From Verrucomicrobiota bacterium (lineage in GTDB: Bacteria > Verrucomicrobiota > Verrucomicrobiia > Opitutales > Seribacteraceae), in contig JAQBYT010000017.1 of NCBI GenBank assembly GCA_027622665.1, positions 1-64,000 of the forward strand: 64,000 nucleotides of DNA, read 5' to 3'. How positions within the stretch are numbered: position 1 is the stretch's first letter; each line of letters starts with the position of its first letter. This document shows, one piece after another, positions 1-64,000 of the stretch. A program made the translations under genes and the position numbers. Under the pieces are notes generated by a model. It ran no database searches, was not told the origin of the DNA, and was given only the letters and a program-made list of their open reading frames with translations.

Positions 1-179
1 CGCCTCCGTAGTCTGGCTACCCATCTCGAACGTCCCCGGCTCCACCCAAAGCATCTCCATGGACAGATCGGCTATGGTGAAAGAGGTGGATTCATCCTCC
101 TCAACGACTTTAGTAGTTTCTTCCCTCCACACCCAACCATCAGCAGGGCGACGAACATGGTAGTCAGTAGTTTCTTCAT
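1..179 (-). pseudogene. 5' part of a lipoprotein with a formylglycine-generating enzyme (FGE/SUMF1)-like domain, apparently frameshifted; continues beyond window start
   Basis: ATG at 179 gives MKKLLTTMFVALLMVGCGG (lipobox VGC). The FGE-type start (SMEMLWVEPGTFEMGSQTTEA) lies in a different frame, with the shift near 120-130. Confidence 0.65.
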
Positions 180-186
180 CCCCCAA

Positions 187-214
187 ACCCTACTCGCCGC
201 TCACCCTCGGTCAA
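187..214 (-). promoter_or_regulatory. sigma70-like promoter TTGACC-N16-TAGGGT, 7 nt before ATG (leaderless-type)
   Basis: Read directly on minus strand; same architecture at 2012-2039. Confidence 0.5.
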
Positions 215-315
215 CCCATCAATCACATTCGCATCGAATTGGTGAGATGGGGTTTATATTACTCTTGAGGCTGATTCGGGTATCGGGGAGGGCTGGGAAG
301 GATTATAAAGTATAG

Positions 316-421
316 TGGGACGGGTGGGGCGGGAGTTTTGAACTTCTTTTATATATGCTACCAATTTCCTTTCTTACTTTCTTTACCAACAAATAGGAAT
401 TACCCGTCCCCCCCCGTCCCA
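316..421. repeat. Imperfect GC-rich inverted repeat flanking an AT-rich core (origin-like remnant)
   Basis: TGGGACGGGTGGGGCGGGA (316-334) versus ACCCGTCCCCCCCCGTCCCA (402-421), around an AT-rich spacer. Confidence 0.6.
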
Positions 422-520
422 TTTCGGGGGCAAGCCCCTGCAGAACCCGGCAAGCAAGGGGAAGTGCGAGCCGTATAGGGACGCCTTTGGGGTGGGTTGT
501 GAACTGGTATGATACGTCGG

Positions 521-2005
521 CTACGGGGCTTTTCCTAGCGAGTACAACCGCGATTGCGTGCGCAGATACATGACGCCGTTGGCGACGGCCGGGGTCGCAA
601 ATGTCTTTTCACCCAGTTCCATGCGGGCCAATACTTCGAACTTCCGGCTCGCAGCGAGGACCACGATCTGACCGTGCTTGCTGATGCAATACAAGCGCCC
701 CTCGATCCAAATGGGGGAACTGTAGTACTCGCCTCCGACGCGTTCCCGCCAATGCTCTTTTCCAGTTGCTGCGTCGACGCAGGTGACGATGCCGCTGTCG
801 GTCCATAGGTAGAGAAGGCCATCCTTGACTACGAAACTGGGAACCAGCGGCACGCTCCGTCTTATGTCGTAGACCAGTTCTCCCTTCCGACTGCCGGGTT
901 TCTCGGGACGGACCGCGACTAGACGTTGACCGGACAGACCCTTTCCAAAACTTCCAAAAACCAAGTCGCCGAACAACTGTGGTGAGCTGACCGTGCGATC
1001 GTCCCAAATCTTGTCGATTTCCCAACTGATGCGACCACTCTTCAGATCGACCGCCGTGATGCCGTGCGCAGTGCTGGTGAAGACCACCTCCGTCAGCCCG
1101 CCCGAACGGCGGATGCATGGCGTCGCATAGCCCGCCAGCTCCGATCTTCGGTCCACTTTCCATCGCGTCTTGCCCGTCTTCCGGTCGAGCGCGATCAAGA
1201 AGCTTTTTCCAGAATCCATATTCGTGCCCTTGGGGAGGTACCAGGCGAAGCGCTTGGGGTCCATCTGGTCGTTGGCCAAGACAACCATTCCGCCAGCGAG
1301 GATCGGGGAATTCGAAGAACCGTGCAGTCCCTGGTAGGGGCCTAGTTCCCTCTGCCACATTTTCTCGCCATCCAAACTTAAGGCGGTCACCAGGAGTTGC
1401 TCCGGGCTGGACCAGACAAGGATGACACCGTGCTCGTCCACGCACGGAGTGGCTGAAGTGAAATCATTATCCCGATGCAGTCGATGGCGTTTCACCGGAT
1501 AATCGCGCCGCCAAAGAATCCGACCGCTGTCTGCGTTGATGCAAAGAACGCTGCGCTGATGATTGTCGGCATGGTCGCCCATGAGATAGAGCCGCTTCCC
1601 CCATAATACGGGTGAACTGCTGCCCATCATTGGCAGGTTGATCTGCCAGTTGTAGTCATCGGCAGTCCATTTGAGGGGGAAATTGGTTGCCGCGCTGACC
1701 CCCGACCCATTGGGGCCGCGAAAGCGCGTCCATTCCTGCGCTAGGGAGTCAACGCAAGGAAGAAGCAGGGACAGGAGCAGAAGGCCGAGAGCAGAACGCC
1801 TGCCGCCCCAGGGGACCGGTGGAGCCGTTTCAATGTGGTCAACGACAATAGGTTCCCTTCGGGGTAACTTCGATCTGTGATGCCTTTGCCTCGACTTCTC
1901 CGCCTTGTATGAAAGTGGTCGCAGATTCCGAAAGGCTGAAGTGCCCTTCCTCCAGTCTGCGGTCACCAGAAAACCGATTGTAAACAGAATCTTTTTCGAA
2001 AACAC
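521..2005 (-). CDS. PQQ-binding-like beta-propeller repeat protein (BamB-like, PVC-expanded family); start uncertain
   Basis: WTRFRGPNGSG, SSPV, W-R-E repeats, ATPAVANGVMYLRT C-terminus; hydrophobic signal-like stretch at about aa 70-89. Confidence 0.85.
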   Translation of the reverse strand: MFSKKILFTIGFLVTADWRKGTSAFRNLRPLSYKAEKSRQRHHRSKLPRREPIVVDHIETAPPVPWGGRRSALGLLLLSLLLPCVDSLAQEWTRFRGPNGSGVSAATNFPLKWTADDYNWQINLPMMGSSSPVLWGKRLYLMGDHADNHQRSVLCINADSGRILWRRDYPVKRHRLHRDNDFTSATPCVDEHGVILVWSSPEQLLVTALSLDGEKMWQRELGPYQGLHGSSNSPILAGGMVVLANDQMDPKRFAWYLPKGTNMDSGKSFLIALDRKTGKTRWKVDRRSELAGYATPCIRRSGGLTEVVFTSTAHGITAVDLKSGRISWEIDKIWDDRTVSSPQLFGDLVFGSFGKGLSGQRLVAVRPEKPGSRKGELVYDIRRSVPLVPSFVVKDGLLYLWTDSGIVTCVDAATGKEHWRERVGGEYYSSPIWIEGRLYCISKHGQIVVLAASRKFEVLARMELGEKTFATPAVANGVMYLRTQSRLYSLGKAP

Positions 2006-2011
2006 GACGCC

Positions 2012-2039
2012 ACCCTAACCCGACGAGGGCGGCAGTCAA
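2012..2039 (-). promoter_or_regulatory. sigma70-like promoter TTGACT-N16-TAGGGT, 6 nt before GTG 2005
   Basis: Read directly; mirrors 187-214. Confidence 0.5.
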
Positions 2040-2141
2040 TCCTCGGGGCGGGGGCAACCGCTTCATGGCGGCGGGGCGGTGGGCTTCTCCTCTTTGAAAA
2101 GCCCTTGCGGTTCATCGTGTCGGTGTTTCAATATTTGAAGC

Positions 2142-2744
2142 ATGTGGAAAACAATCTTGAATATTCGGCACAAAGCGATTCTTGCGATTGCCGTGCTTGC
2201 CGCTTGCGGCATCGTCACCTTTGTTTTGTCTCGCAAGAAACTTGAACAAGTTGAAGCAAAACGGGAAAGGGAAGAAATCGGAGATTGGCGAAACGCCGAA
2301 TGGGAATGGAGCAAATCAGTTTTGTCACCCAAAAGCGGGAATCCAAAAGTTTTCATTGATAAGTTCTCATTTGTACATGGGTTGTTTCATGTGGTTGATG
2401 GTGTGCAATACGATTCCCAAAAGCGAATTGGAACCATTTCCACAAAGGTTTGGAACGATTCCGATTCCACCATTTCGGAATGTTGGTTTTCTTTCGCTTT
2501 GATTGATGCCACAACAAGAAAGGAAATTTGGATTGCTCCAAAAGGTTTGATGAAAAAACTTAATATTCCGATGAATTCAACACGGGCTGTGAAATTAACT
2601 TTTGAACTTCCCGTGGAAACATTTGAAGGCATTGAAGATTGGGAACAAAATTTGTTTTTATATGAAGTGAAAAGGGAATATCCCAAATGGAGTCGTTTTG
2701 TGGATGGGAAATTTGAACCAATAAAAAACATCCCGCTTCATTAA
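2142..2744 (+). CDS. Hypothetical protein with N-terminal membrane anchor, AT-rich island cargo
   Basis: 200-aa ORF, hydrophobic AILAIAVLAACGIVTFVL, visibly lower GC than its neighbours. Confidence 0.7.
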   Translation: MWKTILNIRHKAILAIAVLAACGIVTFVLSRKKLEQVEAKREREEIGDWRNAEWEWSKSVLSPKSGNPKVFIDKFSFVHGLFHVVDGVQYDSQKRIGTISTKVWNDSDSTISECWFSFALIDATTRKEIWIAPKGLMKKLNIPMNSTRAVKLTFELPVETFEGIEDWEQNLFLYEVKREYPKWSRFVDGKFEPIKNIPLH

Positions 2745-2804
2745 ATCACTTCTTCCGCAACTTGTCGGGTCGGGGCAGCGGTTATATTTTTCTCCAAAAA
2801 AAGC

Positions 2805-3717
2805 GATTCCTTTGTTCGCTGGAGGTCAGGAATTCAGGATCTGTCGCCACGGACTCCGAACCATTATTTGAGCGATGCCTGTATTTTCCTGAATTGGATG
2901 GTTAGACAGGGACGCCTTGCATTCAACCCGCTCAAGGCGGTTGGGAAGGTTGACTAGACGGTCAGTACGCTGGAGCGTCGGGCCTTTACCGATGATGAGA
3001 TTTGCCGATTGGTGGAGTGTTCGCCACAATATCGCCGGGTGCCTTATTTGATGTCTGCCCGCACCGGAATCCGGCATGGTGAACTCAGCCAATTGCTCTG
3101 GGGCGATATTGTACTGGATGAAGGGAATTCCCATGTCAGGGTGCGAGCCGGTATTTCCAAGAATAAAAAGGAGGCGAGAATTCCACTGATCCGGGAGTTG
3201 GAGATCTTATTGGCTGAATTTCGTCCCGTGAGCGCAGGGGATGCCGACAAGGTATTTGTGAAGGGCGTACCCAGGTGCAGGACTTTGAGAAAGGATCTGG
3301 AGGCAGCTGGCAATACCTTACTTGGACGGGTCGGGCAGGTACGCGGATTTTCATTCCCTGCGATACACGTTCAATACCTGGATGCAGAGGAAAGGTTTCG
3401 TTCCAAGGGTCGCCCCGGAACTCATGCGTCACTCCGACAGGAGGCTGACTGACAAGGTTTACACGGACACCAATCTTTTGCCGCTACAGCAGAGTATGCG
3501 GAATATTTCGGAGGATGCTCCGTTGATGCATATATGGATGCATATTTGCGGCAAAACGTGTCAGGAAAAGTCGCGGGTTGTTGCAACCGACCAGTCGAGT
3601 GAAACCACTGAAACCTCAGTAACAGTGAGGGGTAGACGGGGATTGTCGCCATCTGACGTCCTTGAGAGTTTGGTGGAGGTGGCGGGAGTTGAACCCGCGT
3701 GCCGTGATTTTTCCTAA
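2805..3717 (+). pseudogene. Tyrosine recombinase/integrase pseudogene (N-truncated, in-frame TAG 2955-2957, frameshift about 3312)
   Basis: Motifs TGIRHGEL, SKNK, FHSLRYT, LMRHSD, KVYT split over ORFs 3009-3452 and 3322-3717; upstream in-frame remnant LSPRTPNHYLSDACIFLNW. Confidence 0.9.
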
Positions 3718-4048
3718 ACAGCGTCTACGCACGTAGTTGTCTTGATGTTTTTAAGTTCCGTTCAGGAAGTAACACCTACTGAACCGAGACTATCTTCAAC
3801 CGTTTAGCCTCCGATAGATAGCCAAACGCTACGAGGTTTTGCCTGCTTTTTTGACGCCCCGCCGACTCAGCAGGCGTCGGCCGACATGGACGTGCAACAC
3901 TTAGGCTGCAAGCGCTTCGAACTCAGGCTCGAAGCTGATGACGTTAGATTCGCCATGTAGTGTTTTTGACGCATTTTTCACGAGGCCAAGCATCATCCTC
4001 GGTACGCAACCGAATCTTCCAAATCACAGTCGAATCCGGAACACCCCC
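3671..4048 (-). ncRNA. ssrA: tmRNA; tag reading frame 3954-3901 encodes (A)GESNVISFEPEFEALAA*
   Basis: 5' GGGGGTGTTCCGGATTCGAC, 3' GGTTCAACTCCCGCCACCTCCACCA, acceptor stem with G3.U wobble, tag ending ALAA-stop. Confidence 0.95.
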
Positions 4049-4213
4049 AACAAACTCTCAAAGAACACCTATATATTTAGCCTAGATTAGTAATTAGGTC
4101 AAGAAATCGAGCTAAAACATAATAGTACATTGATTTATTTATGGAAGAGAATATACTGGGTTTCCCGTTGCCTCCTAGGATTATGTTCCTAATAATGCTT
4201 TGTTTCCTTTCAA

Positions 4214-6292
4214 GTGACTGATTTAAAAGAAACGAGGACATCTAAACTTCCCTACTTCAACCGTGAGTTAAGTTGGCTTGCGTTTAACCGACGGGTATTG
4301 GAGCAAGCTTTTTCGGATAAATATCCTTTGCTGGAGAGAATTCGCTTTCTTTCCTTCGTTAGTTCCAATTTGGACGAGTTTTTCGAAATTCGGGTGGCGG
4401 GATTGCTGCAGCGCATCGACTCGGGGTCGATGAAGCCGAGTTATGACGGTATCCCTCCGACTGTGCTTTTGGACAAGATACGTTTCGCTGCCTCCTCAAT
4501 CGTCGAAGACCAGCACCAATGCTGGCGCGAGGTTCTGCAACCTAAGTTGAAGAAGGAGAAAATAGTTTTTAAGACTGTGGAAAGCTTGACACCCAAAGAA
4601 TCCGTTTGGCTCAAGAACTACTTTCGCCGCGAGGTCTACCCCGTGCTGACGCCTCTTGCGATTGATCCCACGCATCCGTTTCCTCTCATTCACAACAAAT
4701 CGCTGAACTTGATAGTTGCTTTGCGCAATCCACGAAGAAAGAGCAGTGGCCAGCTTATGGCGATTGTACCTGTTCCGCGTATTCTTCCGCGACTGGTCAA
4801 GGTTGAGGGTGGGACCAAAGGTTCCGACACCTTTCTTTTTCTTAGCGACGTCGTTCGTCATTACGTGGGGTCGCTTTTTCCCGGTCACAAGGTAACTGGA
4901 GCATGGGCCTTTCGAATAACCCGAAACAGCGATTTATACGTGGACGAAGAGGAGGTGAAGAATTTACTTCGCTCGATTGAGGATGAATTGCATAACCTCC
5001 GCAAAGGAGCTGCCGTTCGGTTGGAGATACGGCAGGACGTCGATGAGGAAATCCTTCAGTACCTTCTCGAATCGATCAAATTATCGCCAAAAGAGGTTTA
5101 TCTGATCGATGGTCCCATTAATCTTTATCGTTTGATGAGATTGCCCGATGCAGTCGATCGTCCGGACCTGAAATTTGAGCCTTTTGTTCCTCGGGTTCCG
5201 AATGTCTTTAAGAGTGGTGAAACTATGCTTGAATCGATCCGAGAGTCCGATTTTCTCTTGCATCACCCATATGATTCCTTTGCACCGGTCGTTGATTTTT
5301 TGAAACAAGCCGCGGATGACCCTCAAGTTTTTGCGATTAAGCTTACGCTCTATCGCACCAGTGGCGATTCTCCGATCGTCAATGCCCTTATGGCTGCCGC
5401 TTTAAACGGAAAGCAGGTAACGGCTTTGGTTGAACTAAAGGCTCGATTCGACGAGGAGGCCAATATCAACTGGGCTCGGAGGATGGAAGAGGTCGGGGTC
5501 CATGTGGTGTACGGTCTTGCGGGTTTAAAAACTCATTGCAAGTGCTGCTTGGTCGTACGAAGGGAAAAACGCGGGCTTCGTCGCTATGCCCATTTGGGCA
5601 CAGGGAATTACAATCCCGTTACAGCCCGATCATACACTGATTATAGTTTCTTTACTTCAAATACGGGTCTTACTTCGGATGTGGCGAAGCTTTTCAATAC
5701 TCTCACGGGGTACAGCAGAACCCCCAAGTTTAGCAAGTTGTTGGTTGCTCCCTTTGATCTTCATCGCCGGATGATGGGGCTAATTCATACGGAAACAAAA
5801 AATGCAAAAGCAGGCATACCCAGTAGAGTCATCGTTAAGGCGAACAGCTTGATCGACCCAATGACCATAGACGCGCTCTACGAGGCTTCTCAGGCAGGGG
5901 TTCGTGTGGACTTGATTATTCGTGGCATATGCGGTCTAGTTCCGGGAGTCAAGGGACTCAGTGAAAATATACATGTCCGCAGTTTGCTTGGTCGCTATCT
6001 TGAGCACAGTCGAGTGTATTACTTTGAGAATGGCAAAGACAGTCCACTGGTCTTTCTCGGAAGCGCCGACTGGATGCCGAGGAACTTCTTCAATAGGGTG
6101 GAAGCCATTTTCCCCATTGAAAATCTTTCTTTGGCTCAAAGAGTGATTGAGACATTGGATGGTTACCTCGGCGACAATGAATATGCTAATTTGTTGAAGT
6201 CCACGGGCACTTTTTCCCTTGCGTCTAGAAGAAAGGGGCAAAAGTTATTCTCGATACAAACTGCCTTGAGCAGTAAGGCTAACTCTGATTGA
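4214..6292 (+). CDS. ppk1: Polyphosphate kinase 1
   Basis: YFNRELSWLAFN, LHHPYDSF, ELKARFDEEANI, KTHCK, HLGTGNYN, RYLEHSR, SADWMPRN. Confidence 0.97.
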   Translation: MTDLKETRTSKLPYFNRELSWLAFNRRVLEQAFSDKYPLLERIRFLSFVSSNLDEFFEIRVAGLLQRIDSGSMKPSYDGIPPTVLLDKIRFAASSIVEDQHQCWREVLQPKLKKEKIVFKTVESLTPKESVWLKNYFRREVYPVLTPLAIDPTHPFPLIHNKSLNLIVALRNPRRKSSGQLMAIVPVPRILPRLVKVEGGTKGSDTFLFLSDVVRHYVGSLFPGHKVTGAWAFRITRNSDLYVDEEEVKNLLRSIEDELHNLRKGAAVRLEIRQDVDEEILQYLLESIKLSPKEVYLIDGPINLYRLMRLPDAVDRPDLKFEPFVPRVPNVFKSGETMLESIRESDFLLHHPYDSFAPVVDFLKQAADDPQVFAIKLTLYRTSGDSPIVNALMAAALNGKQVTALVELKARFDEEANINWARRMEEVGVHVVYGLAGLKTHCKCCLVVRREKRGLRRYAHLGTGNYNPVTARSYTDYSFFTSNTGLTSDVAKLFNTLTGYSRTPKFSKLLVAPFDLHRRMMGLIHTETKNAKAGIPSRVIVKANSLIDPMTIDALYEASQAGVRVDLIIRGICGLVPGVKGLSENIHVRSLLGRYLEHSRVYYFENGKDSPLVFLGSADWMPRNFFNRVEAIFPIENLSLAQRVIETLDGYLGDNEYANLLKSTGTFSLASRRKGQKLFSIQTALSSKANSD

Positions 6293-6308
6293 TACCTAAT
6301 ACAGTAGC

Positions 6309-6461
6309 TCAGTTTTTTTCTGAGCCACGAGAGAAGCCTAGGATGAGGGCAAAAGACACGAGAACGATTCCTAATCCGACAACTGGATCTCTAATGAAAC
6401 AGAGTAACAGCCCCAGTACAAGAACTGTAGGTGCAATAGGACGACGCCAGTCGAACTTCAT
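6309..6461 (-). CDS. Small (50 aa) two-helix membrane protein
   Basis: ATG 9 nt after the TonB-like stop; two hydrophobic segments; fills the gap to ppk1. Confidence 0.5.
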   Translation of the reverse strand: MKFDWRRPIAPTVLVLGLLLCFIRDPVVGLGIVLVSFALILGFSRGSEKN

Positions 6462-6469
6462 GCTCAGTT

Positions 6470-7285
6470 TCAGTAGTTGACCCGGAAGGGAAGAGCAATA
6501 GGCGAATCGATGCCGCCGCCCGGAGGTCGACCGACATTGCCCACGGAACGACATACTTGGAGCACTAATTTGTCCAAAGTGGGGTTTCCTGAGCGGCGAA
6601 CGATTGCAGGGGAGAGGATGACGCCGCCGGAAGAAATACGAAACTGAACTTTAGCTTCTCCGCCGGAGGTCAAACCGGCCTGTGCCTGTAATCTTTGCCA
6701 GACAGCTTCCAGTTGGGCTTTAACGGAAGAAAGGTAACTATTCAATACATTCGGGTTTACTGCGGTAGATGCGGTTTGAGGATTGGCGAGATGAATTTCG
6801 GGGATGGTGAAGACATCTGGATCAATTCTTACCCTCGGTCGCGGTTCAGGTCGTTTTAGTGTCGGTTCGGGCTTAACGGTAGGTCTCTTGTGGGTTCTGT
6901 CGAAATCAGCCAAAGAAATTGTTGCCTTTGGCTTTTCTTTGGGCGGTTTCGTGGTTGGCTTCGGTTTCGGTGGGGGGGGAGTGACCTTGATCGGTGGTTT
7001 GGGGTTAGGCTTAGGTTTTACGACTGGTTTTGGTTTCGGTTGATCGACCGTTGGCTTTGGTTTCGGTTTAACTACGGGTGGTTTCGATTTAACAATCGAT
7101 GCCGGATCTGGAGCAACTTTTGCAATACTTGTGGAAGGGGAGGGCGTGGAAACCAACTGAAAAACATGCCTTACCTCCGGTTCCTCTGTGCAGGTCGTCA
7201 ACAATCCGACTACAGCGAAGGCGAGCAAGCCCACGATATGAAAGGCTGCTGAAAAGCAAAAGGCTCGTTTTTCTCCCCGCGACAT
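6470..7285 (-). CDS. TonB/TolA-family energy transducer
   Basis: TM helix with SAAFH (SxxxH), Lys-Pro-rich linker, TonB-C-like domain (FRISSGG...RSGNPTLDKLVL). Confidence 0.85.
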   Translation of the reverse strand: MSRGEKRAFCFSAAFHIVGLLAFAVVGLLTTCTEEPEVRHVFQLVSTPSPSTSIAKVAPDPASIVKSKPPVVKPKPKPTVDQPKPKPVVKPKPNPKPPIKVTPPPPKPKPTTKPPKEKPKATISLADFDRTHKRPTVKPEPTLKRPEPRPRVRIDPDVFTIPEIHLANPQTASTAVNPNVLNSYLSSVKAQLEAVWQRLQAQAGLTSGGEAKVQFRISSGGVILSPAIVRRSGNPTLDKLVLQVCRSVGNVGRPPGGGIDSPIALPFRVNY

Positions 7286-7435
7286 AATCAATAAATGAAA
7301 TTACTAGAGGCTTCCTTTCGACCAATGAAAGCAAGCCCTTTCCTTACTTTAGACCTCAAATCATTGTACTCGTTCAATGCTTTACTAGAAGCCTTCCGTA
7401 AATCGACTCAGTCAAATCCTTTTCGATTGATATTT

Positions 7436-10400
7436 TCAAGGGTTACTTGTTTCGAAATAAGCGTAGATTATGAGGTTGCCACTTGTTGTTACGTGGATGT
7501 TTACGGAAGTTCCCGTAGCATCGCCAAACCAGCGCTTGAATACATAGCCCTCGGCCGGCGTAGCTTCAATCTCCGTGGTCGTTCCTTCTTCGTAGACACC
7601 CCCGCCGATTATTGATCCGGCGTTAGATGGGTAGGATACCACCGTTACTTCATAAGTGGTAGCTATTTTCTGCCAAGAGGAAGTCGAGTAGTCGTAATAG
7701 GCAAAGGTGCCATCGGGGATTCGTGAGAAGTAGTTCCATTCGTAGTTGTCTTGACTCCAGACATTGGGATAAGCGTCTTTATTCGTCCATTGCCAACCAA
7801 AGCGCTGGGTCCAAAACCACATGGAAGAATCGTTTTCGGGTTTGGTGTAAATCCAGCCGAAATCGAAATGGTATGCCCATTCGGGTGTTGTTTGATGAAA
7901 ATACCCGAACCATGAGCTTTCTTGCCATCCCGCCTCTAGCTCTGTTGCATCGAGAGCGTAGAAGAGGGTGGCTGCATCGGCATGTCGTTCGAAATTAGCT
8001 ACGAGACTGAGATCTCCGAAAACAGTGAAACTCTGGTCGGATGAGTTTGTGTCGGCCAAGTTTGCCCCTGACCAATGGGAGAATTCATATCCCTTGATCG
8101 GAGTCGAGACCAAGGACACAGTGTCTCCATGTTGATATGTGCCTCCACCCGATACGGTGGCTGCGCCAACAGGAGATACGGAAATATTTACATTATACTG
8201 TAACTTCTCGAACTCAGCCGTAAGGTTGGCGGAGCCAGCGATAGTGACTGTGGTGGCACTATCGTTGGCTTCGACAGGATTACCCCCGACCCACCCGATG
8301 AACTGATAGCCCACGGAGGGAAGAGCGGTAATGTTTACACTGCTTCCGAGGTTGTAACTCCCGCTTCCAACCACTGTTCCCCCGACGCTGGGTTCTACCG
8401 TCAGGTTGAGTGGGTAGGTGAGGTTCTCGAAGTTGGCGGTGACATTAAGGTCGGAGGTTAACGATATAGTGGTGGAGGATGAGATCGCGTCGGCTATTCC
8501 AATTCCGCTCCAGTTTGTGAAAACGAAGCCGGATGAAGCTATAGCGGTGACATTGACATCTGCCCCGTAAGGGTATGTTCCGGATCCGGTTAGTGTTCCT
8601 GCTCCTTCCATGTTGCTGAAAAGGAGGAGGCTGTGACTGGATTCCGCAAAGTTGGCGGTGATGGTCTGGGAGGCAGTTATCGTGACGGATGTGCCGACGG
8701 CAGTAGGGTCAGCTAGATTTTCTCCTGTCCATCCGACAAAACGATACCCTTCGGCTGGATTTGCGAAAATATTAACTGTTTGGCCATATTCATAGTTGCC
8801 GCCGCCGATTACGGAGCCACCGCCACTTGCGTCGACCACGACGGCGAGGGCGTAGGAACCAAGCTCGAAATTGGCGATGACGCTTCGGTCATCGGTCATG
8901 GAAATAGTAGTCTGAAAAGAGGTCGACCCAATTGTGCCGGAACCACTCCAGTGGGAGAAAATATAGGCTGGGTCGGGAGTCGCGGTGATGCTTGGAGTGG
9001 AACCGTAGGCGAAGGTCCCGCCGGCTGAAACGCTACCGCCTGTTCCTGCGTTCACCGTGAGAAGGTGTTGATTCAACGAGAAATTGGCCCGAAGAACATA
9101 GCTGCCGTTGGCATCGACTGTTGTTGTGTCGGCATTGGTGTCGGAGATGAAACCCGTGGAGTCTACCACCTTGATGAGGTTGCCCATTCCGGAATGGTTG
9201 TCGCAATGGTAGTAGAGGGTGTTGGGTGTTTCGGCATCTACGGTGATGGCGACAGTTCCGTTTGTGGCTTCAGAACCCGTTACTCCGTTAGTGTGTTTAC
9301 CCAGGTTTATGTTTCCGCCACCGCCCGAATCCTCACTGAAATAGAAGGGGTGACTGGCGGTGGTGGAACCATCAAGGACGAATTGGTAGACGTTTCCTCT
9401 GACAAGGGTGAGTGGGGGACTCTCCTTGCCGTTCAGAAAGAAGGCGTTGGCCGTGGTGTCGTATTGTCGGGCGGCGACAGTGACTGTGTAATCCATGGTT
9501 CCGTTGACCTCCCATCCGGTAAAGCTATAGCCTATTTCGGGACTGGCCCTAATGGGAACGAGTTGACCATAGGAGTAGTTGCCGTCGCCGGAAACGGAAC
9601 CGCCCGTGGATGAGACGAGGTCGAGGGCGTTTATCAAGGGATCGAAGTGGGCGGTTACATTGGCGTCGGATCCTTGGTCGAGCGTTACGGTGACGGATGT
9701 CATTGAGAGTGGGGAGGCGAGGGTGCCTCCAGTTGTCGTCCATCCCAAGAAATGATACCCTGGTGCTGAGCTGGCAGAAATGTTGACAACGGCATTCTGG
9801 TCATAGGGTCCACTTCCGCTAGTTGTTCCAGAACCAATTGGCTCGGCGTAAGTTTGGAGTATTTTTTTGCCAAGAGGAGTTAAGGCAAAGTTGGCCGTTA
9901 CGTTTCGGTCCTGCGTCATCGTGGCGGTGGTGGTTGGCGAGCTTCCGTCTGCTGCTCCTTCTCCGCTCCAATTCGTGAAGTAATGACCATCATGAGGAGA
10001 CGCAGTAATGGGAGCGTTCGCACCATAGCTGAAGTTTCCACCTCCAGTTGCAGTGCCGCCGGACGCGGTAGAAACGGATAGACTGTGGATAATGGTCTCG
10101 AAGTTGGCCGTTACGTTTCGGTCCTGTGTCATGTCCACAGTGGTGGTGTAAGCGTTTAGATCGGTGATACCTTCGCCGACCCATTCTGTAAATGAGTAGC
10201 CTGTTTGCGGGGTAGCTGTAATGGTAGACTGGCTTCCATGGTCGTGGATTCCGGATAGGGATACGGTTCCTCCTGCGCTTGCGTTCGTCGACAGAGCGTA
10301 GGATTTGATTGCGAAGGTAGCGGTTACGTTTCGGTCCTGCGTCATGGCGACAGTTGTGCTTAAGGCATCCGCATCGTTCACTCCGGATCCAGTCCATCCG

Positions 10401-13400
10401 GCGAATACGTAACCTGCGTTTACGGTAGCCACGATGGGAGCGGAAGAATTCCAATCGAAGGTTCCTGAACTGGTGGCGGCACCCCCGCTTTCATTCGAGA
10501 CGATTAGGACGTGACGATCGATGGCGAAGATGGCAGTGGCGTTTCTATCTTGAGTCATGTCCACCGTAGTGGCGGAAGCGTTTACGTCGGCGATGCCTCC
10601 GCCAACCCATCCGGCAAAGGAATAACCCGTTTGCGGTGTGGCGATAATGGAGGCTTGAGTCCCATGGTTATGAGATCCTGAGCCAGATATGTTTCCGCCG
10701 GACCCGGAGCTTATTGTGAGGAAGTAAGAATTGATGAGGAAGGTTGCCGTGACGTTTCTATCCTGAGTCATGAGCACGATCGTGTTTGCTTCGCTGGAGT
10801 TGCCGATACCTGAGCCCGTCCATGCCGAAAACTCATAACCGATAGAAGGTGTCGCCGTTATTGGGATGGAAGAGTTCCAGTCGTATACCCCAGCGCCTGA
10901 CGTGCTTCCTCCGGTTCCTGAGCTGACACCAAGCTCGTACTGATTGATGGCGAAAACCGCAGATGCGTTGCGGTCTTGCGTCATGTCTATCGTCGTGGTG
11001 GTAGCGTTTACGTCGGCGATACCTGAGCCCACCCACCCTGCGAAGGTGTAGCCCGTTTGTGGTGTGGCGGTAATGGTGACCTGGGTTCCGTGCTCGTGAC
11101 TGCCGGAGCTGGATACGTTTCCGCCAGAGGCGGGAGTTGTGGTCAGGGTGTATGAATTGATGAGGAAGGTAGCCGTGACGTTTCTATCCTGAGTCATGAG
11201 CACGGTTGTGTTGAAGGCGGAGGGGTTGGTTATACCGGTTCCGACCCAGCCCGTGAAGGAATAGCCGGTGTTTGGTGTTGCCGTTATTGGCGCGGCAGAA
11301 TTCCAGTCGAAGGTGCCTGCTCCGGATACGGAACCGCCGACTCCCCCGGATGCTGTCAGCGTGTGTTGATTGATGGTAAACGTTGCCGTTACGTTTCTAT
11401 CCTGTGTTATGAGCACGGTTGTGTTGGAGGCATTCAGGTCGGCGATTCCATCGCCCGTCCAACCCGTGAAGGAATAGCCCGTGTCAGAGGTTGCTGTGAT
11501 TCCGACTACAGTCCCGTAATTAAATACGCCTGCTCCTGATATGCTTCCACCCGTACCGCCTGTTGAGTTTAGGGTGTAGGAGTTTAATGTGAAGTGTGCC
11601 GTAACGGATCTATGTTGAGTGGCAGCTAGAGTAATGATGCCGTTCGTTTCGTTGGAATCCCCGGACCAATTGGAGAAGGTGTATCCGGTTGAGGCGGTGG
11701 CGGTGAGTGTGGCGGTGGCCCCTTGGTTGTGAACCCCTGCTCCGGCAATTGTGCCGGATCCGGCCGGAGAGGCGTTGGCGTCGATCTGGTAGGAAGGCCA
11801 GCGACCGGTTCCATGATTGTCTCGGCGAAATTTCGGCCAGTCCGAGTCGGCTAGGTTCCAACCTGCCTTGACGGCGTACAACTTCTTGTCGAATGATCCG
11901 AAGTACAGGGTGCCGTTGGCGTCGATGGTAAGGGAGGAGTCAACCACGTCGCCGATGACGACTGAATGATTGGTCATGCTGCTGTTCCAGTCCATGGAGC
12001 CATTCGCATCAATCGCGAAAATATGGTTTTCGCCGCCACCCAGATACCCGACTACGTAAACCGTCCCGTTCTCGTCTACAACAGGAGAACTGTAGAACAC
12101 GTCGCCAATCGGCTTTTCCCAGTTGGTCACTCCGAAATCAATGTCGATCGAGCGCAGGTAGCCATCTCGCGACATGAAGAACACTTCATTCGACAAACCA
12201 ATCACAGGCGAGGAGTCGACTCTATCGGCAGTTGCGTATTTCCATCGCAGGACACCGTTGGTGCCGTTGTCTTCCAATGAATAGCAGTAGCCGTTGGAGC
12301 TTCCGAAGTATATGTTGCCGTAGAGGTCGAGGGCAGGGGAGGACTCTATGGAACTGTTGGATTCTGTTACAGTGTCCACGACATAAATCCATTTGGCGCT
12401 GCCATCGGGATTAACCGCATGGAAAGTACCATTGTCGTCTCCGAAATAGATGGTGCCGTCTTGACCCAGGGCGGCGGAAGAGGAGATCGGTTGCTCGGCA
12501 AAATACTCCCACTTCTTGGAGCCATTGGATTCCAGGGCATAGAAAAAGTTATCGCGCGATCCGATATAGATCGTTCCATCGGGTCCCACGGCCGGTCCCG
12601 CCAAAACCAAACTGTCCGTGGAGAAAGTCCATTTGCCAGTGCCGTCGGGATTGATTGCGTGTAGCTTGTTGTCCCAAGACCCTACGTATATCGTTCCGTC
12701 ATCCGCGATAGACGGAGTTGAATCTACCCACTCTCCCGCTTGATAAGTCCACTTTACACCACCGTCCGGATAAAATGCGTAAAGGTTATTATCGCCCGAA
12801 CCAACGTATATCGTGCCGTCCGAGCCGATGGTCGGAGATGAATAGATGGCACCTCGAGTCGGTTGGCTCCAGACAAGGTCTTGCACCTGTGGAATGTTTT
12901 GGGAAGAGCTAGAGTTCATGTCCACGGTCAAGGTGTAGACGGAATCTCCTTGGTTTGTTCCGTTTGAGTTCGCTACCAGTCCGGAGGCATAGAAAGTGAC
13001 CATGCCCACGTCGGAGGCAGGTGCCGTCCACTTGAACGTCCACTGCCCGGTAGTGGAAGGGGTGTTGTGCTCGGCGTATCCTCCGTCAATCGTCATTCCT
13101 GAAGATGCCGCAGTCAAACTTCCGGCATTATCATTTCCTGACTTTGCGATGGCTTGAAAGCCATACCCACTGGCATTTTTATCCAGTAATAGGCTCAGTT
13201 CGTAAGTGCGGTTCGGCGTGTAAAAGGAGGGAAGGCCTATTATCGTAAAGTTGCTGTCCCCAGTGTTTGCTGTGCCGGTGTGACATGAAGTGCAATTCAG
13301 CGAGCTCGGAGGATCACGGGCTGGGCTTGTAGGAGGGTTGGCTTGATTCCCCCACGCGAAGCTAGGCGAAAGGATAGCAGCAACTGTAAATAGATATCTT

Positions 13401-13408
13401 GAAATCAT
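7436..13408 (-). CDS. Large secreted/surface protein: CxxCH + Reeler-like domain, PQQ-like propeller, 17 InlB B-type repeats, nested cupredoxin-like domain, aromatic-rich C-terminal domain
   Basis: Signal peptide; CTSCH; WTFKWTAP; SSP-x-G-DGTIYVGS repeats; about 72-aa GY-F-GW...VTANF repeats; HPF...YHCDNHSGMG; WQESSWFGYF...FGWIY. Confidence 0.9.
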   Translation of the reverse strand: MISRYLFTVAAILSPSFAWGNQANPPTSPARDPPSSLNCTSCHTGTANTGDSNFTIIGLPSFYTPNRTYELSLLLDKNASGYGFQAIAKSGNDNAGSLTAASSGMTIDGGYAEHNTPSTTGQWTFKWTAPASDVGMVTFYASGLVANSNGTNQGDSVYTLTVDMNSSSSQNIPQVQDLVWSQPTRGAIYSSPTIGSDGTIYVGSGDNNLYAFYPDGGVKWTYQAGEWVDSTPSIADDGTIYVGSWDNKLHAINPDGTGKWTFSTDSLVLAGPAVGPDGTIYIGSRDNFFYALESNGSKKWEYFAEQPISSSAALGQDGTIYFGDDNGTFHAVNPDGSAKWIYVVDTVTESNSSIESSPALDLYGNIYFGSSNGYCYSLEDNGTNGVLRWKYATADRVDSSPVIGLSNEVFFMSRDGYLRSIDIDFGVTNWEKPIGDVFYSSPVVDENGTVYVVGYLGGGENHIFAIDANGSMDWNSSMTNHSVVIGDVVDSSLTIDANGTLYFGSFDKKLYAVKAGWNLADSDWPKFRRDNHGTGRWPSYQIDANASPAGSGTIAGAGVHNQGATATLTATASTGYTFSNWSGDSNETNGIITLAATQHRSVTAHFTLNSYTLNSTGGTGGSISGAGVFNYGTVVGITATSDTGYSFTGWTGDGIADLNASNTTVLITQDRNVTATFTINQHTLTASGGVGGSVSGAGTFDWNSAAPITATPNTGYSFTGWVGTGITNPSAFNTTVLMTQDRNVTATFLINSYTLTTTPASGGNVSSSGSHEHGTQVTITATPQTGYTFAGWVGSGIADVNATTTTIDMTQDRNASAVFAINQYELGVSSGTGGSTSGAGVYDWNSSIPITATPSIGYEFSAWTGSGIGNSSEANTIVLMTQDRNVTATFLINSYFLTISSGSGGNISGSGSHNHGTQASIIATPQTGYSFAGWVGGGIADVNASATTVDMTQDRNATAIFAIDRHVLIVSNESGGAATSSGTFDWNSSAPIVATVNAGYVFAGWTGSGVNDADALSTTVAMTQDRNVTATFAIKSYALSTNASAGGTVSLSGIHDHGSQSTITATPQTGYSFTEWVGEGITDLNAYTTTVDMTQDRNVTANFETIIHSLSVSTASGGTATGGGNFSYGANAPITASPHDGHYFTNWSGEGAADGSSPTTTATMTQDRNVTANFALTPLGKKILQTYAEPIGSGTTSGSGPYDQNAVVNISASSAPGYHFLGWTTTGGTLASPLSMTSVTVTLDQGSDANVTAHFDPLINALDLVSSTGGSVSGDGNYSYGQLVPIRASPEIGYSFTGWEVNGTMDYTVTVAARQYDTTANAFFLNGKESPPLTLVRGNVYQFVLDGSTTASHPFYFSEDSGGGGNINLGKHTNGVTGSEATNGTVAITVDAETPNTLYYHCDNHSGMGNLIKVVDSTGFISDTNADTTTVDANGSYVLRANFSLNQHLLTVNAGTGGSVSAGGTFAYGSTPSITATPDPAYIFSHWSGSGTIGSTSFQTTISMTDDRSVIANFELGSYALAVVVDASGGGSVIGGGNYEYGQTVNIFANPAEGYRFVGWTGENLADPTAVGTSVTITASQTITANFAESSHSLLLFSNMEGAGTLTGSGTYPYGADVNVTAIASSGFVFTNWSGIGIADAISSSTTISLTSDLNVTANFENLTYPLNLTVEPSVGGTVVGSGSYNLGSSVNITALPSVGYQFIGWVGGNPVEANDSATTVTIAGSANLTAEFEKLQYNVNISVSPVGAATVSGGGTYQHGDTVSLVSTPIKGYEFSHWSGANLADTNSSDQSFTVFGDLSLVANFERHADAATLFYALDATELEAGWQESSWFGYFHQTTPEWAYHFDFGWIYTKPENDSSMWFWTQRFGWQWTNKDAYPNVWSQDNYEWNYFSRIPDGTFAYYDYSTSSWQKIATTYEVTVVSYPSNAGSIIGGGVYEEGTTTEIEATPAEGYVFKRWFGDATGTSVNIHVTTSGNLIIYAYFETSNP

Positions 13409-13548
13409 CGGTGATTATTTGGACAGAGCAAAAGGGAAGCAATCGCTTCTACTCATTATATTAGCCCGAATTGTCGAAATCTTGCAAAATAATTGTTAAG
13501 GATCAATCTTGGCGTTCATAAGTTATCCGCTACCAGCGGGTAACTGGT

Positions 13549-14916
13549 CTAATTGCTTTTTGAGATTTCGATCCTCACGAGGAAACACGAACCTTCCGAA
13601 CCGGAAGATTCGAGCGAAACCTCGGCATCTATACGTTGGGCCAGTTCGCGGCAGATGGCGAGCCCCACGCCACTTCCACCGGGTTTGGAGCTTTGGACCG
13701 GTCGGAACAGTCGCTCGCGGATCTGTTCGGCTACGCCTTCACCATCATCCCTTACGCGAAATTCCAAGTTTTCCTCCTCTTGCTTTGCCTCCAGTGTTAC
13801 CACGCCCTTATTTGACGCCTCGATGGCGTTCTGCCCCAGATTCAGCAGGATGGGGAGCAGCAGATTGGCTCGCAGGTTGTCCAATTCGATTTCGGAGGCA
13901 ACATTTTCGATTGTCAGTTTCACATTAGCCTTTTCGGCGGCGGGGACGAGTCGTTGGCGAGCCAACTCGAGGATTTCGGTCAGGCTGAACGAATAGGTGG
14001 CCTCGTCGGCTTCGGCCTCTCTCAAGGTGCCGAGCGTTTCCTGGATGATGGCTTGCATGCGGTCGGTGGCTTCGGTCAAGAGACGTCCCTCTTCTCCACC
14101 ATCTCCTTCCTCTCGTTGTTCACGGGCATAGTCTCGTAGACCCGCCAAGGGATTCTTCAAGGCGTGCATCAAGTGTGAGGTTACGGCTCCTACGCCGGCG
14201 GCCTTGCAGGCTTGGGACAAGCGTTGATTAGACTCCACCAGTTTTTTCGTTCTTTCGGCCAAGGCTTCTTGGGAACGCCTCAGGCGTCGTAGAAAAGATA
14301 TGAAGACGACCAATATGAGACCGCCGCCACCCGTGAAGGCGATCAAGCCTTGGCGAATCAGTTTTCCGTCGAGGGCCTTGCGTTCGGCAGCCAGAGGATC
14401 ACCTTCCATTTGTAATAAGATGAAGCCGGATTCAGGATCCTCCCCCAACCGATGAAGAATGGAAAGTTCGGCGGGCTTTCGGAACTGGACCAGTGGTGTG
14501 TTGCGGGCGGTCTCGAAGTCGCCTGCGGTAGGAAAAACTTCATCTTCGCTTGCACTGAAGGAGGCGAGAGCATCTCCCTCGTCATCGAATGATATCGCTC
14601 CCTTGACTTCGGGGATTTCTAATGCTCGCAAGGTAGTTTCCTCGAAGACCTCCTCGGTGTCGTGAAGAAGTTCGTTCATTCCGAGCTCGATGTAGTCCAA
14701 ATCCCGAGCTAGGGCATCGTCCTCCACCATATTGAATACTTCCTCAATGAGAGGAGTTGTGGATCCGGCAATGCGAGCGAGGGCTTCCGTACGCAATTGT
14801 TCGCGCAGGTCGTACAGCAAAACAGCAAGCATTACCCCGTAGGTGACGAGTATTATGGCGAGAGTTCTTCGCGAACCCAAGAAGCCTATTTTGTCATCTT
14901 TGCTTGATTTGGCCAT
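13549..14916 (-). CDS. Membrane sensor histidine kinase
   Basis: Two TM helices around a periplasmic domain; HLMHALKNPL H-box, NLGQNA, DDGEG, GSGVGL. Confidence 0.93.
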   Translation of the reverse strand: MAKSSKDDKIGFLGSRRTLAIILVTYGVMLAVLLYDLREQLRTEALARIAGSTTPLIEEVFNMVEDDALARDLDYIELGMNELLHDTEEVFEETTLRALEIPEVKGAISFDDEGDALASFSASEDEVFPTAGDFETARNTPLVQFRKPAELSILHRLGEDPESGFILLQMEGDPLAAERKALDGKLIRQGLIAFTGGGGLILVVFISFLRRLRRSQEALAERTKKLVESNQRLSQACKAAGVGAVTSHLMHALKNPLAGLRDYAREQREEGDGGEEGRLLTEATDRMQAIIQETLGTLREAEADEATYSFSLTEILELARQRLVPAAEKANVKLTIENVASEIELDNLRANLLLPILLNLGQNAIEASNKGVVTLEAKQEEENLEFRVRDDGEGVAEQIRERLFRPVQSSKPGGSGVGLAICRELAQRIDAEVSLESSGSEGSCFLVRIEISKSN

Positions 14917-14931
14917 CTCCTCGAAACTCGC

Positions 14932-16104
14932 TCAGTTCGACCACTTGATCCCTGCGGAAAACATGGTCGCCTCGTATTCATAGCTGGGGTCGTTTGAATC
15001 GTCGCGTTCCTTTTTCCATTTGGCGAACAAGTTCCATTTCTCGTTGATTTTTCGGTCTGCCTCAAATTCCGCGGACAGCCCATTCCTTTGAAAAAGCTCT
15101 CCGGAGGTGGCCGGTCTGACGTCATATTCGGAATTCGATGCGTTGGCGCTTGCCGACAGTGTCCACGGGCCGATCTCTCGACTCACTTTCAAACTGCCGT
15201 TCAAGCTTTCGTAATCGTAATGGCCGTTGGCGTTGTCGGTGGTTTTGTTGAAGTATGTGGATAAGTTCACTTCCCAGTCATCTCCCTTCCCGAAGTTTCG
15301 GGTGCCTGATATTCCCGTTCCAACGGTCCGCGTCTCGGAGTCGATGGATGTTCCGTCGTTCTTGGAACCTTGTCGTTCGTCGTACTCTTTCCAGCGACTG
15401 TACATGGAAAAGTTCACGGAGGCATCCTTATCTCCTTTCCACTTCACAATCGATCGAAATTCCTTTTCGCGGTAGTTGTAGAGTTCGGGGTCACTTGCAT
15501 AAGCATCGCGGGCCGCCGATACTTCCAACCCTCCCGTAAGTCCATCGCCGATGGGGAAGGATACGAAAGGACGAATCTCGCTCTTGTTGGACTGGATGGG
15601 GTATCCGGTTTTAGGGTTATAAGGATCATCGAAGACCATGTCGTAGTAGGTATGCCGTAACCTGATTCCGCGTAAGTTCCCCGTCGTGGGCGATCTCAGC
15701 GAGTATTCCGCCTGGGCGAGGGCGATACCTGTCAAGTCGAGCGCCGGTATGTCTTGGTATCGGGATCCCTCTCCGAAGAGGTAAAGGTAGAATACGCTTC
15801 CGTTCTTTCCCATGCGGAGCAGGAAAGCATCGATGCTCGCGGTGGCGAAACCACCTTCCTGTACGTTCGGTCCGGGACTTTGAAGAGGGTTTTTGCCATG
15901 CCCCCCCCCGAAGGATAGGTTCAGGGTTTTCGACCATTGGGAAGCCTTCTTTTCGACGGTCTCTACGAGTCCTTTGCCAAAGAGTAGTTCCTCCAGCATC
16001 TCATCCGTGAAGTTTCCGTCCCCTTGACCATGAAGAAGGGTTTCGGGAATAGAGAGCCCGAAGGATATGACGATGGGCGCAAGGGCAGCTGATATCGAAC
16101 GCAT
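14932..16104 (-). CDS. Putative outer-membrane beta-barrel protein
   Basis: Signal peptide, alternating amphipathic strands rich in Y/F/W, terminal FSAGIKW. Confidence 0.75.
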   Translation of the reverse strand: MRSISAALAPIVISFGLSIPETLLHGQGDGNFTDEMLEELLFGKGLVETVEKKASQWSKTLNLSFGGGHGKNPLQSPGPNVQEGGFATASIDAFLLRMGKNGSVFYLYLFGEGSRYQDIPALDLTGIALAQAEYSLRSPTTGNLRGIRLRHTYYDMVFDDPYNPKTGYPIQSNKSEIRPFVSFPIGDGLTGGLEVSAARDAYASDPELYNYREKEFRSIVKWKGDKDASVNFSMYSRWKEYDERQGSKNDGTSIDSETRTVGTGISGTRNFGKGDDWEVNLSTYFNKTTDNANGHYDYESLNGSLKVSREIGPWTLSASANASNSEYDVRPATSGELFQRNGLSAEFEADRKINEKWNLFAKWKKERDDSNDPSYEYEATMFSAGIKWSN

Positions 16105-16161
16105 ATTCAAACATTTATCCTCTCATGGTTGGAGGAAATTGGAAAGATGAATCCATCAGGC

Positions 16162-16227
16162 AAAAGGGAGAGGAACCGAAGTCCGTCTCCCTGTCTTGCC
16201 GGTGGCGTGGTCGGCAAATTCCCCTCG
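16162..16227 (-). terminator. Copy 2 of a 66-nt double-hairpin element ending in an intrinsic terminator (cUUCGg loop)
   Basis: RNA GGGAGACGGAC-UUCG-GUUCCUCUCCC-UUUU preceded by UUGCCG...CGGCAA hairpin. Confidence 0.75.
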
Positions 16228-16238
16228 TTCAAAAACAT

Positions 16239-16316
16239 TTATAACGATGTCTTTTTCTGGGATGGCCTTATCGTTTCATAACGAAAATTGGATGCCATGG
16301 CTTGAAGCTTTTTCAT
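16239..16316 (-). CDS. Candidate 25-aa small ORF MKKLQAMASNFRYETIRPSQKKTSL
   Basis: ATG..TAA open frame lying between the two element copies. Confidence 0.3.
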   Translation of the reverse strand: MKKLQAMASNFRYETIRPSQKKTSL

Positions 16317-16344
16317 TTGGGTGAGGACGGATAGCCAAGACCCG

Positions 16345-16412
16345 AAAAAAGGGAGGCGGACATAAGTCCGCCTCCCGATCTGGCCGGTCGCGTGGCCGGC
16401 AAATTCCCCTCG
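16345..16412 (-). terminator. Copy 1 of the double-hairpin element; perfect 11-bp terminator stem plus U6
   Basis: RNA GGGAGGCGGAC-UUAU-GUCCGCCUCCC-UUUUUU just after the stop at 16422. Confidence 0.9.
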
Positions 16413-16421
16413 CGAAATCGT

Positions 16422-17912
16422 TTAGCGGGAAGTGCGACTGGAACCTTCTTCCTTGGTGTTCCTCACTTCTTTGCGCAATTCCTTTTGGGCTACCTTCAAT
16501 TCTTCGTGCTTCTCTTTTTGAGCAACCCGAAACTCATCGAGAGCAGCTTTTCTAGCGACTGCTTGCTCGGCAATGAGTCTTTTGATGTTTGCGGCAACTT
16601 CATCCTTGTCGGCGCTTTCTTTTAACTCCGCGATCTTGGCGGCAAGTTCGTCATGAGCCTCTTTCAATTTGTCGTTAACTGCCTTTCTCGCAACATGCAA
16701 AGTCTTCTCGACGGCCTTTACATCATCGATCTTTGCCTTTACGGCAGCGGGATGTTCGGGACGTTCCTTGCGCTCGGGCCGATTTGCCTCTAGCTCTTCA
16801 TGCACTTTGTCGGCGGCCTTCTTGATGGCTGCAAACTTGTCGGCGTTCTCTTTCTTGAACTCCTCGACTGCCTTGCGGACATCTGCCTTGCTCGAATCGT
16901 TTTCAAGCTTTCCGAGCTCTTCCCTCATGGCCTTGAAAAGGTCTGCCTTCTCTGTCTCGATTTTTGCGAGATTGTTTTTGGTCTCATGAGAAATCTCGGG
17001 GCGAGGAGGAGCCGGAGGAAGTACCACCGGAGGGCGTTTGGGTTCTGGCCTCGGCTTGTCCTTGTGGGCAAGGTCGGGCTTTTCGCCATGGTCGGGCTTT
17101 TCGGCATCAGGCTTTACGCCATGGTTGGGATTTTCGGCATCAGGCTTTACGGCATGGTTGGGATTTTCGGCATCGGGCTTTACGGCATGGTTGGGATTTT
17201 CGGCATCGGGCTTTTCGCCATGGTCGGGCTTTTCGGCATCGGGCTTCTCGCCATGGTTGGGCTTTTCGGCATCGGGCTTTACGGCATGGTCGGGCTTTTC
17301 GGCATCGGGCGTTACGGCATGGTCGGGCTTTTCGGCATCAGGCTTTACGGCATGGTCGGGCTTTACGGCATCGGGCTTTACGGCATGGTCGGGATTTTCG
17401 GCATCAGGCTTTACGGCATGGTTGGGATTTTCGGCATCGGGCTTTACGGCATGGTTGGGATTTTCGGCATCAGGCTTCTCGCCATGGTCGGGATTTTCGG
17501 CATCAGGCTTTACGGCATCGGGCTTTTCGCCATGGTCGGGCTTTTCGGCATCAGGCTTCTCGCCATGGTTGGGAAATATGATCTTGTAGACTTCCTCGTC
17601 GCTTCGGTCTTTCCCGGTGCTTTCATCAAATCTAGGGGAACCGCCCGTGAACACCAATCCGGAAGGGATCTTCTTACCTTCATGAATCCATTGCTCAAAA
17701 GTGAGAGGAGCAGGTGGGAGGGGGTGGATAAGAGGTCCGCCGACTTCAGGTTTTGGTTGTTCACCGCCGTGTTGAACGGTTCCATGAGCCGGTTTGACAT
17801 TCGGGTTCGCGTCTGGAGCGAATCCCCCTCCGATAGGTGCTTGATCTTGGGCAAAAGTCATTGAGCCAAGGCTCATCGCTATTGCCACTAACATGTATGT
17901 TGTATTTTTCAT
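16422..17912 (-). CDS. Secreted protein with His/Pro/Asp tandem repeats and a charged helical C-terminal domain
   Basis: Signal peptide [23 protein letters not shown](G/A)(E/V)KPDAE(K/N)P(D/N) repeats; C-terminus homologous to 17953-18759. Confidence 0.85.
17073..17570. repeat. Coding 33-bp tandem repeat, 14 full units plus a partial one (one unit carries an extra 15 bp)
   Basis: Unit such as ggctttacggcatggttgggattttcggcatc(a/g), repeated contiguously. Confidence 0.95.
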
Positions 17913-17952
17913 TTTCTTTAGGTGTTTGATTAGTTTTAAAAGTGTTGGGTTA

Positions 17953-18759
17953 TTATTCGGAGGTCCGAGTTGCACCTGTTTCCTTTGCTGCCCGGACGGC
18001 ATCCTTGAGTTCCTTGTGAGCCGCTTTCAATTCCTCGTGTTTGTCTTTGTTGTCGACCTTGAACTTTTCGATCAGGATCTTACGGTCTTCCTTGGTGGCA
18101 TCCTTGAGTTCCTTCCTTAAGTTACCTCTGGACTCATGGAGTTTTTTGCCTACTGCCTTTACTACAGCAATCTTGGCGTTGATTTCGGGAGTGGGTTCCG
18201 GGCGTTCCTTGCGATCTGGTCGGGCTGCGTTCAGGGTTTCGTGAACCTTTTCGGAAGCTGCCTTGATGGCGTCGAAGCGATCTTGGTTTGCTTTCTTGAA
18301 GGCCTCGACCGCGGCTCTTACGTCATCTTTAGACGAATCCTTGCCAAGCCCAAGCTTTTCGAGTTCTTCTCCAATTGCCGCTTTCAGGGCATCCTTGTCA
18401 CCCTTTATTGCATCCAGTTGGGCCTTCACCTCGTCGGAGAGTACCAGCTTTACGGGCCGCTGGATCAGTGGTCGCTTTGAGTCGGTTGGAGACTTTTTCC
18501 CTTTGCCTAAATCCCTTTTGTTTCCAGTTGGCTTCTTGTCGGCCCCTGACTTGGTCAAGGCATTCCACTTGGCTCGCGCCTCGTCCTCGGTGAGCTTTCC
18601 GGCGGCAATTGCCTCTTTAAGGCTTTTCCCAAACGCTTCGAGTTTGCCTGCATCAGGTGCTTTACGAGCTAAGGCAGGTGCTTTACGGTCTTGAGAAAAA
18701 GCCATCGAACTCATTGTTAGAATTCCTGTGGCGATGATAAGGATGAATGTTTTTTTCAT
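17953..18759 (-). CDS. Secreted Lys/Glu-rich helical protein, paralog of the downstream gene
   Basis: Signal peptide ending AFSQD; shared motifs DSSK.DVR.AVE.FKK.N, KVHE.L.A.RP.RKERPE, KHEELK.A.KEL, G..RTS. Confidence 0.88.
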   Translation of the reverse strand: MKKTFILIIATGILTMSSMAFSQDRKAPALARKAPDAGKLEAFGKSLKEAIAAGKLTEDEARAKWNALTKSGADKKPTGNKRDLGKGKKSPTDSKRPLIQRPVKLVLSDEVKAQLDAIKGDKDALKAAIGEELEKLGLGKDSSKDDVRAAVEAFKKANQDRFDAIKAASEKVHETLNAARPDRKERPEPTPEINAKIAVVKAVGKKLHESRGNLRKELKDATKEDRKILIEKFKVDNKDKHEELKAAHKELKDAVRAAKETGATRTSE

Positions 18760-18800
18760 GAATACTTTGGATTGGAATTAATAAATTACCCAATAGCCTT

Positions 18801-18816
18801 TGCATTGTTTATGCCA
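18801..18816 (-). promoter_or_regulatory. sigma-54 -24/-12 promoter TGGCATAAACAATGCA
   Basis: GG-N10-GC spacing exact; about 40 nt upstream of ATG 18759; NtrC-family gene adjacent. Confidence 0.85.
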
Positions 18817-18903
18817 CTTCCTTGTGTTTACCTAATGCATTGTTGTATAGGTATATAAAGTCTTTAAATGCCTTCTTCACCTTAAGGCGTTTTCTCTGTT
18901 TTT

Positions 18904-18947
18904 GGGGAATATTTCCCAGCGAACGGGGGGGGCGGGGACTATTCCCC
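18904..18947. promoter_or_regulatory. Two palindromic upstream activator sites, GGGGAATATTTCCC and GGGGACTATTCCCC, 30 bp apart
   Basis: Seen at 18904-18917 and 18934-18947, about 90-130 bp upstream of the sigma-54 box. Confidence 0.7.
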
Positions 18948-18952
18948 AACCT

Positions 18953-20374
18953 CTACTCGTCTTTTTTTTGCAACCTGTAGCGTAAGTAGTCTCTGGGGAC
19001 GCCGAGAAGGCGAGCGGCTTCCGAAACGTTTCCGGATGACTGATCGATTCCCATTTCGATCAGTCGCAGGATGGCGTTTTCCAAGTCAAAGCCTTCCGAG
19101 GGAAAACGAAAGGCAGTGTTCAGCCAATCGTTGGAATCCGTCTTTTGTGAATCCGATGCGTCGGATTCATCAGTCGGGAGCAGGTTAAAGCTAAGCTCTT
19201 TGCCTTTGTCGTGCATAACCAAGGAGCGCTCGAGCTCATGGGTGAGTTCCCGGGCGTTTCCGGGCCACGAATGATGCAATAGTTGCTTTTCCCCGTTGGC
19301 GGAGAACTCGGGCATTGGCAAGTTGTACTTGCTTGACAGAGAACTTAGGAAATGTCGGGCCAAGAGCAGGATCCCTTCTTCTCGTTGAGCGAGAGGAGGT
19401 ATTTTCATCCTCAAGAGGTCCAGTCGATGATAGAGGTCTTCCCGAAAGGCGCCGCCCTTGATCATTTCCCTCAAGTCTTGGTTGGCGGCGGTGATTACGC
19501 GAACGTCGACTTGAATTTCTTTGTTTCCACCCAGCCTGCGAATCTTTCCGTTCTCGATCGCCACCAGCACTTTTGCTTGGGCCGCAGTCGATAGGCTGGC
19601 GATCTCGTCTAGGAAGAGGGTGCCGTGGTCAGCTGCCTCGAAGAGCCCGATGCGAGCTCCCTTGGCATCGGTGAAAGCGCCTTTTTCATGACCGAAGAGC
19701 TCGGACTCGGCCAGATTGTCGGGAATGGCGGAGCAATTCACCTCTACCCAAGGACCATCAGCGCGGGGACCGTTTTCGTGAATCCAACGAGCGTAGGTTG
19801 ATTTTCCCGATCCAGTGGGACCCTCGATCAAAACAGGCGGGAGGTTGCTTGCCAGTCGGTTGTCGGCATCGAGTATTTTCTCGAGCATGACTAAATCCTT
19901 GGAGAAGGTTCCGTCGAAGAACAGATCCTCACTCTTTCTTTTTGCTTCCGTGCGGTCGTGTTCGCTGATTCGTTTTTTGCGGCGATGAGCATCGGCGTGG
20001 GAGAAAACCAGGGGCAGTTCCTCGAGATCGAAAGGCTTGGCCAAGTAGTCCGATGCGCCGAGGCGAAGAGCTTCCACGGCGGAACGCACTCCGCCTTCCC
20101 CGGTCATCAGCACTACTAGGGTGTTTTCCGGAACCGCATGTTCCTTGAGCAGGTCTAGGCTTTCACCGTCGGGGAGGTTCAAGTCGAATAAAGCGCAGTC
20201 GAAAGAGAGTGTCTTGAGGGACTGTCGAGCTTCCTCTATGCTTCCTGTATGGGTCACTTCGGCTCCCATCCTCTCTAGTAAGGCAGTGATCCTTTTGGTC
20301 AAGAGGATCTCGTCTTCAAGCAGAAGAACCTCCTTGTCGTGAAAGAAATTCGAGTGATTCCCGTGGTCGGTCAT
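18953..20374 (-). CDS. Sigma-54-dependent response regulator (NtrC/Fis family)
   Basis: Receiver (LLLEDE, FDLNLPD, LAKP), Walker A GPTGSGKS, ESELFGHEKGAFTDA, LFLDEI, Fis HTH GNVSEAARLLG. Confidence 0.96.
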   Translation of the reverse strand: MTDHGNHSNFFHDKEVLLLEDEILLTKRITALLERMGAEVTHTGSIEEARQSLKTLSFDCALFDLNLPDGESLDLLKEHAVPENTLVVLMTGEGGVRSAVEALRLGASDYLAKPFDLEELPLVFSHADAHRRKKRISEHDRTEAKRKSEDLFFDGTFSKDLVMLEKILDADNRLASNLPPVLIEGPTGSGKSTYARWIHENGPRADGPWVEVNCSAIPDNLAESELFGHEKGAFTDAKGARIGLFEAADHGTLFLDEIASLSTAAQAKVLVAIENGKIRRLGGNKEIQVDVRVITAANQDLREMIKGGAFREDLYHRLDLLRMKIPPLAQREEGILLLARHFLSSLSSKYNLPMPEFSANGEKQLLHHSWPGNARELTHELERSLVMHDKGKELSFNLLPTDESDASDSQKTDSNDWLNTAFRFPSEGFDLENAILRLIEMGIDQSSGNVSEAARLLGVPRDYLRYRLQKKDE

Positions 20375-20521
20375 TGCGACAATCCTTTACACGAAGCACG
20401 CTTGGGAGAAAGACTATTTTTTCATATGTGAGTTCGGGGCTGCAGTATATCCTGTTTGAGATAGTTTCCAATTTCTTGGCTTTGGCTTGACGGATAGGTG
20501 TTGTGGAGAAAGCTTTCTTGT

Positions 20522-20965
20522 ATGCCTAAACCCGAACCTGAAAAACTTTCAGCTGAGGAAGCTCGAGTCGAGGCTCTACGCGTAGTGGCGGAGGACCGTT
20601 TCCCATACCTCGCCACCTTGGATTCCGATCAACCTCGGTTGCGTCCCGTTTCGCCCGTAAGAACGGACGGTTTCACTGTGTATGTCGCCAACCTGAGAAG
20701 CTACGGCAAGACCGCCGAAATTGAGGCCAACCCGAAAGTGGAGCTTTGTTACTTGGACAAGGGGCACGATCAAGTGCGAGTCACGGCCATTGCGGAGGTG
20801 TTGAAGGAGCGCCGGACATTGGAGTCGATATGGAATGAGAATCCGCTTCTTCGACAGTACCTCGGCAGCGTGGACAATCCCGAATTAATCGTCTACAGGA
20901 TGGTGCCGAATCGCGTGCGTTTCATGCGGGAATGGGCCTTGGAATACCACGAAGTGGCCATTTGA
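20522..20965 (+). CDS. Pyridoxamine 5'-phosphate oxidase-like FMN-binding split-barrel protein
   Basis: YLATLDSDQPRLRPV, KTAEIEANPKVELCY. Confidence 0.8.
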   Translation: MPKPEPEKLSAEEARVEALRVVAEDRFPYLATLDSDQPRLRPVSPVRTDGFTVYVANLRSYGKTAEIEANPKVELCYLDKGHDQVRVTAIAEVLKERRTLESIWNENPLLRQYLGSVDNPELIVYRMVPNRVRFMREWALEYHEVAI

Positions 20966-20969
20966 ACCT

Positions 20970-22376
20970 CTAAAGCGAGTGCAGACCTCGACCATCGCAG
21001 GCGAGGGCGGCTTCTTTGAGAGACTCGGATAGGGTGGGGTGGGCGTGAATGGTGCGGGCGAGATCCTCCGCAGAGCCACCGTATTCCATGTGGGCCACGG
21101 CGGATGCTATGAGTTCGGAAGCGTTCCGTGACACGATCTGGATGCCCAGCAGGCGATCCGTCTCGGCGTGGGCGATGACCTTGACTAGACCTTCGGTGGC
21201 ATCGCTGGCGAGGGCTCGACCGTTGGCGGCGAGGGGGAAGGTTCCGCAACGAACCGGTATGTTACGTTCCTTGGCGTCGGTTTCACCCAAGCCGACATTG
21301 GCGATCTCGGGATCGACGTAGATCACGCCCGGCACTAAGTCGTAGTTCACATGGCCGGATTGTCCCGCGAGGATCTCGGCACAGGCTACGCCATCTTCTT
21401 CCGCCTTGTGAGCGAGCATGGGGCCGGGAATGAGGTCTCCTATGGCCCTGATGCCGTCGACGTTGGTTCGAAACGCCTCATCCACGGTAACGCTGCCTCT
21501 TTTGCCTATGCTCACCCCGACCTCCTCCAAGCCGAGACCGTCGGAGCAAGGAACTCGACCGACTGCGACAAGCACTTTGTCTGCTTCGAAGGTGACGTCT
21601 CCCTTGGGGCCTTCTGCCCGAAGGGTTACTCCCGATTCTCCTATGTCCACTCCCGTTACCTTGGTGGAGAGGGAGAATTTCAATCCCTGCTTTCCCAGGA
21701 TCTGACGGGCGGCCTTTGCTACGTCGGGATCGAATCCGGTGGCGATTTCGGGTAGGAATTCGATGATGTCGACTTCGGAACCGAGCCTAGACCATACGGA
21801 ACCGAGCTCGAGACCGATGGCTCCACCCCCTATTACGGCCAACTTCCCGGGTGCTGAGTCGAAGGCGATCCCGTGGTCGCTGTGGACGATGCGTTCGCCG
21901 TCGTAAGGCATGAATGGGAGTTCGACAGGCTTGGAGCCTGTGGCCAAAATAATTTCCTTTGCCGTTACGGTTTGATTTCCTTCTTCGCCGGAGACCTCGA
22001 CTTGGCCGTCGCCAAGGAGCCGAGCGGTGCCCGTAAGGGTTTTGATGCCGCGTTTTTCGACAAGCATGCGTACACCTTTGCCGAGTTTTTCGACCACGCC
22101 GTCCTTTTTCTTCATAAGGGCGGAAATGTCAATGGAGACCTCTTTGGCAGTTATTCCGTGCTTCTTCGCCCCGTGGAGGAGTTCATGATAAATCTCTGTG
22201 GAATGAAGGAGTGCCTTGCTTGGAATGCAGCCGACATTCAGGCAGGTGCCGCCAAGTCGAGGGTTCTTTTCGACGATCGCCGTTTTCAGACCGAGCTGGG
22301 CGCATCGAATGGCACAAACGTAGCCTCCGGGACCAGCGCCGATGATCAGGACGTCGTAGCAATTTTCTTCGGACAT
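20970..22376 (-). CDS. lpdA: Dihydrolipoamide dehydrogenase
   Basis: [28 protein letters not shown]. Confidence 0.97.
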
Positions 22377-22381
22377 AGTAT

Positions 22382-23656
22382 CTATATTTCGAGCGTCAGT
22401 CGCACGGGGTTCTCGAGAGCTTCCTTCACTTTTACCAGAAACGTGACCGCCTCGCGGCCGTCAACCACTCGGTGATCGTAGGATACGGCGAGGTACATCA
22501 TCGGACGTACGACGACTTCACCGTTTTCCGCCATGGGTCGCTGCTGTATGGCATGCATCCCTAGGATTCCGCTTTGGGGAGGATTAAGAATAGGAGTCGA
22601 CAGCATTGAACCGTAAATTCCCCCGTTCGTGATGGTGAAGCAACCGCCCTGCATATCCTGAAGGGTTATTTTCCCATCGCGTGCAGCGTGTGCGTAATTA
22701 ACGATGGTTTGCTCGATCTCGGCGAAGGAGAGCTTGTCGCAATCACGAACGACCGGAACGACTAGCCCCTTTTTCGTGCCCACGGCAACACCGATGTCGA
22801 AGTAATGGTTCTGGACCAGATTCGCACCTTCCATCCGTACGTTTAGCTCGGGGACGGCCTTGAGGGCGTGGACGACCGCTTTCACAAAGAACGACATGAA
22901 GCCTAGCTTTATGCCGTTCTTGGCAACGAAGTTTTCCTGGTGTTGCTTTCGCAGGGAAATGATTGCCGACATATCGGCCTCGTTGAAGGTGGTAAGGATT
23001 GCGGCAGTCTGCTGAGCCTCAACAAGGCGCGATGCTATCTTGCGGCGGATGGGGCTGAGAGGCTTCCGAGTAACCCGTTCATCGATCTCGTCGGTGCCAG
23101 CTGGAGTTATTGGTGGGGCGGGAGCAGGGCGAGGCGTTGGGACGGGTGTTGCCGCCTTCACAACTTCCGCTGGCGATGCCTTGCTTGCGGCTACAGCGTC
23201 GGCCTTGGTAATTCTCCCATCCTTCCCGGATCCTTCGATGGCGGTGGGGATCAAGTCATGTTCATCCACTATTTTGCGAACGGCGGGAGATAAGTGAGGC
23301 TCAGTTGTTTGAGGCTGAGGCTTGTCTTCCGGTTTAGGCTTAGCTTCAAGTTTGGAGTCCTCGGTTTTTTCGACAGGAGTCTGTTTGCCTTCGACCGGAG
23401 CGGATGCCGGGGAGCCCGTGGCGGTTTCGTCGATGATCGCGACAATGGCCCCGATCTCAACTTCTTCGCCTTCCGCCGCCTTTAGGCTGATAGTCCCTGA
23501 GGAGTCCGCCGCTCCCTCTTGAGTGATCTTATCGGTCTCCAGCTCGTATATCGTTTGCCCTTCTTCGACGAAGTCACCGTCGTTGACGTGCCAGGTTGTG
23601 AGTATCCCCGATGAAATGGATTCGCCGAGGGCGGGTATCTTTACTTCGATAGCCAT
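22382..23656 (-). CDS. sucB: 2-oxoglutarate dehydrogenase E2, dihydrolipoamide succinyltransferase
   Basis: Lipoyl ETDKIT, E3-binding [19 protein letters not shown]. Confidence 0.96.
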
Positions 23657-23671
23657 GGTATTAAAAAGGGG

Positions 23672-26425
23672 TTAGGTCGTGCTTGAATCAATGCCGAGAG
23701 CCTTGGCCACTATTTCGGCCTGCTCTTTCCTATGCATGGCGAGGGAGCCGGTGGCGGGACTAGCGGAAGGAGTTCGTCCGACGTATTCGGGGCGAACTCC
23801 AAGGTGTTTTTTGAAAATAGGGCTGAGGAAGTTCCAGGCTCCCATGTTTTCCGGTTCCTCTTGGCACCAAACGATGCGTTTGGCTTTGGCGTAGGGTGCC
23901 GTGATTTCCTTGAACCGATCCTCATTGAATGGGTAGAATTGCTCGACTCTCACAATGGCAGCTTTGTTTGTGCGTATGTTTTCGCGTTCTTCAAGTAAGT
24001 CGTAGTATATTTTACCAGAGCAGAGTATAAGCGTTTCGATCTTCTTTGGTGGAGTGGTGTCATCCAGAAATTCTCCGAATTGACCATCCGTTAATTCTTT
24101 CAGATCCGACACGCAAGACTTGTGCCGAAGCAAGCTCTTGGGGGTCATCACAATCAGAGGCTTGGCGTACTCTTGCTTTTTTTGCCTTCGAAGAGCATGG
24201 AAAAACTGAGCCGGAGTGGTGCAGTTGCAAACGACAATGTTGTCTTCCGCGCACCCTTGAAGAAACCGTTCGAGTCTGGCCGAACTGTGCTCTGGACCTT
24301 GCCCCTCGAAGCCATGGGGGAGGAGCATGACTAAGTCGCTGACCGCACCCCACTTGTCTTCACCACTCATTATGAACTGGTCTATGATTACTTGTGCGCC
24401 GTTGGCGAAGTCGCCGAATTGGGCTTCCCAAATTGCAAGCATCTTGGGATAGTCGAGCGAATAACCGTAATCGAAAGCTAGCACGGCTGCCTCGGACAGC
24501 AGGGAGTTGTAGACGCAAAACGTTGCCTGACTGTCCTCCATGTTGGCTAATGGGATGTAACGGGTACGGTCCTCGGCGTCGTACCACGCAGCATGGCGAT
24601 GACTGAATGTGCCTCGCTTGCTGTCCTGTCCGGAGAGCCTGACAGGAGTCCCCTCGAGCATCAGCGAACCAAAGGCAAGCTGTTCGGCAAAGCCCCAGTC
24701 GATGTTTTTACCTTCGGCAAAGTTCTTCTTTTTGACGTCGAGTTGTCGCTTGATCTTTGGGTTCAGGCGAAAATCCTTCGGCGGCGTGGTAAGGGCTTTG
24801 GCGACTTTTGCCAAGTCCTGCTTGGGTACTGAGGTGACTGCGACGGAAAAGTCATAGGGAATCTGGGTAACCGCAAGAGATCCATCGAATGTGCTGGATT
24901 TCTTGACCGTCTTTACCTTTTCAAGGGAGGCGTCCAATTGACGCCGAAGTTGATCGTGAATCTTCTTGCTTTCTTCCTCGGAGATTACCCCGTCCCCGAT
25001 CAGTTGTCTGGTCAATATATCGGATACGGCCGGCATGGCCTTGATTATCTTATATAGGATAGGTTGGGTGAAGGCGGGTTCATCCGCTTCGTTGTGGCCG
25101 TATTTTCGGTAGCAGTTAATGTCTATGACGACGTCTTCACCAAATTTCTGCCGATAGGCTAGTGCGGTTTCCGCGACCATTGCGACGGCGAGGGCATCGT
25201 TGCCGTTTACGTGAAAAATAGGGGCTTCGATGCTTTTCGCGACATCGGTGCAGTATAGACTAGAGCGTGCATCGACAGTACTTGTGGTAAAACCGATTTG
25301 GTTGTTTACGACGATGTGAATCGTGCCGCCGGTTCGATACCCGGCCAATTTGGAAAGGTTGAATACCTCGGCGACCATTCCTTGCCCGGCCATGGCTGCA
25401 TCACCATGAACGAGTATGGGAAGAACCCGAGTCCTCTTTTCGTCGCCACGCAGTCTTTGTCGTGCTCGGGCCTTCCCCTCGACCACGCCGTCGACGACTT
25501 CCAGATGACTTGGGTTAGGGGACAGATGAATGCCCACTTCGCTTCCATCTGCCGTTTCCCTTACGGACTCATAACCCAAATGATACTTTACGTCGCCGCT
25601 TCCATGAGCGGCATCGGAAACGAAATTTTCCGAAAACTCCCGAAAGATGAATTCATGTGATTTGCCTAGAATGTTGGCGAGTATGTTGAGGCGACCTCGG
25701 TGGGCCATTCCCATGACGATTTCTTCCACCCCTTGGGCTGGGCATTTCTGCAGGATCGAGTCCAAGGCAGTGACGAGAGTTTCTCCGCCTTCCAGAGAGA
25801 ATCTCTTTTGGCCAACGTAACGAGTGTGGAGGAAGTTTTCGAATTCTTCAGCCTGTACGATTTTACGCAGCACCCGAATTTTCTCTTCATTACCGAAGTC
25901 GGGGACATTGCAGTTCCTTTCCATCCGGGCTTGGAGCCAACGCCGTTTTTTCGTAGACTGTAGATGTAGGTACTCGGTTGCGACGTTTCCGCAGTATGTG
26001 CGTTTGAGGCGATCCAAGACCTCTTGCACACTCATTTGTACACCTCCTAGGTAATTGCCCGTAAAGTGAACTTCTTGCAAGTCACCCTCATCAAAACCCA
26101 ACCGTTCCATTGATAGGCGTGGGTTTTCTTCAATCACTTCCTTCAGGGGGTTGAAGGAAGCTTGGGTGTGACCTATTGATCGAAACGCATAGATCGCTCC
26201 GTAAAGACGGGCGTGCTTTTCAACGTTTATCGAAGAATCTCCAGTGACTGAGGTGGTGGCAGTCGAGATCGGTGGAGCCACTCCGTTTCCGTCGACTCCC
26301 AAATGAAAGCCCTCGAAGAAATACTGCCACTCGGCTTCTAGAGAAGAGGGGTTTGCGATCCATTGAGCGTATCGAGCGTCAATTTCATCAACGTTCCACC
26401 GCGATGCGAATGTTGGGTTGTCCAT
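23672..26425 (-). CDS. sucA: 2-oxoglutarate dehydrogenase E1
   Basis: [39 protein letters not shown]. Confidence 0.97.
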
Positions 26426-26550
26426 GGTTTTAGATAATGGGGATTAGTCTCAGTACAGTTACCTCCCCATGAAAACAAGTAAAAGTTCGTAAACTTTTCG
26501 TTCTCGGGTTGAGCGTTGACTCAGGAACTTTGAAATTCATACATCAAGGC

Positions 26551-27663
26551 ATGCTAGTCGATGGACAACTTTTTCGTACGGTTTGGATTCCCAAAGGGGA
26601 GGAAAACATCGTGCGCATCATCGACCAACGTGGCCTTCCGTTTCGTTTCGAGAGCGTCGACTTGCGGACAGTCGATGAGGTGGCTGTAGCTATACGGGAT
26701 ATGTGGGTTCGCGGTGCCGGTTGCATTGGAGCGACCGCCGGTTACGGCATGTGGTTGGCGGCATGCGAGGCTGCCGAAACTGCCGATTTCTCGACTGCTT
26801 TCAACCGTTTGGCGGAAGTCCTTCGTCGCACTCGCCCTACGGCCGTTAACCTGTCTTGGGCGTTGGATCGTCAGCTGGAAGTGGCTTCCGGTGCTTTGGG
26901 TGTTTCGGACAAGGTAGCGGCCGTTCACTCTGTTGCTGAAGAGATTGCCGACGAAGATGTCGCGGCCTGTCGATCCATTGGCGAGCACGGCCTTCACCTT
27001 TTTCGGGATATTTCCGAAATCAAGGGTGGTTCTCCAGTGAATGTACTCACCCATTGTAACGCCGGGTGGTTGGCTTTCGTTGACCATGGTTCAGCCACTG
27101 CTCCTATTTATCGCGCACATGATGCGGGCATACCTCTGCACGTCTGGGTAGGCGAAACTCGACCTCGTAATCAAGGAGCACGCTTGACCGCATGGGAACT
27201 GGGGAAGCATGGAGTGCCGCATACCGTAATCACCGACAATGCAGGCGGACATCTAATGCGTACCGGCCAAGTCGACTTGGTTATTACAGGAACGGATCGG
27301 ACCACCTACACGGGTGACGTCGTCAACAAGATTGGCACTTACCTCAAGGCAGTCGCGGCAAATGATTGCAATATTCCATTCTACGTTGCCCTTCCGTCCT
27401 CGACTTTCGACTGGTCTGCCCAGGATGGCCTTGCCGAGATTCCCATAGAGGAACGCTCAGGCAACGAGGTCAGCTGTATCGAAGGACTCTGCGATGGCGA
27501 GGAGATCATGGTTCATCTACTGCCTCAAGGTTCTCCTGTCGCCAATCCCGCGTTTGACGTGACTCCCGCTCGTCTCGTAACAGGACTTATTACCGAGCGT
27601 GGAATTTGCAAAGCAAATGAAGAAAGCATACTTGAACTCTTTCCCGAAAAAAAGCTTAGCTAA
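26551..27663 (+). CDS. mtnA: S-methyl-5-thioribose-1-phosphate isomerase
   Basis: MWVRGAG, RPTAVNL, LTHCNAGWLA, ETRPRNQGARLTAWEL, NKIGTY, NPAFDVTP. Confidence 0.92.
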   Translation: MLVDGQLFRTVWIPKGEENIVRIIDQRGLPFRFESVDLRTVDEVAVAIRDMWVRGAGCIGATAGYGMWLAACEAAETADFSTAFNRLAEVLRRTRPTAVNLSWALDRQLEVASGALGVSDKVAAVHSVAEEIADEDVAACRSIGEHGLHLFRDISEIKGGSPVNVLTHCNAGWLAFVDHGSATAPIYRAHDAGIPLHVWVGETRPRNQGARLTAWELGKHGVPHTVITDNAGGHLMRTGQVDLVITGTDRTTYTGDVVNKIGTYLKAVAANDCNIPFYVALPSSTFDWSAQDGLAEIPIEERSGNEVSCIEGLCDGEEIMVHLLPQGSPVANPAFDVTPARLVTGLITERGICKANEESILELFPEKKLS

Positions 27664-27666
27664 ATT

Positions 27667-29643
27667 ATGAAAAGTCTTTGGAACGACAAAGAAGCCGCTG
27701 CCTGTGAAGAATCCGATGGCGAACTCGGGCTCCGAGCTTACTCGTCGCGCCTGCTCGGATCGGACGAATCTCTCGTCCTTGCCGGTGGTGGCAATACTTC
27801 AGTCAAGTTGAGCGAGCCAAACGTCCTCGGGGAGAATGTCGAGCTTCTCTATGTGAAAGGCAGTGGTTGGGATCTCTCCGACATCGAACCTCCGGGTTTC
27901 GCCGGAGTCCGCATGGATCACTGCCTAAGATTACTGGAATTGCCCGAGCTGGCAGATGCCGTGATGGTGAACGAGCTCAAAACCCATTGCACTCTTGCCT
28001 CCGCTCCCACTCCCTCTGTGGAAACTCTTCTTCACGCATGCCTTCCCTTTACCTATGTCGATCACACGCATGCAGATGCGGTCGTTACCTTAACCAATCT
28101 CACCGATGGCGAAGCCCGAGTCCGTGACGTCTATTCCGACCGCGTGCTCTATGTTCCCTACGTAATGCCCGGTTACGATTTGGCGAAGTATTGCGCCGAC
28201 CTCTGGTCGCGTGAAGGTCGCGACGATCTCGAAGGCATCGTCCTACTCAAGCACGGCATGTTTTCTTTTGGACAGGATGCCCGTGAGTCCTACGAAAGGA
28301 TGATCTCTCTTGTCAACCAAGCGGAAGATTACCTTCGAACTCAGGGCGTTTGGGGACTTCCACTTCCCTCTGAGAAACCGCCATCCCGTTTGGATACCCC
28401 GGCACTAGCCGCTTTGCGCCGGTCTCTTTCCACGGTTGCGGGTTTTCCCATGCTGCTGCGGGCCAATCGCTCGCCAAGGGCTTTGTCTTTTGCAAGCAAC
28501 CAGCAGTGGACGGATGCTCACAAGCGAGGAACTGCTACCCCCGACCACGTTATCCGTGTGAAACGGTCACCATTGGTCGGTCGTGACGTGACAGCCTACG
28601 CGGAGTCGTATGGCGAATCCTTTAGTCGCAACGCCGCAAAGGTTGCCGGCGGTGAACGCCTCTCCATGCTTGATCCCGCCCCTCGTCTCGTTCTCGATCC
28701 TGAGTTCGGTCTCCTGTCCGCCGGGCGTCGACCGAGCGATTGTGCCGTTGCAGAAGCCATCGCTCTTCATACTTTCGATATAGTTGAGCGAACGGAAGCT
28801 CTCGGTGGTTACGAACCCGTGGGCGAACTGGACCTTTTCCGCATGGAATACTGGGAACTTGAGCAGGCCAAGCTAAACAAGCTTGGTGCACCTCCTGTTT
28901 TCGCCGGGGAGGTCGCTCTCGTTACCGGTTCCGCATCGGGCATCGGTCAAGCCTGCGTGAACTCTCTTCGATCTCGTGGATGTGCGGTGGTCGGTCTCGA
29001 CCTCGACTCAGCCGAGCCTGCTATCGACTATCTTCCCATCGTCGGCGACCTTATCGATTCCGAATTCGTAGAGGACTCAATCGTCAAAACAGTAGAGGCT
29101 TTTGGCGGTCTTGACATACTTGTCCTGAATGCCGGTCTTTTTCCGCCAACTCAACGCATTGAGGAACTGGATGACGAAACTTGGAGCAAGACCATGGCGC
29201 TAAACTTGGATGCAAACCAACGCCTGCTCCGTCTCTGTCATCCGTTTCTGAAATTAGCTCCGAACGGTGGTCGCGTCCTAGTAGTGGGATCCAAAAACGT
29301 ACTGGCTCCCGGTCCGGGGGCTGCCGCATATTCCGCCTCCAAGGCGGCCATGACTCAAGTTGCTCGCGTTGCCGCACTCGAATGGGCCGCAGACGGCATT
29401 CGCGTAAACGTTCTGCACCCCAACTCTGTGTTTGATACGAACCTATGGACTTCCGAAATACTCGAGAAACGCGCCCAAGCTTATGGAATGACTGTCGAGG
29501 AATACAAATGTCGTAATTTACTCAAGACAGAGGTGTCCTCGCACGACGTCGCTGAAGCCGCCTGCGAACTTTGTGGTCCTCGCTTTTCCAAAACCACGGG
29601 TGCCCAGGTTCCCATTGATGGCGGTGAGGAGCGAGTCGTTTGA
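27667..29643 (+). CDS. Bifunctional class II aldolase / short-chain dehydrogenase
   Basis: GGGNTSVK, SVETLLH, HTHAD, KHG Zn ligands; C-terminal TGSASGIG, NAG, YSASK. Confidence 0.9.
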   Translation: MKSLWNDKEAAACEESDGELGLRAYSSRLLGSDESLVLAGGGNTSVKLSEPNVLGENVELLYVKGSGWDLSDIEPPGFAGVRMDHCLRLLELPELADAVMVNELKTHCTLASAPTPSVETLLHACLPFTYVDHTHADAVVTLTNLTDGEARVRDVYSDRVLYVPYVMPGYDLAKYCADLWSREGRDDLEGIVLLKHGMFSFGQDARESYERMISLVNQAEDYLRTQGVWGLPLPSEKPPSRLDTPALAALRRSLSTVAGFPMLLRANRSPRALSFASNQQWTDAHKRGTATPDHVIRVKRSPLVGRDVTAYAESYGESFSRNAAKVAGGERLSMLDPAPRLVLDPEFGLLSAGRRPSDCAVAEAIALHTFDIVERTEALGGYEPVGELDLFRMEYWELEQAKLNKLGAPPVFAGEVALVTGSASGIGQACVNSLRSRGCAVVGLDLDSAEPAIDYLPIVGDLIDSEFVEDSIVKTVEAFGGLDILVLNAGLFPPTQRIEELDDETWSKTMALNLDANQRLLRLCHPFLKLAPNGGRVLVVGSKNVLAPGPGAAAYSASKAAMTQVARVAALEWAADGIRVNVLHPNSVFDTNLWTSEILEKRAQAYGMTVEEYKCRNLLKTEVSSHDVAEAACELCGPRFSKTTGAQVPIDGGEERVV

Positions 29644-29645
29644 AA

Positions 29646-30104
29646 TCAGTACGGAATTTCAATCCCTTCGGGGTCGAACAACAAATCCACCGCTGAACCG
29701 TAACTCGCTTCTTCGATAAAGGGGGCGAGTATTTCAAGGACCGATGGATCTTGCTCGAATTCAGGCTTTGTGGAGGGGTGCGGCCAATAGACGAGTCCCT
29801 CCTCGAAGGTTTGCATTCCCGAGGTGCGTATTTCGCATCGATAGAAGGAGAAGTTTTCTGCAGGCATGACGGGACTCCACTTCACGGCGGGCAATGTCTT
29901 CCATGCTTTTCCGATTCGGAATACATTGGGAGCGATGCAGACGTTTAAGGTCCCTCTGTAGTGAGATGAAAGGTCGAGTCCTCGCTCTGCGAATCTGGGT
30001 ATTTGCAAGGCTAGGGTGCCTTCCGGAAAACGGTCGTCCCCTGCCATGCCGGACGCCACCCTGTGTCCTTCCTTCACTATGCCGGAAACTATCCTCTTGC
30101 TCAT
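29646..30104 (-). CDS. Hypothetical protein resembling the CTP-dependent riboflavin kinase fold
   Basis: VSGIVKEGHRVASG, YRGTLNV, LEILAP. Confidence 0.6.
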   Translation of the reverse strand: MSKRIVSGIVKEGHRVASGMAGDDRFPEGTLALQIPRFAERGLDLSSHYRGTLNVCIAPNVFRIGKAWKTLPAVKWSPVMPAENFSFYRCEIRTSGMQTFEEGLVYWPHPSTKPEFEQDPSVLEILAPFIEEASYGSAVDLLFDPEGIEIPY

Positions 30105-30191
30105 GACCTTCTTGCCAGTCTAATGATTTTTGCTACCTCCACAGAAGAGTATCGTCATCCTCATTTTTGTTTTTTTCAACTTCTATTCTCC

Positions 30192-31274
30192 ATGAAAGCT
30201 TTGTTACTTTTATTTTGCTTTGTTGGCATTGCCATGGCCGGTCGGGATTATCGGGCAGGCATTTTGGCAGGGACCGGCGAAATAGGCTTTTCCGGAGATG
30301 GCGGGCCAGCGTCTAAAGCCAAGCTCAACCAGCCCTTTGGCGTTGTTAAAGGACCTGATGGTGCTTTTTACGTTTGTGACGTGGGCAACCATGCCGTTCG
30401 GCGAATCGACCCGGATGGCACCATCTCTACCGTGGCGGGTGTTGGAGAAGCCGGTTATTCGGGTGACGGGGGTCTTGCCCCGCGGGCCAAGTTGCGTGAA
30501 CCTTATGAAGTGAGGTTTGATGAGGCGGGAAACTTATACTTTGTCGAGATGAAGAACCATATCGTTCGCATGGTGGACGCCAAGACGGGTTTCATCAGCA
30601 CGATTGCTGGTACGGGACGGCCCGGCTTTTCCGGAGATGGCGGACCTGCGACTATGGCCGAGATGATGAACCCGCATAGCATTCAGTTCGGGAGAGATGG
30701 TCGACTTTACGTTTGCGACATTGGAAATCATCGTATCCGCGTAATCGATTTTGTGACTGGTTTGATTTCCACCTTTTCGGGTACGGGCCAGCGAAAGACT
30801 TCTCCCGATGGTTCGCCTGTTGCCGGAGCCTCTCTCCATGGTCCGAGAGCCTTGGACAGGGATTCCCGCGGCGATCTTTGGCTTGCTCTACGCGAAGGTA
30901 ACGCCGTGTTCAGGCTGGACATGAAGGCCAAGCTCATTCGTCATGTCGCGGGTACTGGAAGCAAAGGTTTCTCGGGGAACGGGGACCTCGCCAAGAAAGC
31001 AACCCTTTCGGGCCCAAAGGGTATTGCCGTCGGCCCGAATGGGAACGTGTTCTTGGCCGATACCGAAAGCCACACGGTTCGATTCATAGACTTGAAGACT
31101 GGGCGCATGGAGCTTCTCGCGGGTGATGGACAAAAGGGGAATGGTCCTCCCATAGGTGATGCCCTGGATTCCCGAATGAACAGGCTTCACGGCATATACG
31201 TCGACAATAACGGCTCGGTGTTCGTAGGGGATACGAACAATCACGTCGTTCGCGTTTTTCGCCCCCGGAATTAA
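30192..31274 (+). CDS. Secreted NHL-repeat beta-propeller protein
   Basis: Signal peptide; repeated AGTG..GFSGDGGPA..A.L..P. Confidence 0.88.
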   Translation: MKALLLLFCFVGIAMAGRDYRAGILAGTGEIGFSGDGGPASKAKLNQPFGVVKGPDGAFYVCDVGNHAVRRIDPDGTISTVAGVGEAGYSGDGGLAPRAKLREPYEVRFDEAGNLYFVEMKNHIVRMVDAKTGFISTIAGTGRPGFSGDGGPATMAEMMNPHSIQFGRDGRLYVCDIGNHRIRVIDFVTGLISTFSGTGQRKTSPDGSPVAGASLHGPRALDRDSRGDLWLALREGNAVFRLDMKAKLIRHVAGTGSKGFSGNGDLAKKATLSGPKGIAVGPNGNVFLADTESHTVRFIDLKTGRMELLAGDGQKGNGPPIGDALDSRMNRLHGIYVDNNGSVFVGDTNNHVVRVFRPRN

Positions 31275-31290
31275 AAGACTAGCATTCCCG

Positions 31291-32034
31291 TTACCTGCCG
31301 AATTCCTCAAGCGTAGCTCGAGCGAATTCGGAGGAGGCATCCGTTATTGCGTCAAGGTTTTGCTCCACTGTCTTCCCTACGGCTTCGCGGGAAGCCGAGA
31401 GGAAGGTGTTGCACTCGTTTTGATCCATGAAGCGGGCAGCTTCGAGGAGCTGGTCCTGGTCTTCCTCGGGAATAACGATGAATCCATGTTTGTCGGCGTG
31501 GATCAGTTGTCCGGGCTTTATCTTAATTCCAAAAACATCCACCTCGCAATTCCAGCGAACCGGACAGGAGTAAGCGTGCCCGACGCACAATCGGCGGGCG
31601 AGGGTCTTGAATCCTGCGTCGGTCATTTCGTCTACGTCGCGTATGGCTCCGTCCTGAATGCAACCGACGCATCCAAGCGAGCGGCAAACGTTGGCATTTA
31701 CCTCGCCCCAGTACGTACCTGCGCATTCGGGGTGATCGAGGTCTTGAGTGACCACAATTTTCGGTCCGGGTACGCTTGCCAGGTATTCCCGGTACTCGCC
31801 CCATGCCTCAGGGTTGTTTTTGAGGTGGCTTGGATTGCTTGGTTCGAAGACGGCGGTTACGGCATAGCCGACCATGGGGCCCATTTGCGGCATGAAGTCC
31901 CGAACCTCCTCAATGTTGACGTATCCTCCAGTCCGTTCCTTATTCGTTATTTGCTCCCAACCGTTATAAATGGTGGGTGTGTTCCAGCGCTTGAGTCCTA
32001 GCAGGTCAGCGTGACTGAGTTTCTGCTGACTCAT
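31291..32034 (-). CDS. RraA-family protein (HMG/CHA aldolase-like)
   Basis: WGEVNA, DGAIRDVDE, PGQLIHADKHG. Confidence 0.85.
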   Translation of the reverse strand: MSQQKLSHADLLGLKRWNTPTIYNGWEQITNKERTGGYVNIEEVRDFMPQMGPMVGYAVTAVFEPSNPSHLKNNPEAWGEYREYLASVPGPKIVVTQDLDHPECAGTYWGEVNANVCRSLGCVGCIQDGAIRDVDEMTDAGFKTLARRLCVGHAYSCPVRWNCEVDVFGIKIKPGQLIHADKHGFIVIPEEDQDQLLEAARFMDQNECNTFLSASREAVGKTVEQNLDAITDASSEFARATLEEFGR

Positions 32035-32249
32035 GGACAAAAGCACTTGAAGAACCTGTGGCCCGTCCCTCCTGACCCAATTCGGACTCGTATGGGATGC
32101 ATGCAACGGGGGCAGTTGCCGGTATAGGCAGTACCTTCTTTGTTTTTGTATATTCTACCGTAAGTGCCGCAGCGAACATAGTGTATTCCCAAGAAAGAGC
32201 CGTCGCGCTTTATTGGAATATCGCGAGGTTCCTCTTGGTTTGGGTTCAT
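32031..32249 (-). CDS. Small Cys-rich (Zn-ribbon-like) protein, 72 aa
   Basis: FLGIHYVRCGTYGRIYKN...CPRC...GGTGHRFF; ATGA overlap with the next gene. Confidence 0.75.
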   Translation of the reverse strand: MNPNQEEPRDIPIKRDGSFLGIHYVRCGTYGRIYKNKEGTAYTGNCPRCMHPIRVRIGSGGTGHRFFKCFCP

Positions 32250-32260
32250 TCCACAAATTT

Positions 32261-32947
32261 TTAGTCCTGCTCCCGCACCAATCCATCGACTTGCCTGGAT
32301 GACATGTGGGCTTGCACCGATAGACCATCCGTACGGTCTAGTATTTCGGACACCCAAGACTTTACCTTTTCTTCGATGAACTTCAATTCCTTGTTGGCTT
32401 CGGGGTCTGAGGTCAGGGCGGTGAAACTGGTTTGAAGGTCGCTTACGGCTGCGTCGGTTTGCCCGAGCATTTCATGGAGTGCGTTGAGCATCCTCCGGAC
32501 GGATGTTGCGTCGACTGTGTTTTCAGACGCCAAAGCTTCTACGTGATGTTTAACTGGATGTTGCTTGATCTTTGGGGCCTTTGGTCCGGCTCCCTTGAAG
32601 AGTTTGAAGGACTTTTCCTTATTCTCTCCACTGAAGAGCAGTCGCTTGTTGAATTCGAGGGTGGCTAACCATTTGAGTTCAACGAGCAACTCTCTAAGCC
32701 GTTCCGCAGTTTGTTCTTCTTCCTCTTGCTGCTTTTTCTTTGGAAGGAACTTTTCTTCACCGACCTCGGCCAAGCCGGCCATTGACTCGAGTACTTCCAG
32801 AGTTCGATTCAATACGTTCTGTTGTGTCTGCAGAAAAGAAATGGCAACCTGCAGGTGCTCTTCAAGCTTGTCCTTCGTCTTGAGAGGTATTTCGTCTTCC
32901 TTGAACGGAAGCTTTTTCTTCGTGTAGTTGGATAAACTTAGACGCAT
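32261..32947 (-). CDS. Degenerate flagellin-like protein
   Basis: HLQVAISFLQTQQNVL...LESMAGLA, LATLEFNKRLLF, C-terminal LSVQAHMSSRQVDGLV resemble flagellin terminal motifs. Confidence 0.65.
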   Translation of the reverse strand: MRLSLSNYTKKKLPFKEDEIPLKTKDKLEEHLQVAISFLQTQQNVLNRTLEVLESMAGLAEVGEEKFLPKKKQQEEEEQTAERLRELLVELKWLATLEFNKRLLFSGENKEKSFKLFKGAGPKAPKIKQHPVKHHVEALASENTVDATSVRRMLNALHEMLGQTDAAVSDLQTSFTALTSDPEANKELKFIEEKVKSWVSEILDRTDGLSVQAHMSSRQVDGLVREQD

Positions 32948-32996
32948 TGGTAAGTATGGGAAAGGATTCACTTTGTGGCTTAATGCCGGCGTGAAA

Positions 32997-34145
32997 TCAA
33001 GCGGAAACCGCCTTCTCGGGAGGTAAGTCGGCCCGTCCGGGAAGAGAAGATCGGTAAAAACCTCCGCCGAGCAGACGTTCGCCATCGTATATGGCGATGA
33101 CTTGCCCGGGGGCGAGTGCTCGTTGAGGTGATTCGAAAGTAACCTCTACCGATCCGTTGTCCAATAGGTGAAAGTCAATCGGAGCGGATGGGTCTCGATA
33201 ACGAGGTTTAGCCAACAGCTTTTGACTACCGGTAATGCTTTCGCCAACGAAACTCAAATCGTCGACGAGAAAGGATTTTCCCCAAAGTCCGGGGGCATCC
33301 GGACCCTCAAAGGCAACAATTAGCCTTTTGGCATCCGGATCTTTTCCGACAACGACGAAATTTTCATTATCCGTATTTGAAGGTACGCCAATACCTCTTC
33401 TTTGGCCCAAGGTGTATCTGTGGAGACCGCGATGTTCGCCAACTACTTTCCCCTCGCTAGTTACGATTGCGCCGGGATCGTCATCGAGAAAGCCTTCAAG
33501 GAACTCTGACACCTTTACCTTGCCGAGAAAGCATATTCCTTGGCTGTCCTTTTTATCGGCAACGGGAATGTTGCGCTCTTTGGCGATTCTACGTACCTCG
33601 GGCTTTGGGATTTCGCCCAAGGGAAACCTCGCTGCCGCCAGTTGCTTCGGCAGGATGCGGGCTAGGAAATAGGACTGGTCCTTGTTCTTGTCCAGACCTT
33701 CCCATAACTGGGGCGTGCCGTCCCCGGCGAGCTCCCGTCTGCAGTAATGGCCCGTGGCCAAAGCCTCGAATCCTCTCTCCTCGGCGTGCTCGAGCAATTT
33801 CCCGAACTTCATCCGGCGGTTGCAGGTCACGTCGGGATTGGGAGTAATCCCATTTCGGTAGCCTTCCACCATCGGCTGGACCACATTCTCTTGATAGAAG
33901 TCGACGAAGTTCACGACTTCAAAAGGAATTCCCAAACATTCGGCCACGTCTTGGGCATCAGCAAGGTCCTGTGCTCCGGGGCAATCGCCCAGCACGTCCG
34001 TTTCGTGTTCCCAAGTCTTTACGTAGACACCTTCCACCTCGTGACCACCGTCGACCAGCAAGGCCGCCGCCACGGAGCTGTCCACGCCACCGGACAAGGC
34101 CACCATCACTCGCTCATTTCTTCGGGACGTCATATTTTCTCCCAT
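32997..34145 (-). CDS. mnmA: tRNA 2-thiouridine(34) synthase
   Basis: ALSGGVDSSV, TPNPDVTCN, ATGHY, KDQSYFL, KDSQGICF, APGQ. Confidence 0.97.
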   Translation of the reverse strand: MGENMTSRRNERVMVALSGGVDSSVAAALLVDGGHEVEGVYVKTWEHETDVLGDCPGAQDLADAQDVAECLGIPFEVVNFVDFYQENVVQPMVEGYRNGITPNPDVTCNRRMKFGKLLEHAEERGFEALATGHYCRRELAGDGTPQLWEGLDKNKDQSYFLARILPKQLAAARFPLGEIPKPEVRRIAKERNIPVADKKDSQGICFLGKVKVSEFLEGFLDDDPGAIVTSEGKVVGEHRGLHRYTLGQRRGIGVPSNTDNENFVVVGKDPDAKRLIVAFEGPDAPGLWGKSFLVDDLSFVGESITGSQKLLAKPRYRDPSAPIDFHLLDNGSVEVTFESPQRALAPGQVIAIYDGERLLGGGFYRSSLPGRADLPPEKAVSA

Positions 34146-34217
34146 ACTATATTTCTATAACCTATCCGCAAAGATTTTTCGATTGTCGAAATTGGCTCAT
34201 CCCTATTGTTGCATGGC

Positions 34218-36587
34218 ATGGCAAATAAGGTTTTGCGGATTTGGCGGGAATCTCGCGATTGCGGGCTCGTGGCTCTGGATCGAGATTGGAATGGCGAACC
34301 CATTACTGACTTCCCATCGGAATGGAAGTCAGATGATGGGGCAGGGGAGTTTTTCCCGCTATCGCCAACCGAGCGAGGGTCTCTTTGTGGTTATGCTCGC
34401 GAAGGTGATCAAGCATTGTTCCTTGTCGAACCGATCCTTTATCCCTTCTTGCTTCGTCCCGGCGCCAAAGCTTTTTTGGCAGGACCCTTCAACGAATGGG
34501 AAAAGGCCAGCGGTAACGATGATTGGCTTTTGACCCCTCGGGAAGACGGTCTTCTCGGGCTTGAGAAACCTTGGGATGAAGTGGCGAGCTTGGCTCCGTT
34601 CCCGTTCAAGTTCATTAACGGAGATGGAGCGTGGCTAAACCCACCGGACGAAGCTCCAAACGTCGAGCAATCCATGCCGGGGGCACGGAACTTGATCTTT
34701 CGGGAGAATCGTTCTCACCGGGATCTCCTTCGTTTTCCCATTCCTCCCGACTTTGCTTCTGAAACCATCGAGGAGTTGGCCGAGCGGTTGATTCCCGAAG
34801 GTTGGTTCGGTGTTCGCGTGGAATCGGGGGAAACCTGCTTTCGACTCTTTGCCCCGAGGGCGAACGAGGTGACCGTTCACCTCTCTGAGAATCTTCCCTC
34901 CTTCCCTAGCGAAACACATTCTCTGGACAAGGATGAATCCGGAGCTTGGGAGATCAACCTGCCCAACGACCTTTCCGGATGGTTCTATGCCTACCGGGTG
35001 GGAGGCTCCAATGAAGAGACTTGTGCCGACTTCAATCAATCCGTCGAAGTGCTGGACCCTTACGCCATCGCTGCCGTTGGCCCCGTGGGACCGGGCATCG
35101 TTTTGGATCCCCGAAAGGCTGGATCAACAACTACCGAGCCTTTTTCTTCTCCTGCTCGTGAAGATCTGGTGATCGTCGAGGCTCACGTCCGCGATTTGCT
35201 CGCAAAGGCTTCTCTCGACCTTACTCCCTCCGAGCGACTCGGCTTTTCCGGTCTCGCTAAGTGGGTTCGTTCGAACGATTGCTACCTGTCCCGACTCGGA
35301 GCCAACGCCGTGGAACTGCAGCCCATTCTCGAGCCTGATGCCGAGACCGCTGACGAATACTTCTGGGGTTACATGCCGGTCAACTTTTTCGCTCCCGCCT
35401 CTCACTATTCGTTAAACCCCGAGCAAGCATCCGGCATTAGAGAATTCCAAGAAGTCGTCTCGGCCTTTCACGGCAAGGGAATGGCCGTCATCCTCGATCT
35501 CGTTTACAATCACGTCGGCGTGCCCAATCACCTCGCCCGTGTCGACAAGGGGCTATACTTCGCAACCGACAAGTTCGGTCGCCTCACAAACCACAGCGGT
35601 TGCGGCAACGACCTGAGGCCCAATTCGCCCGCCGCTCGCCGTCTCGTAATCGACAGCTTGAAATACCTTGTGCGAACTTTTGACGTCGACGGATTTCGTC
35701 TCGACCTCGCCGAACTCCTCGGCATCGAATTCCTCCGCGAAATTGAGCATGAGCTTCTATCGATAAAGCCGAGGCTTCATCTCATTGCCGAGCCATGGAG
35801 TTTTCGCGGTCGCCTTCCCGATGCCATGAGAGAGACCACCTATTCTCTCTGGGGAGACGATATGCGAGAAGGACTCCTCGATTACGCCCGAGGAAAAGGT
35901 GACGCCACCTCAGTCCTTCGTTGGCTTCAAGGCTCGCCTGGTAGCGTGTCCGCTCGTCCTTCCCAAACGGTAAACTACCTCGAGTCTCACGACGATTACG
36001 CATTCATCGACCGCCTCACGGAAAGATCCCGCCGAAACGGCTCCAATCCTACCGAGCTCGACATTCGCCGTCATCGCCTCGCCCTCGCCGTGCTGCTTGC
36101 ATCTCCCGGCGTTCCTATGCTCTCCGCCGGGCAGGATTTTCTTCGTTCAAAAAAAGGAGTTCGAAATACCTACCTTCGCGGCGATCTCAACGCACTCGAT
36201 TACTCCCTTCTCGACAAGCATCCTGAGCACCATGCCTATATTCGCGACTGGATTGCCCTGCGCCTATCCGACACGGGCAAGCTACTCCGTCCCGCCAAGC
36301 ATACCGGTGGAAGTTACTATCAATCCTTCCCATCGGAAGACGGGCAAGCCGCAGCTCTTCTCATTAACGCCGACCAATCTGCAGGATCGAGGCGTCTCTT
36401 GTTCGCCATCAACCCGTCAGCCAACAAAGAAGTTCTTTTGCCCGTCACTCCCGAGCAATTCGGAGACTCCGTGCTTGTCGCGAACTCCGAGAAAGTTTCA
36501 ACGCAAGGTCTTCAAGATAACTTTGCCCGCAAGACCGGTTGCCTTTGCCTACCCTCAACCTCAACTGCGATGTGGACGGTCTCTTGA
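34218..36587 (+). CDS. GH13 pullulanase/glycogen-debranching enzyme with CBM48-like modules
   Basis: FRLFAPRA, WGYMPVNFFAP, DLVYNH, DGFRLDLA, IAEPW, YLESHDD. Confidence 0.9.
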   Translation: MANKVLRIWRESRDCGLVALDRDWNGEPITDFPSEWKSDDGAGEFFPLSPTERGSLCGYAREGDQALFLVEPILYPFLLRPGAKAFLAGPFNEWEKASGNDDWLLTPREDGLLGLEKPWDEVASLAPFPFKFINGDGAWLNPPDEAPNVEQSMPGARNLIFRENRSHRDLLRFPIPPDFASETIEELAERLIPEGWFGVRVESGETCFRLFAPRANEVTVHLSENLPSFPSETHSLDKDESGAWEINLPNDLSGWFYAYRVGGSNEETCADFNQSVEVLDPYAIAAVGPVGPGIVLDPRKAGSTTTEPFSSPAREDLVIVEAHVRDLLAKASLDLTPSERLGFSGLAKWVRSNDCYLSRLGANAVELQPILEPDAETADEYFWGYMPVNFFAPASHYSLNPEQASGIREFQEVVSAFHGKGMAVILDLVYNHVGVPNHLARVDKGLYFATDKFGRLTNHSGCGNDLRPNSPAARRLVIDSLKYLVRTFDVDGFRLDLAELLGIEFLREIEHELLSIKPRLHLIAEPWSFRGRLPDAMRETTYSLWGDDMREGLLDYARGKGDATSVLRWLQGSPGSVSARPSQTVNYLESHDDYAFIDRLTERSRRNGSNPTELDIRRHRLALAVLLASPGVPMLSAGQDFLRSKKGVRNTYLRGDLNALDYSLLDKHPEHHAYIRDWIALRLSDTGKLLRPAKHTGGSYYQSFPSEDGQAAALLINADQSAGSRRLLFAINPSANKEVLLPVTPEQFGDSVLVANSEKVSTQGLQDNFARKTGCLCLPSTSTAMWTVS

Positions 36588-36649
36588 ATTTCTTTCGTGG
36601 AAGCCATTCATTCACTGACGGCTTTGAAATGAATAGGGGGGGCTTTTGG

Positions 36650-37690
36650 CTAGAAGTCTCCGCCTAATCCGACTTCGATCGAATGGGCACCGTAAGCACC
36701 GAAATTGCCGTGTTTGGCGGCACCCAAGTAGCGACAGCCAATTCCCGCCCGCAAATGCTCGGTGAGGCGGTAGCCCAGTTCGGCAAAGCCTTCGTACGAT
36801 AACGTCGCTTTCTTGGAGGTTTCCAAAGGGGTTTTTACACTCCCGAAATAAAACATCCCGCCTTCCGCTCTGTATCCCAATCCCCCTGCTCCGCCAAAGC
36901 GCAACCACAAGTCTTTCGAGAGTGGTACGGTATATCCCAAGCGTCCAGATAGGTTGATTAGGTAGGATTCTCCCTTTCCGGCTGTGGAATTCGTCAAAAA
37001 AGAATGATGATCTTTGAATGAGTTAAACTTGTAGTGGTTCAAGCCCAGAGACAGACCGCTAGTCCAGTTGCCGAACCGTCTCCCACCCGTTAAGCCTGCC
37101 GTGAAACCAGTGTTGCCCGAAAGCTTTCCATCGCCCAGTGGCAATTCGTAAGTGGTATCAGAGGGAAAGAGGGCGCCTGCAAATGGAAACAGGTAATACT
37201 TTCCGCGATTCAGCGCAGGTCTTCCTTTTCGAGCGGAAATCTTTGGAGTGGTGTCTTCCGTGATTCCAGGAGAGTCGGAGAGGGTGGCAGGCTCAGTCGG
37301 CTCGACTACTTCAATATACTTTGCCGGAGAGGCAACCTCTCTCCGCTTTTCCGGTACGCGCGTCTTGGACTGCTCCAGTTTATTTAAAAGCCTTTCCAGC
37401 TTGTTTTGCCTTTCCAGCCGCTTGTACAAATTAACGAGGGCAGGCAGAGGTTCGCGCGTATCGTTTATGCGATGAAGCAACGAGGCTCGACGATCCCATT
37501 CCATGGCAATCTGGTGATCAAGGTCACTCACCGCGCTCGAAATCTTCTCTACCTCTGCTTGCAAGGCAGAAGTCGATTGGGGCAGGGCGTTGCTTGCGAT
37601 GCGATCATCATATACCGCCTCCGCATGCAGGGATGCGGGCAATGCAAGTACCATCGATAACCAATGGCAATACGAGTTTAGGATTCTCAC
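36650..37690 (-). CDS. Outer-membrane small beta-barrel protein with N-terminal coiled coil
   Basis: Signal peptide, helical charged N-half, Gly/aromatic strands, terminal Phe. Confidence 0.75.
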   Translation of the reverse strand: MRILNSYCHWLSMVLALPASLHAEAVYDDRIASNALPQSTSALQAEVEKISSAVSDLDHQIAMEWDRRASLLHRINDTREPLPALVNLYKRLERQNKLERLLNKLEQSKTRVPEKRREVASPAKYIEVVEPTEPATLSDSPGITEDTTPKISARKGRPALNRGKYYLFPFAGALFPSDTTYELPLGDGKLSGNTGFTAGLTGGRRFGNWTSGLSLGLNHYKFNSFKDHHSFLTNSTAGKGESYLINLSGRLGYTVPLSKDLWLRFGGAGGLGYRAEGGMFYFGSVKTPLETSKKATLSYEGFAELGYRLTEHLRAGIGCRYLGAAKHGNFGAYGAHSIEVGLGGDF

Positions 37691-37985
37691 TACACGGGAA
37701 AAAGAAATTTGGACAATCAGAAACCTAGGGATAAGCCTAACCCAGTCAACTCTTTCGATGAGCCGAAAAAGAACAGTTCGAGCATTATCGTGTACTTGGA
37801 CTCTTCGGATATCCCTGCGGATGCGTTGATGAGATATTAACCACGGTTAAACTTTTCGCCTCTAACGGTAAGGTTTTGGTGAATGCGAAATCCGTGCAAG
37901 CGTTCGTCTGGACGGAATTCACTTCCGTTTCAGCTGTCGAAGTACTTTTGATTGAGAACGAGGAAATCAAGATCTGGCGTTGCTT

Positions 37986-38627
37986 CTAGTATAAACCGTC
38001 CCGAGAATAACCGCCTTGGTGGCAGTTTAGGCAGGTTAGGGTGCTTTTTACTGGATGCTTGAGAAACTTTAGGTCTCGCCCCGGTTTGCCCATGGGCGCG
38101 TCCGAGTCGACCTTGAGCAGTTGGCCTTGTTTCAATACTGCTTCTTCTCCCTTCGGATTGGTTACCTTAACTTCTCCTTCGCAAACGCAGACTTGGCTTT
38201 CCTTCTTTTCCGTGACGGAGGCGCTAAAGGCAGTCCCGCGAATCCCCGCGGTGGCACCCGGCATATCCACGCTGAAGGACGAATCCTTCTTCAGCTTGGG
38301 CACCCGCACCCAGAGGAATCCCGTATCCAGTTCGAGGATGGACTTGGCGGCGTCTCCCTCCTTCGACTTCATGGTCATCTCGCTTTTCTCGTACACCACG
38401 AGCTGGCCGCCGTTGCTCAGACGGAGGATCACCATTTGCCCGAGGCCTGTAAAAATGGTGTCGCCGTTTTTGATAGTAATGCCTTTCGTCACGGGCAGGA
38501 CTTGGTCGCCCGATTTGTATTCGACTTTCCCGATCACGACTTCGACCACGGATCCTTTTTCCGCCTGTCCGAGAAGGCTGCCAAAGAAGCTGAGCAAAAG
38601 GGCAATTGACGCAAAGTGTTTTCGCAT
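37986..38627 (-). CDS. Secreted FecR-domain protein with C-terminal CxxCH motif
   Basis: GDTIFTG, L.LDTGFLW, MPGATAGIRGTAF, VCEGEVKV; CLNCH at 38019-38033. Confidence 0.85.
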   Translation of the reverse strand: MRKHFASIALLLSFFGSLLGQAEKGSVVEVVIGKVEYKSGDQVLPVTKGITIKNGDTIFTGLGQMVILRLSNGGQLVVYEKSEMTMKSKEGDAAKSILELDTGFLWVRVPKLKKDSSFSVDMPGATAGIRGTAFSASVTEKKESQVCVCEGEVKVTNPKGEEAVLKQGQLLKVDSDAPMGKPGRDLKFLKHPVKSTLTCLNCHQGGYSRDGLY

Positions 38628-38636
38628 GGTCTTCTC

Positions 38637-39965
38637 CTAAAACTTGAATTCAGTCTGAACGTAAGCCCATTGGGTAGTGTCGTTTTGGCCCCATCCCCAA
38701 TGGGAGTCTCTCCAATCCGTAATCAGCTTGCCCGGGAAAAAGAGGGAGTAACCGGCGGTGAAACTACGATTTGGTTTTTTTCCGAACCGTAGGTGCAAGT
38801 CCAGTTCGGAACCTACGTCCTTGCTGGCATTCGTTGTACCCGGCCAATCGTTGCGTGGAGGGTCTATCCACCACCATGCCGGAGAAAGGTCTGCCACGTA
38901 CCAAGCTGAGTCTTGGGAATGCATGTAGAACTGGTGGAACTCGATCAGGGCTTCCACCTTCGGGTGGATATCGGCAAACATATAAAGCGTGAGCATTTCC
39001 GCATTCATCATGCTCATCCAGTCCATCGCACCCGAACGAACGTGCCTGTTGGCGAAGGGGGGAATGAAGGTTTCGTGTCGCCCGGGAGTATCACCATCGT
39101 CACCTGTCGACAGGGAGTACTCGATGCCGACGTTCCTCACCACGGAGTGGTCCACGAAATAGTCCAAGTTGGCGACGAGGTTGTAGGCTTGCAGATCCTT
39201 GCTGCCACCTACCTTCATTTTGCCCGTCTGGTAATTGACCATCCAATGGTAGAAGAGGGGCCTTGAAAGCTTACCTTCCATGCGGGTGCCGAAGTTGTAA
39301 ACCTCCAGTTCGGGATTCCCGCTAAGGGGCAAGCTGTCCTGTTCGTTGCCTATGCCGAAGTACCAGAGGTAGAACTCGTTTATGGTTCGAGTGGGAGAAG
39401 TTCTTTCGAGGTTAATTCCGGCAAGTTGGTTGTGGTGATCCTTGGCCAATTGTCCATAGAGGACGTCCAGGTCCCATGTAGATCCATCTCGATAAAACTT
39501 CAGGGCATCGAAACTGTTACCTTCCATGTCCCAGTCGTCGCCATCGATCAAGATGCCGCGATTGTAGCTTAACTCTTGTCGGCCGACCCGAAGGTTCAGG
39601 GTGTCCGAACCCGGAAGTAAAAAATCCAAGTAGGCTTGGTGAATGCGATGAACGTCTTCCTCGGGAGGACGCTTGAATTCGCCCTCGTCGATTATGCGGC
39701 GACCCAGACGAAGTTCCATGAGGTGACGTTCCTTGGCCAAGGAGATGTCGGCCCGAAACTCATGTTCTAGTTCGGAGGAGTCGGTGTTTTCCCTGTTCTT
39801 TTCGTAAAGCCCGTAATTCTCGAACAAGGTAGCCCGGTAGCGAAGTTCGGTGGCCAGATCGATCTGGGCTCCAAGTCCGAAGGCAAAGGCGGTAAGGCTT
39901 ACCCATAGCAAGGAAAGCCGTCGAATGCGGTTTGAGTAAATTGGAAACGACAAGAAAAGCTGCAT
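38637..39965 (-). CDS. Alginate-export-family outer-membrane porin
   Basis: IHQAYLD, LRVGRQELSY, GNSFDAL, STGDD, DVGSELDL, YSLFFPG, terminal YVQTEFKF. Confidence 0.82.
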   Translation of the reverse strand: MQLFLSFPIYSNRIRRLSLLWVSLTAFAFGLGAQIDLATELRYRATLFENYGLYEKNRENTDSSELEHEFRADISLAKERHLMELRLGRRIIDEGEFKRPPEEDVHRIHQAYLDFLLPGSDTLNLRVGRQELSYNRGILIDGDDWDMEGNSFDALKFYRDGSTWDLDVLYGQLAKDHHNQLAGINLERTSPTRTINEFYLWYFGIGNEQDSLPLSGNPELEVYNFGTRMEGKLSRPLFYHWMVNYQTGKMKVGGSKDLQAYNLVANLDYFVDHSVVRNVGIEYSLSTGDDGDTPGRHETFIPPFANRHVRSGAMDWMSMMNAEMLTLYMFADIHPKVEALIEFHQFYMHSQDSAWYVADLSPAWWWIDPPRNDWPGTTNASKDVGSELDLHLRFGKKPNRSFTAGYSLFFPGKLITDWRDSHWGWGQNDTTQWAYVQTEFKF

Positions 39966-40109
39966 GTTTTCTCTATTTGCTAGGCAGGTGGAATAGCACG
40001 GCAAGCACCTCAAAGGTGAAATTCTTAATCCGTTTTTGGGAAAAGAACTCCATTGCTTCGAGTAAATCGGAAGCGTTCCGGTTGCGAGTGCCGGGCGTCG
40101 AGGTATTCG

Positions 40110-40889
40110 TCAAGACTGCAGGATCGTCTTCTGGGCGGCGACGAGTTCGGAGATTCCTTTTTCGGCAAGCGTGAGAAGTTCGTCGAGCTGGGCTCGAGTG
40201 TAAGTAGCTTCCTCTCCCGAGGATTGCACTTCGACGAACTCGCCGGACCCCGTCATCACCACGTTGGCATCGACGGAGGCATCGCGGTCCTCTGGGTAAT
40301 CGAGGTCGAGTACACAGCGATTGCGGTATACGCCTACGGATATAGCCGCAAGGTGATCGAGGATGGGATCTTCCTTGAGCTTTCCATTGTCAAGTAGGCT
40401 GTTTACGGCGAGGCGAGCGGCAAGCCATGCACCTGTGATTGAGGCGGTACGAGTACCGCCATCGGCCCGGAGCACGTCGCAATCGATCCAGAGGGTTTTC
40501 TCGGGCAGCTTCTTTAGATCGAGGACAGCTCGGAGGGAGCGGCCGATGAGGCGCTGTATCTCGATGTTCCGTCCGTCTTGACGGCCTTTGCTTATGGGGC
40601 GATCCTTCCGAGTGAGGGTGGAGTAGGGGAGCATCCCGTATTCGGCGGTAAGCCATCCGCCCTGCACTTTCTGGCGTTGCATCCAATTCGGCACCTTATT
40701 CTCGATCATTACGGCGCATATGACTTGGGTGTCGCCAAAGGAGGCGAGCACGGATCCGTCGGCATGAGGAGCGATTCCGGGTTCAAGTCTTACTTCGCGC
40801 ATTTGATCGATTTCGCGACCGGAGGGGCGGACGAACACTTGTTCGAGTTGCTCCTCTAGAGAACCGTGATTTTCGGAGTCAGGCTTCAT
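40110..40889 (-). CDS. rph: Ribonuclease PH
   Basis: GWLTAEYGMLP, EIQRLIGRSLR, DCDVLRADGGTRTASITG, DLDYPED. Confidence 0.97.
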   Translation of the reverse strand: MKPDSENHGSLEEQLEQVFVRPSGREIDQMREVRLEPGIAPHADGSVLASFGDTQVICAVMIENKVPNWMQRQKVQGGWLTAEYGMLPYSTLTRKDRPISKGRQDGRNIEIQRLIGRSLRAVLDLKKLPEKTLWIDCDVLRADGGTRTASITGAWLAARLAVNSLLDNGKLKEDPILDHLAAISVGVYRNRCVLDLDYPEDRDASVDANVVMTGSGEFVEVQSSGEEATYTRAQLDELLTLAEKGISELVAAQKTILQS

Positions 40890-42231
40890 ATTGCTTAAGT
40901 GGTTCGGGGTCTATGACGTGAGAGGGAGAGTCGGCGAGGGCTTCTCGAAACCAATCCCTTGCCTTGGGGTCGCCGTGGTGAAGGAAAATCGTCTTGGGTT
41001 CAAGCTTTTTGGCGAGGGCCAAGAGTTCTTCGCGGTCGGCGTGGCCGCTAAGGTCGTATTGGCGAATGCGAGCGCGGACGGGGGTAATGTAGTCAATCGC
41101 CTCGAAGGTGAAATCCTGTCCGTTTTGCTTGGTGAGTAGCTTGCCGCCCGGGGTGTCGGGGTCGCAGTAGCCGACGAAAATGATGGTGTTGCGGTCACTG
41201 CCGAGCAGCCCCGAGGCCAATGCGTAGGAGGGGGTGTTTTCCACCAGCATGCCACTGCTAACAAGGTATATTCCGGGTTGGTTTGGTTCGCGACCCGGTT
41301 CTATGCGACGGGCTACGGGTCGAACGCCTAGGCTTTTCAGCACCTTTCGGCTGAAGTTCACTTCGTGGCTCTGCTTGGAAATCTCGTGAAAATAGTTGAC
41401 GAGGTCCATCCCGAGGCCGGAGCAAAATACGGGTGCGGGAGGGATGGCCCCACGGTGACGAGCCTCTTCGAGAACAACGAGCATTTCCTGCATCCGGCCA
41501 AGGGCGAATACCGGAATGAGAACGGAACCTCCTCGCTTGATGGTCTTTCGTATGTCTTCCAGTACGCGGACGATTTCGGCTTCGCGTTGCTTTTCGGGAG
41601 CTCGTGCAGTGAGACCGCGGGTAGTCTCCATTACAAGTATATCTACCGGGTTCAGAGGTGGTTTGGCCCCTTTGAGGATGCGTTGGTCGTTGAAGAGGAC
41701 GTCGCCCGTAAAAAAGATCGTTTGACCGTTTCGGGATACGGAGCAGGAGGCCGCTCCAACTACATGGCCTGCGTGATGAAGGGTAACCTCTAGCGTATCA
41801 CCGTCTTTTTCGAAGACGAAGGGTTTCTCTATGTCAAGTAGTTGGAAGCGATCCTTGAGAATGGAAACGTCTTCACGATTATAGAGGGGATACTCGGGCA
41901 GGTTTAGTTCGCCGCGCTGGCGTTTCATCACGGCTACCGAATTGCTCAGCATCCGTCTGGCAATAGCTCGAGTGGCTTGAGTTGCGAGAATGGGGGTGTC
42001 CGGGTTTTCTCGAGAGAGAACAGGTAGGGAACCCAAGTGGTCGAGGTGGCAGTGCGTGAGGACGATGAAGTCGAGCGATTTGCGTTCGACCAGTGAGAAC
42101 TTGGGCATTGCCTCGTTTCCAGCTAGCTTCGGATGTAGTCCGCTGTCGATGACGAAGCGAAAGGGACCGACCTCGATGAGGAGACTGTTGGCGCCTATGC
42201 CGCCGCTGGGATTGAGATCCGTGAGTTTCAC
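40879..42231 (-). CDS. MBL-fold beta-CASP ribonuclease-like hydrolase
   Basis: THCHLDHLG, AGHVVGA, FTGD, PVFALGRMQE, SGHAD, HHGD. Confidence 0.9.
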   Translation of the reverse strand: MKLTDLNPSGGIGANSLLIEVGPFRFVIDSGLHPKLAGNEAMPKFSLVERKSLDFIVLTHCHLDHLGSLPVLSRENPDTPILATQATRAIARRMLSNSVAVMKRQRGELNLPEYPLYNREDVSILKDRFQLLDIEKPFVFEKDGDTLEVTLHHAGHVVGAASCSVSRNGQTIFFTGDVLFNDQRILKGAKPPLNPVDILVMETTRGLTARAPEKQREAEIVRVLEDIRKTIKRGGSVLIPVFALGRMQEMLVVLEEARHRGAIPPAPVFCSGLGMDLVNYFHEISKQSHEVNFSRKVLKSLGVRPVARRIEPGREPNQPGIYLVSSGMLVENTPSYALASGLLGSDRNTIIFVGYCDPDTPGGKLLTKQNGQDFTFEAIDYITPVRARIRQYDLSGHADREELLALAKKLEPKTIFLHHGDPKARDWFREALADSPSHVIDPEPLKQYEA

Positions 42232-42638
42232 GAAAGGGCTGGGTCGGGTCGGGTCTCGTCGGGAATCTCGAGGCGGAAATCTGGTATTCGCACGCGGATT
42301 TTATTACCTAACTCATCTACGCCATGAAAGGATCCGGAAGCGATTGCACCGATGTGGGTAAGGTGATAACTGTTGTAGGTGAAGGTTTCTCCGGTTGCGA
42401 GGACGGGAGTTTCTCCCACAACCTTATCGCCCTCCACGACGGTGGCGGTGTCGTCGTCGTTATTAAGGACCCATTTGCGACCGAGAATGGTAACGGTTCG
42501 GTCGGAGAGGTTGTGGATGCTTAAGAAGTAAATGAAAGCGTGGGAGAGCGTGTCGGGCAGGTTCACGTTCTCGCAGTGGTGAACGAGTTTGTCCAAAACT
42601 ACGCGAAGGCCCTCTAGTTCTATGGTTTCTTGGGTCAC
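42228..42638 (-). CDS. apaG: ApaG domain protein
   Basis: YFLSIHN, LGRKW, VEGDKVVGETPVL, YNS. Confidence 0.82.
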   Translation of the reverse strand: MTQETIELEGLRVVLDKLVHHCENVNLPDTLSHAFIYFLSIHNLSDRTVTILGRKWVLNNDDDTATVVEGDKVVGETPVLATGETFTYNSYHLTHIGAIASGSFHGVDELGNKIRVRIPDFRLEIPDETRPDPALS

Positions 42639-42776
42639 AAAACGTTTTTCTAAAAAAAATGAATATTACCGAAGGAATAGGTAACGCCAATCCTTTTTAT
42701 GGTGAATTAGCCGAAATTTTAGGTTTTTTTGCGAAAAACGCTTGCTCCTTTGCCAACCTGTCGCACAAGAGGCGTG

Positions 42777-44342
42777 ATGCAACGTTTGGCTCTTATATCA
42801 GTAAGCGACAAGTCGGGAGTTCTCCCCTTTGCCAAGACCTTGGTGGATGAACTCGGCTTTCGCATTCTTTCCACCGGTGGCACTGCCCGCCTTTTACGCG
42901 AGAATGGCGTGGATGCGGTCGAGGTTAGCGACCATACCGGATTTCCCGAAATGATGGACGGGAGGGTGAAGACCCTTCACCCAAAGATCCACGGCGGCTT
43001 GCTCTGTCTGCGGAACAACGAGGAACACTGCCAAGCTGCCGAGGCGAACGACATCGAGATGATCGAGCTGGTGGTGGTGAACCTGTATCCCTTCGAGGAA
43101 ACGGTGGCTAATCCGGGAGTGACCTTGGCGGAGGCTATCGAGCAGATAGATATCGGTGGTCCCTCCATGCTCCGCAGCGCAGCAAAGAACAACCGCGACG
43201 TTACGGTTGTCTGCGATCCGGGGGACTATGATCGTGTACTCGATTCGCTGAGAGCGAATGACGAGGCGGCTCTTTTGAAATTGCGCTCGGAGTTGGCTCT
43301 GAAGGTTTTTCATAGAACTGCCGAATACGACGGCGCCATCTCCGAATACTTGGGCGAGCAAGCGTTGAAGGACGCCGATGAACCCGATATCGATTCCATC
43401 TCAGGCTTTCCGAAAGTGCTTTCAGTTACTTCCGAGAAGGCGATGTCCTTGCGGTACGGAGAAAACCCTCATCAGCAAGCTTCTCTCTACGGATCCTTTA
43501 TGGAGTACTTTAAACAGCTTCAAGGCAAGGAGTTGAGTTACAACAATATTCTGGATATTTCCGCCGCTGCATACCTGATTGGAGAGTTTGAGCGTCCTAC
43601 TGTGGCCATTCTCAAGCATACAAATCCTTGCGGTGTCGCTTGCGCCGACCATTTGACCGATGCCTGGGATCTTGCCTATGAAACGGACCGGCAAGCTCCG
43701 TTCGGCGGCATTATCGTCGTGAATAACACGATGGACGAGGACTTGGCCTCAAAAATCGCAGATATTTTTTGCGAGGTTATCGTTGCTCCGGGTTTTACTC
43801 CTGAGGCCCAAGAAATATTCGGAAAGAAAAAAAACCTCCGCTTGCTGATTTCTAGATCCGGATTCGGCCCCGAGACCCTACAGGAGATTCGTACTGTTCC
43901 CGGTGGGTTTCTTGCTCAGGATAGAGATCAAAAACGCATCAACCCCAAGAACTATACCGTTCCTACTAAAAGAGAACCCACAGAAGAGGAATGGCGAGCC
44001 CTGCTTTTCGGTTGGCGAGTAGTGAGGCATGTGAAGAGCAATGCCATCGTCTACGCGGGACTGGAGAGATCTCTGGGTATCGGCGCGGGCCAGATGTCTC
44101 GAGTGGATAGCTCTAGAATAGCGGTATGGAAGGCAGGGGAGGCCGGATTGTCGTTGGACGGTTCTATCGTGGCCTCAGATGCGTTCTTCCCGTTTGCCGA
44201 TGGATTGATTGCCGCAGCCGACTCGGGAGCCTCCGCCGCGATTCAGCCCGGTGGCAGCGTTCGAGACGCAGAGGTGATCGCCGCAGCAGACGAACGCGAC
44301 ATGGCCATGGTCTTTACGGGGTCTCGTCACTTCCGCCACTAA
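42777..44342 (+). CDS. purH: Bifunctional AICAR transformylase / IMP cyclohydrolase
   Basis: [52 protein letters not shown]. Confidence 0.98.
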
Positions 44343-44423
44343 GGCAAGTGATGGAAATCTCGGAAATGACCTTGCTTGAAAGGAGTTTCGTCCTAAATTA
44401 TTATTAGGGTAACCTTTCATCTG

Positions 44424-45218
44424 ATGATTAAGAAATTTGCTTCTTTGGTCCGTCCTCTCGTTTTTGCGTCGTTGTCTTTTGTTCTGGGCGGATGCGGAGC
44501 CGCCGTTCTTTCGGACGAAGGCTTGGCCAAGCAGGCCGGGAATCAGTTCAATCAGATGAAGAAGAAGGAGAATATTTCGACCAATTCTTCCCACAACCAG
44601 ATGATTCAACGGATCGGCAAGCGCATAACTGATGTGGCGGAGGTCGATATTCAGGGGACCGAGTGGGAGTTCGTGGTTTTTGATAAACCGGAGCCGAACG
44701 CTTTTGCCATGCCGGGCGGCAAGGTGGGCGTTAATAGCGGATTGATCGTTTTGTCGGGTGGAAACGAGGATGAGGTAGCGGCCGTCATCGGCCATGAGAT
44801 TGCACATGTAGCCTTTCGACACAGCAACAAGAGAATGTCGCAGGCGATGGGGTTGGCTCTCGGGGGGGCAATTCTCGAAGTGGCTATGCGGAACAAGGAG
44901 AAGACGGACAGACAAATAGCACGAGGCGCTTATGGAGTGGGGGCTACCGTTGGTTTGGCTTTGCCTTTTAGCCGATCTCAGGAACGCGAGGCTGATCACC
45001 GAGGCATTTACTACGCGGCCATGGCTGGATACGACCCACGAGCGGCAATCAGTTTTTGGAAAAAAATGCAGTCCAAGTCGAAGAGTCGCATGCCACAGTT
45101 TCTCTCAACCCATCCCGATTCGGGTAATCGCATCGCATTTCTTCAAGGCAACATGGATCGTGCCTTGGCCCTTTATCGCGAAGCAAAAGCATCTCGCGGA
45201 GAAAAAGCTAACCCTTAA
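44424..45218 (+). CDS. M48-family zinc metallopeptidase lipoprotein
   Basis: Lipobox LGGC, NAFAMPGG, HEIAH, EREAD, FLSTHP. Confidence 0.93.
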   Translation: MIKKFASLVRPLVFASLSFVLGGCGAAVLSDEGLAKQAGNQFNQMKKKENISTNSSHNQMIQRIGKRITDVAEVDIQGTEWEFVVFDKPEPNAFAMPGGKVGVNSGLIVLSGGNEDEVAAVIGHEIAHVAFRHSNKRMSQAMGLALGGAILEVAMRNKEKTDRQIARGAYGVGATVGLALPFSRSQEREADHRGIYYAAMAGYDPRAAISFWKKMQSKSKSRMPQFLSTHPDSGNRIAFLQGNMDRALALYREAKASRGEKANP

Positions 45219-45239
45219 TCGGTTACAAACCGAACACTA

Positions 45240-46616
45240 ATGTCCCTTCTTTCCGATCCCACTCGGGCTCTCAGCGAGTATGTTTCTCACGCCAGTGTAT
45301 CTGCGGATCCCGCTTTTGCATCCGGAGTTGCCGCGGCCCGCGAGTTTGCCGTTTCCCGGCTCAAGGAACTTGGCTTTGCCGTCGAAATCGTCGAGACGCC
45401 TGTTCATCCGATCGTTCTTGGCACTCGCGGAGATCCTTCTTGGCCTCATTTAGTCATCTACGGTCATTACGATGTGCAGCCTCCTGATCCTCTCGACCTT
45501 TGGGAGACCCCTGCTTTCGAGACCGAAGTTCGCGATGGTCGTCTTTACGGTCGAGGGGCCGCCGACAACAAGGGGCCGCAAATCGTCCATATGGCCGCTT
45601 TGGCCCGAGTCTTTGAGAAGCATCCCGATCTACCCCTTCGCATCACCTACTTGATCGAAGGCGAGGAAGAAATTGGTAGCCCGAGTTTTTCCGGATTTCT
45701 CAACGACCATAAGGATAAACTCGCCGGTGACATGGTGCTGGTTTCAGATACCGGCAGTCCCAGTCCGGAGCAACTTGTCATTACCACAGGGTTGCGGGGC
45801 TTAACGGCCCTTGAGGTTAAGGTAATAGGTCCGAAACAAGATTTGCATTCAGGTGTCCACGGAGGCCCTCTGCTTAATCCCCTGCAGGCATTGGCCGAGA
45901 TTTGCGCATCGCTTCATGATTCCGATGGAGGTGTTAACGTTCCGGGCTTTTACGATTCGGTTCATGACCCGGAAGATTGGGAACGGGAAGAATTGAAGAA
46001 GATGCCCTTGACGGAGGATCAGTACGCCGAGTTTCTAGGAATCGAGCATTTTTATCCACCCAAGGGCTTTTCGCCCTTGGAATCTCTTCGGTTTGCGCCG
46101 ACTCTCGAATTCAACGGCATGGGTGGTGGTTACCAAGGAGAAGGTTCCAAGACGGTCATTCCTCGCGAGGCATTCGTCAAGATCACATGTCGATTGGTGC
46201 CCAACCAAACGGCGGATGAGATTACGAGTTTGGTCAAGGAAGCCATCGAGAGTAGATGCCCTCCACAGGTTAGGGTGGAAGTGAAGGTCACGGGCGGCGG
46301 CGACCCCTACGTCGTGATTCCTCCCGGTAAGCCCGGTGCCGATCTAGACTCGTCGGCCTTGCTCCAGAAAGCTTTCGCGGCAGCCGAGAATCGTATCGAA
46401 GAAGCGTTCGGAACTCATCCCATATACCTTCGAGAGGGTGGGAGCATTCCAATCATTGGAGATCTTAAACAGGTCGTGGGATTGGATTCATTGCTGATCG
46501 GACTCTTCACCAACGAAGATAACTTGCATGCACCCAACGAGAGCTTTCATCTAGGCATCATGAACAAGGCCATAGATGCATTTGAGAAGTTGTTTCTAGA
46601 TTTGGCCGACAGGTAA
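45240..46616 (+). CDS. M20-family dipeptidase
   Basis: YGHYDVQP, GRGAADNKG, EGEEEIGS, DLHSG, HAPNE. Confidence 0.93.
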   Translation: MSLLSDPTRALSEYVSHASVSADPAFASGVAAAREFAVSRLKELGFAVEIVETPVHPIVLGTRGDPSWPHLVIYGHYDVQPPDPLDLWETPAFETEVRDGRLYGRGAADNKGPQIVHMAALARVFEKHPDLPLRITYLIEGEEEIGSPSFSGFLNDHKDKLAGDMVLVSDTGSPSPEQLVITTGLRGLTALEVKVIGPKQDLHSGVHGGPLLNPLQALAEICASLHDSDGGVNVPGFYDSVHDPEDWEREELKKMPLTEDQYAEFLGIEHFYPPKGFSPLESLRFAPTLEFNGMGGGYQGEGSKTVIPREAFVKITCRLVPNQTADEITSLVKEAIESRCPPQVRVEVKVTGGGDPYVVIPPGKPGADLDSSALLQKAFAAAENRIEEAFGTHPIYLREGGSIPIIGDLKQVVGLDSLLIGLFTNEDNLHAPNESFHLGIMNKAIDAFEKLFLDLADR

Positions 46617-46666
46617 GATTACTTTACGGTCTTTTGCTCGGAAAAAGCCCAAGGCTTTCAAGTAGG

Positions 46667-47257
46667 CTAATTGTTATTCTTAAGAATCATGAACTGAGCC
46701 CTCCGATCGGCCTTGGCTTCGCTTGAAGATGCATTCGGGACTGAATTGTGATCACCTATGGATATTACGTCTATTCTGGAGGCGTCGCATCCCAGATCCA
46801 CAAGATATTTCTTAACAGTGGAGGCCCGTCTGTCCCCCAATGACTTGTTGTACTCGGGAGTTCCCTTCCAGTCGCAGTATCCCTCGATGATTACACTGGC
46901 CTTGGGAGAACTCTTCATGAAATCGGCCACTTCCTCGACTTTCGGGCGCTCCGCGGCGGCTAGGTTGTATTGGTCAAAGCCGAAGAAAACGGGGTCGAAC
47001 GGTCGTATTACGTTTTCTGGGTCGCTGAACCCAGCGAGATTGGGATTTCGCAGAGACAGACTATCATCGTTCAATGGATTGTTGATCAGTTCGCCTCCTT
47101 GAGCGAAGTCGTCAGCACCTGAATTAAAACCTTTCCCGTTTTCACCCCCTGCTCCGCCACGGTTCAGAGTGGTGTCGGGATCTGTGTTTTTTTTGCAGCT
47201 TGCAAAGGAGAAAACCAACAAGCCGAGGCAGAATGCGTTAAGTATTTCCATTTTCAT
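46667..47257 (-). CDS. pal: Peptidoglycan-associated lipoprotein (Pal/OmpA-C), paralog 1
   Basis: Lipobox FASC; FGFDQY, IEGYCDWKGTPEYNKSLGDRRA. Confidence 0.85.
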   Translation of the reverse strand: MKMEILNAFCLGLLVFSFASCKKNTDPDTTLNRGGAGGENGKGFNSGADDFAQGGELINNPLNDDSLSLRNPNLAGFSDPENVIRPFDPVFFGFDQYNLAAAERPKVEEVADFMKSSPKASVIIEGYCDWKGTPEYNKSLGDRRASTVKKYLVDLGCDASRIDVISIGDHNSVPNASSSEAKADRRAQFMILKNNN

Positions 47258-47269
47258 GATTTGCGGAAG

Positions 47270-47872
47270 TTAGCTGTCTTTTTGGACGAAGAACTGAGCT
47301 TTACGCTCCATGCTTGCGGTCGAGGAATCTGCGTTTGGCGTCGCCCTATCATCACCCATGGATCTTATGTCGATGCGTTTGGCGTCGCACCCAAGGTCGA
47401 TCAAGTATTGTTGGATGCTGGAGGCTCGTCGATCGCCCAGCGCCATGTTGTAGGCCGATGTGCCTTTCCAGTCGCAGTGGCCTTCGATCAGGATGCGGGA
47501 ATCACGATTGATTTGCATGAACTCAGCTACTTGCTGCAGTTTGGATCTCTCCTCTTGGCCAACGTTGTATTGGTCGAATCCAAAGTAAATGGCCTCAAAT
47601 GGACTGTCTGCTAGATCGATGGCACCAGGGGCGTCCCATGAGGTGGTCTGAGGCACAAGACCGTCTCCCCCTAAACCCTGTCCAAATGGTTCGCCTGAGG
47701 TGGCGAAATCGCCTTCACCGAATCTGCCGGCGATACCGTCGCCATTGTAAGTGTTGCGCCCACCGCTTTTAATGAGCACCGTGTCATCAGGATTCGGTCC
47801 ATCCTTCTTGGAGCAACCAAAAGAAAACCCGACTAAAACACCACATACTACCAACAACTTTATTTTTTTCAT
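47270..47872 (-). CDS. pal: Peptidoglycan-associated lipoprotein (Pal/OmpA-C), paralog 2
   Basis: Lipobox SFGC; YFGFDQY, IEGHCDWKGTSAYNMALGDRRA. Confidence 0.85.
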   Translation of the reverse strand: MKKIKLLVVCGVLVGFSFGCSKKDGPNPDDTVLIKSGGRNTYNGDGIAGRFGEGDFATSGEPFGQGLGGDGLVPQTTSWDAPGAIDLADSPFEAIYFGFDQYNVGQEERSKLQQVAEFMQINRDSRILIEGHCDWKGTSAYNMALGDRRASSIQQYLIDLGCDAKRIDIRSMGDDRATPNADSSTASMERKAQFFVQKDS

Positions 47873-47947
47873 AATTATACTTTTCACCACATTTTTAAAA
47901 CAAGCCATTCCCATAACTTAGCTGGGGAAACCATCTATCCCCCTTAA

Positions 47948-48811
47948 ATGGACTTCGTCAACGAGAAAACGTTCGAGAAATCACCAGTTTGTATTTTGCT
48001 CGACAACGGTTCCCTGAAACCAAGCGCCATTCTGGCTCTTCGACGAGTGGCCGATCAATTGGCGTTGCGCACGAATTTAGATTTCCATGCCGCTGGTCTG
48101 CTTCATTCAGGCAAGGTGGATGCTTCCCATTTGGATGGTCGACCCGCTCGTGTATTCGTGGAGGCGATGCAGGAGTTGCTGGAGGAGGGACATCGAGACT
48201 TCCTTCTCCTGCCTTTTTTTCTCGGGCCTAGTCTCGGCATCGTGGATTGGCTTCCTCGGAAATTGGAAGTCTTTCACAATAACTTTCATGGCCTAAAGGT
48301 TAAGGTAGCCCCTTCTTTGTTTGGAGATGGGGCCGGAGCAGAGTCTTTGGCTTCGGCGATTAGGGATCGGGTGGGGGAGGTCGTGCAACGGGAGGGATTG
48401 CGACGTCCTTTTGTAGCCCTTGTCGATCATGGGACTCCCGCAATAGCAGTGAACGAGGTTCGCGAGCGGGTGGCCGAGATTGCCGAGTCCTTGCTTGGTC
48501 GCGAGGTTGCGGGCCTTGCGAGTTGCTCGATGGAGCGACGGGCTGAACCTGAATACGACTTCAATGATCCCCTCTTGGCGAACTTGTTGCAGGATCGAAA
48601 CATAGTGCCTGCGGGCGACGTCGTGGTCGCCTTGCTTTTTCTGTCTCCGGGAAGGCATGCAGGGGCCGGGGGCGACGTCGAGGTGATCTGCGAGGAGGTG
48701 CGACGAGACAGGGATGACTTACGAACGTTTTTGACGGAACCGTTGGGGGAGCATCCGGCAATTGTCGACCTCTTGGAGCAACGTGTCCGGGAATGCCTTG
48801 ACGCGGATTGA
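47948..48811 (+). CDS. CbiX/SirB-family tetrapyrrole chelatase-like protein
   Basis: LDNGSL, LPFFLGPS, VDHGTP, FLSPGRHAG, PLGEHP. Confidence 0.8.
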   Translation: MDFVNEKTFEKSPVCILLDNGSLKPSAILALRRVADQLALRTNLDFHAAGLLHSGKVDASHLDGRPARVFVEAMQELLEEGHRDFLLLPFFLGPSLGIVDWLPRKLEVFHNNFHGLKVKVAPSLFGDGAGAESLASAIRDRVGEVVQREGLRRPFVALVDHGTPAIAVNEVRERVAEIAESLLGREVAGLASCSMERRAEPEYDFNDPLLANLLQDRNIVPAGDVVVALLFLSPGRHAGAGGDVEVICEEVRRDRDDLRTFLTEPLGEHPAIVDLLEQRVRECLDAD

Positions 48812-48842
48812 CCTTCCCTTAGTTCCCCTTCAACTTTTCCCC

Positions 48843-49940
48843 ATGAAACTCAAACGAAATTCGAGAATGAGCAAAGCCTCCCTGCTTCTTTCCTTTCTGC
48901 TCGGTCCTTTTTCAACTGGAGAGGCTTGGGCCGATCTTCGCTTGTACCTGGCTAATCGCCGCGACGATTCTCTTATGCGTTTCGACATGGACGAAACCTC
49001 GGGAGAACTTACTCTACTCCAGACTCTCAAGCTGGAAGGAGAGCCTGCCCCCATGTGCGTGAGTCCAGACCAACATACTCTCTACGTCGCAAGGCGCAAG
49101 GCGGAGAAGGTGTCGGCTTTTTCGATTTCCCCCAAGGACGGTTCCTTGACATTGATTTCGGAGACGTCGATCCCCGGCGAAGGCGGGGCTTGCTACCTCT
49201 CGACTGATCGTTCGGGCAATTTTCTCCTTTCTGCTTATTACTCCGAGGGCAAGGTAGCCGTGCACAAATTAAGCGAGAACGGTTCCGTGAACAAGGGAGC
49301 CCTCCAGACGATTACCACCGAAAAGAACGCCCACTGCATCCTTCCCGATCATCGCAATCGACTTGTCCTCGTGCCTCACACAGGTCCAAACGCAGTTTAC
49401 CAGTTCATTCTTGACGAGAAGACGGGCAAGTTAAGTCCAAGTAAGCTCGCGAAGTACGTGCCCGAAAAAAAATTATCGCCGCGTCACGTTGCTTATCATA
49501 CGGACGGGAAGTTTGTATATGTGGTAAACGAAGGTAGTTCTTCCGTCACGGCTTGCCTCCTGAAGGACGATGCCATCCATCCCATTCACACTCTTTCCAC
49601 CTTACCCGCCGACTTCAAGGAACGCAACTCCTGCGCCGACGTGGAGGTGCATCCTTCGGGGAAGTATCTTTATTGCTCGAATCGAGGTCACGACAGCGTG
49701 GCCATGTTCTCCATCGATGAAAAGACGGGCCGTCTCACTTCCCTCGGTCAAGAGCACACGGAGAAAGTGCCTCGATCCTTTAACGTAGACCCAACGGGCA
49801 AGTTCTTGGTCGCCGCCGGTCTTGGGGCGAATAAGCTTACCGTCTTTCGAATCGATTTAAGCACGGGTAAACTGAAGCCGCTCAAGACCTACGACGTAGG
49901 CAAGGGCCCGACGTGGGTGCAGATTATAAAGCAAGGGTGA
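48843..49940 (+). CDS. Lactonase family protein (6-phosphogluconolactonase-like)
   Basis: AHCI, PRHVAYH, YCSNRGHDS, PRSFNVDP. Confidence 0.9.
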   Translation: MKLKRNSRMSKASLLLSFLLGPFSTGEAWADLRLYLANRRDDSLMRFDMDETSGELTLLQTLKLEGEPAPMCVSPDQHTLYVARRKAEKVSAFSISPKDGSLTLISETSIPGEGGACYLSTDRSGNFLLSAYYSEGKVAVHKLSENGSVNKGALQTITTEKNAHCILPDHRNRLVLVPHTGPNAVYQFILDEKTGKLSPSKLAKYVPEKKLSPRHVAYHTDGKFVYVVNEGSSSVTACLLKDDAIHPIHTLSTLPADFKERNSCADVEVHPSGKYLYCSNRGHDSVAMFSIDEKTGRLTSLGQEHTEKVPRSFNVDPTGKFLVAAGLGANKLTVFRIDLSTGKLKPLKTYDVGKGPTWVQIIKQG

Positions 49941-49982
49941 CAGACCGCTTCTGCTCCGGCGCGAAGCCTACTCGAACGATTC

Positions 49983-51023
49983 GTGATTAAAATCCCCGAG
50001 CAAGGTTTCGCCGACGTCGAGGCTTTGGAAGACCATCTTTCCGAGCCATCCGAGTCCCTTGTTGCCGAACTTGCCGAAGTTTCGGGAGATTGGCTCTTCA
50101 TCGGAGCCGGTGGGAAGATGGGCCCGACAATGGCCCGTATGGTCCGCAAGGCTCTCGACCGTGCGGGAAATCCCGTTGGCGTAAGTGCGGTCTCAAGATT
50201 TTCCGATGCTCGTGCGCATAAAAGTTTAAATCTTCACGGCATCGAAACCATTACGGCAGACGTCCTCGACCGCGAGTCCGTGGACAAACTCCCCGATGCG
50301 GCGAACGTCGTCTTCATGCTCGGTATGAAGTTCGGGATAACCACAAATCCCTCCCTAGCCTGGGCGATGAATACGCAGGCCCCTGCCATCGTGGCGCAAC
50401 GTTTTTCCCATGCTCGAATAGTGGCTTTCTCCTCGGGCAACGTGTATCCCTACGTTTCTGTGGAAACCGCCGGAGCAAGCGAGGAAGCACCCACCGAGCC
50501 CGTGAGTGAGTACGGATGGTCTCTCCTTGGTCGTGAGAGAACCTTCGAGCATTTTTCCCGCGTGAACGATATTCCCGTAACCATCGTTCGTTTGAATTAT
50601 TCCGCTGAACCACGTTACGGCGTGCTAGTGGACCTCGCCCAGAGCATTCTCGACCGCGACCCTATCGACCTTTCCATGGGTCACCTCAACTTCATCTGGC
50701 AACGTGACGCCAACGAGCACGCTCTTCGCTCCTTCGGTCTCTCCGCCACTCCACCCGCCATCGTCAACGTAACCGGTGCGGAAGTGCTTGCCGTGCAAGA
50801 CTTGGCGGAACGGTTGGGAGTCGCCCTCGGCATCGATCCTGTTTTGACCGGCGAACCCGCTGCCACCGCACTCCTCAACGATGCCTCCAAGTCCCACCGT
50901 CTCTTTGGTTCGCCCCTCACCTCGACGGATGAGGCTATCCTGGCCGTCGCCCAATGGCTTCAAGCCGGGCATGCCACCTTGGGCAAGCCGACCAAGTTCG
51001 AGGCTCGCGACGGGAAGTTTTGA
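49983..51023 (+). CDS. NAD-dependent epimerase/dehydratase family protein
   Basis: GAGGKMG, FSSGNVY, RLNYS. Confidence 0.85.
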   Translation: MIKIPEQGFADVEALEDHLSEPSESLVAELAEVSGDWLFIGAGGKMGPTMARMVRKALDRAGNPVGVSAVSRFSDARAHKSLNLHGIETITADVLDRESVDKLPDAANVVFMLGMKFGITTNPSLAWAMNTQAPAIVAQRFSHARIVAFSSGNVYPYVSVETAGASEEAPTEPVSEYGWSLLGRERTFEHFSRVNDIPVTIVRLNYSAEPRYGVLVDLAQSILDRDPIDLSMGHLNFIWQRDANEHALRSFGLSATPPAIVNVTGAEVLAVQDLAERLGVALGIDPVLTGEPAATALLNDASKSHRLFGSPLTSTDEAILAVAQWLQAGHATLGKPTKFEARDGKF

Positions 51024-51025
51024 GA

Positions 51026-52108
51026 ATGTCTGCCCATTTACCTCAACCTGATTCCGTAGTTCTCGATTCCCTTCGCGACGGCATCGTCATACCCGCCCAT
51101 CCCTTAGCCCTCACTGCCGAACGGAAACTGGACGAGCAGTCCCAGCGAGCCCTCACTCGGTATTATCTGGATGCAGGTGTCGGAGGCTTGGCCGTGGGCG
51201 TGCACACCACGCAGTTCGCCATTCGCGAACCGCAGCACGGTCTACTACGCCCCGTACTTGAACTGGCTGGAGAAACGGTTCGCGAGCATGAGGAAAAAAC
51301 CGGGAGACGAATCGTTCGCGTGGCTGGGGTTTGTGGACAAACCGAGGACGCCATTCGCGATGCCAAACTGGCCCGCGAACTGGACTACGATTTGGGCCTT
51401 CTCAATCTGTCCGCCTTTCCCGATGCCGAAGACGCTGTCCTGCTCGCCCACGCCCGTCGCATAGCCGAAATTATCCCTCTCTTTGGTTTCTACCTTCAGC
51501 CCGACATCGGCGGGCGTCTCCTGTCGCGGGAGTTTTTTCGTGAATTTGCCACTATTCCGAATCTCATCGCCGTAAAGATGGCCGCCTTCGATCGCGAGCT
51601 TACCCAAGAAGCTATCGAGGGCATCGAAGACTCCGGTCGCGGCGACGAGTTGATTTTGTACACGGGCAACGACAATTTCATTATCGAGGACTTGACCGAG
51701 GGTTACCTCATTCCGACCGCTAACGGTTACACACTCCGCAGAATGGCTGGAGGTCTGCTCGGGCACTGGGCGGTCTGGACAAAGGCCGCCGTGGAGACCT
51801 TGGAGACGATCAAAGCCGCTCGCTCCTACGTGGATTTCGATCCCGCGGTCTTCGCCGAACTCGCCTCGCAGGTCACCGAGATGAACCATCACCTCTTCGA
51901 TTTCGACAATGCGTTCGATGGCTGCATTCCGGGCGTCCACGAAGTCCTCCGCAGTCAAGGCTTAATGGAGGGAACTTGGTGTCTTAATCCGGACGAGATT
52001 TTGTCGGATGGACAAGCCGAAGCCCTCGCCCGCTTATCAAAGGCATATCCACACCTGACTGACGACGCTTTCGTCGTCGAGAACCTAGGCCACTGGCTGG
52101 CGGACTGA
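51026..52108 (+). CDS. Dihydrodipicolinate synthase-like (class I aldolase) family protein
   Basis: IPAHPLAL, AVGVHTTQF, FYLQP, AVKMAAF, YTGND. Confidence 0.85.
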   Translation: MSAHLPQPDSVVLDSLRDGIVIPAHPLALTAERKLDEQSQRALTRYYLDAGVGGLAVGVHTTQFAIREPQHGLLRPVLELAGETVREHEEKTGRRIVRVAGVCGQTEDAIRDAKLARELDYDLGLLNLSAFPDAEDAVLLAHARRIAEIIPLFGFYLQPDIGGRLLSREFFREFATIPNLIAVKMAAFDRELTQEAIEGIEDSGRGDELILYTGNDNFIIEDLTEGYLIPTANGYTLRRMAGGLLGHWAVWTKAAVETLETIKAARSYVDFDPAVFAELASQVTEMNHHLFDFDNAFDGCIPGVHEVLRSQGLMEGTWCLNPDEILSDGQAEALARLSKAYPHLTDDAFVVENLGHWLAD

Positions 52109-52239
52109 ACTTGTCGAGCATTCGCTCGCAATTACTCTGATGCTTTTGCCCGTTTCCTCAAAAAGGCGGCTGTTTGACAGCTATGCTTTCACCGCCAAAT
52201 ATAATGTAATCTATGTTTTCCCGATGAGCGATCTTCCAC

Positions 52240-53229
52240 TTACTTTTCCACCAGCCAGATATTCTGAAAGCGGACCGGGTTGCCGTGCCCTTGAAGATTA
52301 ATTTGGCCCTTTTCCTTTTCCGGTCTTCCGCCGCCGGCTCCGGTGCCCTTGTCCAGTTCGAAGTCATCGTGAATGAGGACCCCGTTGTGGCGGGTGGTGA
52401 TGCGGGCGTTCTTAATTTTTTTGCCGTCTTTGAATCGAGGGGTGGTGAATTCAATGTCGTAGGTTTGCCAGACGAGGGGAGGGAGGCACATGTTCACGGC
52501 GGGTGGCTTCTTGCGATAGAGGGCTCCGCAAAAATTGAACTCTCCCTTTATGCCGAATGAGTCGAGGATCTGGGTCTCGTAGTTGTTGAATATATAGACT
52601 CCGCTATTGCCGCGATCCTGGCTGCCCGGCTTGGTATTCGGTTTGTAGGGGGTACGAAACTCAAGGTGCAGGGTGAAATCGCCGAATGAGTCCATCGACA
52701 CTACGCCTTCTTTTAGTAATTTGCCGTCCAGTTTCTTCCCGTTGGAGAAACGGTCGGCCCCTTTGCCGCCGAAGAGCATCTTTGCCTTCTTGGGCGCTGC
52801 TTTCCCGAGGGTCGGGCTCTTGCGCTCCACCCGGTCGTAGACGAACAGTTTTTCGTCGCCCTTGGTTCCGGTCGCGGTGTCGCCCTGGATGACAACGGTC
52901 GCGCCGTCGGCGCCCGTCAAGGTTGTCTTGCCGTCCTTGGTCTCGCCTTTAAGCAGAACGAATTCGTTGTTCTCGGCACCGCTGCCGGGGAGACCGCCTT
53001 TGTAGAGCGCTGCCTGAAATTTTCCGTCGCCGAGAGCCACGACTTGGAGGCCGTAACCGCGGCTATCTTTTCCGATGGCAGGGGATGCTGCGTATTCGCC
53101 TTGGATGGCGAAGTCGGGATCCTTGGCGGCTTCTTTCGGATCGGTGATGGCATTGCCGGGTTTGGCCGCGTGGAGAATATAAGCCCCCGCAACGAGCAAG
53201 GCGGCGATAAAGGTCATTTTAATCTTCAT
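52240..53229 (-). CDS. DUF1080 (3-keto-disaccharide hydrolase-like) secreted protein
   Basis: DFTLHLEFR, GNSGVY, YETQILDS, WQTYDIEF, LQGHGNPVRFQNIW. Confidence 0.88.
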   Translation of the reverse strand: MKIKMTFIAALLVAGAYILHAAKPGNAITDPKEAAKDPDFAIQGEYAASPAIGKDSRGYGLQVVALGDGKFQAALYKGGLPGSGAENNEFVLLKGETKDGKTTLTGADGATVVIQGDTATGTKGDEKLFVYDRVERKSPTLGKAAPKKAKMLFGGKGADRFSNGKKLDGKLLKEGVVSMDSFGDFTLHLEFRTPYKPNTKPGSQDRGNSGVYIFNNYETQILDSFGIKGEFNFCGALYRKKPPAVNMCLPPLVWQTYDIEFTTPRFKDGKKIKNARITTRHNGVLIHDDFELDKGTGAGGGRPEKEKGQINLQGHGNPVRFQNIWLVEK

Positions 53230-53252
53230 TAGCTTGATGGTGATGAAATTAC

Positions 53253-54479
53253 TTATCCTTTAATGCAAAAAAGATGATTTACGCCTCGAATGTAAAGGCG
53301 TCCATTTGAAAAAGCGGGCGTGGCGAAGGTTTTCTCTCCCACTATGTTTTCAGCGACGATTTCGAAATTGGGGCCTGCTTTTACGACGGTCATGATGCCC
53401 TGGTCCGAGAGGAAGTAAACCAAGCCGTTTGCCTTGAGGAGCGAGGCGCTGTGCCCACCCTTAAGTCTTTCCATCCACAACCTTTCTCCTGTTTTTGCCA
53501 CGAAGCAACTGGCTACGCCGTTGTCGGCCACCACGATAAAGTAGGGCCCGATTGCAACTGGACTTGGCACGTAGGAACAACCCTTGGTCGTTTCCCACAC
53601 GATGTGAGTTTTCGTGACGTTGCCGGACCCGTTGGGGCGAATGGCCTGCATGTAGCGCTTGGGAAATCCACAGGTCATAAAGAGAAGGTCCCCGTTGTAA
53701 ACAAGGGAGGCGACGTATTGTTGGGTGGGTCCGTCGCTGATCCAGTGCTGTTTTCCCGTGTCGGGATCGTAACTGGCTACGCAAAGACTACCCGAGAGGA
53801 TGAGCTGGTTACGACCATCGATGACACGGAGCAAGGGAGTGCAATAACTGCGGGTGTTGTTTGGGCGATCTGTCTTCCAGATTGTCTTCCCCGTCTTCTT
53901 GTCGAGGGCGACCAGATAGCCGGGCCCGTCGTGGTCGCCGTTTATGATTACCTTGTCGTTCCATAGTACAGGTGAAGAACAGTAGCCGTGCATGCTGGCG
54001 AAGACACCTGGTCGCGTTTCCCATAGTTTATTCCCTTCGAGATCGTAGGCGGCGACAAACATGCTCTTTTTGTCGAGGAAGCTCAGGTAGATGCGCTTGC
54101 CGTCGGAGATGGGCGTGCTGGAGGCCCGACTGTTGAGGCGATGGACTCGTTCCAGTGGAGATTTCAATACCACCTTGCGCCACAGTTCTTTACCGCTTTT
54201 TCTATCTAGGCAGAAGAGTTCGCGTGTTTCAGTCTTCTCGATGACTGTGACGACGTAAATACGATCCCCGATGATGATTGGCGAGGCGTGTCCCTTGCCC
54301 GTGATCGGCGTTTTCCATACGAGATTTTCAGGTAACTTCCAGTCTACGGGAGCTTTCGGGTCGCTGACGGTGCCATCCCCCAATGCTCCTCTCCATGCGG
54401 GCCAATCTTCGGCGTAAGCATGGGAGATGAATCCGTTTGCTGCGAAAGCTGCACAGGCTAAAATAAAGAATTTGCTCAT
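53253..54479 (-). CDS. PQQ-binding-like beta-propeller repeat protein
   Basis: Signal peptide, DWPAWRG, GHASPI, YVPSPV, ATPAFSNGRLYIRG. Confidence 0.88.
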   Translation of the reverse strand: MSKFFILACAAFAANGFISHAYAEDWPAWRGALGDGTVSDPKAPVDWKLPENLVWKTPITGKGHASPIIIGDRIYVVTVIEKTETRELFCLDRKSGKELWRKVVLKSPLERVHRLNSRASSTPISDGKRIYLSFLDKKSMFVAAYDLEGNKLWETRPGVFASMHGYCSSPVLWNDKVIINGDHDGPGYLVALDKKTGKTIWKTDRPNNTRSYCTPLLRVIDGRNQLILSGSLCVASYDPDTGKQHWISDGPTQQYVASLVYNGDLLFMTCGFPKRYMQAIRPNGSGNVTKTHIVWETTKGCSYVPSPVAIGPYFIVVADNGVASCFVAKTGERLWMERLKGGHSASLLKANGLVYFLSDQGIMTVVKAGPNFEIVAENIVGEKTFATPAFSNGRLYIRGVNHLFCIKG

Positions 54480-54641
54480 TCTGCTAATTTGTCGGTTGGG
54501 GAGTGTTTTACCAGTCTAAAGCAAGCTTAGGCAAAGCTTTGTCCTTGAAGGTCAATCGGATTGATCTAGGTTTTACTTTGCTCGCTTTATGGTGACTACT
54601 TCCTTTCCCAAGCTTAATAACCAAAGCAATAATTTAATCAT

Positions 54642-56132
54642 ATGAGTTTCGAACCATCTCTCCTAGCTGAAATAAAAGACATTCTGTCCCAAGGAGCAAT
54701 CTCCGGTTTTGCCGGCGGAGAAGAGTTGGCTTCCTCGAGTGGTGAGACCTTTCCCGTATATGATCCGGGAAGCGGAGAAAAACTAGCCGACGTACATAAC
54801 CTACAAGCCGAAGACGTTGATCGAGCGGTGGAGTTGGCCGGCAAAGCTTTCGAAAATGCCCAATGGGCCAACCTTCCCGTCAATGAGCGGTGCGTGTACC
54901 TGCATCGACTGGCCGACGAGGTGGAGAACAGGAAGCCTTTGATTTCTCACTTGGAGTCAATGGACTGCGGCAAGATTCTTGCTCAGGCGGAGGACGACGT
55001 TCAGAACTTCATCGACACCATGCGCTACTTCGCAGATCTCGCCCAGAACATGCAACTGCGGACGGTACTTGCAGTGAAGGGCCATGAGGCTGCCTACGCA
55101 AGGCACCCGTGGGGCGTTTGCGGAAGCATCGTCCCATGGAACTTTCCTTTTCTTCTTTGTGGTTGGGGCATCGCGCCCGCCTTGGCTGCTGGCAACACCG
55201 TGGTAGTGAAGCCTGCCGAGGACACTCCCTTGACCACGCTTTACTTAGCCCGCATGGTAAAGGAAATCGGTTTCCCGGACGGCGTGGTGAACGTTGTGCC
55301 CGGTTTGGGCGGAGTCACGGGAGCAGCTCTTGCAGCAAACTCAAAGCTTTCTCGGATGTCCTTCACGGGGTCACCCGAGGTCGGGCGCCTCGTGGCCGCG
55401 GAATGCGGTCGCAATCTAGTGCCGGTTAAGCTGGAGCTCGGGGGCAAAGGGGCTGCCGTGGTTTTCGACGACGTTGACGTTCCCGAGACCGCTCAAAAGC
55501 TGGTCGAAGCCATTACCTTTCACTCGGGGCAAGTCTGTTGTGACGCTACCCGCTGGCTTGTGCAGAAATCTGTTTACGACGAATTCGTCAATGAGGTTGC
55601 GGAACGTATGAAAAAAGTAGTCATTGGGTATCCTTCCGCCGAGGGATCCGCAATGGGACCCGTGGTGAGCGAAAAACAAAAGTCACGCGTGCTCAGCTAC
55701 CTTAAAAAAGGAGTGGATGAAGGCGCCGAGGTCGTTTTGGAAGGGGGGGCGGCCGAAGTCGAGGGACATTCGGGTGGATATTACGTAAAGCCCGCGCTTC
55801 TTGCGGGTTCACTCGACAACGTTGCCGCACGTGAGGAAATCTTCGGTCCCGTAGCCTATCTCGCACCCTTCGATACCGAGGTGGAGGGACTAGCTAAGGC
55901 AAATGACACCCCTTACGGTCTCGCCAACAGTGTTTGGTCGAGCGACCTTTCTCGCTGTCGGCGAGTGGCCGAGTCGTTCGAGACAGGCAACGGCTGGATC
56001 AACAGCCACAACGTGGTCGTGCATGGCATTCCCTATGGTGGCGTGAAGCAGAGCGGAATGGGTGGCGGCGTAGGTTCCCTGGAGACTCTTCTCGACTATT
56101 ACCGAGGCATCTCGGTCATACGTCCTCTTTAG
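54642..56132 (+). CDS. Aldehyde dehydrogenase
   Basis: PWNFP, KPAEDTP, FTGS, LELGGK, GQVC, EEIFGPV. Confidence 0.95.
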   Translation: MSFEPSLLAEIKDILSQGAISGFAGGEELASSSGETFPVYDPGSGEKLADVHNLQAEDVDRAVELAGKAFENAQWANLPVNERCVYLHRLADEVENRKPLISHLESMDCGKILAQAEDDVQNFIDTMRYFADLAQNMQLRTVLAVKGHEAAYARHPWGVCGSIVPWNFPFLLCGWGIAPALAAGNTVVVKPAEDTPLTTLYLARMVKEIGFPDGVVNVVPGLGGVTGAALAANSKLSRMSFTGSPEVGRLVAAECGRNLVPVKLELGGKGAAVVFDDVDVPETAQKLVEAITFHSGQVCCDATRWLVQKSVYDEFVNEVAERMKKVVIGYPSAEGSAMGPVVSEKQKSRVLSYLKKGVDEGAEVVLEGGAAEVEGHSGGYYVKPALLAGSLDNVAAREEIFGPVAYLAPFDTEVEGLAKANDTPYGLANSVWSSDLSRCRRVAESFETGNGWINSHNVVVHGIPYGGVKQSGMGGGVGSLETLLDYYRGISVIRPL

Positions 56133-56141
56133 GATGCGAGC

Positions 56142-56942
56142 GTGAGAGCAAAAGTCGCCATCGCAGTCGCGGCTCATCCCGACGACATCGAGTTCATGAT
56201 GGGTGGGACACTCCTTCTGTTGAAGCAAGCCGGTTGGGAGATTCATTACTTGAACGTGTCCTCCGGGAATTGCGGAAGCCAAAAGATGAACGCCGAGGAA
56301 ACGGTCCAAGTTCGGAGCGATGAAGCCCAGCGGGCTGCGGAATTGCTTGGTGCGACATGGCATCCTGGGTTTTCCAACGACTTGGGAATTCTCTATGATC
56401 TCGGTCACCTTCGCAAACTTGCCGCCATCCTTCATGAGGTTGCCCCGGACGTCGTGCTCACGCATTCCCCGCAAGATTACATGGAGGACCACGTAAACGT
56501 TTGCCGATTGGCGGTTACGGCGGCGTTCACGCATTCGATGCCCAATTTCGAGACCGATCCCCCAAGGGAGCCTCCCCTAAAGGAGGTTGTCGTCTACCAT
56601 GCCATGCCCTACGGTTTGAGGGACAATCTGCGAAAGAGAGTGGATGCCGGTTTGTTCGTCGACGTGTCGACTGTAGCGGAAGAAAAACTTGCGGCTCTTT
56701 CCGCTCACGAGAGTCAACGCTCTTGGTTGGATGCAAGCCAAGGCCTAGATTCTTATCTGGCCAAAATGGAAGAATTAGATCGTGAAGTGGGAAAACTATC
56801 GGGGCGTTTCGAACGGTCCGAAGGTTGGCGCAGGCATCATCATCTTGGCTTTAGTTCGGAGGACTTGGATCCGCTGGCGGATGCCCTAGGCGAGTTTTGT
56901 TACATTAACGAGGAATACGAAAGGAACTTGGATCATGCCTAG
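56142..56942 (+). CDS. PIG-L/LmbE family deacetylase
   Basis: [22 protein letters not shown]. Confidence 0.9.
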
Positions 56943-57864
56943 GAAACTCAGCTGCATTGCTCCCGATTGGTGGGACTACACCACGCTAGAGGATGATTTG
57001 ATCAACGACGCCGCAAAGCTGGCCGAGAAGGATTTGCTTGAATTGTCTCGCCCCGGATTCGAGGTGCGGATGTACGATACTCTGGAGGATTTTTACTTGG
57101 CCGAGGCCTTGGAATACCTCGAGTCATGGAAACAGTCCACGCCCGACAATCCTGCTGGCATTTGCGGACCGATCGGGCCTACCGAGCAGTTGCCTTTGGT
57201 CGCCAGATTGGTCAACGAACTGAGGGTTTCTCTCAAGGACGCGCATTTCTGGGGGATGGACGAGTGGTACGAAGACGGGAAAGAGGTCCCTGCTGATCAC
57301 CCGTTATCCTTTGAAAAGGCGGATCGCGAATTGTGCTTCGACCGTATTCGTGAGGACTTGCGGCCACCTGAGCAAAATCTTCATTTTCCCAAGGCGGACG
57401 TCGCCGCTTATCGGGAAAGCTGGAACGGTGCGCGCTGCGTAGTCATGCAGGGAGGGCAGGGCGACGTGAAGCACTGGGCCTTCAACGATCCCCTGCGTCG
57501 TGAAGGCGCCTATGAGGACGAGCCGCCGAGTCCCGAGGAATACCGCAAGCTTGCCACCCGTGTTGTGGAATTGCATCCCATCACCCTTTCCCAAAACGCA
57601 CGTACCTCGGGAGGCGGGAACGTTACCATGGTTCCGCAACAGGCGATTACGGTCGGACCCCAAGAAACTTGGCAGGCGGAACGGGTCTCCATTTGGCATG
57701 CAGGTACGCACGACAATCCGCTTGGGCAACGCCTTACCGCCTTGATGATCTCAAAGGGTATCGCCGACAGCGCCGTGCCGATGTCACTTCTGGCCGACCA
57801 CCCGAACGTCCGCTTTAACTACTATCGTGGCGGCTTGGGTGCTTGTTCGGTGGAGATGCACTAA
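56935..57864 (+). CDS. Glucosamine-6-phosphate deaminase/isomerase-like protein (divergent NagB fold)
   Basis: [38 protein letters not shown]. Confidence 0.75.
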
Positions 57865-58028
57865 AGTTTATCTTGGGAGGCTCAGCCTTTGGGTAGCGAA
57901 AATATTTCGCCGATAAATGTCCTGAAATCGACGCACACTTCTATTCATTTGCTTAAGAATATCGTGACGGAGGCTGTCTTCCCTTGATTTTTTCTTATTT
58001 TGTTATTAATTGATCCAAATTTTTTTTT

Positions 58029-58169
58029 ATGATTACGATCTCGGAAATTGCGTGGTGGCAGGTTCTACAACTGGCGGGTATCTCATCCATTGTCTTTGAG
58101 GCTTTGGAAGGGGAGGAACTTATGAGGGGTGAGGTCTTGGACCTCCTTTTCCGACGCGTTCGATCATGA
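58029..58169 (+). CDS. Candidate 46-aa small ORF overlapping the next start (ATGA)
   Basis: MITISEIAWWQVLQLAGISSIVFEALEGEELMRGEVLDLLFRRVRS*. Confidence 0.3.
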   Translation: MITISEIAWWQVLQLAGISSIVFEALEGEELMRGEVLDLLFRRVRS

Positions 58170-59533
58170 GCAACAAGAAAGCCCGTTCTGTTTTCCGTGC
58201 CGCGGGAAACTCCAAGCCTGTTTCCGAAAAAGTCCCTGAAATGGATCTTCGGCAGACTCAGTCTACAGTGCTTCTCCATCCGACTTTTCGCGTAGTTCGC
58301 GACATCTTTGCCAAGCGTTACGGCTTTGCTGTCTTCGCTTTAGTGGTTTTTTTAAGCGGCGCCTACTGGAGTTCTTCTTTTTTGTCGCCCGAGAAGCCGC
58401 TAATTGCGGAGAAGATGAATGCTCCTGCCAAGCCTTCTGGTTCACCCTCTAGAACTTCGCCTGCCTTGACTCAGCCCGAGGACTATTTCCCGGCGGCCGA
58501 GTTTAGCAAACAATCGGCGATTCTCATTGGTTGCCAAGGACGTCTCCATCTCACGCCGAAGCTTTACCTTGATATCGCCAGAGCCATTGATCGCCGAGTT
58601 CCGCTTTTCGGGGTAGTCAATAGCACAGCGCAAGCCGAGCGAGGCGCCGAACTCATGAGAAGCAACGGTTTACCTGCAGACGCTATGCGATTTCTCGTCC
58701 TTCCTTGCAATACCATGTGGATCCGCGACTACGCGCCCTGCATTGTGCGCGACGACGACGATACCGCCGTCGTCGTCGATGCGAAATACCAAACTCGTGA
58801 CATGCGTGAAAACCGCAAGCAGGATGAACTTATGGGTCTTGAACTGGCTCGATTACTAGGCCTTCCTGCCCGATCCGTTCCCCTGTTGCTTGAAGGTGGC
58901 AACATGCTGAGCAACGGCGACGGGATGTTGTTCACCACGCCCAAGACCTTGGACCTCAACCAACAACGACATTATACCCAAAAACAACTAATGAGCATGT
59001 TTGACGACTATTTGGGCGTGAGAGCCGTCTTTGCCGTCGGGGCACTTCAGGAGGAGCCCAATGGGCATGTCGACATGTTCATGTCGATGCTGGGTAAAAA
59101 CCTCGCGGTAGTCGGAGAAATCACCCGCTCGGGTGACCCCGAAAACCGTGCTGTGCTCGATAAAAACGCTGAATACATTTCGAAGATAACAACTTCCGCT
59201 GGTCCGATTAAGGTCGTTCGCATCCCCATGCCTCCAAGGTCAGGTGACGACTGGCGCTCTTACACTAATGTAATCATGGCCAATGGTGTACTTTTGATGC
59301 CTTCGTATGCTGACGTGGATCCTGCCATCGAGAATCGTGCAGAAGCGGTGTACCGCTCCTTGTTGCCTGGATGGAGCGTCAAACGCATAAACTGCGACAA
59401 GTTGGTCTTTGATCACGGCCAACTGCACTGCATCAGCTATCACATACCGCATTTCGTGTCGATTGAAGGTCTGGTGGAGAACGCTATTCCGAAAGTCTCG
59501 AAAGTCGGAAAAACACTTGTCGTAAACAATTGA
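58166..59533 (+). CDS. Agmatine/peptidylarginine deiminase family protein with N-terminal membrane anchor
   Basis: WIRDYAP, LEGGN, GHVD, SYTN, GQLHCIS; TM FAVFALVVFLSGAYW. Confidence 0.88.
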   Translation: MSNKKARSVFRAAGNSKPVSEKVPEMDLRQTQSTVLLHPTFRVVRDIFAKRYGFAVFALVVFLSGAYWSSSFLSPEKPLIAEKMNAPAKPSGSPSRTSPALTQPEDYFPAAEFSKQSAILIGCQGRLHLTPKLYLDIARAIDRRVPLFGVVNSTAQAERGAELMRSNGLPADAMRFLVLPCNTMWIRDYAPCIVRDDDDTAVVVDAKYQTRDMRENRKQDELMGLELARLLGLPARSVPLLLEGGNMLSNGDGMLFTTPKTLDLNQQRHYTQKQLMSMFDDYLGVRAVFAVGALQEEPNGHVDMFMSMLGKNLAVVGEITRSGDPENRAVLDKNAEYISKITTSAGPIKVVRIPMPPRSGDDWRSYTNVIMANGVLLMPSYADVDPAIENRAEAVYRSLLPGWSVKRINCDKLVFDHGQLHCISYHIPHFVSIEGLVENAIPKVSKVGKTLVVNN

Positions 59534-59704
59534 GAATTAGGCACGACCACGATTGGCTTGAGTTAATACTATTCCTCTCGAAATCATCAGACTTGCTTTG
59601 TGGTGAGGTGAATGCCTAGGTCGGATTCTGCTTTTTGCCTTGGATGATCTTCTAGGGCAATAAATTGAGAGGTAATCCTGTCCCCTTCTTAAGCCTTGAT
59701 TTAC

Positions 59705-60586
59705 TCATCCAGGGCTAGGTGGGGCTAGATAAATTCCTGCGAGTAGAAGAGCGGCTCCAAGGAAGCGCCTGACGAGAACTCCCTTTGGGGCACCCCCCTC
59801 GCTAATTCCGATAAATGATCCGAACCAAGCTACGAAAAGAATGCTCCATAGACCGCGGGAAGCGTAGAAGACATTGGCTTCGGTGGGCACGTCGAAGAAG
59901 CCGATTGCGATAGACATCAGCATTGCCTGAAGCGCCATGGGGATACTTCCCAGAAGGAGCCATTTGTCGGCTTCTTTCCGCCAACCGAGGAAGGGGCCTT
60001 GGCTGACGGGAATTAGAAAAACGGAAAGGAGTCCTACCGTCGCCACCATCACGAAGAGTAAGTGAAACGGGTCGGTGGTCTTGGCGAAGTGTGGTACGAG
60101 GGCGTCAGTGAGTCCGAAACCGGCTGCGGTGAGGATGGCGAGCCCTAGACCGATCAAGGAGGGGCGGTAGTTCTTGGTAGGCCAACCGAGTAACACCACG
60201 GCGATTCCTGCGAGTCCGGCCGCCCACCAAGTCTCAGAGGGCAGGGAGTCCTTGAACCCGAGAAGGACAAGGAATACTGCAACGAAAAGGGATTTCGAGC
60301 CAAGGACGGGAGTGATGACGGAGGCTTCACCCCTACGCAAGGCAAGGAAGCAAGCTGCCTGCGAGGTGAAGAAGAGGAGACCGAGGAGGAGTCCGTTCTC
60401 CAGGGTCGAATAAGTGAACGCTTGCTCGGCAAGGAAGGGGTATGGAATGAAAATGAGGGTGATGAGCCAGTTCGAGTAGGCGAGGGAACGAAAGGTGCCC
60501 GCACCCGTATCCAGGGCTCTCTTGAAGAACAGCGCGGAAATGCCGTACAGGGCTCCCGCGACGAAAGCCAGCAGGAGAGGGGTCAT
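59705..60586 (-). CDS. DMT/EamA family transporter
   Basis: About 10 hydrophobic helices; ALRRGEASVITP. Confidence 0.85.
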   Translation of the reverse strand: MTPLLLAFVAGALYGISALFFKRALDTGAGTFRSLAYSNWLITLIFIPYPFLAEQAFTYSTLENGLLLGLLFFTSQAACFLALRRGEASVITPVLGSKSLFVAVFLVLLGFKDSLPSETWWAAGLAGIAVVLLGWPTKNYRPSLIGLGLAILTAAGFGLTDALVPHFAKTTDPFHLLFVMVATVGLLSVFLIPVSQGPFLGWRKEADKWLLLGSIPMALQAMLMSIAIGFFDVPTEANVFYASRGLWSILFVAWFGSFIGISEGGAPKGVLVRRFLGAALLLAGIYLAPPSPG

Positions 60587-60605
60587 GTGGTCGAGGAAAG
60601 ATTCC

Positions 60606-61988
60606 TCAATTCGGTAATTTCATGAGACGGGGAGAGGCTTTTTCCACCCAACCGGCTTTGCGCTGTCCTTTGCCTGGTTTGTCAACGTCGCCAAGTTCCG
60701 ACCGGGCTTTTTCGGCGAGCGCCAGCAGGCGTTTAACCACATCCGGATGATCGGGCGACACCTCCGTCGTCTCCCCTATGTCTTTATCGAGATCGTACAG
60801 TTGTTGGGGCGCCTTGCCTTCGGGTTTGCCCCAGTTGCGTTTTTTGCTCTCAAGGGCGAGGTGAAGCTTCCACTTTCCCGCCCTAACGCATTGGAGTTGG
60901 TCCATCTGGTAATAGTAAAAGGCCTCGTGCTTGGACTTGGCGCCTTTTTCGCCAAGCAGAATGTCGCTCGCGTCATGCCCGTCGATGGTCTTTTCGGGCA
61001 AGGGTACTCCGGCTAGCTTGGCGAAGGTGGGAAGGAAGTCCAGTGTTGAAATGATTTCGGAACTTTCGGAACCTTCGGGAATCTTGCCCGGCCATCTCGC
61101 GACGCAGGGTACTCGTTGCCCGCCTTCCCACGTTTGTCCTTTACGTCCACGCAGGGGAAAGTTGCTGCCCTTTTGCTGTGAGCCGTTGTCCGAGGTGAAG
61201 AGAACCATGGTGTTTTCATCCACACCCGTGTTTTTGAGAGCCTTGAGTATTTCCCCCGTTGACCAGTCGATTTCCTCAATCGTGTCCCCATAGCGACCGC
61301 GTTCGGATTTGCCTTTGAATCTTGAGCTGGCGAAAAGCGGGACATGGGGGAAAGTATGCGGTAGGTAGACGAGGAACGGTTTGTCTTTGTTCGCGTAGAT
61401 GAAGTTGACTACTTCCTTGGTGTAACGAGGGGTGAGCATCGGTTGGTCGACGGGAGACTCGATAACTCTTTCATTTCTAAGAAGGGGCAACGGCACCTCT
61501 TTGCGATTCATGTCGTTTGAATACGGAATTCCGAAGTAGGAATCGAAGCCCTGTTTGTGAGGCAGGAAGTTCGGGTGATCACCCACATGCCATTTTCCCA
61601 CGCAAATGGTGGCGTAGTCCTTGGCCTTCAACGTTTCCGCTATTGTCGTTTCCTCCGGGTTCAATCCCTTTCGATCCGCGGGGAACAGTACGCAAAGGTT
61701 CTCGTGGTTCACGTGCATGTTCACGCGTCTGGGATAACACCCCGTGAGTAAGCTGGAACGCGAGGGTGTGCACACGCTGCAGGTGGAGTAGAAGCTCGTC
61801 AGTCGCATGCCTTCGGCGGCCATGCGATCGATGTTGGGAGTCTTGATCTTCTTTGCCCCGAAGCATCCGAGATCGGCATAACCCAAGTCGTCGCAGAAGA
61901 TGACCACGAAATTGGGAGGCCTGTCCTCGGCTCTGGCGGAGAGTGTTAAGGTAAACCAGAAAACCAGTACAAGGAAACGACTGTTCAT
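60606..61988 (-). CDS. Cys-type sulfatase (S1 family), secreted
   Basis: PNFVVIFCDDLGY, CTPSRSSLLTG, GKWH, FTSDNG, LRGRKG. Confidence 0.95.
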   Translation of the reverse strand: MNSRFLVLVFWFTLTLSARAEDRPPNFVVIFCDDLGYADLGCFGAKKIKTPNIDRMAAEGMRLTSFYSTCSVCTPSRSSLLTGCYPRRVNMHVNHENLCVLFPADRKGLNPEETTIAETLKAKDYATICVGKWHVGDHPNFLPHKQGFDSYFGIPYSNDMNRKEVPLPLLRNERVIESPVDQPMLTPRYTKEVVNFIYANKDKPFLVYLPHTFPHVPLFASSRFKGKSERGRYGDTIEEIDWSTGEILKALKNTGVDENTMVLFTSDNGSQQKGSNFPLRGRKGQTWEGGQRVPCVARWPGKIPEGSESSEIISTLDFLPTFAKLAGVPLPEKTIDGHDASDILLGEKGAKSKHEAFYYYQMDQLQCVRAGKWKLHLALESKKRNWGKPEGKAPQQLYDLDKDIGETTEVSPDHPDVVKRLLALAEKARSELGDVDKPGKGQRKAGWVEKASPRLMKLPN

Positions 61989-62014
61989 CTCTAAATACTC
62001 TGCCTGTGCTTAAA

Positions 62015-62974
62015 CTACTTTAAGAATTCTTTACTAAGGGCAGCGCACTCGTCGGATGTGCGTTCGCCTTGCTTGATGACCAGTCGATATTTTATGGACA
62101 AGGATTTGCTCGGGGTGATCTCCGTCTTGAAGTAGGAACCGAAACGCCCGTAGTCGCGCTCGCTGTAGAAGGATGGTTTCGGGTTGGATGGGTGATCCAA
62201 GTAGACGGTGAAGTAGCGCTTCCCTCCAACTACGATGCTTTGCCCCTTCCACGGGAGGTCCTTCATGTCCTTATTGCCGGGCCAGTTCTTGGTTTTACCT
62301 TCGGAACCCTTCCCATCGTTCGGGCGGACATAGTAAGTTTGCTTGCCCGTGGATGCGGCCACCTCGTTGGAAGCGCGAAACTGAAAGCCTGCGTGCTGGG
62401 GGTCGCCGTCGAGACTGACCTTGTCCTGCGTTGTGCTTAGATTGGATTCGAAGTCCACTTGCAAGGAGCCGTCCTCTCGGTGGGAAAAGGTGAGCTGGCG
62501 ATGCTCGGTGGCGAACACGGCGCCGTCATCCACCCGCCATGCGATCTCCGTTTTTTGGACGGCCTTGTCTCCGCCTTCTTGAGCGAGGAACTTTTCATGC
62601 GTTTGGTAACCGCCTCTGCAGTGCCAGGTGTCGACTCCAACCTTCTTGCCGTTCTTGTTTTGCGCGGAGCACTTGGAGAACCCAAAGTATATGCCGCGAT
62701 GGTGTGTGAATTTTCCGCCGGGGCCCTTGGTGAGGAACTCTTTGCCATCGGATTGGTAGACGTGATGGAATGGCTTATAGGTGCGCTCGCGGTCATTGGG
62801 ATCCATGCGCTCGTAGACGTAGCGGGCAATGTTCTTTCCGTCTTTTTGCAGGTCGACGTGTTTGCCGGGTTCGTCCTTCCAAGAGAAACCCTTTTCTGCA
62901 AATGCCGAGGGCATGGCGTTGATACATAGGATCACGATGAGGGAGGCCGAAAGGGAAAGGGTTTTATTGCTCAT
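62015..62974 (-). CDS. DUF6807-like (so-called PmoA family) secreted beta-rich protein
   Basis: KPFHHVY, HHRGIYFG, HAGFQFR, LDHPSNP, RDYGRFG. Confidence 0.7.
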   Translation of the reverse strand: MSNKTLSLSASLIVILCINAMPSAFAEKGFSWKDEPGKHVDLQKDGKNIARYVYERMDPNDRERTYKPFHHVYQSDGKEFLTKGPGGKFTHHRGIYFGFSKCSAQNKNGKKVGVDTWHCRGGYQTHEKFLAQEGGDKAVQKTEIAWRVDDGAVFATEHRQLTFSHREDGSLQVDFESNLSTTQDKVSLDGDPQHAGFQFRASNEVAASTGKQTYYVRPNDGKGSEGKTKNWPGNKDMKDLPWKGQSIVVGGKRYFTVYLDHPSNPKPSFYSERDYGRFGSYFKTEITPSKSLSIKYRLVIKQGERTSDECAALSKEFLK

Positions 62975-63130
62975 GATTGTTGTTCTTGGATTGTTGTCGA
63001 AAAGGTGGTTCAGCAAATGCTTGGTTGCTCTCTTTTCCAAGCGTAATCTTGGGTTTCCTTATTTTAAGATTTTAATGAAACTGCTCAAACGAAACTGGTA
63101 TTGCATTCAATTATAGTTATTTTGAATTCC

Positions 63131-64000
63131 GTGATTTATAGATATCTACCGTTTTTCTCTCTTTCTTCCTTCGTGATTCCGGCGACTGCCCAAATAGACT
63201 TCCAAAAGGAGGTCTTGCCCATATTGCAGGATCGCTGCATTGAGTGCCACAAAGCGCCCTACGAGCAAAACGGTAAATTGAAGAAGCCCAAGGCGGGACT
63301 TCGTCTCGATGGCGGCGTTCACATCCTTCACGGTGGCGACGACGGCAAGGTGATTGCCCCCAATCACCCCAGTGAAAGTCCTTTGTATCGACGAATCACG
63401 CTTCCGTCGGATGACGACGACGTGATGCCGCCCAAGGGCGATCCTCTCACCTCCTCTCAGCAGGAAGTGATTCGCAAGTGGATTGCCCAAGGAGTAGATT
63501 TCGGCACTTGGGTAGGCGCCACTGATGGAGCCGAAAAGTACGTCGATGGAGTTCAGGCTAAAGTTGAATATTCCCCTTCTTACCACAAGTTTTACGATGA
63601 AGTGGCCAAGGGCTTGAAGCCACTACCCGAGGAAACATTGAGCAAAGTTCGTGAAAGCACTGGAGCCTTGGTTCGTTCCATCGGGATAGGAAGCTCCTTG
63701 CTTGAAGTACGTTTCCTCGCAGAGTCAGCAAGCTCCGGAGACGAGGATCTCGCCAAGCTAGCGCCCCTTCGGCAGCACATCTGCAAGCTCGACCTCGCTC
63801 GTACCAAAGTGACGAGCGAATGTTTCGCGACCCTCAAGACCTTTCCGCGCATTACGCGCCTTGATCTGAGAGATACAAAGGTTTCCGACGCCAATCTCGA
63901 GGAATTGTCGGGATTGAAGTACTTGAGCTACCTAAATCTTGGAGGAACTGAGGTAGGTGACGCAGGTCTTCGCAAACTTGGCAAGTGCAAGAGCCTGCGC
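63131..64000 (+). CDS. Planctomycete-type cytochrome c domain plus leucine-rich-repeat protein (partial, runs off window)
   Basis: GTG start; IDFQKEVLPILQDRCIECH...KAGLRLD, MPPKG, RKWIAQG; later LDLARTKVT, LDLRDTKVSD, LNLGGTEVGD repeats. Absent from the supplied ORF track. Confidence 0.88.
   Translation, partial: MIYRYLPFFSLSSFVIPATAQIDFQKEVLPILQDRCIECHKAPYEQNGKLKKPKAGLRLDGGVHILHGGDDGKVIAPNHPSESPLYRRITLPSDDDDVMPPKGDPLTSSQQEVIRKWIAQGVDFGTWVGATDGAEKYVDGVQAKVEYSPSYHKFYDEVAKGLKPLPEETLSKVRESTGALVRSIGIGSSLLEVRFLAESASSGDEDLAKLAPLRQHICKLDLARTKVTSECFATLKTFPRITRLDLRDTKVSDANLEELSGLKYLSYLNLGGTEVGDAGLRKLGKCKSLR

Follow-up and report, generated by a model that had tools for sequence, protein, structure and literature searches.

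Gene organization of the locus

Within the window, as we call the whole stretch of 64,000 nucleotides that was analysed, an activator gene (20374-18953) and a sensor kinase gene (14916-13549) enclose the genes for two secreted helical proteins and for an outer-membrane beta-barrel. The five co-oriented genes claimed by an earlier sequence-only reading are present, all on the minus strand. The unit comprises six genes, not five: the gene for a secreted PQQ-type propeller protein (1990 aa, 7436-13408, minus strand; assigned by Pfam and synteny) comes after the kinase.

The activator is an NtrC-type sigma-54 activator of 473 aa with receiver, AAA+ and Fis-type HTH domains (PF00072, PF00158 and PF02954, all above the Pfam cut-off). 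Its sequence shows the receiver Asp, Walker A and a GAFTDA loop, and it scores below the cut-offs of the ZraR, NtrC, AtoC and PrsR models. The kinase crosses the membrane twice, and its periplasmic domain, acidic and about 150 aa long, matched no Pfam family and 0 PDB sequences; HATPase_c is above and HisKA below the cut-off, and the H-box His is conserved in at least 90% of the rows. The propeller protein, which is without a lipobox, contains a Reeler domain, the PQQ-type beta-propeller (approximately 11786-12880) and 17 InlB B-repeats. Its C-terminal domain is common to 30 ORFs of the genome (29 others) and lies at most 120 aa from the end in 22 of them.

The helical proteins

The first and second helical proteins are called T1 and T2 here, and T is their family. 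T1 (268 aa, 17953-18759, minus strand) consists of a signal peptide, judged by eye, a variable N-terminal part, two tandem helical hairpins and an Arg-containing C-terminal tail. Its AlphaFold model has a pLDDT of 92.8 and a pTM of 0.64, and no Pfam family was found above the cut-off. T2 (496 aa, 16422-17912, minus strand) has a signal peptide beginning at the ATG at 17912, the mechanical ORF starting at 18002. The two are 42-45% identical over the C-terminal domain, which bears out the proposed paralogy. T2 holds 26 His and carries a His/Pro/Asp repeat with a 33-bp unit (approximately 17040-17570). This repeat is missing from T2 of three same-genus relatives and, of those examined, appears to be specific to the T2 of this genome. 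A PspC match on T2 (60.5 against a cut-off of 500) was rejected as an artefact of the repeat.

The T proteins form charged rods built from either one (about 120-165 aa, family f23) or two hairpins, and the extensions at their N-termini vary freely. The last six residues of the tail are identical in 34 of 75 homologues, and the tail varies between families. The median His content of the 75 homologues is 1.7%, and Cys is rare outside family f62.

The earlier reading took the helical proteins for Spy/ZraP-like chaperones or metal buffers. Pfam, motif and hhalign searches gave no sequence link of T to Spy, CpxP or ZraP: PF13801 (ZraP/Metal_resist) had seven sub-cut-off matches in the genome and none at the locus, PF07813/LTXXQ had no match at the locus, with its motif in 4/75 homologues, and the hhalign probabilities of the T profile against single sequences were 0.5% for E. 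coli ZraP, 0.4% for Spy and 0.1% for CpxP. A fold search with the monomer model returned generic hairpins (best Z 9.4, rmsd 3.1, 75 aligned), and Spy, CpxP and ZraP were absent among the matches listed. The best ESM Atlas score of T was 0.79, a lead only. Given the low His content and the restriction of the His repeat to one T2 among those examined, the suggested role as a metal buffer has little in its favour. By analogy, a chaperone-like function of T is possible.

Enhancer and promoter

T1 is preceded by a sigma-54 -24/-12 promoter (18801-18816, minus strand; GG at 18815/18814 and GC at 18803/18802) with a predicted start near 18790. Upstream of it lies a conserved pair of predicted, unstranded activator-binding palindromes, the distal one at 18933-18948 and the proximal one at 18903-18918, about 102 bp before the -24 element. 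The exact GG-N10-GC promoter and the twin palindromes that had been placed before the first target are hence there, T1 being the target. The consensus of the conserved pair is TGGG(A/G)AATATT(T/C)CCCA. The pair scored 46.2 and is unique in the 4.5 Mb genome, where the runner-up reached 18.3. Both elements exceed chance: in shuffles of the intergenic region, scored with a matrix trained on related loci, the window locus included, neither the pair score (0/2000) nor the promoter motif (0/2000) was attained. An RpoN-box motif occurs once in the genome. Six single palindromes elsewhere in the genome were inspected and none had a partner site and promoter; the window spacer holds no exact IHF consensus. 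The regulon is predicted to be one promoter.

The palindrome pair was found upstream of T in 53 of 68 regions, and together with the promoter at the right distance in 48 of 68. These T counts are not independent, as the scoring matrix was trained on the same regions and most loci belong to one family. In these 48 related promoters the proximal site is 98-104 bp (39) or 89-94 bp (9) from the -24 element. Twin palindrome and promoter stand before none of 61 barrels and none of 62 kinases. The combined pattern occurs in 31/76 family genomes as against 2 for the reversed control, and where the second site is strong, the match stands before a gene for T or for an EF-hand protein. By sequence the arrangement is of the NtrC type, a -24/-12 promoter with tandem sites about 100 bp upstream; from the known chemistry of the NtrC family we infer phosphotransfer from the kinase to the activator, and activation.

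Terminators and transcripts

A hairpin with a predicted intrinsic terminator (16347-16412, minus strand; 11-bp stem and T run) closes the T transcript. It is followed by a second hairpin-terminator unit (16162-16227, minus strand), a sequence repeat 83% identical to the first; these are the only two full copies in the genome, in tandem between T2 and the barrel. That the duplicated element is a known RNA was considered and set aside, Rfam giving only two chance-level matches, and it is read as a terminator. A terminator follows T in 47/61 ORFs, the barrel in 0/58, the kinase in 3/51, the activator in 2/45 and the propeller in 2/36. The promoter thus precedes T and neither barrel nor kinase, and a terminator mostly follows T and never the barrel, from which the helical protein(s) are predicted to be the only sigma-54 output. 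A sigma-70 scan gave 3 sites against 3.9 expected, a chance count, and therefore no promoter was assigned to the barrel, the kinase or the propeller.

RNA contigs from 4 of 21 runs, which derive from related strains and show neither starts nor levels, overlap each of the six genes in part in one run or more. Two of them bridge the T1-T2 junction (17571-18774, X1; 17531-18354, X2). In X1 and X2, contig ends lie at 18774 and 18771, leaving 16-19 nt up to the predicted start; their loose ends we take to be adapter. As starts are not readable from contigs, these runs are not counted as evidence.

Conservation of the cassette

The gene-neighbourhood check that had been proposed was run and found the synteny of helical gene, barrel, kinase and activator kept across families. 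The comparison set of 64 barrel loci spans at least 10 families and comes mostly from one. The kinase immediately follows the barrel in 62/64 loci, and a propeller is present in 56 of the 58 untruncated ones (PQQ-type in 52, another type in 4, none in 2; 6 loci are cut by contig ends). Most loci have one helical gene, and two tandem copies stand directly before the barrel in 4/64; judged from these sequences, the second paralogue is lineage-specific. One locus has the order activator-T-T-propeller-barrel-kinase. In family f62 (4 genomes) the barrel is placed upstream of the sigma-54 promoter, with activator and kinase on either side, and the kinase sits between barrel and T. L131 has T and barrel without kinase, the best activator in its genome being 36% identical and none close; L247 has T and propeller, with barrel and kinase absent within 16 kb; L244 has T alone. 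At L128 a DUF2202 gene precedes the activator.

The comparison thus upholds the picture of secreted helical proteins placed behind an enhancer and a sigma-54 promoter that belong to a conserved two-component circuit. The term 'self-contained' is apt only in part: the sixth gene was overlooked, and in several relatives the activator is elsewhere in the genome: 8 of 9 genomes with a non-adjacent activator have a 50-64% identical one at another place. The cassette occurs in 17 of 401 sampled genomes of the phylum; six weak barrel matches were also obtained in this sample, and the five neighbourhoods examined were all without the cassette. No description of it was found in the open literature searched, and the promoter tables of PMC12316311 could list these genes.

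The barrel

The barrel (14932-16104, minus strand) was modelled by AlphaFold (pLDDT 83.1, pTM 0.76) with 16 predicted strands and an acidic N-terminal helix, which is missing from the f62 barrels. The best fold matches have Z 20-21.7 and rmsd 3.3-4.0 over 261-301 aligned residues at 7-10% identity; a PDB sequence search gave 0 matches. At E<=0.1, DUF481 was matched by 5, BBP2_2 by 2, SlipAM by 1 and TIGR03016 by 3 of 26 members. The window barrel exceeds the DUF481 cut-off over 93 residues only, Pfam detected no TPR domain in it, and MipA is not among the eight Pfam families matched by the 26 members. By language-model features the nearest named clusters are BBP2 and SlipAM. No named family takes in this predicted 16-stranded pore (480 clusters at 50% identity, E<=1e-30); distant kinship with Slam, BBP2 and DUF481 barrels is likely. 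Its most conserved residues cluster in the loops after odd strands, on the predicted outer face. The lumen is charge-balanced, with about 19 basic and 21 acidic residues per sequence by a crude alternation estimate. Complex prediction of the barrel with the kinase periplasmic domain and the T core, T being the partner, gave 0.00 and 0.18 against a mark of 0.32; as a three-chain case outside the calibration, it counts neither for nor against contacts.

Proposed mechanism and alternatives

Gene content and order, the enhancer and promoter with their restriction to the helical genes, and the terminator after T can be read from the compared DNA. The reading we prefer, with a confidence just short of even, is that of a conserved cassette in which the activator switches on T only, while barrel and propeller are made with the kinase and help it to sense an outside or envelope cue. 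The sigma-54 activator would receive its phosphate from the kinase, and its predicted binding to the twin palindrome would turn on the helical protein(s) and nothing else. Barrel, kinase and propeller are likely the input side; for barrel and propeller this follows from the operon logic. Kinases assisted by barrels have precedents (PMC10936184, PMC12012098). Barrel and propeller would be kept at a low steady level with the kinase. By the same logic the repeats would serve as a stalk that probably holds the propeller at the cell surface, and the barrel may transmit to the periplasm either a ligand or a change of conformation. T would be a periplasmic holder like Spy or CpxP that may damp the kinase, as analogy suggests.

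Several observations do not fit this preferred reading easily. By the crude estimate the lumen is charge-balanced, unlike the acidic channels described for MipA and OmpV; the acidic helix is absent in f62; two untruncated loci lack the propeller and one, L131, the kinase, L247 barrel and kinase within 16 kb, and L244 everything except T; no known chaperone could be linked to T; and low barrel expression is compatible with catalytic export. An elaborated version, which we regard as unlikely, is TonB-independent surface signalling ending at sigma-54. Here the surface propeller would dock on the conserved outer loops of the 16-stranded barrel, whose acidic N-terminal helix would come free in the periplasm and be captured there by the basic helical hairpin protein; T would couple to the kinase and, as the only output, close a feedback loop.

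We considered four other explanations. That the barrel is a dedicated secretion pore of the Slam or FapF kind, exporting T to the surface with the conserved C-terminal tail as signal, agrees with T adjoining the barrel in most loci, with the six shared tail residues in 34/75 homologues, with BBP2 and SlipAM as nearest clusters and with CdiB, a two-partner secretion pore, as best fold match (Z 21.7, rmsd 4.0, 301 aligned). However, porins come within about 2 Z units of CdiB, the tail is not the same across families, the barrel is without TPR or POTRA domain, the terminator cuts it off from the T transcript, and in f62 the kinase stands between barrel and T. We consider this pore improbable; of the two roles the sequence-only reading had offered for the barrel, export or sensing, the latter is favoured and the former disfavoured by its position behind the terminator or outside the sigma-54 unit. 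Equally improbable to us is that propeller and barrel capture and admit a nutrient such as a glycan fragment, sensed periplasmically by the kinase, with T as carrier or scaffold. The fold does resemble 16-stranded porins including chitoporin (Z 20.2, rmsd 3.9, 273 aligned), the outer loops are conserved and, among the exported parts, conservation is highest in the propeller (55-66% within the family), but an all-helical charged hairpin is no solute-binding fold, and no catabolic gene or transporter of this genome carries the enhancer pair.

About the same small chance attaches to a circuit for calcium or some other metal ion, in which the kinase would sense the ion and, in the manner of CarSR or CorSR, induce T and EF-hand proteins as periplasmic buffers. 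The same enhancer-promoter does stand before secreted EF-hand genes in L114/L204 (perhaps one genome) and L240, and more distantly in L214, T2 has its 26 His, and L128 its DUF2202 gene; moreover, a propeller is under CarSR control (PMC10574481), and a PQQ_2 lipoprotein is encoded in the CorSR cluster (PMC3707914). Against it stand the EF-hand targets occurring in only a few genomes, the unconserved His repeat, the low His and, outside f62, Cys content of T, and the lack of a recurring metal transporter or oxidase among the neighbours examined. Least probable in our view is a structural spacer or tether on the barrel, tuned by the kinase for envelope geometry: the charged rod of one or two hairpins with its variable extensions would suit it, but T is without lipid anchor or peptidoglycan-binding domain, and the presence of the cassette in only 17/401 sampled genomes makes it dispensable, which counts against such a role.

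Significance and comparison with known systems

At the sequence level three unnamed protein families are defined here, the helical target, the barrel (480 clusters) and the kinase sensor domain, in a phylum abundant in sea and soil. In this genome no protein of the Spy, CpxP or ZraP families exceeds the cut-off; the cassette may therefore be the phylum's solution to the same envelope problem with unrelated parts. Its readable activator site and predicted one-promoter regulon would make a clean reporter for the signal. Should the barrel feed the kinase, it would join the few proposed outer-membrane barrel co-sensors of two-component systems.

CorSR-curA of Myxococcus xanthus, with the sigma-54 activator CorR (PMC3707914), and CarSR-CarO-CarP (PMC10574481) likewise link two-component genes to a secreted propeller; the window is without copper oxidase, ATPase or OB-fold gene, and the curA genes listed there include no barrel. 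PrsK/PrsR of PEP-CTERM systems is also a sigma-54 pair beside exported proteins, but the window proteins stay below the cut-offs (TIGR02916, 85.5 against 300; TIGR02915, 280.8 against 502.6), and T1 and T2 have neither a PEP-CTERM model match nor such a tail. The window barrel is distantly similar to BBP2, SlipAM, DUF481 and TIGR03016 barrels (BBP2/EpsL and Slam), though the matches are weak and confined to a minority of members. CpxR is OmpR-type. CpxPAR/Spy (PMC6737893) shares a strongly induced periplasmic helical protein, encoded beside its two-component genes, and an accessory outer-membrane input, NlpE, and differs in that the window has a sigma-54 activator, no LTXXQ family match and a predicted regulon of one promoter.

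ZraPSR of E. coli and Salmonella (PMC4987338) has a membrane kinase with a sigma-54 activator, a narrow regulon and a small periplasmic helical protein; in contrast, no relation of T to ZraP was detected, the kinase reaches 86.7 against the ZraS cut-off of 479 and the activator 252.3 against the ZraR cut-off of 760, and the window genes are co-oriented instead of divergent, with barrel and propeller added and the sigma-54 promoter on T only. For MipA-MipB/ParRS of Pseudomonas aeruginosa (PMC10936184) and for carRS-ompV-virK of Vibrio cholerae (PMC12012098), where barrel and kinase share an operon, it has been proposed that an outer-membrane barrel works as co-sensor with a histidine kinase. 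The window barrel differs in having no MipA/OmpV family match in Pfam and a lumen not predicted to be acidic, and the output is a sigma-54-dependent helical protein, not an efflux pump. As a whole, the wiring resembles that of ZraPSR joined to MipAB/ParRS.

Gene content and conservation of the cassette

The cassette is real and conserved. On the minus strand of the window, the five genes described in the sequence-only reading as a sigma-54 envelope module were all found: those for the activator (20374–18953), the small secreted helical proteins T1 (18759–17953) and T2 (17912–16422), a predicted outer-membrane beta-barrel (16104–14932) and a kinase (14916–13549). The GG-N10-GC promoter (18816–18801) and the palindromes regarded as activator-binding sites (18903–18918 and 18933–18948) are likewise present as claimed. 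A sixth gene (13408–7436) coding for a secreted PQQ-type beta-propeller had been overlooked; by synteny it is a cassette member, because the propeller recurs across the barrel loci.

The gene-neighbourhood comparison across Verrucomicrobiota proposed in that reading confirmed the synteny of the cassette (64 barrel loci, at least 10 families). The most frequent order was activator–T–barrel–kinase–propeller (31 of the 64 barrel loci, 40 with extra-T loci included), the kinase immediately followed the barrel in 62 and a PQQ-type propeller was found in 52, but these loci come mostly from one family and are not independent events. Six loci end at a contig edge and two have no propeller at all. The four loci of family f62 (L127, L128, L130, and L132) carry a rearranged cassette with another propeller type placed after T, and at L245 the propeller is located ahead of barrel and kinase. 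T1 had matches in 32 of 61 relatives (28 of 36 inside the family). The barrel profile matched 23 of 401 genomes of the phylum, 17 strongly (E≤1e-12) and 6 weakly and C-terminally; in the five weak-match neighbourhoods inspected the cassette was absent.

Where no activator is adjacent, one of 50–64% identity is encoded elsewhere in eight of nine genomes. A pyridoxamine-phosphate-oxidase-like gene (20498–20965, plus strand), divergent from the activator, keeps its place next to T at loci where the activator is no longer adjacent (L048, L050, and L055). At L125:4790-7700 the activator gene is truncated and unrelated ORFs lie between activator and barrel; this cassette looks disrupted by an insertion.

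Promoter and transcription units

The palindromes of the related loci follow the consensus TGGG(A/G)AATATT(T/C)CCCA. A pair was detected ahead of 53 of 68 T ORFs and upstream of none of 61 barrels and 62 kinases; T regions served to train the matrix, which makes the T count circular, whereas the barrel and kinase controls are free of this circularity. The spacing is 30–33 bp in 44 of the 53 pairs, and for 48 of the 68 T ORFs a sigma-54 promoter lies 89–104 bp downstream of the pair. Of the 20 T ORFs without a match, four are the second copy of a tandem and four belong to the f62 loci, where inspection by eye shows another palindrome, GGG-N8-CCC. The –12 dinucleotide of 48 related promoters is the canonical GC in only 24 (GA in 15, GT in 5, GG in 4), the variants coming mostly, as judged by eye, from the marine family.

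In the window's genome the pair scores 46.2 and the next best candidate 18.3; the predicted regulon therefore consists of one promoter. A pattern search matched 31 of 76 family genomes versus two with the reversed control. Where the second site is strong, the match leads to a T gene or, in a small number of genomes, to a gene for a secreted EF-hand protein; such a gene follows palindrome pair and sigma-54 promoter at L114:3831-4382, at L204:1500-2020 and, on the minus strand and adjoining an N gap, at L240. At L214:1500-3012 the promoter is followed, at a distance of about 200 nt, by the start of an EF-hand-like esterase gene.

A terminator-like hairpin was found by script within 130 nt after the stop codon of 47 of 61 T genes; the same script returned 0/58 for barrels, 3/51 for kinases, 2/45 for activators and 2/36 for propellers. 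The window has two tandem copies of the hairpin-terminator unit and no such hairpin at the T1–T2 junction. The f62 cassettes have the barrel directly next to the activator stop and ahead of the kinase, at a position upstream of the sigma-54 promoter. From the sequence we infer that T would be the induced output, and barrel, kinase, and propeller a low-level unit. The promoter scan of the window gave none assignable to this unit, and read-through is thus possible. At 16162–16412 a double hairpin of 66 nt is duplicated, and the first hairpin, before the terminator, is conserved in the closest relatives; it could be a 3'-end stabiliser or the source of a small RNA, in the way that CpxQ derives from cpxP.

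The encoded proteins

The paralogues T1 and T2 are 42–45% identical over their common C-terminal domain. The structure prediction for the T core shows two helical hairpins in tandem (pLDDT 92.8, pTM 0.64), and in family f23 T has only one hairpin unit. Short, exchangeable modules are combined in mosaic fashion in the N-terminal parts. The suggestion that T is Spy/ZraP-like did not hold by sequence: neither PF13801 nor PF07813 matched, profile comparison with single E. coli sequences of ZraP, Spy, and CpxP revealed no similarity, and fold searches returned generic hairpins. Median histidine content is 1.7% in 75 T homologues; f62 T proteins contain 5–7 cysteines and an additional C-terminal helical stretch. 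A short N-terminal module of T2 (region 17571–17702) recurs in T homologues of other genera and at an unrelated position of the same genome (G000:C55:190426-190659, 47% over 81 aa). Another secreted protein of this genome (G000:C49:56193-56963; L065:8193-8963) has only the N-terminal helical repeat in common with T1; its C-terminal half is rich in Asp, Glu, and His.

The barrel model has 16 strands and, at the N-terminus, a short acidic helix that is missing from f62 barrels. Fold matches were porins and CdiB (Z 20–21.7, identity 7–10%); the nearest named clusters are BBP2 and SlipAM, with weak profile hits. The family comprises 480 clusters at E≤1e-30, and all names returned were 'hypothetical protein'. 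Conservation is highest in the loops after odd strands, which, given a periplasmic N-terminus, would form the outer face. The C-terminal domain of the propeller is common to 30 ORFs of the window's genome, other families having different tails, and the propeller is probably displayed at the cell surface. This domain (residues 1815–1919, about 7650–7970) is about 105 aa long, rich in aromatic residues and without a Pfam match; in 22 of the 30 ORFs it lies close to the C-terminus, and it is a candidate lineage-specific sorting or anchoring domain.

The three activator domains each score above the Pfam cut-off. The kinase has a conserved H-box, two membrane segments and a sensor domain that matched no family and was acidic in every one of the 33 sequences counted.

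Proposed function and comparison with known systems

In our best reading, an outside or envelope cue would reach the kinase with the help of barrel and propeller, the activator would then switch on T alone, and T would serve as a periplasmic holding protein, possibly damping the kinase. The predicted wiring taken alone is highly probable, and operon logic makes an input role of the barrel fairly likely; the activity of T is proposed by analogy, and the joint reading is tentative, its chances slightly below even. Against it count L131, with T and barrel and the signalling pair missing, and L247 and L244, where T is present with no barrel nearby. A further point against it is that the lumen of MipA and OmpV is acidic, whereas that of the cassette barrel is charge-balanced by a crude alternation estimate.

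Among the alternatives, calcium or metal handling, which is favoured by the EF-hand targets behind palindrome pair and sigma-54 promoter, is improbable in our view. That T is exported we consider unlikely, nutrient uptake is a doubtful function as well, and a role as structural tether is very unlikely.

Activator and kinase both stay under the cut-off of named systems such as ZraSR or PrsKR, and the cassette failed the membership test for each known system tested. Within the literature searched (the parts of the texts covered, PMC12316311 included) it is undescribed, a sigma-54 envelope circuit made of unnamed parts. As far as the parts of the papers covered describe them, the output side of the cassette works like ZraPSR (PMC4987338) and CpxPAR (PMC6737893), the proposed input side resembles MipAB/ParRS (PMC10936184) and carRS-ompV-virK (PMC12012098), and CorSR (PMC3707914) and CarSR (PMC10574481) have a linked propeller, as does the cassette.
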